Source: a virus (lineage: Duplodnaviria > Caudoviricetes). Taken from it: a DNA stretch of 32,599 nt. The notes beneath the pieces are model-generated. The model did no database searches, was not told where the DNA came from, and saw only the letters and a program-made list of their open reading frames with translations. Location of the stretch: the IMG/VR virus record IMGVR_UViG_3300009506_000151, positions 1-32,599 of that record, one strand, 5' to 3'. Position 1 is the first letter of the stretch, and each line of letters opens with the position of its first letter. Position numbers and translations under genes: made by a program. Positions 1-32,599 of the stretch are shown piece after piece.

Positions 1-165
1 ATGACTGATCTTGAGATAAGTCGGCCCGCCCTGCCGAAACGTCACGAGGCCAAGAACCTGCTTAAACATGTAATGCCGCTTCCGGCGAGCGCCCTGGAAG
101 TGGAACACCTTCAGCACATCGCCCACCATAATCTCGCGACCATTCTTGTCGTAGACATCGGCCAT
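1..165 (-). CDS. small phage protein, YopX-like N-terminus (runs off window)
   Basis: Not in ORF track. AGAGGAGG RBS, then ATG at 165: MADVYDKNGREIMVGDVLKVFHF... The DKNGxEIxxGD motif is typical of YopX-like phage proteins. Confidence 0.7.
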   Translation of the reverse strand, partial: MADVYDKNGREIMVGDVLKVFHFQGARRKRHYMFKQVLGLVTFRQGGPTYLKISH

Positions 166-180
166 GACTGCCCTCCTCTT

Positions 181-423
181 TTACGTTTCAACTGCCGCGA
201 CTTCTTCCTGCGATGCTTCCCGCCAGCCGATAGCCTCGTCCATCTCAATGTCATCCCGGTGGGCACCGATAGGACGCCAGCAATCATCAACGCCTTGGTC
301 GCGCAGCCAGCCACAATCAAGAAACTCTGCGATCACGTACCGGCCATCGCGCGAGCGCACCCATATTGGTTTGTTGCGCGGTGCCGTATCCATCGGCTCA
401 AGATGGGGAAGCATCAAATCCAT
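181..423 (-). CDS. DUF551-like small phage protein
   Basis: EPMDTAPRNKPIWV resembles the 'PIETAPKDG' motif. The ATG at 423 overlaps the upstream stop (TGATG). Confidence 0.65.
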   Translation of the reverse strand: MDLMLPHLEPMDTAPRNKPIWVRSRDGRYVIAEFLDCGWLRDQGVDDCWRPIGAHRDDIEMDEAIGWREASQEEVAAVET

Positions 424-578
424 CAGAGACATGTCTTGTTCCAATTGAAGTATGCGGCCTGACTGTTGCAAGACAGCACGCGAACAGAGCCGACAGCCTT
501 ACCGTCACGCGCAATCGTTACGACATACTCGTGCGGCTTGTCCGCCTGTTGGACGCGTTGAATGCTGTATTTGCTCAC
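423..578 (-). CDS. hypothetical protein (51 aa)
   Basis: AGGAG RBS, then GTG at 578: MSKYSIQRVQQADKPHEYVV... Confidence 0.6.
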   Translation of the reverse strand: MSKYSIQRVQQADKPHEYVVTIARDGKAVGSVRVLSCNSQAAYFNWNKTCL

Positions 579-589
579 AGATGACACTC

Positions 590-745
590 CTATTCTGCGT
601 TTGTCTTCGACCTGCGCGGGCAGCGTATCGTCGTGTACCTGCGCCACCACCCAGCGTAGATGTAGTCAAGCAACCGCTTCCGCGCAGGAATGCGCCTCAA
701 CTTCCTGGCCAGCTTCCGAGAGAGGCCTTTTCGCTTGAGCGTCAT
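590..745 (-). CDS. small basic hypothetical protein (51 aa)
   Basis: Not in ORF track. GGAGG RBS, ATG at 745: MTLKRKGLSRKLARKLRRIPARKRLLDYIYAGWWRRY...; TAG at 590-592. Confidence 0.6.
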   Translation of the reverse strand: MTLKRKGLSRKLARKLRRIPARKRLLDYIYAGWWRRYTTIRCPRRSKTNAE

Positions 746-755
746 GGCGCCTCCA

Positions 756-905
756 TCATTTCGTTTTCGTGGCCAGCGCGCGGATCACGGCAGCTACCTT
801 CTCCGCTTCTTTGCGCGTTAAATTGATGGGCAATTGCAGCCTGACCGTTACTTTCTCCCGCAAGGGAATAGATGTGATGCCGTCGTGCATCTGGACGTTT
901 GGCAT
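756..905 (-). CDS. hypothetical protein (49 aa)
   Basis: GAGGAG RBS, ATG at 905: MPNVQMHDGITSIPLREKVTVRLQLPINLTRKEAEKVAAVIRALA. Confidence 0.7.
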   Translation of the reverse strand: MPNVQMHDGITSIPLREKVTVRLQLPINLTRKEAEKVAAVIRALATKTK

Positions 906-915
906 AAGACACTCC

Positions 916-1110
916 TCATTTTGCTTTGGCGTAGCGCTTGGCCGCGCCAACAATCCATTCAGTCAGACACCACGCGGCCAATGGATCTTCGTCCGCCTTC
1001 CATCGCTCGTGACGTGGCGAGCCGTGTGTGCCGCGCACCACCTCCGTTCCCATTCCCAGGCGGGCGATTTGCTGCGCCTCGCGCCAGAGCTTCGCTTCAC
1101 GTGGCGACAC
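916..1110 (-). CDS. hypothetical protein (64 aa)
   Basis: GGAG RBS before the GTG start; fills the gap between two junction motifs. Confidence 0.6.
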   Translation of the reverse strand: MSPREAKLWREAQQIARLGMGTEVVRGTHGSPRHERWKADEDPLAAWCLTEWIVGAAKRYAKAK

Positions 1111-1122
1111 GATCAGGCTCCA

Positions 1123-1653
1123 TCATTTCGTTCGCGGGCGACCGTCAGGGACGCCCCTCGCACCGTACCGGCGAAAGCAGGTCGCCGGGCTCATTCCAAT
1201 CAGCTTCGCCGCCTCTTGGCGGGTGTGCGCCGCGTCGCGCCAGATGCGGATTGCCTCATCGCGGCTGATCTTGGCGCGCACTTTCCGATGCTTCGCCTTC
1301 TTACCATACCGCTGTGCATCCTCGCGCTTGTGGCCGCGTCGGCGCATGGCGTCGAAGATCATATCCGCCACGTCTTCCGCGTCGTCATCGCGCCGGTTTT
1401 TCAGCACTTCGACAATCACCGCGCGTCTGTCACGAACTGCCCTCATCCACTTCTCTAGCGCGATACGCTCGCCGGCCAATCGATCAAGCGAGTAGATGCA
1501 TAACTCGTCACCCTCGCGAAGCGATCTGACAGCGTCGGCAAGCTTCTCGTTTTGACCTTCCACATAGATGATCTCGACACCGTGAGCGTGAAGCGCAGCT
1601 TCCTGTTCATCGCGAGTGCACCAACTGCTAGATCGAATATAGCCCCGTCTCAT
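1123..1653 (-). CDS. small serine recombinase (resolvase/invertase family) with C-terminal HTH
   Basis: GYIRSS matches GYARVS and keeps the catalytic Ser. LREGDELCIYSLDRLA matches LRxGDxLVVxxLDRL. C-terminal HTH RQEAAKLIGMSPATCFR. Confidence 0.85.
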   Translation of the reverse strand: MRRGYIRSSSWCTRDEQEAALHAHGVEIIYVEGQNEKLADAVRSLREGDELCIYSLDRLAGERIALEKWMRAVRDRRAVIVEVLKNRRDDDAEDVADMIFDAMRRRGHKREDAQRYGKKAKHRKVRAKISRDEAIRIWRDAAHTRQEAAKLIGMSPATCFRRYGARGVPDGRPRTK

Positions 1654-1684
1654 ATCTGGTTCAACAGCTTCCGCAACATCGCCT

Positions 1685-1714
1685 CTTGAAACCGTTTCAA
1701 GCGGGCATTATGCT
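1685..1714 (+). promoter_or_regulatory. sigma70-like promoter overlapped by a perfect 8-1-8 palindromic operator
   Basis: TTGAAA(1686)-N17-TATGCT(1709); palindrome CTTGAAAC-C-GTTTCAAG at 1685-1701. Confidence 0.65.
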
Positions 1715-1799
1715 GTTGATACAGTTTGAGGCACGGAGTCACAAGCGGCGTTGTTTCCGCTATGCTTCGCTAGATCAGAACGAATGGAAGGCCCGCACC

Positions 1800-2153
1800 A
1801 TGGACGAAGAGATAGAGAGAAGAGCGCGCGCCTATGCTGGCAATGACTTCCGAGAACGCAGGAAGGTTGTCGTAAATCCAGTTTGCTGGTGTGGTAATGA
1901 AGAGATGCCGTTGGGCGAGTTTCTTGAGTTTATAGCGATGTCAGTGCCTGAAGAATACAAGGCATCCGCTCTCGTCTCCTATGAGAGTGGTGCTTATGAC
2001 GAGGGTGACACATTCAAGGTTACGTATGAGCGCATGGAAACAGATGAAGATGTTGCCACTCGCATCAACAACGCTCTGAACTACGCACAATCATCTCTGC
2101 ACAATGATCGTGCGTTGTACGAGCAGCTAAAGAAAAAATTTGATCACAAATGA
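1800..2153 (+). CDS. hypothetical protein (117 aa)
   Basis: ATG within the repeat; MDEEIERRARAY...; lower GC than the virion genes. Confidence 0.7.
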   Translation: MDEEIERRARAYAGNDFRERRKVVVNPVCWCGNEEMPLGEFLEFIAMSVPEEYKASALVSYESGAYDEGDTFKVTYERMETDEDVATRINNALNYAQSSLHNDRALYEQLKKKFDHK

Positions 2154-2176
2154 TTTGTCCAAAAGAGGCCAGCAGG

Positions 2177-2461
2177 ATGGATTGGAGAGCTGAGCAACCA
2201 GCGGGCGAGGGAGAGCCCTACGAAGTTCGCGCTTATCTGGACGACGGACGGCCAGGATACTATGTAGCTGACAACCTGCCCATCGAGAACGCGCGTTTGA
2301 TTGCCGCCGCACCTGATCTTTACGCTGCACTCGGAGCGGTGATGTCAGAATTCGGCCCTGGCACGATGAGCCACAAAGCGTTTATGGCCGCAACGATCGC
2401 ACTCGCGAAAGCTCGTGGTGAAACGGTCGAGCCGTTCGACGAATTTGACGACCATCTTTGA
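2177..2461 (+). CDS. hypothetical phage protein with NARLIAAAP motif
   Basis: ENARLIAAAPDLYAAL is a recurrent motif in small phage proteins; ATG within the repeat. Confidence 0.75.
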   Translation: MDWRAEQPAGEGEPYEVRAYLDDGRPGYYVADNLPIENARLIAAAPDLYAALGAVMSEFGPGTMSHKAFMAATIALAKARGETVEPFDEFDDHL

Positions 2462-2481
2462 AGCAAACGAGGGCCCGCACC

Positions 2482-2658
2482 ATGGATGGAATTAACGGAT
2501 TGTACGTCGGCCAACTGTCTCAGGATGAGCTGAGGTGGTTCGAAGAAGCGGTTTCGACGGGCCGTGCATGGAGAGATTATGATGGCCCACACGGCGCACT
2601 GGGATTGGCCAAGGTAAAGTTGGCTAAGTTCATGAGGCACAAGAATGGTGCCCCCTAA
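2482..2658 (+). CDS. hypothetical protein (58 aa)
   Basis: ATG within the repeat; MDGINGLYVGQLSQDELRWF... Confidence 0.65.
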   Translation: MDGINGLYVGQLSQDELRWFEEAVSTGRAWRDYDGPHGALGLAKVKLAKFMRHKNGAP

Positions 2659-2843
2659 GCAGCCTTATCCTCATCTCCATCTCTAGGTTGCGCTAGACCC
2701 TGGATGTGAGCCTTGAGAGCTTCAATCTCTGCCTTGGCCATGACAAGTTCAGCACGGGCCTGTGCGGCCTCGTTAAGTGCGTGATTGCGCTGCTCTTGAA
2801 GAGCGTCGAGAAGGGCTTGGCCATGCGATATCTGCCTATCCAT
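2655..2843 (-). CDS. small coiled-coil protein after tail fibre (possible chaperone)
   Basis: LDALQEQRNHALNEAAQARAELVMAKAEIEALK heptads; last gene of the leftward operon. Confidence 0.65.
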   Translation of the reverse strand: MDRQISHGQALLDALQEQRNHALNEAAQARAELVMAKAEIEALKAHIQGLAQPRDGDEDKAA

Positions 2844-2852
2844 GTTATGCAC

Positions 2853-4253
2853 TTATGCTGGCGTGACTGAAGCTGATCCGTCAGCAACATACCACGCAGA
2901 TGCGGCCGTTGTTCCTGACGCAACCATCAACCTGTTGTTCGTCGCGTCCCAGACGACTTTTCCAGGGCCCTTGCCGCTCGTATTGATCGCGTTTGCAATG
3001 TCGGCAATATTTGCGGCCGTCTTGCTATCGAGATGAACCGAGTCCCACTCCGTTCCGTTCTGGCCAAGCGATAGAAGCGCATCTGTGTAGGGACGCAATG
3101 CGCTGGTGCTCAGTAGCAATTTGTATGAGCCACCAGAAGCCATAAGAAGCTGATCGGCATTGTGGTTGTAGGCAACGGCGCCTCTATAGTTGGAATCGGT
3201 ATCGCCGAATACCAGCGCACCAGTAGACGTGTTGCCAGTTAGGATGGTAATGCCGCCAGTGGCATCTGAGTCGACAACGAAATCGTCGTAGCTCGTGTCT
3301 GCCGTCGTGCCGCTCGCTGTACCTGGCGTGATAACGGCGCCGGTCGACAGAAGATCCAGCTTCTTTGTTCCAGAAAGAGACCACGCGATTGTCGCAGTCG
3401 TCGGGAAGTACATCCCACTGGCAGAGTAGTTGGCGAAATTGGGAGCGCTTGCCGTACCACCATGAGATTTTAGACTGCCATTGTCGATGAATGTCCTAAA
3501 GCCTGTTGTAATGCTGTGGTCAGATGCTCCAAGATCCTGGTCCCCTGGTTGTACTCCATACGCATCCACATAAATGTACGTGCCATTGAGCTGCGTATAG
3601 GTTCCGCTGCCGGATGCAATAACCGCAAGCGCATCACAGACGTTATCGCTTCCCTGGTAGCAGGTAAACACGTTGCCGGCCATGTAGAAGCCTTCAAGCG
3701 TCGTGCTCGCAACCGTTGTTTCAAGCGTGATAATGCCGTCGCCAGACACAGGAATGACGCTCGGTGCGACGTACTTGTTGTCTGTGATGACGATCGAGCG
3801 CCAGTTCGTCTCGGCATTATGTGTAGGAGATCCAGACGTAATGCCGGAACTGCTCAGATACCCATCATTCGTGAGGCGGATACCTGCCGTGTCCATGTCG
3901 CAATGCGTGATGATGATCTCGCGAGGGTCGCGGAAGATAGCACCATAACGCATGTTAGTGGGTGAGCCGTCCGTCAGGGCCCAGTGAAAACCTGTAATTG
4001 TCACAGATCCGATATGGAAATCGAACGGGCCTGTCCACTCGGCATAACCACCGTCAACGACGATATCTCCGCAGTAGGCGCGGATCGGCGGGCCGGTGTA
4101 GAGAGATGTGGTCGGAAGACAGAGCCAACGGCAGTTGTGGCAGATCAGACCGTTATCATCGGTATATACGCCAGAGGCATCGTGAGACGGAGAGAAAATA
4201 CCAAATAGTTGTATATCTCGACGGGACCAATTGAATTGCCCTGGGCGTGCCAT
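2853..4253 (-). CDS. tail fibre/tailspike, C-terminal part
   Basis: Beta-rich and G/S/T-rich. C-terminus GKVVWDATNNRLMVASG...WYVADGSASVTPA resembles phage tailspike ends. Confidence 0.7.
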   Translation of the reverse strand: MARPGQFNWSRRDIQLFGIFSPSHDASGVYTDDNGLICHNCRWLCLPTTSLYTGPPIRAYCGDIVVDGGYAEWTGPFDFHIGSVTITGFHWALTDGSPTNMRYGAIFRDPREIIITHCDMDTAGIRLTNDGYLSSSGITSGSPTHNAETNWRSIVITDNKYVAPSVIPVSGDGIITLETTVASTTLEGFYMAGNVFTCYQGSDNVCDALAVIASGSGTYTQLNGTYIYVDAYGVQPGDQDLGASDHSITTGFRTFIDNGSLKSHGGTASAPNFANYSASGMYFPTTATIAWSLSGTKKLDLLSTGAVITPGTASGTTADTSYDDFVVDSDATGGITILTGNTSTGALVFGDTDSNYRGAVAYNHNADQLLMASGGSYKLLLSTSALRPYTDALLSLGQNGTEWDSVHLDSKTAANIADIANAINTSGKGPGKVVWDATNNRLMVASGTTAASAWYVADGSASVTPA

Positions 4254-5467
4254 AAGAAGCTCTCAAAACGCAGATCCTGGAATGCTGATTCTGAAACGAC
4301 TGATGTCGGGCAACCCATCGTCAGCATGAAGTTACCAGTATCGTCAGAGCCGAGCCACTTCAGACCACCATTTCTGATGACAACACCCTGGTTCTTGATG
4401 CTCGCCGGAGAGCTGGTGAAACCGTTGCTGCCGCAGATGAAGGAAAGCTTCGAACTGATGCCGATCAGCTTGCCTTCGAAATCAAGCTCCTTGTGCGAAT
4501 AATTCGTATCGAACAATCGTGTAATGGCAGCGGTAACCTCAGCACTTTGGTCAACGTCTGGATCGTCACTTGTCAGGAACTGAGATATTTTGAGGCCAAT
4601 GGCCATGTCCGTGTGATCACGTTTGAGCCAGTTGCCGGCATATGTCGATGTCGACGCGTTATCCGTGATTGCAACGATCTCATCGCCTATGCCGAATGAA
4701 ACGCTATCAACTGTGCCAGCAACAGACACGAGATAGGCATAGCCAGCCTGCGCCGATCCGCTTCCAGGGAACGTGCCAGCGCTTGCATCCCATGCCCCAT
4801 ATGTGAGTCCGTCCGCGACAGCTTGTGCCGCGTCCGCGGCGTCTGACGCCGTCGCGGCGCTCGAGGCCGCTGACGTCGCGCTTGCCGCCGCAGCCGTTGC
4901 ACTGGCTGCGGCGAGCGTCACAGAACTCCCGCCATAGTTTGTGTCGCCGTAGCTCTTGGTGACAGCGTCCGTGTCTCCGGTCGGGTCGGCAAGGTTGCGC
5001 AATATCTGGCTCTCAGCATCCCAATAGTCCGTGGCGCCGGACGAATTGAGCTGCATCACGTCGCCCGTGATGCCATCGTTGACCGATCCGCCGCCAGCTT
5101 CTTCCTGAGACGCCAGCACAATCCTATCAATGGCCCACTCTACAGAGTCAGCATCGAATGCGCCGACGTTCGTCAGGTTGACGCTTGCGCGGGTTTTGAC
5201 GGTCGCGCGTTGAATGCGCAGCGTCTCGCCAGTGGCGGGCGCCGTCAGCATCGTCAGCGTGCCGGTCGATGGCGCTCCGGCGTTGTCATCCGCGCCACCG
5301 GCAACCGTGTAATGGGTGGTCAGCGTTTTCGCCGTCTCGACACCATCGGAATCGATGATGGTCGCCACGATCTCGTCGTCATCGAAAAATTGCCAAGAAA
5401 TCGCAAAAGCGGTTGTTGCGCCGTTGCCCGAGTAGGACAACACGCTGTAAGACGTGCTGATTGTCAT
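4145..5467 (-). CDS. tail fibre, N-terminal part (T7 gp17-like attachment domain)
   Basis: YSGNGATTAFAISWQF...YTV...TLTMLTAPATGETLRIQR, then NLADPTGDTDAVTKSY and an Ala/Ser-rich stalk. Confidence 0.8.
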   Translation of the reverse strand: MTISTSYSVLSYSGNGATTAFAISWQFFDDDEIVATIIDSDGVETAKTLTTHYTVAGGADDNAGAPSTGTLTMLTAPATGETLRIQRATVKTRASVNLTNVGAFDADSVEWAIDRIVLASQEEAGGGSVNDGITGDVMQLNSSGATDYWDAESQILRNLADPTGDTDAVTKSYGDTNYGGSSVTLAAASATAAAASATSAASSAATASDAADAAQAVADGLTYGAWDASAGTFPGSGSAQAGYAYLVSVAGTVDSVSFGIGDEIVAITDNASTSTYAGNWLKRDHTDMAIGLKISQFLTSDDPDVDQSAEVTAAITRLFDTNYSHKELDFEGKLIGISSKLSFICGSNGFTSSPASIKNQGVVIRNGGLKWLGSDDTGNFMLTMGCPTSVVSESAFQDLRFESFLWHAQGNSIGPVEIYNYLVFSLRLTMPLAYIPMITV

Positions 5468-5479
5468 GATTGGTCCCGT

Positions 5480-5569
5480 CTAGGTCGGCCAGTAGAGCCA
5501 CATGAACATGCCGATCGCCGCAATGACGGCGACCCAGAACAGCCATGCCCAATGGCACATGTCCGTCAT
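5480..5569 (-). CDS. 29-aa single-TM peptide
   Basis: ATGA overlap with the upstream gene; MTDMCHWAWLFWVAVIAAIGMFMWLYWPT. Confidence 0.5.
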   Translation of the reverse strand: MTDMCHWAWLFWVAVIAAIGMFMWLYWPT

Positions 5570-5820
5570 GAGGTTGTGAGCAGGTGTGTCAGGATGTCTT
5601 TTGCGAGATGAGCGAGGCTTTTTCCGATCTCTGGGCTGTTGGCTGCTGTCGCCAATCCAGACCCCCAGAGCGTCACGACGATCCCCGCCCGCTTCGCCAG
5701 GTAGATGAAGTCCTCGAGCTTGGATATTCTCTTGTCGTGGTCGTCTAAGCGTTCGGACTGCCGCGCCGATATCGTGGTCAGAGAGCCAAGCCGCTCCCCG
5801 ATGTGAAGCTGACTGTCCAT
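5566..5820 (-). CDS. putative holin / XhlA-like membrane protein
   Basis: ERLDDHDKRISKLE coiled coil followed by a hydrophobic segment; lies in the lysis cassette. Confidence 0.5.
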   Translation of the reverse strand: MDSQLHIGERLGSLTTISARQSERLDDHDKRISKLEDFIYLAKRAGIVVTLWGSGLATAANSPEIGKSLAHLAKDILTHLLTTS

Positions 5821-6048
5821 TCATGAGGCTGCCCGGTTTTCCGTCTTATGACATCCCCAGACGACGCGTGACTTGTTCGAAGCCTCGATCTGTTCAGCTG
5901 TGCCTTGCGTAAGCTTGTCGTCCTTGGACACCGTTTGCCGGCGCCAGTCCTGACATAGCTGTTCAGCAGTCACGACACGCGTCCCGGCGCAGCCGTTCAG
6001 CAGCACCAGGCTGGCGAGCAGAAGCCCGCACTTCAGCAGCTTTCGCAT
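5821..6048 (-). CDS. o-spanin (Rz1-like lipoprotein)
   Basis: Signal peptide with lipobox LLNG-C; overlaps the 3' end of the i-spanin gene in another frame. Confidence 0.75.
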   Translation of the reverse strand: MRKLLKCGLLLASLVLLNGCAGTRVVTAEQLCQDWRRQTVSKDDKLTQGTAEQIEASNKSRVVWGCHKTENRAAS

Positions 6049-6217
6049 TTCTCTTTTTCCCGTCCTTCACGGAGCTTTCAACGAAACGCGAAACAGCTTT
6101 CTTTCCGACGAAATAGTTGTTGGCCTTCCAGGCGATCAGGAGCGCCATGGAGGCGGCAATAATCCGGCCCCACCAGTTCTGAGTGCCGAGCTTCCAGAGT
6201 GTGAGAAGGATGGTCAT
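5963..6217 (-). CDS. i-spanin (Rz-like)
   Basis: N-terminal TM helix, helical periplasmic part and C-terminal CRDC; follows the lysin gene. Confidence 0.7.
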   Translation of the reverse strand: MTILLTLWKLGTQNWWGRIIAASMALLIAWKANNYFVGKKAVSRFVESSVKDGKKRNAKAAEVRASARQPGAAERLRRDACRDC

Positions 6218-7014
6218 TTGCTGCCCCCGCTGGGCTCATACCGCCCTTCCTCGTAATCCTTCTCCGTGCGGTCCTGCATCCACTGGAAGACAAGGAATCC
6301 GACCACGCCGACCGCAGCGAGCACAAACAGCCCGTAGGAGGCCATGAAGCCATGCACGGTGTCAGTGATAGTCTTGACCTGCGTAACCGTCTCAGAGGCC
6401 GCCCCAAGCCCGCCAGCGCCAAGTCCCATCATGCCAGCGGCAGCCTTGGCCTTGCCGGCGACCTTGTGCTTCTCGCTCGTCTTCGCGAGGGCCTTCTTGG
6501 CTGGCGTCTCTGCCAGCGAATAGCTGAACGCCTCTCGGTGCGCCCAGAGCCATTGCTCATCACTCATGGGGTATTCGCGGCCGGCCTCGTGCCATGCCAT
6601 CGCCTTGGCAAAGCGGATCGCCCATTCTGGATTGCGCAGCTTGTCGTGCGTGATCATCTCGTCCGGTTGGATGCCGCCACGCTGCTGCAGCACAGAGAGA
6701 TAGGAAGCCACCGAGTTGCCGCCACTCCATTTCTGGATGGCTGCCGCGACCGTCATGTTGGTATAGATACGGTCCAGCAGATCGAAGAGCGCCGCGCCGC
6801 CTGAGATCGTATCCCAGAAGATCGCGATCTTGTTGCCTTGGCCGTCCTGCAAGTCCTTCTTGCCGAGTGCGTTGTATTTACGGCTCGACGGTCCAGGCCA
6901 CATGGCGCCAGGGTTGTTGTAGCGAATGGATGCCGGCCCCGGCTTGCCAAGGTTGCTTGGCCTGGCTTCAGCCATCAGATGCGCGGCCTGGTGCTCAAGT
7001 TCTTCGTCGTTCAT
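6214..7014 (-). CDS. putative endolysin (NNPG...HExG lysozyme-like family) with C-terminal hydrophobic helices
   Basis: Motifs IRYNNPGAM, TVAAAIQKWSGG and AMAWHEAG; C-terminal YGLFVLAAVGVVGFLVFQW; adjacent to the spanins. Confidence 0.7.
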   Translation of the reverse strand: MNDEELEHQAAHLMAEARPSNLGKPGPASIRYNNPGAMWPGPSSRKYNALGKKDLQDGQGNKIAIFWDTISGGAALFDLLDRIYTNMTVAAAIQKWSGGNSVASYLSVLQQRGGIQPDEMITHDKLRNPEWAIRFAKAMAWHEAGREYPMSDEQWLWAHREAFSYSLAETPAKKALAKTSEKHKVAGKAKAAAGMMGLGAGGLGAASETVTQVKTITDTVHGFMASYGLFVLAAVGVVGFLVFQWMQDRTEKDYEEGRYEPSGGSK

Positions 7015-7685
7015 GCCACTGACCTCAAAACCGTTTGCGCCAGGCTTCCGAGATGCTGCATCACCGCTTCGTGCTGAGCGTCCCCGCGGGATTTCACTTT
7101 CTCTACGTCCCGCATGACGTTGGCGAGCTTCCGCATGAGCTTGGCCATTCCGGCGTAAAGTTCGCTTGCCGCGTCTCCGTTGTCTTCGATGGCATCAAGA
7201 CGCGTCGCGAGCCCTGACAGGCGTTCTTCAATGACCGTTGTTGTCGTGGCTGGCGTGATGTCGACGGGCCGGCGCTCCAGCGTTTCAATGCGCTGGATGG
7301 CCTCTGCAAACGCCTTCGGCAGCACGAACTCCTGGGAGTCCTTAAAGGCGCTGAGATCCTTGGTGATGCGCTCGATCTGGTCGACATACTCTTGGGGAAG
7401 CGTCTCGACCTGCGTCGTCACGACTTCCCGGCTCGGCTTCTTGGTTTCAAGCGCGAAGACGCGATCCGTCAGCGCTTGCAGATCGGGCGTGACGACTTCA
7501 ACCGAACTGACCGGGGATTGCCCCTCGAGCATCCCAAGACGCTCTTCAATCCGCCGCAATCGTCCATCAAGATTCTGCAACTTCTCGAGATGCTTCTTGA
7601 TCTCGATCGATGCGCGTTGCGCAGACTCCTGCGCCACCGCAGCGGTTTGTGCCGCTGCGGCTGCTGTTTCAGCATCCGGTGACAT
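7011..7685 (-). CDS. coiled-coil hypothetical protein
   Basis: Repeated RxxxLE heptads; GGAG RBS. Confidence 0.65.
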   Translation of the reverse strand: MSPDAETAAAAAQTAAVAQESAQRASIEIKKHLEKLQNLDGRLRRIEERLGMLEGQSPVSSVEVVTPDLQALTDRVFALETKKPSREVVTTQVETLPQEYVDQIERITKDLSAFKDSQEFVLPKAFAEAIQRIETLERRPVDITPATTTTVIEERLSGLATRLDAIEDNGDAASELYAGMAKLMRKLANVMRDVEKVKSRGDAQHEAVMQHLGSLAQTVLRSVA

Positions 7686-7719
7686 GGGTTCTCCGTTTGG
7701 TGAGTTTACGCACGCACCG

Positions 7720-9447
7720 TTATTTGGACTTGTCGCCTTCCTTGGCGATCTGCTTCAGCTTTTCGAAATCCTGCTCGCTCACGGCTGGCATGCCGTTCGG
7801 GCCGGGAATGACCATCGAATATTTCTCAGCTATCTTGACCAAGCTGTCATCGAACAGGACGTAGTTGTAAGTGCCTTGGCCGCTTCCGCGGGAGCCTTGG
7901 TCTAGGTAGCGAATGCCGGGGATGCCCATATTTTTAAGACGGTCAGTTGCCTGCTTATCGCGCAATGGGCCGAGACGGATAGTCTCGAACTCTTTGGCAT
8001 CTCTGCCTATCCGTACCCGTTCTACAAGTCCTGTCTGTCGCCACTTATCCTGCATGGCAGCAGGCATGTCAGCAAAGGGCCCATCTAGAGATAGGAAATC
8101 TTCAGGCTTGGCGTTTATCGTGACCTTGTAGAGACGGCCTTGCTGGATGATTGATGGATCAATTTTCTCGAATATCTGCTGTCGTTCAGCGTCCATCTTT
8201 CTCTGAAACGAAATTTCTCTCTCTGTTGCGCCGTTAGCACGCATTCGCTCAATATTGCGCTCCAATACGTTCTGCAGCGCCTTTGTCGGCGCTATGCCTT
8301 CGTTCTTTGCAAGTTGTATGGCGTCCGTATAAGTTCCAACTAGGCTGCTCCGTATACCTTCATTCTGCCAACGATCATTCATCCCTTTCGTGGCCTGAAC
8401 TACAGCGCTTTCCATTCCGCTGCGGTATTGGTCGCCCGGAACCTCTCGCCCAAATAAGCGGTATGAGCGAGCCGCATTGTCATCTCTATAAGTTCTGGCG
8501 ACCGTCGGAGACTCAGCAAAATACAGCCCATGCCCGTATGCTTGAGCGCCTTCGCCTGTGCCTATTTTGCTAATGTCGAACTTCTCAAAATCATGCGGGC
8601 TGCCATGATAAGCCGTGATGCCTGTTGGCTTTGGCTTTGGCTTTGGCTCAGGAGGTGCGCCACTGGAGGACACGTGATTCGGTGCCTTGGCACTTTTCAT
8701 CGCACGCAGCGCCGCCGCTCCGAGACTGCCCGTGATGGCACTGCCAGCGGCACCAGCGCCGCCGCGCATCATGGAATCGAAACTGACATAGCCTTTCGGT
8801 GCATTCGGATCCTGCTCGAAGCCAAGGCCCTGCCTCAACGAGCGATATGCATCAAGCAACCCCTGCGGAAGACCTATCCCCGTCTGTGTCGATCCATCCG
8901 GCATCTTGTAGTCTCCGAGCGGGACCACGCCGCCGCCTGCCATCTGGTATCCACCCTGCAGAAACAGCGGCACGAGCTGCCACAGCGGATTGTCCTGCGG
9001 AAGATTCTGGATAGCCTCGAGGATCGCCGCCGTGTCAATCTGAGGCGCCTGCTCCTGTTGCGGCTGCGCGGCCGGTGCCGGGGGCTGATATGCCTGCGCC
9101 TTCCAGAACGGCACGTCAGGCAGATCAAGAATATCCTGAAAACTTGCACCAGATGCGTGCTCTGTCTGCGCCTTCGGGTCGAACGGTTCAGGTTCCTTGA
9201 AATCCGGCAGATCGAGCAATTCGCTGTCTGACACCGACGGTCCCGGTACCGGAGGCGCTTCAGGCTGCGGCGGTGGCTCCTGGGGTGGTATCGCCATGCC
9301 GCCGACTTCCGGCGCCTGTGGCTGCGCTGCGGCCGGCATGGCGCCCGTCATGATGCCTGGAATGCCCGTACCTGTCCCCATGTCTGGAGGCGGTCCTGCG
9401 TCTGGTTTTGTCCCCTTCGTGGCAGGGGGCAGCGTTGGAATGGCCAT
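7720..9447 (-). CDS. Pro-rich protein with C-terminal ADP-ribosyltransferase-like (ART-PolyVal type) domain
   Basis: AYHGSPHDFEKFDISKIGTGEGAQAYGHGLYFAE...GRLYKVTI...GIPGIRYLDQGSR...NYVLFDD. Confidence 0.75.
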   Translation of the reverse strand: MAIPTLPPATKGTKPDAGPPPDMGTGTGIPGIMTGAMPAAAQPQAPEVGGMAIPPQEPPPQPEAPPVPGPSVSDSELLDLPDFKEPEPFDPKAQTEHASGASFQDILDLPDVPFWKAQAYQPPAPAAQPQQEQAPQIDTAAILEAIQNLPQDNPLWQLVPLFLQGGYQMAGGGVVPLGDYKMPDGSTQTGIGLPQGLLDAYRSLRQGLGFEQDPNAPKGYVSFDSMMRGGAGAAGSAITGSLGAAALRAMKSAKAPNHVSSSGAPPEPKPKPKPTGITAYHGSPHDFEKFDISKIGTGEGAQAYGHGLYFAESPTVARTYRDDNAARSYRLFGREVPGDQYRSGMESAVVQATKGMNDRWQNEGIRSSLVGTYTDAIQLAKNEGIAPTKALQNVLERNIERMRANGATEREISFQRKMDAERQQIFEKIDPSIIQQGRLYKVTINAKPEDFLSLDGPFADMPAAMQDKWRQTGLVERVRIGRDAKEFETIRLGPLRDKQATDRLKNMGIPGIRYLDQGSRGSGQGTYNYVLFDDSLVKIAEKYSMVIPGPNGMPAVSEQDFEKLKQIAKEGDKSK

Positions 9448-9454
9448 CAGCCCC

Positions 9455-12400
9455 TCACATCATCGAATTGCGTTTCATCGGCTTGGCGCCAAGGCCGCGG
9501 CTTGACGCGCCTTCCACCTGCCGGAACAGCCAGGAGAGATAGAAGAGATTCTGATAGGGCAGGGACCGGCGCAGCGCGCGCACGTCACTCTCGTTGATCT
9601 GTTCGCCCTGGAGCGCCTGACGGCTCAGCCCGCCCGTCCCCTGCAGGATGTCCTTCACGAGCCCGGCTGTCGGCCCCATGATCGCGTCAGCGTAGTTGCG
9701 CGAGGCATAGCGGGATACGCGCCGGCCGGTCAGAGCACTGATCCCGATCGTGCCGCCCGTCACGGCTTCCGCAAAGTGGTTCACGTCGAACAGATAGCCG
9801 GTGATGCCGGACCGATCGATGGCCGTGGCGATCCATTGAGCATCTGTCTTCGGCAGTTCCTTCTCGTTCGTGATTGCCTTCAGACGCTCGACCACAACCC
9901 CAAGCGCGATCATGGACAGCGCGCCAACCAGAACGCCTGCGTCGCGCTCCTGCATACCGGCCATCATGGTACGTTGCACAGTCGATATCGAAAAGCTTTT
10001 GAACTGTCCGACGATCTTTCCCACTTCCGTAGACATCCACAAAGGCCGATCCTGGCCAGGCGTCACCACCGTTCTGTCCACATCGCGCACGATTGCCGCG
10101 CGGTAGCTTTCAAGCGCATTCCGCACGCGCGGCTCGCGCACATTCCAGTCCTTCGTGTTCGGCAGGTAGACGGCACCGTGCTTTGCACCGTTCAGCTTCC
10201 ACTGTTCCGCGATGATTTTTGCGTCATCAGGAGAAATTCCAGCCGCGGCCAGCCGCCGGATCATGCGCGGGCCTGCCGTCCCGTCGAGCACCTTCAGTGA
10301 ATACCTAAGGATATTCGTCTGCACGATCATCCCGACCCACTGCTTCATGGCAGAGTTCCAGGGATTCATCAGCGCCAGCGTGCCGAAATTATCCTGAGCA
10401 GACCCAAGCGCGCGCTCGAATTTGGAATACCGCCCGAACTGATCCATGACATCGGCAATCGCCATCGAGCGCGTTGACAGGATCATGTCGAGCGCCGTCC
10501 CGGCGAGCTTGGTTTCACGCCCTGACATCTTCACCGCGCGCAAGCCGTTCAGCAGCGGCACAACGCCATCCCTGAACGTTGTGAGCAGACCTTGCGTCAT
10601 CATCACGCGCGGCACGTCCGTCAGCGCCGACACCGTCATGCCGCCCAGCAAGCGCATGAAATTGAACGTCCGCAGCAGGCGCCCGAACCTGGGCAGGAAC
10701 CCCATCGGATTATCAGGCACCATGTAGGTGCCGCGCAGGCGCTCCACGATGGCCTTAAGATCACGGTCGTCACGCTTGCGCATCTTCTCGAGGTTATCGA
10801 GAAGCTCCATTTTCCTGCCGTCCGGCGCGTCCATGCCTTCGACCTGCGCCTTCATGCGCGCATAGTCGTCGTCGAGCTTCTTGAATGTCTCCGCCATGTT
10901 GACAGTGCCGAACCGCCTTGCGATCTCGTTGTCAGGAACGACTGTCCGCGTGTAGAGCCTGGCCAACATGTCGCTGTCTCGCTCAAGAAAATCCTCGAAG
11001 GCTCCGTGACGCGGGCTCGTGTACGTGTCCTTGATGCGCAGGGTGCGCGGCTTGAGCGGCCCGCGCTTGCCCCAAGGCAGCTTGCCAAGCAGGCGCCCTT
11101 CCGACGCCCCCATGATCGTGTGTGCGACTTCTTCCGCTGCGCTCTTCAACTCGGCTTCGGCCATGTCGACAAAGGCTTGCAGCTCCTTGAATGACTTGTC
11201 TGTCTGATCGATGCCCTCGTTCAGCATCTTCGACAGCAGACGAGATGCCCTGACCTGCGCCTCCGCAAAATGGTCCGTGATGATGCCGACGAACCGGTTC
11301 CACTCTTTCGAAATCCGCTCGCGCTTGTAGTACCGCGGCGCATACGACTGGCTCTTGTCGTCGAAGACGTGCGCCAGTGTCTGCTCGTCCACCACGTCCG
11401 TGTCTTCGCCGCGTGCCGCCATGCGCTCGGCCAGGAAGGGGCGCACCTGGTTGAAGCGGTTTGACACTTCCATGCGGACATTCTCGCGATAGGCCAGCGG
11501 ATCGTCCATGAAGCGGAAACCGTCTTCCATGCCGAGTGTGTCGACGACCTGCTTGCCATCCTGATAGAGCACGTCGAGCGGCGGCTCGTTCTTCACACGC
11601 GCCGTGAATGTCGCCAGCGCAGCCTCGTCCTGCGCCAACACGCCTTGAACCAGCTTGATGTCCCCGGGCGGCACATCCACCTTGCCTATCATCCGCAACT
11701 TGATCTGAAGCGCCTCGACGGTTTCCAGTCGTGCGACAGCGTCCTTCATCGCCAGCGCTTCCGGCGTGCCTGACATGAGCCATAGCGCCAGATCGTCCCG
11801 CATGCCTTCCGGGATCTCGACGCCCGCCGCGCGCTCCATGCTGGTGACCGTACCAAACGCGGCTGCCTGCTCTGGCGATGCACCGACTTGCGTGATTTTC
11901 GGTCCTTGCGGATTGGCCTGCGGATTGGCCAGGCTCTGCCCCGTAGGGCGCCCGCGCATGACCACTTCGGCGTCGAGGTTCCCGACCTCGATCGCCGTAT
12001 CCGCGTGCCGATCGAACAGCTTTCGCAGTTCAAGCGCCGCCTCACGAACTTCCGGAATAGCGTGCTCGTCGTTGCGGCTCAAAGCGCGGCCGACTTCCTC
12101 GCGAAACTGCTTGTGCGTCAGCTTGCCGGTTGGCTGGAAATATTCCCCGATGGTGCTGCGCGCCGTCCTGAATCGCACGTCAGGCTTTCCAAAGTAGTAT
12201 TCCCCGAACTTCGTGTCCGTGATCCGGAGCGTTTCGCCAAGCTGCGCTTCCCCTATCGTCTTGATGCGTGTCTCGACAGAGCCGCCGGCCGGCGCCGTCG
12301 TGATGCCGCCCCTGTTCCGCGTGGTGGCAAGCGTCGTTTCGAACAGTTCAACGCCGATCTCACGCGATACGGCCGAAGGCGAGTTCAGCACCCGGATAAC

Positions 12401-13270
12401 CGGGTCCTGAACAGAGAACACCGGAGCAGAAGCCAGCCCACCCGTGTTCTCGAGATCGACACGAGGCAGCTTGTTCTCAGCCGCACCGACAGATCGTGCC
12501 GTCAGCAGACCACCCGCCCCGAACGGATCGCGTTCAGTCGGGCCACGTCCTGCTGCCTCAAGCAGATCCAGACCCGCCGCCATACGGTTCAGCCGTCCAG
12601 ATGCAATGCCGGCGGCTCCTGCCCCGAACAGCGCCCCAAGCAACACGCTTGAGCCTACGTTGATGGCGCTTTCCACATTCGACCGCGTGGCCTGCTCGTG
12701 TTGCAGCATCATTTCCTGCAGCAGCGAGGCCCCGCCGAAGAGCCCTGCACTGGCTGCAGCACTCTTGGCCACATTGGCAGCGATCTTGCCGCTCTTGAGC
12801 GCGATGCCGCCCGGGATCAACAGCGTCGGGCTGGCAATCCCAGCCGCGATGCTACCGGCGTAACCGGCCCAGCCACCAGCCGCTAACGTGCGCTGGTCTT
12901 CCAATTCCTTGTTGATCTTCTCCATGATGAAGTCGGTTTCTTTCTGGTTCCGACTTCCGATGAAAAGATTCCAATATGGCTCTGCCGCAGTCCCGCGGAT
13001 TGAATCCAGCGGGTTGTGTTCCGGGTCAGGATCACCAAAATCGGCCGTCCCCTTCAGGAACGCCAGCACATCGCTGTCGTGCCGAAATCCCGCGCCGAAC
13101 GCTTCTCCCGCCGTGGCTTGCCGCGGGCCGGTTTCCTCCTGTGCCGCTCGAAATGAGCCAGGGGCGGCCCGTGTGATGTTCTGCTTGAGCAGGCTCGTGT
13201 CAGGTTCCGGCGGCGTCATAACCATCCCATCGGGATGGCCAACCGGCGTGAAGATGTCGGGCTCTGCCAT
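9455..13270 (-). CDS. large internal virion (ejection) protein, T7 gp16-position
   Basis: 1271 aa, helical; C-terminal GKIVGQFKSF...DRSG...GPTAG...LPYQNLFYL as in podovirus ejection proteins; synteny. Confidence 0.75.
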   Translation of the reverse strand: MAEPDIFTPVGHPDGMVMTPPEPDTSLLKQNITRAAPGSFRAAQEETGPRQATAGEAFGAGFRHDSDVLAFLKGTADFGDPDPEHNPLDSIRGTAAEPYWNLFIGSRNQKETDFIMEKINKELEDQRTLAAGGWAGYAGSIAAGIASPTLLIPGGIALKSGKIAANVAKSAAASAGLFGGASLLQEMMLQHEQATRSNVESAINVGSSVLLGALFGAGAAGIASGRLNRMAAGLDLLEAAGRGPTERDPFGAGGLLTARSVGAAENKLPRVDLENTGGLASAPVFSVQDPVIRVLNSPSAVSREIGVELFETTLATTRNRGGITTAPAGGSVETRIKTIGEAQLGETLRITDTKFGEYYFGKPDVRFRTARSTIGEYFQPTGKLTHKQFREEVGRALSRNDEHAIPEVREAALELRKLFDRHADTAIEVGNLDAEVVMRGRPTGQSLANPQANPQGPKITQVGASPEQAAAFGTVTSMERAAGVEIPEGMRDDLALWLMSGTPEALAMKDAVARLETVEALQIKLRMIGKVDVPPGDIKLVQGVLAQDEAALATFTARVKNEPPLDVLYQDGKQVVDTLGMEDGFRFMDDPLAYRENVRMEVSNRFNQVRPFLAERMAARGEDTDVVDEQTLAHVFDDKSQSYAPRYYKRERISKEWNRFVGIITDHFAEAQVRASRLLSKMLNEGIDQTDKSFKELQAFVDMAEAELKSAAEEVAHTIMGASEGRLLGKLPWGKRGPLKPRTLRIKDTYTSPRHGAFEDFLERDSDMLARLYTRTVVPDNEIARRFGTVNMAETFKKLDDDYARMKAQVEGMDAPDGRKMELLDNLEKMRKRDDRDLKAIVERLRGTYMVPDNPMGFLPRFGRLLRTFNFMRLLGGMTVSALTDVPRVMMTQGLLTTFRDGVVPLLNGLRAVKMSGRETKLAGTALDMILSTRSMAIADVMDQFGRYSKFERALGSAQDNFGTLALMNPWNSAMKQWVGMIVQTNILRYSLKVLDGTAGPRMIRRLAAAGISPDDAKIIAEQWKLNGAKHGAVYLPNTKDWNVREPRVRNALESYRAAIVRDVDRTVVTPGQDRPLWMSTEVGKIVGQFKSFSISTVQRTMMAGMQERDAGVLVGALSMIALGVVVERLKAITNEKELPKTDAQWIATAIDRSGITGYLFDVNHFAEAVTGGTIGISALTGRRVSRYASRNYADAIMGPTAGLVKDILQGTGGLSRQALQGEQINESDVRALRRSLPYQNLFYLSWLFRQVEGASSRGLGAKPMKRNSMM

Positions 13271-15819
13271 CAGCGCTTGATCGGTGCCAGCCGTTTCAAC
13301 TGGTCACCAAACTCCTTCTTCGCCTTGTTCGCCCTGCGTTCTGTTTCGGCCTTCTGCTTCATCTGTTCTTCAGCTGCGGCCCGCTTGTCCGCAAACGCCT
13401 TGGCGAATGCGTCTTCAGCGCCCTTCTGGTCTGGCGTCCAGCGCTTGTTGAACAGAGACTGAATGATCCCGTTCTTGTCCTTGTAGAGAACGGTATAGCT
13501 TGGCGGCTGGCCGCGCATGACCTCGCGTTGGGTCTGCGCATCTGCCGCAATCGCGATGTTGCCAGGATCGACCTTCTCGCCCGTTGCAGCGCGGATCGTT
13601 CTCTGCAAATCCGTCGTTAGCCACGCATGATCTGACTTCGTGGCCCCGCCGAACCACTGCTTCAGTGCCTTGACGTTGCCCACCGGCTTGTAGAATTTTT
13701 CCGGCGGATACCGCATCAAGGTCTTGGACCCTGATACTTCCGTTGTGGCCCACATCCGTTTCATCTGCAGCGCCGTCACCTTCTTGGCGATGTCGACGTT
13801 GCCAAACCGCGTGACGTTCTCGCGAAAGATCTCCTTGTACTGGCCGAGCGCCACGACTTCGTTGCCAAATCCGTTCGGTGACACTCCGGACCAATACGAT
13901 TCATCCCAGACGTTGGCCACGTCCTGCGCCGTGATCTTGGCGGCCTCTGTCTTGGCCAGGATCGCACGCTGTTCCTTTTTGGCCTCCCATTCCGGCGTGT
14001 CGAACTCTTTCATGCGCTGCAGCGTTTCGGCGTCGGAATAGCCAAGCGTCTTAAGCGCCGAGAACGTTTCGGCGTGCTTCTTGATCTTGGCACCGTCTGC
14101 GACTTCATCGAACAGGTACGGCTTGCGCGCCAGCAGTCCCGCCGCGATCTGGTGGCCCATGGCCGCCTGCTTCGGGTCGTCCTGCGAGATCAGCCATTGC
14201 ACGGTCTCGGCCGCGGCCTTCGGCATGTAGTTGGTTTTCAGGCCCGTCTGAAACAGCAACTGTATTGCTTGCGGGTCGCCCTTGCCGATCGCGTCGCGGA
14301 ATGCCGGCGTGTTGAACAGGCTGTCCAGAACGTCGCGATCTTCCTTGTTGTACTTGTTGAACGGCACCGCGCCGGCCAGGATGTCGCGTGCATGCTGCTG
14401 CTTGGCCAGTTCTGCCTGCGCCTTGGCCTGGATCTTTGCGGCGGCGAGCGAGATGCGCGCGATCTTGTCCTGGTTCTTGATCACCAGTTCGTCGAAATAG
14501 TCCTGCGAGGTGAGTGGACCTTTCTTCGCAACGCTGATCGCCGGCATCGTGCCATCAGGTCCAGCCGCGCCAAAACCATCTCTGCGGATGACGTCCACCA
14601 CGCCCATGCCTTCACCGACCTGCCGATGGCCTGGTGCAAGCTCCTGATGTCCGTAGATGTCCTTTGCGGTGAATCCGTATTTTTTAGCGAGCGTGTTCGC
14701 GAGCTTCACGCCGGCAGCAATCTGCTGCGGTGTCGGCTTTTCGCCCGGGCGAAGCATCAGCTCAACGCCAATCGTGTTGTCGTTGGCAAAGTCAGGCCGT
14801 GCATCATGCCTGCCATTGGGTCCAACTGTCCCCCGCCCTGCACCGACGTGGCCCATCCGCACGTTATCCGGTGCCCACTGATAAAGCGTGCCGTCCTTCG
14901 CAATGTAGTAATTGGCGCCGGTCCCTTTCTTGTTGGACCACGAGCCATTGCCTTCCATCGTGTCGGAGCCTTCGGTGTAATGAAACACCATGCCTGCAAT
15001 CTTCGACGTGCGCGGGCGCCCGACCGTGCGCTTCAACGGCAGTGGTGCGAACTGCAACGGCCCTTGGGGGACGTTCTGCGGTGTCTCTAGCGGTTTGATA
15101 CCTTGTTCCTGAGCAGCGCGCGGGCTTCCAGGCGTCGGGCCGATCCGTGTGGCCTTGTAGCGCTCGATGATCGCCCGCGCCTGCGGTTCGGCATCGATCC
15201 CGGCCTTCTGCAGCCACGTCTTGAAGATCGCGTCCGCGGCCTGCTCCCTCAGCTTGGCCTGTGCCTGAGGCGGCAGCCCTGCCATTGAGCCCACAAGACC
15301 GTCAACCGCCTTCAGTCCTGAACTGACAGATCCCAGATCCTTGTTGATCCGCGGCAGGATCGTGGTGGCAAAGAGGTTCGTTCCCTGGTTGACGTACCAG
15401 CGCGCACGGATTTTTCCCTGATCGCCGTAGGACCGGCGCTGATACTGCCCCCGAAAATGCTCCCTATAGTACGGCAGATATTTTTTCTGGCTCTGGGGGA
15501 CGCCCGCCTCAAACTTCTTCCAGTCGGCGTCAAACCCCTTCAGAACATCAGTTGGGAAGTTGCCGGCGTCTCCATCGACCGTGTCCCGGTAGGTCGTATA
15601 CTTCTGTTCCTGCTCGTTGGCCAAGCGCTGCAGATCCGCCCGAAACTTGAAGCTATCCGCCTTCTCCTGCTCTGCTGCCAGGCTGGCGCCAAGGCTGGAA
15701 AGCTGACGACCAAGGCCCTGCACTGCCTGACCTGGCGCCGCATATCCGCCGCCAGACGAATAGGGCTGTGGCGCAAAGCTGGTGCCGACAGTGCGGTTTG
15801 AACGGGGAAGCTGTGGCAT
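13270..15819 (-). CDS. internal virion protein with N-acetylmuramoyl-L-alanine amidase (Amidase_2-like) domain
   Basis: MVFHYT...ANYYIAKDGTLYQ...GHVG...NDNTIGVEL...PTPQQIAA...IYGHQE; synteny. Confidence 0.8.
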   Translation of the reverse strand: MPQLPRSNRTVGTSFAPQPYSSGGGYAAPGQAVQGLGRQLSSLGASLAAEQEKADSFKFRADLQRLANEQEQKYTTYRDTVDGDAGNFPTDVLKGFDADWKKFEAGVPQSQKKYLPYYREHFRGQYQRRSYGDQGKIRARWYVNQGTNLFATTILPRINKDLGSVSSGLKAVDGLVGSMAGLPPQAQAKLREQAADAIFKTWLQKAGIDAEPQARAIIERYKATRIGPTPGSPRAAQEQGIKPLETPQNVPQGPLQFAPLPLKRTVGRPRTSKIAGMVFHYTEGSDTMEGNGSWSNKKGTGANYYIAKDGTLYQWAPDNVRMGHVGAGRGTVGPNGRHDARPDFANDNTIGVELMLRPGEKPTPQQIAAGVKLANTLAKKYGFTAKDIYGHQELAPGHRQVGEGMGVVDVIRRDGFGAAGPDGTMPAISVAKKGPLTSQDYFDELVIKNQDKIARISLAAAKIQAKAQAELAKQQHARDILAGAVPFNKYNKEDRDVLDSLFNTPAFRDAIGKGDPQAIQLLFQTGLKTNYMPKAAAETVQWLISQDDPKQAAMGHQIAAGLLARKPYLFDEVADGAKIKKHAETFSALKTLGYSDAETLQRMKEFDTPEWEAKKEQRAILAKTEAAKITAQDVANVWDESYWSGVSPNGFGNEVVALGQYKEIFRENVTRFGNVDIAKKVTALQMKRMWATTEVSGSKTLMRYPPEKFYKPVGNVKALKQWFGGATKSDHAWLTTDLQRTIRAATGEKVDPGNIAIAADAQTQREVMRGQPPSYTVLYKDKNGIIQSLFNKRWTPDQKGAEDAFAKAFADKRAAAEEQMKQKAETERRANKAKKEFGDQLKRLAPIKR

Positions 15820-15820
15820 G

Positions 15821-16273
15821 CTATCCGATCTTCAAGCTCGTGCCGGCGCCCTTGAGCCCGGAGAACAGACTTCCAACCGCACCGATGGCGCCGGCCGTCT
15901 TGTAGCCCTTGGCTTGCATACGTAGGTCAGTGGCCTTGTTTTCGTAGCCCACCGCCTGCGTCTCGCCGCTCCAGATGATGTTGGCCGTGTCGAGATACTG
16001 GTCGCGGTAGGTGTCCTGATTGATGACGATGTCCGGCGATCCGGCCAGCCTGACGCCAGACGCACCGATCAACGCCCGTTGGCGTCCCCTGAGCGAGACA
16101 TACTCGTCCTGCTTCTTGTCGGCGTTGGCGCCGGCGGCCTGCCGCGCCGTGCGCGCATTGATCTCAGCGACCTTGGCGTTGTATTCGGCCTGTGCCGCCT
16201 GCGCCTGTGCTGACGCAATGGTGCCGATGGCCGACACCGCAGCACCGATCAGGCCAAGAGCCGGGATGCACAT
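15821..16273 (-). CDS. internal virion protein, T7 gp14-like
   Basis: MC start, Ala/Gly-rich N-terminus, QAEYNAKVAEIN...GASGVRLAGSP. Confidence 0.75.
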   Translation of the reverse strand: MCIPALGLIGAAVSAIGTIASAQAQAAQAEYNAKVAEINARTARQAAGANADKKQDEYVSLRGRQRALIGASGVRLAGSPDIVINQDTYRDQYLDTANIIWSGETQAVGYENKATDLRMQAKGYKTAGAIGAVGSLFSGLKGAGTSLKIG

Positions 16274-18792
16274 CAGCCGGATGTCTCCATTTCAGCGACA
16301 ATGCCAAGGACGGTGAAGGGCAGCGGGTCGTCATGCTCGATGCGGATGGACGTGCTATCGACCCAGCCACCATCAAACCCGATCCGCACCAGGTCGGTTT
16401 TCAGATCCGGAGTGGTGCCCATGGGATCGTCTGTCGTGCGGTAGAGAATGTCGCTCATGTGTGAGCTGTCCCGCCCGACGCGGCCGCCCATGGAGCGGTA
16501 GAGCTCGAGGTAGATCTCGCTGATGCGCTTGCGCTGCCCGCGCGCCGTGCCACCCTGCGCCCCGGCTTCGATGTCAAGCGCTTCCATCACCATGGTGTAA
16601 GGCAAGCCAACCGTGGCTTCCTCGACCGCGGTCGTGAGCGTAATCGCACCGCTCGAAACCTCCAGGCCGGATTGCACGAAGCCGTCCCCCAGAACGTCGA
16701 CCGTCTCGCCTTCGAGATGATCGAGGCCGGTGATGGATGTTGTCGAACTCCCCGAATATTGCAGTGCGCTGTCTACATAGACGCCGTCCTGCTTGGCGTC
16801 TGAATCAAGCAGCCCCCGCGTCATGTATTCGATGTAGCGGACCGTGCCCCCGTCCACGGTCCGCTTGACAGCCATCCAGACCTCGTCCCCGTAGGTACCT
16901 GGGATGACCGCGATCGACTCGACATCGACACCCGTGCCCCCGAGCGCGTGATGATGCCAGCCGACGACCTCCTGTTCCCGCTCGTAGGTCACGGCTGCAA
17001 GCTCGCCATCGGCGCGCGCCGCCCACACGATCGAGTCAGGAGATTGCTGGTAGGAGAGATTGTCGACGCCTTCTCCGGTGATGTGCTCGGAAATAATCGT
17101 CAGATCCGGCGCCACGTAGCTGTCAACGTCGAAGCTGTAGGTGAATTCCCTGAGCTTGCGCCCTTCGTTGCTTGGCACGCCATAGCGCTGCAGGAATAGC
17201 GTTGCATTTGCCACCTGCAAGGGCCGGTCGGATGACACACCGTAAGGCGTCTGTTTCACGATCCTGACGTTCGATGGCGTCAATGCTTCCTGTCTGTTGC
17301 TGGCCGATGCAGCATACTCACCGCTTGCCGTTCCGATCGCCAGCACCTTGCCGGGTGACAGCCACTGGATCACGTCAACCTTGTTGCTCGCCAGTTCGTA
17401 GACAAGCGCGTCGTTGTCTTCGGCGCCATCGGCAAAGTTTTCGAACTCGCCAGAAACGCTCCCCCAGATTTTTTGCGGCTCACTCGTGCCACCAGCTGCG
17501 AACAGACGGCTTTCGAAAAACGTGATCTCGCTCGGATAGCCGCGCTCGTCAGACCAGGCCCCTTCTTCCCAGAGCGATGTGCCGTCGACGATCACGCTTT
17601 CTGGCACATGATTGTCGCCAACAACCTTGGCCGTGACCTGCGTGGCGCTCGTGTAGGCCGTGATTTCGAGGATGCAGGACGTGTCGTGCAGGTAGACGGC
17701 ATCGTAATACTCGGCCGCATCGTTGCCGCCGTAGACCCTAACCACGCCCTTGTCCGGCCTTGGCGCATCGGCATATTGCCGCCAGTCGCCGCCGCCTGAC
17801 GACAGGTTCATGGTCCCGTAGACCTTGCTGTCAAGCGTGTATTTCGAATACTCGGAGAACAGGTAGTAGGTGCTCGACTGGAATGGCGGGATCCGCGTGT
17901 GTGGCTGCTGGCCTGGCTCATAGAGCCGGAACAGTGCCCCCACGTGATCGCTCGTGAACACGCTGTCGACCGAATAGAGCAGGATTTTTGACCCTGGCGA
18001 GAACGTATCGAACACCGTGGTGCTCGCTGTCGCCGTGCCGCCCGACACGTAGGCCGTAAATCCCGTGCCATCGATCGTGCGTTCGTCGAAGTCGTAGAGT
18101 TCGAACGTGTTCGTCGTGACGTTCTTCGCGACGTATTTGTTTGTGTTCAGCTCCGTCATGCCGGTCACAGACGTGATCGTGACCGACTGGCCTTCGTTGA
18201 AGCCGTGAGCGGTGGCCGTGATCACCACAGGATCGGCCTGCGTGGCGCCGGTAATCGTCGCGCTGCCCGTTGTGGACAGGCTGAGCTTGTTCGTCGTGTC
18301 CGTGTTGATGGTCCGGAACGGACCGCCCTCGATATCGGCATCCGTCAGCGTCCAGTCGGTATGCGAGGTCCGCGTGAGCTTGGCGATTGGATGGCTCGTG
18401 TGCGCGATGAACAGCGTGTCTGCACTCTGCGCAAAGCTCAGGTTGTCGATTTCGCTCGAGCTGTAGGTTGTCGTGACCTCAACCGGAGAACCGCCGCTCT
18501 GGATCTGCCCGCCGTCCCTGTAGAACCTGATATAGAGCGGTCCGAACTCGAGCACATAGGCCTGCGTCGTGCTGAACTGAAACTCGACCAGCCGAACCGC
18601 ATTGGCCGAACTCTTGACCTCTGCAACGTGCATCGTGCCAGGGCGCTTCTTGACCCCACCGTGCGGCATGACAATGCCGTTCTGCAGCGTTTTCAGGCCG
18701 TTCCGATAGCGGTTGATGTCAACCCGCGCGTCGAGCCTTGGGGAAAGCTCGCCCGCGGTGAAGTTGTTTAACAGCTGATGAACGCGCGCCAT
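16273..18792 (-). CDS. tail tubular protein B (nozzle) with inserted E1-FCCH-like domain
   Basis: NFTAGELSPRL...PHGGVKKRPGT, GYPSEITFFESRL, GLDHLEGETV. Likely start MARVHQ at 18792. Confidence 0.88.
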   Translation of the reverse strand: MARVHQLLNNFTAGELSPRLDARVDINRYRNGLKTLQNGIVMPHGGVKKRPGTMHVAEVKSSANAVRLVEFQFSTTQAYVLEFGPLYIRFYRDGGQIQSGGSPVEVTTTYSSSEIDNLSFAQSADTLFIAHTSHPIAKLTRTSHTDWTLTDADIEGGPFRTINTDTTNKLSLSTTGSATITGATQADPVVITATAHGFNEGQSVTITSVTGMTELNTNKYVAKNVTTNTFELYDFDERTIDGTGFTAYVSGGTATASTTVFDTFSPGSKILLYSVDSVFTSDHVGALFRLYEPGQQPHTRIPPFQSSTYYLFSEYSKYTLDSKVYGTMNLSSGGGDWRQYADAPRPDKGVVRVYGGNDAAEYYDAVYLHDTSCILEITAYTSATQVTAKVVGDNHVPESVIVDGTSLWEEGAWSDERGYPSEITFFESRLFAAGGTSEPQKIWGSVSGEFENFADGAEDNDALVYELASNKVDVIQWLSPGKVLAIGTASGEYAASASNRQEALTPSNVRIVKQTPYGVSSDRPLQVANATLFLQRYGVPSNEGRKLREFTYSFDVDSYVAPDLTIISEHITGEGVDNLSYQQSPDSIVWAARADGELAAVTYEREQEVVGWHHHALGGTGVDVESIAVIPGTYGDEVWMAVKRTVDGGTVRYIEYMTRGLLDSDAKQDGVYVDSALQYSGSSTTSITGLDHLEGETVDVLGDGFVQSGLEVSSGAITLTTAVEEATVGLPYTMVMEALDIEAGAQGGTARGQRKRISEIYLELYRSMGGRVGRDSSHMSDILYRTTDDPMGTTPDLKTDLVRIGFDGGWVDSTSIRIEHDDPLPFTVLGIVAEMETSG

Positions 18793-19418
18793 CAGAAGCG
18801 AGCCGCGATCCACGCATCAGCGATCATGTCACGCGCCGTGCCTTCCTGGGCATCGCTCGACGTGGCGTCCCGCCATTTCATCTCAAAGATTTGCCAGAGC
18901 CGTTCGTTCAAGGCGCTGTTCTGCGTGATCGGATAGCAGACCTCGCACGCCAGCCGCTGCGCCAGCAGATCGACAAACAGCGGATCGAACTGAGCCACAT
19001 CCGTGACCTTGGACACATACTCGATGGAACACGTGCTTTCGTCCGTGACGATGCAGCGTTGCCCGCCAACGATCTCGATGCGGTACTGATCCGGCGCGAT
19101 GTACTGTCCAACCTGCGCGTCGAAGTAGGTCACAACCCCAATCTCGTTGTAGGTGTTGACCATCTTCAGGAAATCGTCAGGCAACGGGTAAGCGTAAGTG
19201 TACTCGTGATTGGGCGCCGTGCTCGATGCCGCAAGCGTGGCCCGGGCGATCGCCCAATTCCATGGATGCGCTCGAAGCAGAAGGTCGCGCGTCGGCTCGT
19301 AGTGAGCCCGCATCACGCGGCCTTCCTTGGTCTGGTCTGTGGCGAGCGACGACAGCTCATAGTGACCGAGTCTTGTTAGCGCCAGATTAGCAATCTGCGT
19401 CTCGGACGTGGCCGCCAT
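18792..19418 (-). CDS. tail tubular protein A (adaptor)
   Basis: IANLALTRLG...LLRAHPWNWA...YAYPLPDDFL...FDPLFVDLLA. Confidence 0.88.
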   Translation of the reverse strand: MAATSETQIANLALTRLGHYELSSLATDQTKEGRVMRAHYEPTRDLLLRAHPWNWAIARATLAASSTAPNHEYTYAYPLPDDFLKMVNTYNEIGVVTYFDAQVGQYIAPDQYRIEIVGGQRCIVTDESTCSIEYVSKVTDVAQFDPLFVDLLAQRLACEVCYPITQNSALNERLWQIFEMKWRDATSSDAQEGTARDMIADAWIAARF

Positions 19419-19428
19419 CGCTCAGACC

Positions 19429-19941
19429 TCAGTTGCAGGTGTAGAAGATTTCGCCCTGAATGGTCCCGCCCGAGTCGCAGGCGGCATCCAGAAGGGAAAT
19501 CTTGATGTCGAGCATGCCGCCGGGGTCGCTCGTCTGGGAGGCGACGTGATCCCAAAGCGGCAAGTGGACATTGTCGATGGTCTTGATGAACGACGAACGG
19601 CGGGTTGCCGTTGCCGCATCGAGTCCATCGTTGATGGCATCGGCATCATCCGTGATCGGGCTGTCCGTCCGATACGATGGAGTGAACACGCCGATGTCGA
19701 GCGTCGGTGAACCCGTCGTCGCAAGGTCATCCCAGCTCATGTAGGAGAGATCCGAGAGCCGTGCCGAAGACGGGAGCGTGGCAATCAGGTAGGTGGACGT
19801 GGCCGAAGCGGCCGCGCTCATTTCCACCTTGAATGCCAAGCGGTGGAGGATGCCGCCGCCAAGGCCAGGTGCAGCGAGATCGACTGGAACATTGTCCAAC
19901 CCATCCATCACCAGGCTTTCAACAAGATTTTCAACTGCCAT
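19429..19941 (-). CDS. capsid decoration/cement-like protein
   Basis: Beta-rich, 170 aa, directly after the MCP; TLDIG motif. The ORF track's alternative 19422-19730 is not convincing. Confidence 0.6.
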   Translation of the reverse strand: MAVENLVESLVMDGLDNVPVDLAAPGLGGGILHRLAFKVEMSAAASATSTYLIATLPSSARLSDLSYMSWDDLATTGSPTLDIGVFTPSYRTDSPITDDADAINDGLDAATATRRSSFIKTIDNVHLPLWDHVASQTSDPGGMLDIKISLLDAACDSGGTIQGEIFYTCN

Positions 19942-19954
19942 TGTTCAATCCTCC

Positions 19955-20860
19955 TTACGCGCCAGTCGCGCCGCTCGTCGGATCGCACTCGATGTAGCCC
20001 ACCATGCCTTCCTGCATGCGGACCGCACCGATATCCATCGAGGTGTAGATCTGGAGCGAGTAGTGGTATTCCGGCAGCCGGTCCATGCGGGTGGACACAT
20101 CCTGGTGCATGCCCAGGATGATGCCGCGCTTGTGCCAGTACCAGACCTTGTCGTCCGAGTTGCTATCCGTCCCGATGTATTCGGAATGGACAAACGTGAA
20201 GCCCATGAAGGTGTTGATGTCACCTTGGACGAGAGACTTCACACTGTTGTAGTCGGCGCTTGTTGCGAGCGTCGAACCGAGCAGGGATTCCATCTGTGCA
20301 GCGTTGTAGACGAGGAAGCGGTCGCCAGGCGGCACATGGTTAGCGTCCATGTTCTTCTTGGCCCGGCGCAGCTTGGCGACGTTGAGGCCGGCGTCGGCCG
20401 CCGTCACGCCTTCGTCAACCACCTGCACGTCCACCGTCATGTTGGAATCGTAGCTCGTCGAAGACGAGCCATCCTTGCCGGTGTAGGCGGTCCCGCCGGC
20501 CGCGGCGATAATCACCTCGTCCATCTTCTTGCCGAGAGCATCAGACTGAGACTTGGCGTATTCTGGCGCGAAGTTCGCCAGCATCCGCATCTCGTCTTCC
20601 TTGTCGAGAAGATCGGCATCATAGATGGTCTGGGCTGCCACCATGCGCCGGCTATGCGGCGTATCGGTGTAGTTGACCTTGGAGTGGCGGCCCGATTTGA
20701 TCTGGGCGGTTTTGGCTCCGATCTGTTCGAAGAAGTCCTTCTCGCCCTTCATGTCCCGGATGGTCACGGTGTTCCGCAGCATCGAGCCTTCTTGCCGAAG
20801 CAGGCGCTCAACACGGCTGGAATAGCCGTTGATCATCGCGGTCGTGACATTCACGCTCAT
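19955..20860 (-). CDS. major capsid protein
   Basis: LLRQEGSMLR...DTPHSRR...TSADYNSVKSLVQGDINTFMGFTF...GAVRMQE; AAGGA RBS; strong codon bias. Confidence 0.9.
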   Translation of the reverse strand: MSVNVTTAMINGYSSRVERLLRQEGSMLRNTVTIRDMKGEKDFFEQIGAKTAQIKSGRHSKVNYTDTPHSRRMVAAQTIYDADLLDKEDEMRMLANFAPEYAKSQSDALGKKMDEVIIAAAGGTAYTGKDGSSSTSYDSNMTVDVQVVDEGVTAADAGLNVAKLRRAKKNMDANHVPPGDRFLVYNAAQMESLLGSTLATSADYNSVKSLVQGDINTFMGFTFVHSEYIGTDSNSDDKVWYWHKRGIILGMHQDVSTRMDRLPEYHYSLQIYTSMDIGAVRMQEGMVGYIECDPTSGATGA

Positions 20861-21108
20861 TGCGATGGTCCTTGATGTGTTTCAGCTGGGGTTGTCGAGG
20901 TATCCGGGATCGGGCTCGATTTACGCGGTATACCAGGACCTCGCTTGGCCGTTTGCTGCGGGTCCGCAATGGAGTGTCCGCCGGCCAAGATCCAGTCCTC
21001 CAGCGCTGCTGCCTTTGGCAGATAATACGCTGGATCTGCGTTTCTGCGGTCCGCCCCGTCCGGCCAGACGAGCTTCAGCACCGCTAAGCGCAATTCTGAT
21101 TTTGTCAT
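20857..21108 (-). CDS. hypothetical protein (83 aa)
   Basis: ATGA overlaps at both ends; ELRLAVLKL...AAALEDWIL. Confidence 0.6.
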   Translation of the reverse strand: MTKSELRLAVLKLVWPDGADRRNADPAYYLPKAAALEDWILAGGHSIADPQQTAKRGPGIPRKSSPIPDTSTTPAETHQGPSQ

Positions 21109-21968
21109 GCAGCATCATCCTTGTAGAGCCGTTCGTAGAGCCCACGGAGATGCGCGTTGTGCTTCTTGAAGTCGGGATGATCGGGATCGTCGATCGCCTT
21201 GCCGTACTTCTCGATGTAGTCGTCGATTTCCCGCTGGAGATCGGCCGGCGTTGCCACCGATGCCGGGCCTTCCAGCTTGCGATCTCCCATCATCGCCTGG
21301 CCGACCTTGGCCCACATGCGGATGGTCTGCGGGTCGTTGTCCTGGCCGGTGTCCTCGAGGTGCTTCAGGTAGACCGGATCCGCAAATTCACGGAGCGCCG
21401 CCTTGGCTTGGTTCAGGAATGCCGGATAATTCTCGCCCTGCTCGCGCTGAAGCGTCTTCAGCGCTTCTTCCTTGGCCGCCGTGCGGACCTTGCCCCATTC
21501 CCCGATCTGCTCGAGACGGTTCTGCACGAGCGCTTCATAGGCTTCCGCTGCCTGCTTGTTGTTCAGGCCGAGCCCATGCGCGACTTGCCGGAAATGCTTC
21601 TCCTCATCCTCGGAATATTGCGCGTCGACGCCTTCCGGGAGTTCAGGCTTCTTCAGCTCGTAGGCGTCAGGCGTCTCAGGCCGGCCGAGCTTGGTGTAGA
21701 CCTCACCCCAGTCTTCCTCGCTCTGCGGCATCACGATCTTGTCGCGGCCGATCATCTCCGAGGCATGCACGTAGCTCTTGGCGAGCGTTTCAGGATCGAT
21801 GTGGCCTTGCTCGTCCGCCAGCTTGGCGAGCGACGGCGAAGACCGCAGGCTTTCGTCCTGGAAATTCGTCAATAAAAAACGCCCCTCGGAGGGGGCGCTT
21901 GGTGGTTCGGGAGGCGGCGCGCTCGGTTCTGGTGCGTTCAGGCCTTCCGTCAATAGTCCTTCACTCAT
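21105..21968 (-). CDS. capsid assembly scaffolding protein
   Basis: LAKSYVHASEMIG...YTKLGRPETPDAYEL...DPDHPDF; acidic and helical; between portal and MCP. Confidence 0.85.
   Translation of the reverse strand: MSEGLLTEGLNAPEPSAPPPEPPSAPSEGRFLLTNFQDESLRSSPSLAKLADEQGHIDPETLAKSYVHASEMIGRDKIVMPQSEEDWGEVYTKLGRPETPDAYELKKPELPEGVDAQYSEDEEKHFRQVAHGLGLNNKQAAEAYEALVQNRLEQIGEWGKVRTAAKEEALKTLQREQGENYPAFLNQAKAALREFADPVYLKHLEDTGQDNDPQTIRMWAKVGQAMMGDRKLEGPASVATPADLQREIDDYIEKYGKAIDDPDHPDFKKHNAHLRGLYERLYKDDAA
21871..21900 (-). terminator. intrinsic terminator inside the 5' end of the scaffold gene
   Basis: Minus strand AAGCGCCCC-CTCCGA-GGGGCGTTTTTTATT. Confidence 0.7.
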
Positions 21969-22231
21969 GGTTGCTCCCAATCATAAACGCGGGAAAGGAT
22001 TTCCTCGTCATCCTTCGCCCGCTTCACAAAATCACTCGGCGTCACGTTGAGCTTCTGGGCGATGTGCAGAGCCACGTTGCGCGCGCCCGTCAGCATCGCC
22101 AGCCGTATCGGATCGGTCTCCGTTACAACGTCGTAGACGCCGCACACAGTCATCAGATCAGCGAGGACTCTTTGCCCTTCCGGCGTGTCGAATGCCCGCA
22201 TATAGTCCGCTACTAGGGGATCTTCAGTCAC
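21965..22231 (-). CDS. Bbp19-like phage protein
   Basis: DYMRAFDTPEGQRVLADL...GARNVALHI; position between portal and scaffold. Confidence 0.75.
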   Translation of the reverse strand: MTEDPLVADYMRAFDTPEGQRVLADLMTVCGVYDVVTETDPIRLAMLTGARNVALHIAQKLNVTPSDFVKRAKDDEEILSRVYDWEQP

Positions 22232-22245
22232 GTAAGGATATTTCC

Positions 22246-22347
22246 ATGTGGTTCATTGCTGGCGCTCTTTCCTGCGCCGCCGCTTTGCTCATCATCGGCC
22301 TGACCGTCGTCGTCACACGCATGGACAAGCCTGACGATCCATTCTAG
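22246..22347 (+). CDS. 33-aa single-TM peptide antisense to the late operon
   Basis: TAAGGA RBS; MWFIAGALSCAAALLIIGLTVVVTRMDKPDDPF. Confidence 0.5.
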   Translation: MWFIAGALSCAAALLIIGLTVVVTRMDKPDDPF

Positions 22348-22507
22348 GCCTTGGGTATGGATTCCAGCCAAATACGCGAGACCATCGCGCTACGCTGAAG
22401 CTGTCCAGACGACGTTCGTCAATGTCGCGTGTGGTGATCACTCGGCCTGTTTCCTTGTCGACAAACACGCCGCGTTCTTCATCCCATTCCGTCGTGATAA
22501 GCTTCAC
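22313..22507 (-). CDS. hypothetical protein (64 aa)
   Basis: GTGA overlap with the portal stop; GGAGG upstream. Confidence 0.5.
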   Translation of the reverse strand: MKLITTEWDEERGVFVDKETGRVITTRDIDERRLDSFSVARWSRVFGWNPYPRPRMDRQACPCV

Positions 22508-24291
22508 GCGGCCTCCGCTTCCATCCCGGCCAGAATATCGTCAATCGACTGACCCTGAGGCATGCCTTGCGGAGCCTGCGCTTCTGCGGCCTGTGTCGGC
22601 GCCTGGCCTGCCATGGCCATCATCTGGTTTAGATCGACGCCGCCGGCGTTCTGCGCGTCTCCAAGATCCTTCATGGCCCGTGCGCCTTGGGCCGCGGCCT
22701 GCGCCACCTTCGGCGCCTGCTCGGTCGCCATCATCGACTGTTCCTGCTGCTTACGCTCTTCCATGGCCTCGTCCGTCAGCATCAGGCTCGGCTCGACGTT
22801 GAACAGATCCCAGCCGTATTTGGCGGCTGCATCGAAGTCAGTCCGCTTGGCCAGCTCCATGAGGCCCTGCTCGCCAAAGATACCGAACATCTGCGCGACC
22901 TTGGCGAAGCCTTCCGCCTCGGTCTGCTTCTGTGCCGTAGCGATCGGGCTCACATATTCGACGGTCCACTCATGTTTGGCGAGGGATTCAGGGACTTCGA
23001 GGTCATCGAACTTGCCCTGACGGTTCAGAATGCCATAGACCCGCGTGATCAGCGGCCCAAGCATTTCAGCCTCGAGCCGACCGATGATCGGACCCATAAG
23101 CCGCATGCGTTCCTGCGTCCTCTGCATGACTTCCGTGGCCGTCATCTTGGCGTCAGGCTGGAACATTTGCAGGACGTCGACATGAAACGTGGTCCGGATC
23201 CGGTTCCGCACCTGCTCCATGATATCCATCGTGATCGGGAGCTTGTCCGGCGTCGGCATAGGCACGATGTCCTGCCCGCGGCCCTTGTAGAAGTTCACGC
23301 CACCCGGAACGATGCGGATCTGCTTGCCGAATGTGCCATCGCTGGGCAGGAACAACGGCGGATCGGTCGCCTTCTGGGCTGCCTTGATCAGGCTGAGCGA
23401 CATCTGCTGCAGCATCTTGATGTCAGGCAGCGCGGTCATTGCGGGAGAGCGGCCGTAGATCTCGTTGGCCAGCTTCTGCCAGCGCGGCACCAGGTATGGG
23501 AATTCGTCGACGCCGCCCTCTTTGAGCAGGTGAGACGTTTCCCACTCGAAGTAGAGGCTTTCAAAGGCTTTGTTTTTTGCGTCCTTGCGGTCGTAATCCC
23601 GCACCCTGCGCTTGCCGACCAGGTGGATCACCTTGACATTGTCGTCCCATTTGCCGTCTTGGTACTTCTCCTGCACCTTTTCGCTTGGGGGCATCCATCC
23701 ATCACCACGGCTTGCAAGCTCCATGAGCTGGACGACCGTATATTCCGTGCAGCGATAGACGGTGTCCACCACGCCGTCGGCATTCTCTGCCACGACGATC
23801 TCGTTCAGCGTGCGCGCCTGAAACAGGATCTTCCCATCATCGCGCTCGCCTACGAATATGCAGCCCGTCCCGAATGATCCCAGGTCGTGATAGCACTCGT
23901 GCAGGCTGGTCGTGAGCTGCGTCCCGGGCGAGTAGATCTCGGCCCACATGCGATCCTCAACGGTCGAGAGGTATTCCATCACCTCCATGTCGTCGTTGAG
24001 CTCGTCGGTCACGAGACGCAGGGAGAACCATTTGGCTGCAGGATTGGTCGCCATGCCATGCATGCCGGCCGCAAGCAGGTCATTCGCGTGAATGGCCGTG
24101 GGATCGAAGACCCTGGCCATCTTCTTCTCACCGCGCTGCTTGCCACCCAGAAACCCGTCCTTCCTGGGGCTCACAAGCTCAGCGATCTCTTCCCAATGAC
24201 TTTCGAAGTGGGACCGCTCGTCCGACGCCCTCAACGCATCATAGCGCTTCTTGTGCTGCTTGATGCGGGGATCGGCGGCTTCTTCTTCCAT
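22504..24291 (-). CDS. portal protein (T7 gp8-like head-tail connector)
   Basis: FDPTAIHANDLLAAGM...DLGSFGTG...PRWQKLANEIYGRSP...MTATEVMQR...VEYVSPIA. Confidence 0.93.
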   Translation of the reverse strand: MEEEAADPRIKQHKKRYDALRASDERSHFESHWEEIAELVSPRKDGFLGGKQRGEKKMARVFDPTAIHANDLLAAGMHGMATNPAAKWFSLRLVTDELNDDMEVMEYLSTVEDRMWAEIYSPGTQLTTSLHECYHDLGSFGTGCIFVGERDDGKILFQARTLNEIVVAENADGVVDTVYRCTEYTVVQLMELASRGDGWMPPSEKVQEKYQDGKWDDNVKVIHLVGKRRVRDYDRKDAKNKAFESLYFEWETSHLLKEGGVDEFPYLVPRWQKLANEIYGRSPAMTALPDIKMLQQMSLSLIKAAQKATDPPLFLPSDGTFGKQIRIVPGGVNFYKGRGQDIVPMPTPDKLPITMDIMEQVRNRIRTTFHVDVLQMFQPDAKMTATEVMQRTQERMRLMGPIIGRLEAEMLGPLITRVYGILNRQGKFDDLEVPESLAKHEWTVEYVSPIATAQKQTEAEGFAKVAQMFGIFGEQGLMELAKRTDFDAAAKYGWDLFNVEPSLMLTDEAMEERKQQEQSMMATEQAPKVAQAAAQGARAMKDLGDAQNAGGVDLNQMMAMAGQAPTQAAEAQAPQGMPQGQSIDDILAGMEAEAA

Positions 24292-24492
24292 CTACTGGCC
24301 CAGCTTCTTCTTCGTGACTGGAGCTGCTGACGTGTCGCCGAGCGGGCTCGTGGCCACCGTTGAGGTGAAGCCTGAGTTAGCAGCTGCTGCAGCCTGGCGC
24401 TGTCGTTCCTGTACGCCTGCAATATCGCCTTCACGCTCTGTGGGAGGCGGCGGCGGCGCTTTTGGCGTGGCTGGCTTGGCGAAGCACATCAC
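24292..24492 (-). CDS. small virion protein (T7 gp6.7/7.3-like position)
   Basis: MCFAKPATPKAPPPPP...STVATSPLGD...KKKLGQ. Confidence 0.7.
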   Translation of the reverse strand: MMCFAKPATPKAPPPPPTEREGDIAGVQERQRQAAAAANSGFTSTVATSPLGDTSAAPVTKKKLGQ

Positions 24493-24698
24493 ATTGCTCC
24501 TGCGGGTTTGGCGGCCGTGGTCGATCCCGTCGAGCCAAGCTCGCCCCCAAGGCTCGTGCCGGTCGTCTGCGTCGTGGTGCCATCACCGCGCCGGTACTGC
24601 TCGTTGCGCGTCTTGTACCAGTCCTGATATACGGGATCTTGCGTCGGGTCGGATGGGGCTGCCGCCGATCCGCCTTTAGATTTGCTGCCGAAGCACAT
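24489..24698 (-). CDS. small virion-associated protein
   Basis: Likely start MCFGSKSKGG at 24698. Confidence 0.6.
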   Translation of the reverse strand: MCFGSKSKGGSAAAPSDPTQDPVYQDWYKTRNEQYRRGDGTTTQTTGTSLGGELGSTGSTTAAKPAGAM

Positions 24699-25207
24699 TA
24701 GCTCACCCTCTCTGCAACCTGCGAGTTGCGTCCCCAAATCCAGACAAAGCGTTGATAGCTTGAGCCGTCCTTGCCGAAGCAGGCCATCGGCGGCCCTTCC
24801 TCGACCGCGCCCAATGCGCGAAGCATCTTGTGGGCTTCGTCATGCCCCATGCGGCTATCGCACTGAAGGCGCTGGCCACCGTGGTTGGCCACGAGATCCT
24901 TGATCTGCCTGCGTGCCCACTGCATGAGCGTAACCGCGACCTTCGGCAGGTCGTCAGTCCCGAACATCATGATTTCCCAGAGGCCCGTGTGCGTCTCACG
25001 GAAGGCGCAGAGGCCGGCCGGCTTGGGCCCAACATAGGCCACCACACCGCGCCCTTCGGCCTTGATCATCGTGTAGGCTTCGTAGGCCAGGCGATACCAG
25101 CTGTCATGAGAGCGGATGTTGTAGATCTCTTCGGCATCGATCCGGCGAAGATTGAGGCATATGTACTGGACGGCCGGCAGCGTGATCTCGCTCACCACGG
25201 CCGCCAT
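24698..25207 (-). CDS. GNAT-fold protein (T7 gp13-like)
   Basis: NLRRIDAEEI...WEIMMFGTD...RLQCDSRMGHDEAHKMLRALGAVEEG...FGKDGSSY. Confidence 0.7.
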   Translation of the reverse strand: MAAVVSEITLPAVQYICLNLRRIDAEEIYNIRSHDSWYRLAYEAYTMIKAEGRGVVAYVGPKPAGLCAFRETHTGLWEIMMFGTDDLPKVAVTLMQWARRQIKDLVANHGGQRLQCDSRMGHDEAHKMLRALGAVEEGPPMACFGKDGSSYQRFVWIWGRNSQVAERVS

Positions 25208-26526
25208 TCATCGCCCCCTTGCACGTTCGTATGCACGCCGTAATCCATGACGTCGTAATCGACTTCGGCCTGATGCCGCTGGCGCTGGAAGATCGCCACG
25301 TCAAACATCTGCACGGCCAGCTCGCGGAAGGCGTCAGCGCCGTGGCTTGCCCAGTCGTGCCGCGGCTTCTGCTTCGGCGTGTCCTTGTCTTCATCGATCT
25401 CGACGCGGTAGCTTTGAAGCGCCTCGATACCGAGCTCACACTTGGTGGCATCAAACACGCATTTCGGGAGCATTCCACGCACTGCGTTGATGCCGTCCGC
25501 TACCGGCAATTGCGTGCCGACTCCGATCGGCCTCAGCCCGATGCTTTCCAGCGTCTCTTTCCGCGTCTTGGCGCTCGTGATTTCACGGGTTCCCACATCA
25601 TGCGGCATGTGGTGCATCGCGTAGATGTAGGGCTTCTCCATCACGATCTTGGCCACGTCGGTCAGCGCCCGTCCGGTGCATTCCAGATAGTCGATAATGC
25701 GGATCTCGAGCCCGACAATCTGCGCAAACCATACGGCCGTCGCGTCATCAATCCCCAAATCCCAGCCAGTGTAGACAGGATACTGCTTGTCATACGGCAC
25801 CCGCGTCAGGCGCCCGCTCGTGCGCACGGCGAGCATTTCGTTGAGATAGTATGCGCCTTGCACGGCTGTCGCGAAGTCGCCTTCCCAGATGTGCGAGCAC
25901 TGCTCTGGGCGATCCCTCAGGTCCCGCTGCCTGGTCCTCTCCAGCGTCGACGGAAACCATGGATTGTCCCGCCAGTTGATCTCGGCCACTTTGATGCGGG
26001 GATCGGGCGCACACATCCTGAACCGTCGGTGTGTGGCGCTGCGCTTGCTTTCCGGGTTCCACGTCACCCACAGTTCGCTGTCTTCCTCACGCAGTGTCGG
26101 GATAAGCTTGGTCCAGGCTTCATCGGTGACGGGCTCAGCCTCATCGACCCATGCCAGCAGGATCCGGGACTTCGACTTGATGGCGTCCAGCGATCGGTCT
26201 AGCCCGGCGAACACGTAGTGAATGCTTCCGCTCTTGGTCCTGATATACTTTTCGCCAATGTCGAAGTGCGGTTCCAACCAGGGCTCGTCTCTGATCGCCG
26301 CCTTGATCTCCTCCATCGAGGAGTCTGCCAGCGAGTTCATGAACTGACGGCCACAAAGGATGATGCCTTCGCGTCCAGCCCGATCCCACATGTGCGTGCG
26401 AATGGCACTCAGCTTGGCGAACGTCCTGGTCTTTCCTGATCCTCTCCCGCCGTAAGCGCCTCTGACATCTGCTTCCCCTTCGAAGACGGGGATGAGCTTG
26501 TCAGGAATCTCTATCTTCGCTCGCAC
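25192..26526 (-). CDS. terL: terminase large subunit (PBSX-type)
   Basis: Walker A YGGRGSGKT, Walker B AWVDEAE, TWNP, nuclease GWDLG and SHGADAFR. Likely GTG start at 26526. Confidence 0.93.
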   Translation of the reverse strand: MRAKIEIPDKLIPVFEGEADVRGAYGGRGSGKTRTFAKLSAIRTHMWDRAGREGIILCGRQFMNSLADSSMEEIKAAIRDEPWLEPHFDIGEKYIRTKSGSIHYVFAGLDRSLDAIKSKSRILLAWVDEAEPVTDEAWTKLIPTLREEDSELWVTWNPESKRSATHRRFRMCAPDPRIKVAEINWRDNPWFPSTLERTRQRDLRDRPEQCSHIWEGDFATAVQGAYYLNEMLAVRTSGRLTRVPYDKQYPVYTGWDLGIDDATAVWFAQIVGLEIRIIDYLECTGRALTDVAKIVMEKPYIYAMHHMPHDVGTREITSAKTRKETLESIGLRPIGVGTQLPVADGINAVRGMLPKCVFDATKCELGIEALQSYRVEIDEDKDTPKQKPRHDWASHGADAFRELAVQMFDVAIFQRQRHQAEVDYDVMDYGVHTNVQGGDEWRPW

Positions 26527-26770
26527 GCTTGCCGATGAGTTCAATGCTGTGAACGACTGAAACAGGCGCGTCTTCGCTGCCTGTAAGCTCAATCGAAGAG
26601 ATGTCAGGCATGACCTTCTTCAGCAACGCAATGCCTATCTGCGCTTGTGTTGCCGTCATCTCCTCTTTCCCTTCTGCCGCCTTGATTAACTTACTGAGAA
26701 TATTAGAATTCGCGATTTTATCTCGATGCTCAGGCGACATCACATACGGGCGCCTTCCACGGGCAGCCAT
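26501..26770 (-). CDS. putative terminase small subunit
   Basis: Directly upstream of and overlapping terL; IALLKKVMPDISSIELTG...PV. Confidence 0.65.
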   Translation of the reverse strand: MAARGRRPYVMSPEHRDKIANSNILSKLIKAAEGKEEMTATQAQIGIALLKKVMPDISSIELTGSEDAPVSVVHSIELIGKRASEDRDS

Positions 26771-26896
26771 CAGTCTCTCCTCATCTCGTCTCTGTAACCT
26801 TCAAAAAGTGCATCAAACGTTGCCTTCGGATAGATCAGGCTCGTCCATGCCGCCAGGTTGAAGGCGATGAACAGCTTGAGCCTGATGCGAATGGCC

Positions 26897-27997
26897 TTAA
26901 GCAGCGCCTCTAAGCTCCCCTGCCTTGCGTTCCATGGCCTCCGCCTCCTGGATCATCAAGGCCCAGTCTCGCATGTTTTCCTCGAACTTCGAGCGGTTAT
27001 GCTCTCGCCGTTCCTCAACGGTTGTTGTTCGGCGGTATTCGTCCATGCGGCGATCGCGGGCGGCTTGGGCTTGATGGGCGTCTTCGGCGTTCAGGGAAAC
27101 TGGTTCGGCTGGCAGGTATCGGGCTTGCGGCGCTGGTGCCGGCATTTGTTCCCGGCCAATCACACCGCTGCCGATTTCGAAGCTGAGGTAGATGATCCCA
27201 AGCGTCGTAAGCACGCAGGTAACCAGCATGATGCTGTTGTTCCCCCAGAACATCGCCACGTCGCCCTGTTCGCCAGTGGTGTTGCCAAAGATGAACAGCG
27301 TCACCCATGAGACGAGCGATTTGACCTGCGCCATGGCGGCCGAGCTTTCGACTGGCGTGTCTGCACTCTTGGCCTTGGCCTCGACGAGCTCGCGCTCAAG
27401 CTGCACCATCTCCGCCTTGAGAGCAAGGCGCTGTTCTGCGTTGGCCTTGTTGGCGTTGAGGTCTTCGAGTTCCTTGGTCTTCTGCTCGCAAATGCGGCCG
27501 CACCCGCCGCGCTTGGCCTCGTTGTCGCGAATGAGTTCTGCAGCACGGATCAGGCCGTCATAAGCCGCCGGCGCGAGGTAGGTGGTTTTCCAGGCTGTCT
27601 GCGCTCTGATCTCAGCAATACGCTTCTCGATGCGATTCACTTCGGTGCGTGCGTCCCGCGCGAGCGTATTCGCATTCTGCGTCTTGACGGTGAGCGCGTC
27701 CCTGATCGAAGCCGAGCTGCCATAATCGGTGATGATGTTGGCGCCGGCGAACAGGACACCAAGAAATGCCCACCGGATGAAATCAACCGGCCGATGCCGA
27801 TATTCTCCTGCCTTGATGAAGCAGAGTCCAACAAGCCGCGAGATCATCGCGAATATCAGAGCCAGCACGACACCAAGCCATATGACGCCGCCGGCCAGGG
27901 TCCAGCCGAAATAGGCGGTCAAGACCATGGAACCGTTCACTAGCACCCAGTGTCCGGTGCGCAGCTCCCAGTCAGGGTGGCTCAGCCAGCGTCTCAT
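26897..27997 (-). CDS. multi-TM coiled-coil membrane protein
   Basis: Three N-terminal TM segments, a long coiled coil with GGCGRIC, and one or two further TM segments. Confidence 0.75.
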   Translation of the reverse strand: MRRWLSHPDWELRTGHWVLVNGSMVLTAYFGWTLAGGVIWLGVVLALIFAMISRLVGLCFIKAGEYRHRPVDFIRWAFLGVLFAGANIITDYGSSASIRDALTVKTQNANTLARDARTEVNRIEKRIAEIRAQTAWKTTYLAPAAYDGLIRAAELIRDNEAKRGGCGRICEQKTKELEDLNANKANAEQRLALKAEMVQLERELVEAKAKSADTPVESSAAMAQVKSLVSWVTLFIFGNTTGEQGDVAMFWGNNSIMLVTCVLTTLGIIYLSFEIGSGVIGREQMPAPAPQARYLPAEPVSLNAEDAHQAQAARDRRMDEYRRTTTVEERREHNRSKFEENMRDWALMIQEAEAMERKAGELRGAA

Positions 27998-28158
27998 CGC
28001 TTACCACCAACCAGCGCGCAGGCGATCGAGAATGCAGCCCACGTCAGAGGATTCCCTGGCACCTTAAAGCCAGGAATATACTGATCCAAGACGGCAGCAA
28101 TACCGATGACAAGGAAGATCGGAGCCAGCGCCCCGAGAGACGATGCGTCAAGCTTCAT
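27994..28158 (-). CDS. 54-aa two-TM membrane protein
   Basis: Not in ORF track. GAGG RBS; MKLDASSLGALAPIFLVIGIAAVLDQYIPGFKVPGNPLTWAAFSIACALVGGKR; ATGA overlap with the next gene. Confidence 0.7.
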   Translation of the reverse strand: MKLDASSLGALAPIFLVIGIAAVLDQYIPGFKVPGNPLTWAAFSIACALVGGKR

Positions 28159-28305
28159 TGCACCCTCGCCTTAATTCGGTCGTGGTGTGGGATTAAAGTC
28201 ACTAATGTCAGTGAGTGATTCGCGTTCCAAGGCGGGGTTCGTATCGAGTACCCGCCTAAACGCATGGCCTCTGGCCCAATTCACGCGAACTATACCTGAT
28301 TTGCC

Positions 28306-28512
28306 TTATTCGGCGTTACGCGTCAAGGTACCTAAGTCGATCTCAACATCTGACGTACTGCTTTCGATTACCGAAATCACAGGGCCATCCGGACCGAGCT
28401 TCATCTCGTACGACCTCACCGTTCCGTCAGGCAGCATTGCGAACAAGCGCTTCCCATCAGATTTTAGCTCTGTGCCAGCCGGAAGCGAGTCTATCGTTAT
28501 TGTTTCGTCCAT
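28306..28512 (-). CDS. hypothetical protein
   Basis: GAGGA RBS before MDETITIDSLP... Confidence 0.55.
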   Translation of the reverse strand: MDETITIDSLPAGTELKSDGKRLFAMLPDGTVRSYEMKLGPDGPVISVIESSTSDVEIDLGTLTRNAE

Positions 28513-28531
28513 GTCCTCACCTTCCAAATTA

Positions 28532-28618
28532 CTATTTGGACAAGTTGATGAAGATCGTTACGACACTCAGAACAATGGCCACACATGAAAGCACAACTGC
28601 AATCTCTTCTCCACTCAC
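28532..28618 (-). CDS. 28-aa single-TM peptide
   Basis: Not in ORF track. GTGA overlap; MSGEEIAVVLSCVAIVLSVVTIFINLSK. Confidence 0.5.
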   Translation of the reverse strand: MSGEEIAVVLSCVAIVLSVVTIFINLSK

Positions 28619-29106
28619 GTCGTCACCTGTGAAATTCCCCAAGCCCAAGCGCAGATATCCAAGCCTTCCCGAACGTAGGTCAAGCCGACTGCTCGAGCAA
28701 TCGCGTCTGTTTTGGTTGGCATGTACATCCGGCCGATGTCCTTGAGATCCATCTCGGCAACGAGAAATAGCTCCATGACCTGGTTGACGCGGCTGCTCAT
28801 CATGCGGCGGGCATAGCTGAGGTCTGAGGCCATGGCTTCACGGGTAGGATAATCTGGATCGGCTGGCGTTCCTGGCAGTTCATCGTCTTCGCGCACGTCG
28901 GCGCCAAGCACACTGCATGCATACGCCCTGTAGAAGCGCTTGGAGGCAGCAAACTGTTCGTCTGATAGATCACCCTTCCTGTGACAGATCTCAGCCGGTG
29001 CGATGCCCCTGTAGGCCGTGGCCTGGGTTTTCTGGTCCGTGTGCGCCTTCTGGTGCTCGTGGTGGCGCATCCATTCACGCGTAGGTGCGAGTGTGTCTGT
29101 GGTCAT
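28615..29106 (-). CDS. putative late-gene regulator (DUF6456-like, Q position)
   Basis: HRKGDLSDEQFAASKRF N-terminal region and HTH-like C-terminus; position between replication and packaging genes. Confidence 0.55.
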   Translation of the reverse strand: MTTDTLAPTREWMRHHEHQKAHTDQKTQATAYRGIAPAEICHRKGDLSDEQFAASKRFYRAYACSVLGADVREDDELPGTPADPDYPTREAMASDLSYARRMMSSRVNQVMELFLVAEMDLKDIGRMYMPTKTDAIARAVGLTYVREGLDICAWAWGISQVTT

Positions 29107-29134
29107 GATCGTGCCTTCTGTCTGGTACGCGGCA

Positions 29135-29299
29135 CTATTTCGCTTTCCCGATTGAATTCAGAGTTCTCGCCTTTCCCGGGCTCACGGCTCTGGCCTTCTT
29201 GGATTTGCGCTCTCGAATGGCCTGGCTTGCATCCGTCTTGCGCTTCGTGCGGACGATCTTCCCGTCTACGTGCTTGAAGCCCTTGCCGAGGGTGGTCAT
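29135..29299 (-). CDS. small basic protein (54 aa)
   Basis: ATGA overlap; MTTLGKGFKHVDGKIVRTKRK... Preferred over the ORF track's 29103-29321. Confidence 0.6.
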   Translation of the reverse strand: MTTLGKGFKHVDGKIVRTKRKTDASQAIRERKSKKARAVSPGKARTLNSIGKAK

Positions 29300-29520
29300 T
29301 CGTCGCCCTCATGAACAACAAGCCCCATCCTGTTGACCTTGGCTTGCATCAGATCGCATCGATCTCCGTGGCGTTTTTGCAGGAAGTCATCACACGCAAA
29401 CTCACCGGACGGAACCGTGAACACTGCATAGCTTTGGTTGGCCGATGGGATTGCACAAAACCGATGGCAATCACATGCAGAGACGCACTCATCGTTTCGG
29501 CACATGGTGATGTCAGCCAT
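29296..29520 (-). CDS. small Cys-rich phage protein
   Basis: GGAGGA RBS; MADITMCRNDECVSACDCHRF...QSYAVF. Confidence 0.7.
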   Translation of the reverse strand: MADITMCRNDECVSACDCHRFCAIPSANQSYAVFTVPSGEFACDDFLQKRHGDRCDLMQAKVNRMGLVVHEGDE

Positions 29521-29571
29521 CCACGTCCTCCAAGAACTTGAGCCTCGGCAATGAGGGCCAGACAATGGTTG

Positions 29572-29958
29572 TCATGCTCTCGAAGCAACGCGCTGTAAGC
29601 CTTGCCCTCTGGAAATGGTCCCACCATCGCCATCGTATCGCTGCCGGCGCGCGCCTGCGATGTCTCTGCCTGCCTCCCGGAGTGCCTTTCCGATGCGCTC
29701 AGGCGATGTCCCGAGCCGTTCCGCGATCGCGCTCGTAGACAGGCCGTGATCCCACAGCTCGACGGCCGTCGCATCGTCGAATTCATACCAGCGCTTCTGG
29801 GGTTTCGTCGGCCGTTCAACGCCCAATCGCTTGAGACGTTGGCCAACCGTGTTAGCGGCCAATCCGATCTCGCCAGCAATATCCTTGATTTTCACGCCGG
29901 CTGCGTATAGCCGGAGCATTTTTTCATCTTCCCCACAGCGTGGGCAGGTCTTGGTCAT
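29572..29958 (-). CDS. HTH DNA-binding protein (CxxC plus two HTH)
   Basis: CPRCG; IKDIAGEIGLAANTV; TSAIAERLGTSPERI. Confidence 0.75.
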   Translation of the reverse strand: MTKTCPRCGEDEKMLRLYAAGVKIKDIAGEIGLAANTVGQRLKRLGVERPTKPQKRWYEFDDATAVELWDHGLSTSAIAERLGTSPERIGKALREAGRDIAGARRQRYDGDGGTISRGQGLQRVASRA

Positions 29959-29974
29959 TCTGCTGCCTCCACGG

Positions 29975-31360
29975 TCATGCGAGATCCCTCACGACATTGC
30001 AGGCCGGATCGCAGTAGACATGCACGATCTCGGTTGGTCCGTTGCGGTTCTTGGCGACGATGATTTCTGCGGCGTTGCGCACGGCCTCGAGGTGGGCTTG
30101 ACGCTCGAGCTCCTGCTGCGTGCCGGCGTCGTGCTTCATCCGCTCGAGGTAGTAGCTTTCCCGATAGGCGAACATGACCACGTGGGCGTCCTGCTCGATG
30201 TCGCCGCTGTTGCGGAGATCGGACAAGCCCGGGCGTTTGTTCTCCCGTCCTTCGACGCCGCGGTTAAGCTGCTGCATCGCTAGCACGCAGCAATCGAGCT
30301 CCTTGGCCAGCGTGGCAAGCCCGTTGCTGATCTCTCCGACTTCGTTGACCTTGTTGCCGGCGTAGCGGCCTGACGGCTTGATCAGGCCCATGTGGTCAAC
30401 AACGATCAGATCCAGCGATCCGCCGTCAGTTTCGAACTGTTTCTTGTGTTTCCGAGCTCGTGCAGCGATTTCGGAAACCGTCAGCGACCTCTGGTCATCG
30501 ATCACAAGCGGGATCGTCTCGAACTTCGCAGCAGCCGTTTGCCAGCGCTCGAACTGGTCATCTGTCAGCGAGCCATTGAGCGCCCAGGTGTACGGGATTG
30601 GCCTGTCACTGGTCCAAGCGATGTCCGACATTGACCTACATGCGAGTTCGTGACGGCCCATCTCGAGGCTGAACAGAACCGTGCCATGTCTGGCGTGAGC
30701 CGTGCGTACCAGCGAGGCCAAGCCGATCATGGATTTGCCCATGGATGGCCGGCCGGCAAGGATGCAGAACTGGCCGCGGTGATAGCCGCCGATGCTCGCG
30801 TCCAGCGTTTTGAGGCCAGTTGTTGCCCGCTGTGCTGGCGTCGGATTGCGGAGCTCGGCAACAGCATCACGGATCGCTTGGCTGTAGGTGGCGTAGGTTT
30901 TGGTTTCCCTGCCTTCGACCAGCACGCCGTCGATTTCCGCGATGACATCGGCAAGAAACCCGCGAATGTCGGTTTCGTGGTCAGCACCGGCTGAGCTCAT
31001 GGCCCGGCCGATCGCCATCACATGCCGGCGGTTGGCAATGTCCTTGAGATCATCCGCAGCACCCGGCGTGAGATCAGCGATCCCCTTGACCTCGAGGCGA
31101 CGGACATATTCGGCAGCCGAGCAGTTTTCGGTGATGGGCGCCGCATGCTGCACCTTGGCTGCCAGCATCTTGGCATTGATGCCGCGGCCTTCGCCGTGAG
31201 CGCTCGAGATCAGCCGGAAAATCTCCCGGTGGAATGGCTCGGCAAAGTGATGCTCTGCCATTTGCCACTGGTCGAACAAGCGCTCATTGGCCAGCAATCC
31301 GCCAAGCACGACCTGTTCTGCCTCAATGGAGGCGCGCTCTAGCGTGTCAGTGTCGTGCAT
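29975..31360 (-). CDS. dnaB: DnaB-like replicative helicase
   Basis: AGRPSMGKS, FSLEM, IVVDH, QLNRGVEGRENKRPGLSDLRNSGDIEQDA, KNRNG. Confidence 0.95.
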   Translation of the reverse strand: MHDTDTLERASIEAEQVVLGGLLANERLFDQWQMAEHHFAEPFHREIFRLISSAHGEGRGINAKMLAAKVQHAAPITENCSAAEYVRRLEVKGIADLTPGAADDLKDIANRRHVMAIGRAMSSAGADHETDIRGFLADVIAEIDGVLVEGRETKTYATYSQAIRDAVAELRNPTPAQRATTGLKTLDASIGGYHRGQFCILAGRPSMGKSMIGLASLVRTAHARHGTVLFSLEMGRHELACRSMSDIAWTSDRPIPYTWALNGSLTDDQFERWQTAAAKFETIPLVIDDQRSLTVSEIAARARKHKKQFETDGGSLDLIVVDHMGLIKPSGRYAGNKVNEVGEISNGLATLAKELDCCVLAMQQLNRGVEGRENKRPGLSDLRNSGDIEQDAHVVMFAYRESYYLERMKHDAGTQQELERQAHLEAVRNAAEIIVAKNRNGPTEIVHVYCDPACNVVRDLA

Positions 31361-32138
31361 CGCCAACCTCCTTTAGCACCCGGTTTTTCCAGTTCCGCAT
31401 GAATGGCGTTTCCTCGATCTCCTCATTCTCGAGAAGTTCAGAGCCTGGAGCTGGTTTGCAATATCGAGGCGTGCTTGGGTCGAGCTTGAAGCCAAGGCTG
31501 GCGCTTGGAAGTCCTGCGTTCTGGCCTTCAGCCAAAGCGTTGGCGAATACGTTCACTGTCGCTTGCCGCCGGCTCTTGGCCTCGGCTACCGCCTTGGTGA
31601 AATATCCCCATCCGCTGATGGTTCGGCCCTTGGCGATCATACGCCCGCCGATGTCTCGGATTGTTGGCAGGATGTCACGCTCGAGGTCTGCCCCCTGGTC
31701 AATCCATGCCAACGGTTCTGAGAAGTTTTCGAGAGCAGCCGTTGTTCGATTGAGAGCCTTTCCGCCTGCTTCGAACATTTTTTCAGCAAGCGCAGCAGGA
31801 TTGATCTGCTCTGACTCTCCCAATGCTGTTGCTGTTGTTAGTTTGTTATTTTTTTCTTTTAGGGGGGTGTGGGGGGAACTTTCTTTTGCTGCAGTGACCG
31901 TACGGTCAGTTTTTGTGACTGAGTGGTCACTTTGTGACTGTACGGTCAGTTCCGTACGGTCACTTTTGACCGAGTGGTCACTTTGAGTGACTGTACGGTC
32001 ACTTTCTCCGAGCATCTTGATTGCCCGATAAACCGCGCTTGTGGTGCATTCTAGTTCAGCGGCAAGTTCTTTCGGGCAGGTTATCCCGCATCTCATGGCA
32101 AAGCGCACGGCATGCGCCAGAGGGGTAAGCTTGCTCAT
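31347..32138 (-). CDS. replication initiator protein (lambda O-like architecture)
   Basis: N-terminal HTH, central repetitive linker encoded by iterons, directly upstream of dnaB. Confidence 0.75.
   Translation of the reverse strand: MSKLTPLAHAVRFAMRCGITCPKELAAELECTTSAVYRAIKMLGESDRTVTQSDHSVKSDRTELTVQSQSDHSVTKTDRTVTAAKESSPHTPLKEKNNKLTTATALGESEQINPAALAEKMFEAGGKALNRTTAALENFSEPLAWIDQGADLERDILPTIRDIGGRMIAKGRTISGWGYFTKAVAEAKSRRQATVNVFANALAEGQNAGLPSASLGFKLDPSTPRYCKPAPGSELLENEEIEETPFMRNWKNRVLKEVGDARH
31828..32002. repeat. probable replication origin: six 16-bp palindromic iterons plus an A/T-rich tract
   Basis: GTGAC(C/T)G(TAC/AGT)GGTCA(C/G) at 31894, 31915, 31934, 31948, 31966 and 31987; T-rich tract at about 31830-31888. 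Confidence 0.8.
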
Positions 32139-32359
32139 CGCTTGGCCCTCCTGAACCGCATCGGCTTAGGAGGTGGCTGGAACAGATAGAGCGTGCGGCC
32201 GACAAGCCATTCGGCGGCGCCTAGCTCTTTCGCTGTTTCGATGAATGCGACTGCATCGCCTGTGTCGCAGATGTCCCAAGGCGCAGAGCCGTGTTGATAG
32301 ATGAAAAATAGTGTATCAAACGGCAGCTCTGCCTTGTTTCCGGCGTGATTTTCGTGCAT
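32135..32359 (-). CDS. hypothetical protein
   Basis: ATGA overlap with the initiator gene. Confidence 0.55.
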   Translation of the reverse strand: MHENHAGNKAELPFDTLFFIYQHGSAPWDICDTGDAVAFIETAKELGAAEWLVGRTLYLFQPPPKPMRFRRAKR

Positions 32360-32386
32360 TAATGTCCCCGTCAATTCTAATTATTT

Positions 32387-32425
32387 ACCCGTCGCGGCAC
32401 CCCATGCTGCGGCGGGTTTTTCTTT
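32387..32425 (+). terminator. hairpin plus U-tract
   Basis: ACCCGTCGCGGCA-CCCCA-TGCTGCGGCGGGT-TTTTCTTT; the G:U pairs form on the + strand. Confidence 0.6.
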
Positions 32426-32443
32426 ACGCGGAACTAAACGCTG

Positions 32444-32599
32444 GAACTCTCTAACGCCTAAGCAGGCCGGGCCGGGCGCTAATCCGGCTTGGATGGGCGA
32501 TCTCTCTTACCGGGACAGCTTTCACTGCCGATGGGGGCCTTGCGAGCCGTACCACCAACTCAATCCGGGTCCCTCTCTACCGTTTCATCCACCGAGTTC
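32444..32599 (-). ncRNA. candidate structured RNA (truncated at window edge)
   Basis: GNRA-capped hairpins (GCAA, GAAA), TGGATG/CATCCA and GAACTC/GAGTTC pairings, and a T-arm-like GCCGG-8nt-CCGGC. Confidence 0.4.

Follow-up and report, generated by a model that had tools for sequence, protein, structure and literature searches.

A two-armed accessory module of a phage, built around a degenerate small serine-recombinase (resolvase-fold) gene, lies at the start of the stretch of viral DNA that we analysed (32,599 nt, hereafter the window); the host genome is likely that of a temperate podophage. The reading that we favour, with a probability of about 0.52, is that whole genes are rarely exchanged by short homology at 4-nt ribosome-binding-site cores, and that the resolvase-fold protein regulates both promoters. 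How tiny phage accessory genes are gained and reshuffled is a long-standing question, for which short-homology and illegitimate models are both current. The module offers defined substrates (a pair of arrays that differ in their 4-nt cores, perfect repeats of 12-19 nt and base-resolved gene boundaries) and draws attention to a large family labelled as invertases or resolvases that is probably non-catalytic. Were a dedicated enzyme or partner to act at the cores, this would be a new gene-capture chemistry.

The resolvase-fold gene (1123-1653, minus strand, 176 aa) is flanked by two divergent arms of small ORFs, six on the minus strand (arm A) and three on the plus strand (arm B), which encode 49-117 aa (the ORF at 1-165 is truncated at the contig end). 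No homology was found between any two of the window arm ORFs, which bears out the initial annotation's description of two divergent arrays of unrelated small ORFs around a recombinase gene. Between the arms, the divergent control region (1654-1799) contains four GT(T/A)TCAA-type boxes at 1658-1664 (+), 1686-1692 (-), 1694-1700 (+) and 1716-1722 (-), whose sequence L094, the closest relative, retains in part. A palindrome with a promoter had been reported near 1685-1714, and indeed the palindrome TTGAAAC-C-GTTTCAA (1686-1700) overlaps an arm-B promoter-like site, TTGAAA-17-TATGCT (1686-1714, plus strand; a match to the sigma-70-like consensus only), the left arm of the palindrome being the -35 of that site.

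Reading outward from the resolvase-fold gene on the minus strand, junction 1 of arm A (AACGAAATGATGGAG, 1118-1132) comprises the last codons and stop of that gene and then the GGAG core, and is followed by gene 1 (916-1110, 64 aa, GTG start, no family, with a weak match to phrog_37895). Junction 2 (908-916) consists of the core and right half AGGAGTGTC, the same sequence as in junction 4 (583-591). Gene 2 (756-905, 49 aa) ends in 11 nt identical to the last 11 nt of the resolvase-fold gene, and junction 3 (751-765) is a second, exact copy of the junction 1 15-mer. Genes 3 (590-745) and 4 (423-578, GTG start) each encode 51 aa and belong to no family. The boundary between gene 4 and gene 5 (181-423) is a plain TGATG overlap, from which gene 5 encodes 80 aa (77 aa from a later start), also of no family. 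Junction 6 (166-190) contains the stop, the AAGAGGAG core region and a spacer, and gene 6 (1-165) runs off the contig. In arm B, on the plus strand, junction 1 (GGCCCGCACCATGGA, 1790-1804) carries the GGCC core, a spacer and the start codon of gene 1 (1800-2153, 117 aa), for which a search found no relatives. Junction 2 (2161-2179) is made of AAAAGAGGCC, a spacer and the start codon of gene 2 (2177-2461, 94 aa), which falls in phrog_1273 (unknown function) and for which a search for relatives also came back blank. Junction 3 (2472-2486) is the second exact copy of the junction 1 15-mer, and gene 3 (2482-2658, 58 aa) is convergent with the end of the late (tail) operon.

The two exact 15-mers, each present twice, are not chance occurrences: resampling produced two or more repeats of this kind in 1 of 2000 sequences. 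Exact 15-mer repeats were also seen in 2 of 11 other 2660-bp blocks of the same phage. A 15-16 bp motif at almost every boundary, as initially noted, was nevertheless an overstatement, since the exact 15-mers stand at only 2/6 arm-A and 2/3 arm-B gene starts and what holds more generally is a 4-nt core. The arms do differ in their motif, with a GGAG core at 5/6 arm-A window starts and RARGGCC (GGCC core) at 3/3 arm-B starts. Across the homologous loci, with arm ends assigned by eye, GGAG preceded 67/76 arm-A starts vs 17/75 non-arm starts, the arm-A count being inflated because the gene caller rewards GGAG, and RARGGCC preceded 28/56 arm-B starts vs 5/76 arm-A and 3/75 non-arm starts. The junction statistics do not include L001, whose junctions are of a different type, with overlaps in arm A. 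Only beside the resolvase-fold gene family did arrays of the arm-B motif turn up (1/30 motif loci). The exact arm-B 16-mer had 46 matches in IMG/VR, none with the resolvase-fold family nearby and none with a small-gene arm, and it is therefore not a widespread fixed site.

The two-armed layout was found in 12 homologous phage loci, whose central proteins are ~30-56% identical to that of the window, and in most of them the two arms have different cores. Their cargo is almost unshared: only five homologous pairs were found among 148 arm proteins, and L094, with a central protein 56% identical to ours, has no arm gene in common with the window although its control-region sequence is kept. For one gene common to L094 and L095, a search found no further relatives. 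Arm-specific junctions are thus conserved across the 12 loci in the neighbourhood comparison that the initial annotation had suggested; gene content is not fixed, and the motif is not equally frequent at unlinked starts. Among the wider searches, IMG/VR scans with the close alignment A1 returned no relative, a metagenome scan gave one distant relative, a second peptide-derived pattern had no matches, and repeated family and genus searches recovered the same loci; L073, with partial C-terminal matches only, was excluded.

Each arm is a row of single genes without promoters of their own, whose boundaries are fixed while the content varies, and the arms behave as cassette arrays because their cargo is unshared, paralogue pairs run from GGAG to GGAG and long shared blocks have an edge at the core. 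In the L095 prophage, both a duplicate with 100% identity and a pair of diverged paralogues are bounded in this way. Long blocks common to junctions of one phage had an edge at the core in 13/14 cases (6.3 expected, p ~1e-4), and in 8/9 when one block per arm was counted (p ~0.005). Junction pairs sharing at least 12 nt made up 12/438 within an arm vs 5/3948 between phages. No cassette-circle joints were found in the assembled contigs of one sequencing run, which may be that of the source. The proposal of a gene-shuffling platform thus stands as far as the cassette-like arms are concerned, with unshared cargo and boundaries at the GGAG core, but not for a serine recombinase as its catalyst.

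In the model that we favour, rare short-homology crossovers at GGAG (arm A) or GGCC (arm B) would exchange whole genes, with selection filtering the products. The exchanged unit would run core-spacer-ORF-stop-A-rich left half, and every gene would keep a working ribosome-binding site because the crossover falls at the core of this unit; only products that preserve this site would survive in so tightly packed an operon. Distinct cores would keep the arms as separate pools and spare inversion to the control region between the inverted arms. A difficulty for this model is that the 12-19-nt repeats are shorter, and the 4-nt core far shorter, than published pairing lengths (23-27 bp for Red-beta and 31-34 bp for RecA, PMC3945230), so that ordinary homologous recombination does not account for them. 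The agent would be general phage or host machinery, either single-strand annealing proteins or replication slippage, with no dedicated enzyme. MW202785 encodes an Erf protein and the G056 prophage contig has a RecT match, but ERF was found in 0/5 prophage-bearing genomes, which also counts against this model. So do the identical left halves of 7-14 nt carried by unrelated genes and the scarcity of repeats at adjacent junctions (6 observed vs 14.4 expected), neither of which simple core crossovers account for.

These left halves cluster near 11 nt, which is close to the length of a recombinase half-site. This agrees with an alternative that we consider unlikely, in which a dedicated site-specific process crosses over at the core (for instance through the phage integrase next to the module, a recombinase of the host or a mechanism mediated by RNA) and the resolvase-fold protein is an architectural or targeting partner. 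Such a process would also fit the precision of the exchange, as 13/14 long-block boundaries lie 0-2 nt from the core and no pair among the long shared blocks has four or more matching bases on both sides of it, and the surroundings of the module, which adjoins an integrase and att region in MW202785 and whose arm A, in L051 and L094, ends close to a tRNA or a sequence resembling one. It would also predict an observation that counts against our favoured model, namely that arrays were seen only with the resolvase-fold family. Against it, the module has no conserved partner gene, the core flanks are poorly conserved between phages, and the edge of other shared blocks is the start codon, not the core. 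In the boldest reading, to which we also give a small chance, a resolvase-derived protein (either alone, its active site being altered, or as a partner in targeting) would direct crossover at the 4-nt cores, copy half-junctions onto captured genes and keep two orthogonal pools, GGAG and GGCC, growing outward from one control region as a dedicated phage gene-capture system.

It is quite unlikely that there is no exchange system at all, with the motifs being strong ribosome-binding sites and the repeats being remnants of local duplication followed by divergence. Both cores do match the anti-Shine-Dalgarno sequence (pairing is possible with GATCACCTCCTTTCT, where the 16S rRNA of genome G111 has its 3' end), the arm-B motif also occurs singly at ordinary host gene starts, one real tandem-type duplication is present (L095), and arm A gene 6 shares 57% identity with a gene that a Rhizobium phage carries in an ordinary replication operon, where the motif is absent. 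Duplication and drift, however, predict blocks that span the core and neighbours that are homologous, whereas the observed blocks are one-sided and the genes that they flank are unrelated; distinct arm cores in most of the 12 loci, at such low identity of the central proteins, would be left unexplained.

The second part of the favoured model concerns the central protein. It scored 24.3 bits against Pfam Resolvase (PF00239, cut-off 23.3), its PHROG assignment is DNA invertase and its top PDB fold matches are the gamma-delta, Tn3 and Sin resolvases; both the resolvase fold and a C-terminal helical DNA-binding domain are present. The initial call of a small serine recombinase thus holds for the fold but not for the catalytic set, which in resolvases is Y6/R8/S10/D36/R68/R71 (PMC2794168). 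Five of these six residues have equivalents in the window protein (Y6, R8, S10, D36 as Glu, and R68), D67 is also retained, R71 is replaced by Gly, and the S39-G40-R45 loop and E118/R119 are deleted. All six occur in 5/141 family proteins and 0/12 arm-bearing loci vs 5/6 of the ordinary resolvases that served as controls (L092, L093, L081 and L083-L085). Serine fills the S10 column in 66/159 family proteins (20 gaps) and 6/12 arm loci, and L099 and L100, without the catalytic serine, still carry exact 18-19-nt junction repeats. From these sequences, the family, whose members carry invertase or resolvase annotations and form 331 clusters (E up to 1e-10), is probably not catalytic, and the window protein is likely a DNA-binding regulator of the divergent promoters, which would bind the four boxes, rather than a recombinase. 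The residues that it keeps count against this reading, as Tn3 resolvase mutated at R71 is severely impaired but not inert (PMC2794168). It is nevertheless very doubtful that, as initially proposed, the serine recombinase itself inserts and excises cassettes at the junctions, for which its active site would have to be atypical: the retained fold and residues, an Arg two positions past R71 in 117/159 family proteins, and the repetition of junction 1, at the gene's own 3' end, as junction 3 of both the window and L094 speak for it, but R71, the loop and E118/R119 are missing, Ser is absent in about half of the family, and the junctions are neither palindromic (score 5.77 vs 6.00 in shuffles, no excess) nor similar to the boxes upstream of the gene, one of which is carried by 1/9 window junctions.

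A literature search found no description of such a two-armed module, which we compared with several known systems. Small serine recombinases (gamma-delta/Tn3 resolvase, Sin, Gin; PF00239) share its fold and domain order; they bind repeated boxes in a divergent promoter region beside their own gene, and box binding by the window protein would, by analogy, resemble theirs. It differs from them in the missing catalytic elements, in a nucleophile that varies across the family and in the lack of inverted-repeat crossover sites flanking moved DNA, the boxes being clustered at 1658-1722. Integrons are promoterless single-gene units in rows beside an integrase gene and a common promoter, and the module resembles them in its rows of such units, which share a promoter and adjoin a recombinase-like gene. 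It has, however, two divergent arrays, and its junctions are the ribosome-binding sites themselves. The integron-like label was not upheld and membership was rejected: no tyrosine recombinase was detected among the 40 window proteins scanned (the contig is incomplete), the adjacent gene is PF00239, attC-like inverted repeats are absent, and the arm-A intergenic gaps are mostly 9-17 nt.

PeSL cassettes of the hyperplastic regions of T4-type phages are described in PMC2839356 as promoter plus stem-loop terminator units for which mini-circles were shown. There, as proposed for the module, expression signals are also the points at which small non-essential genes are exchanged, with no dedicated recombinase involved, but the module junctions are 10-30-nt translation signals with neither promoter nor hairpin, and the assembled contigs showed no circles. 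PeSL membership was rejected, as the three promoter-like matches and one terminator-like match in 1-3200 are at chance level and none lies at an arm junction motif. Models of boundary-sequence mosaicism and of Rad52-like recombinases likewise place junctions at gene boundaries, through short homology or illegitimate events kept by selection (PMC3029335 and PMC3945230), and an inserted phage gene with the same 3' end as its upstream neighbour has been described (PMC3029335); here, in contrast, the boundary recurs along whole arrays, has a core of only 4 nt and goes with a single gene family. Last, the start-associated sequences (SAS) of Cluster K mycobacteriophages (PMC3203893) are short non-palindromic AGGAG-containing repeats just 5' of non-structural gene starts, at times including the upstream stop. 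They follow one 13-bp consensus (GGGATAGGAGCCC), which 17-bp inverted repeats may or may not accompany, are spread across one genome half and have a proposed role in translation. Like them, the module has asymmetric repeats placed as ribosome-binding sites ahead of non-structural genes. It differs in that its consensus is a 4-nt core with variable flanks, in two versions, one per arm; the arrangement is compact and divergent, the left and right halves are phage-specific, and the core shows signs of crossover.

We confirmed the layout proposed in the initial annotation, a small recombinase-type gene between two divergent small-ORF arrays: a gene with a resolvase fold (1123-1653, minus strand) is followed by six small minus-strand ORFs (arm A), and three ORFs run the opposite way (arm B, 1800-2658). 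The palindrome of the proposed operator/promoter (1686-1700) also stood and coincides in part with a promoter-like match; of the 12 GT(T/A)TCAA-type boxes in the entire window, four fall in a 65-bp stretch there. The claim of a 15-16-bp motif at almost every boundary was too strong: repeated exact 15-mers exist, but with only two copies in each arm (at least two such repeats were seen in 1 of 2000 resampled sequences, and exact 15-mer repeats are also present in 2 of 11 other blocks of this phage). What the junctions, the stretches between neighbouring arm genes, share is a core in the ribosome-binding region, GGAG at five of six arm-A starts and RARGGCC at all three arm-B starts. Both one-sided kinds of junction occur, the left half being common to the resolvase-fold gene and gene 2, the right half to arm-B genes 1 and 3.

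At 32.6 kb, the window spans an entire virus record, that of a podophage of T7-tail type whose terminase, portal, capsid, tail, internal virion protein, lysis and DnaB helicase genes are all on the minus strand; the module lies past the late-operon end and the contig end falls within arm A. A marine sediment run, the sole sequencing run containing the window, may be the source of the phage, and we infer an alphaproteobacterial host because relatives occur in genomes of a family with a Hyphomicrobiaceae-labelled assembly. Elsewhere in this genome, the product of 7720-9447 is predicted to be virion-associated and partially matches ART-PolyVal ADP-ribosyltransferase, under the Pfam cut-off. The tail-fibre region (2853-5467) holds two overlapping ORFs (2853-4253 and 4145-5467) and a repeat of 13 bp whose copies lie at 3139 and 4249; a contig of sequencing run X1 diverges from the window before 4204 in this region, hinting at a tail variant. 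Short direct and inverted repeats cluster in an iteron-like fashion at 31893-32005, within the gene preceding DnaB, and are likely a replication origin.

At E up to 0.001, a profile search for the resolvase-fold family returned 1583 clusters, and 331 at a limit of 1e-10; 159 proteins were used, and 12 loci had DNA context (L001, L002 (MW202785), L051, L057 and L094-L101). In all 12, small ORFs lie both downstream and divergently upstream, some arms being short or cut at contig ends. In the family with the Hyphomicrobiaceae-labelled assembly, 7 of 401 genomes carry a member of the resolvase-fold family; an order-level search matched 3 of 401, two being ordinary resolvases without arms. The MW202785 module is flanked by lysis genes and by an integrase with a tRNA-like att sequence, arm B pointing towards the integrase, and arm A ends close to a tRNA or tRNA-like sequence in L051 and L094. 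When the window (1-2660) was compared with MW202785 (1-4258), L051 and L094, module orientation varied, the late operon being faced by arm B in the window and by arm A in MW202785. One typical module on a short contig (L061/L101, G002:C46) comes from an assembly labelled Candidatus Peribacteria and is likely a mis-binned phage contig. A distant family member (L001:1-5123; 28% identity, without the catalytic serine) also has two arms, with junctions of other types: genes overlap in ATGA fashion in arm A, and arm B has GGAG.

The cargo is almost unshared: the 148 arm proteins yielded 5 homologous pairs. The nine arm proteins of the window gave no tblastn match in the 12 loci and a single weak blastp match, to L001. 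Pfam families were assigned to 7 of 20 scanned arm proteins of relatives (SLOG, Dam, Mom, DUF3850 and DUF4326 among them). Homology of the gene common to L094 and L095 is confined to the coding part, and a Rhizobium phage has a homologue of gene 6 (1-165, minus strand) that lacks the motif and belongs to an ordinary operon. The two-armed module is real, conserved and cassette-like.

Across the window and 11 loci (L001 left out; arm ends placed by eye), GGAG, which the gene caller favours, precedes 67 of 76 arm-A starts vs 17 of 75 non-arm starts, and RARGGCC precedes 28 of 56 arm-B starts vs 5 of 76 arm-A and 3 of 75 non-arm starts; L057 and L097 carry variant arm-B cores. The 16S rRNA of a bacterial genome (G111) ends in GATCACCTCCTTTCT, and therefore GGAG and AGAAAGG could both act as Shine-Dalgarno parts. 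The arm-B consensus had 36 matches in 34 of 391 genomes searched; among 30 examined, one was an array, at the locus with the resolvase-fold family gene, and several of the rest lay at individual host gene starts. This marks the arm-B motif as an ordinary variant of a ribosome-binding site that was seen in rows only in this module.

Several observations point to exchange at the core. In L095, two copies of a gene are 100% identical across a unit that runs between successive GGAG cores, and these limits also apply to a second, diverged pair of paralogues. Junction pairs sharing at least 12 nt numbered 12 of 438 within one arm vs 5 of 3948 between phages. Long shared blocks aligned on the core were one-sided in 13 of 14 cases vs 6.3 expected (p about 1e-4), or 8 of 9 vs 3.8 with one block per arm (p about 0.005), and no core-aligned pair had four or more matching bases on each side. 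Repeats were scarce at adjacent junctions (6 vs 14.4 expected), where we infer that closely spaced copies are lost faster, and enriched two junctions apart (18 vs 11.4). Rare short-homology crossovers at the core are the explanation we favour, at about even odds; general machinery would make them and selection would retain them, because only core crossovers would leave all genes translatable. MW202785 encodes Erf; among five prophage-bearing genomes, three had RecT matches (one on the prophage contig) and none matched ERF. The weak point of this model is length, as the pairing lengths given in PMC3945230 are 23-27 bp (Red-beta) and 31-34 bp (RecA).

The short-homology model leaves identical half-junctions on unrelated genes unaccounted for, which keeps two rivals in play. 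A dedicated trans-acting process driving exchange at the core is an unlikely but live alternative. Catalysis by the resolvase-fold protein itself would depend on six residues described as crucial in PMC2794168 (Y6, R8, S10, D36, R68 and R71), where R71 mutants are severely reduced, not inert. The window protein keeps five, with Gly at R71, and lacks the S39-G40-R45 loop and E118/R119. Among the 141 family proteins whose N-terminus aligned, 5 have the complete set, as do 5 of 6 control resolvases, Thr replacing Ser in the remaining one; the catalytic serine is kept in 6 of 12 arm loci. An atypical active recombinase, favoured by the five retained residues and by an arginine two positions past R71 in 117 of 159 family proteins, is still more doubtful: no arm locus has all six residues, L099 and L100 lack the serine despite exact 18- and 19-nt junction repeats, the junctions (L001 left out) are not palindromic, and a control-region box occurs in just 1 of 9 window junctions.

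The protein is a candidate regulator, judging from sequence: control-region sequence is conserved between the window and L094 while all cargo differs; several family genes, read by eye, look leaderless, with a -10-like hexamer just a few bases ahead of the start; and a T5orf172/MUG113 domain is present in 13 of the 14 long family members tested. The leaderless-looking genes are those of L057, L095, L098, L099, L100 and L101; the upstream palindrome in L051, L057, L095 and L098 consists of back-to-back TTGAC/TGTCAA elements. The domain, found in P0010, P0016, P0022, P0026, P0027, P0044, P0048, P0053, P0059, P0097, P0120, P0137 and P0153, is mostly C-terminal (N-terminal in P0053), and L051:4703-5578 probably carries it as well. 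An ORF at L073:4191-5075 has several partial matches to the C-terminal part of the family.

A full-text literature search, judged by titles and abstract openings and covering subscription journals thinly, returned no description of this architecture. The module classes neither as an integron nor as a PeSL cassette (promoter plus stem-loop terminator, T4-type phages), and its resolvase-fold protein does not class as an active resolvase. Its likeness to integrons is one of layout; with the start-associated sequences of Cluster K mycobacteriophages (PMC3203893), PeSLs (PMC2839356) and boundary sequences (PMC3029335), it shares the use of expression signals as module ends.
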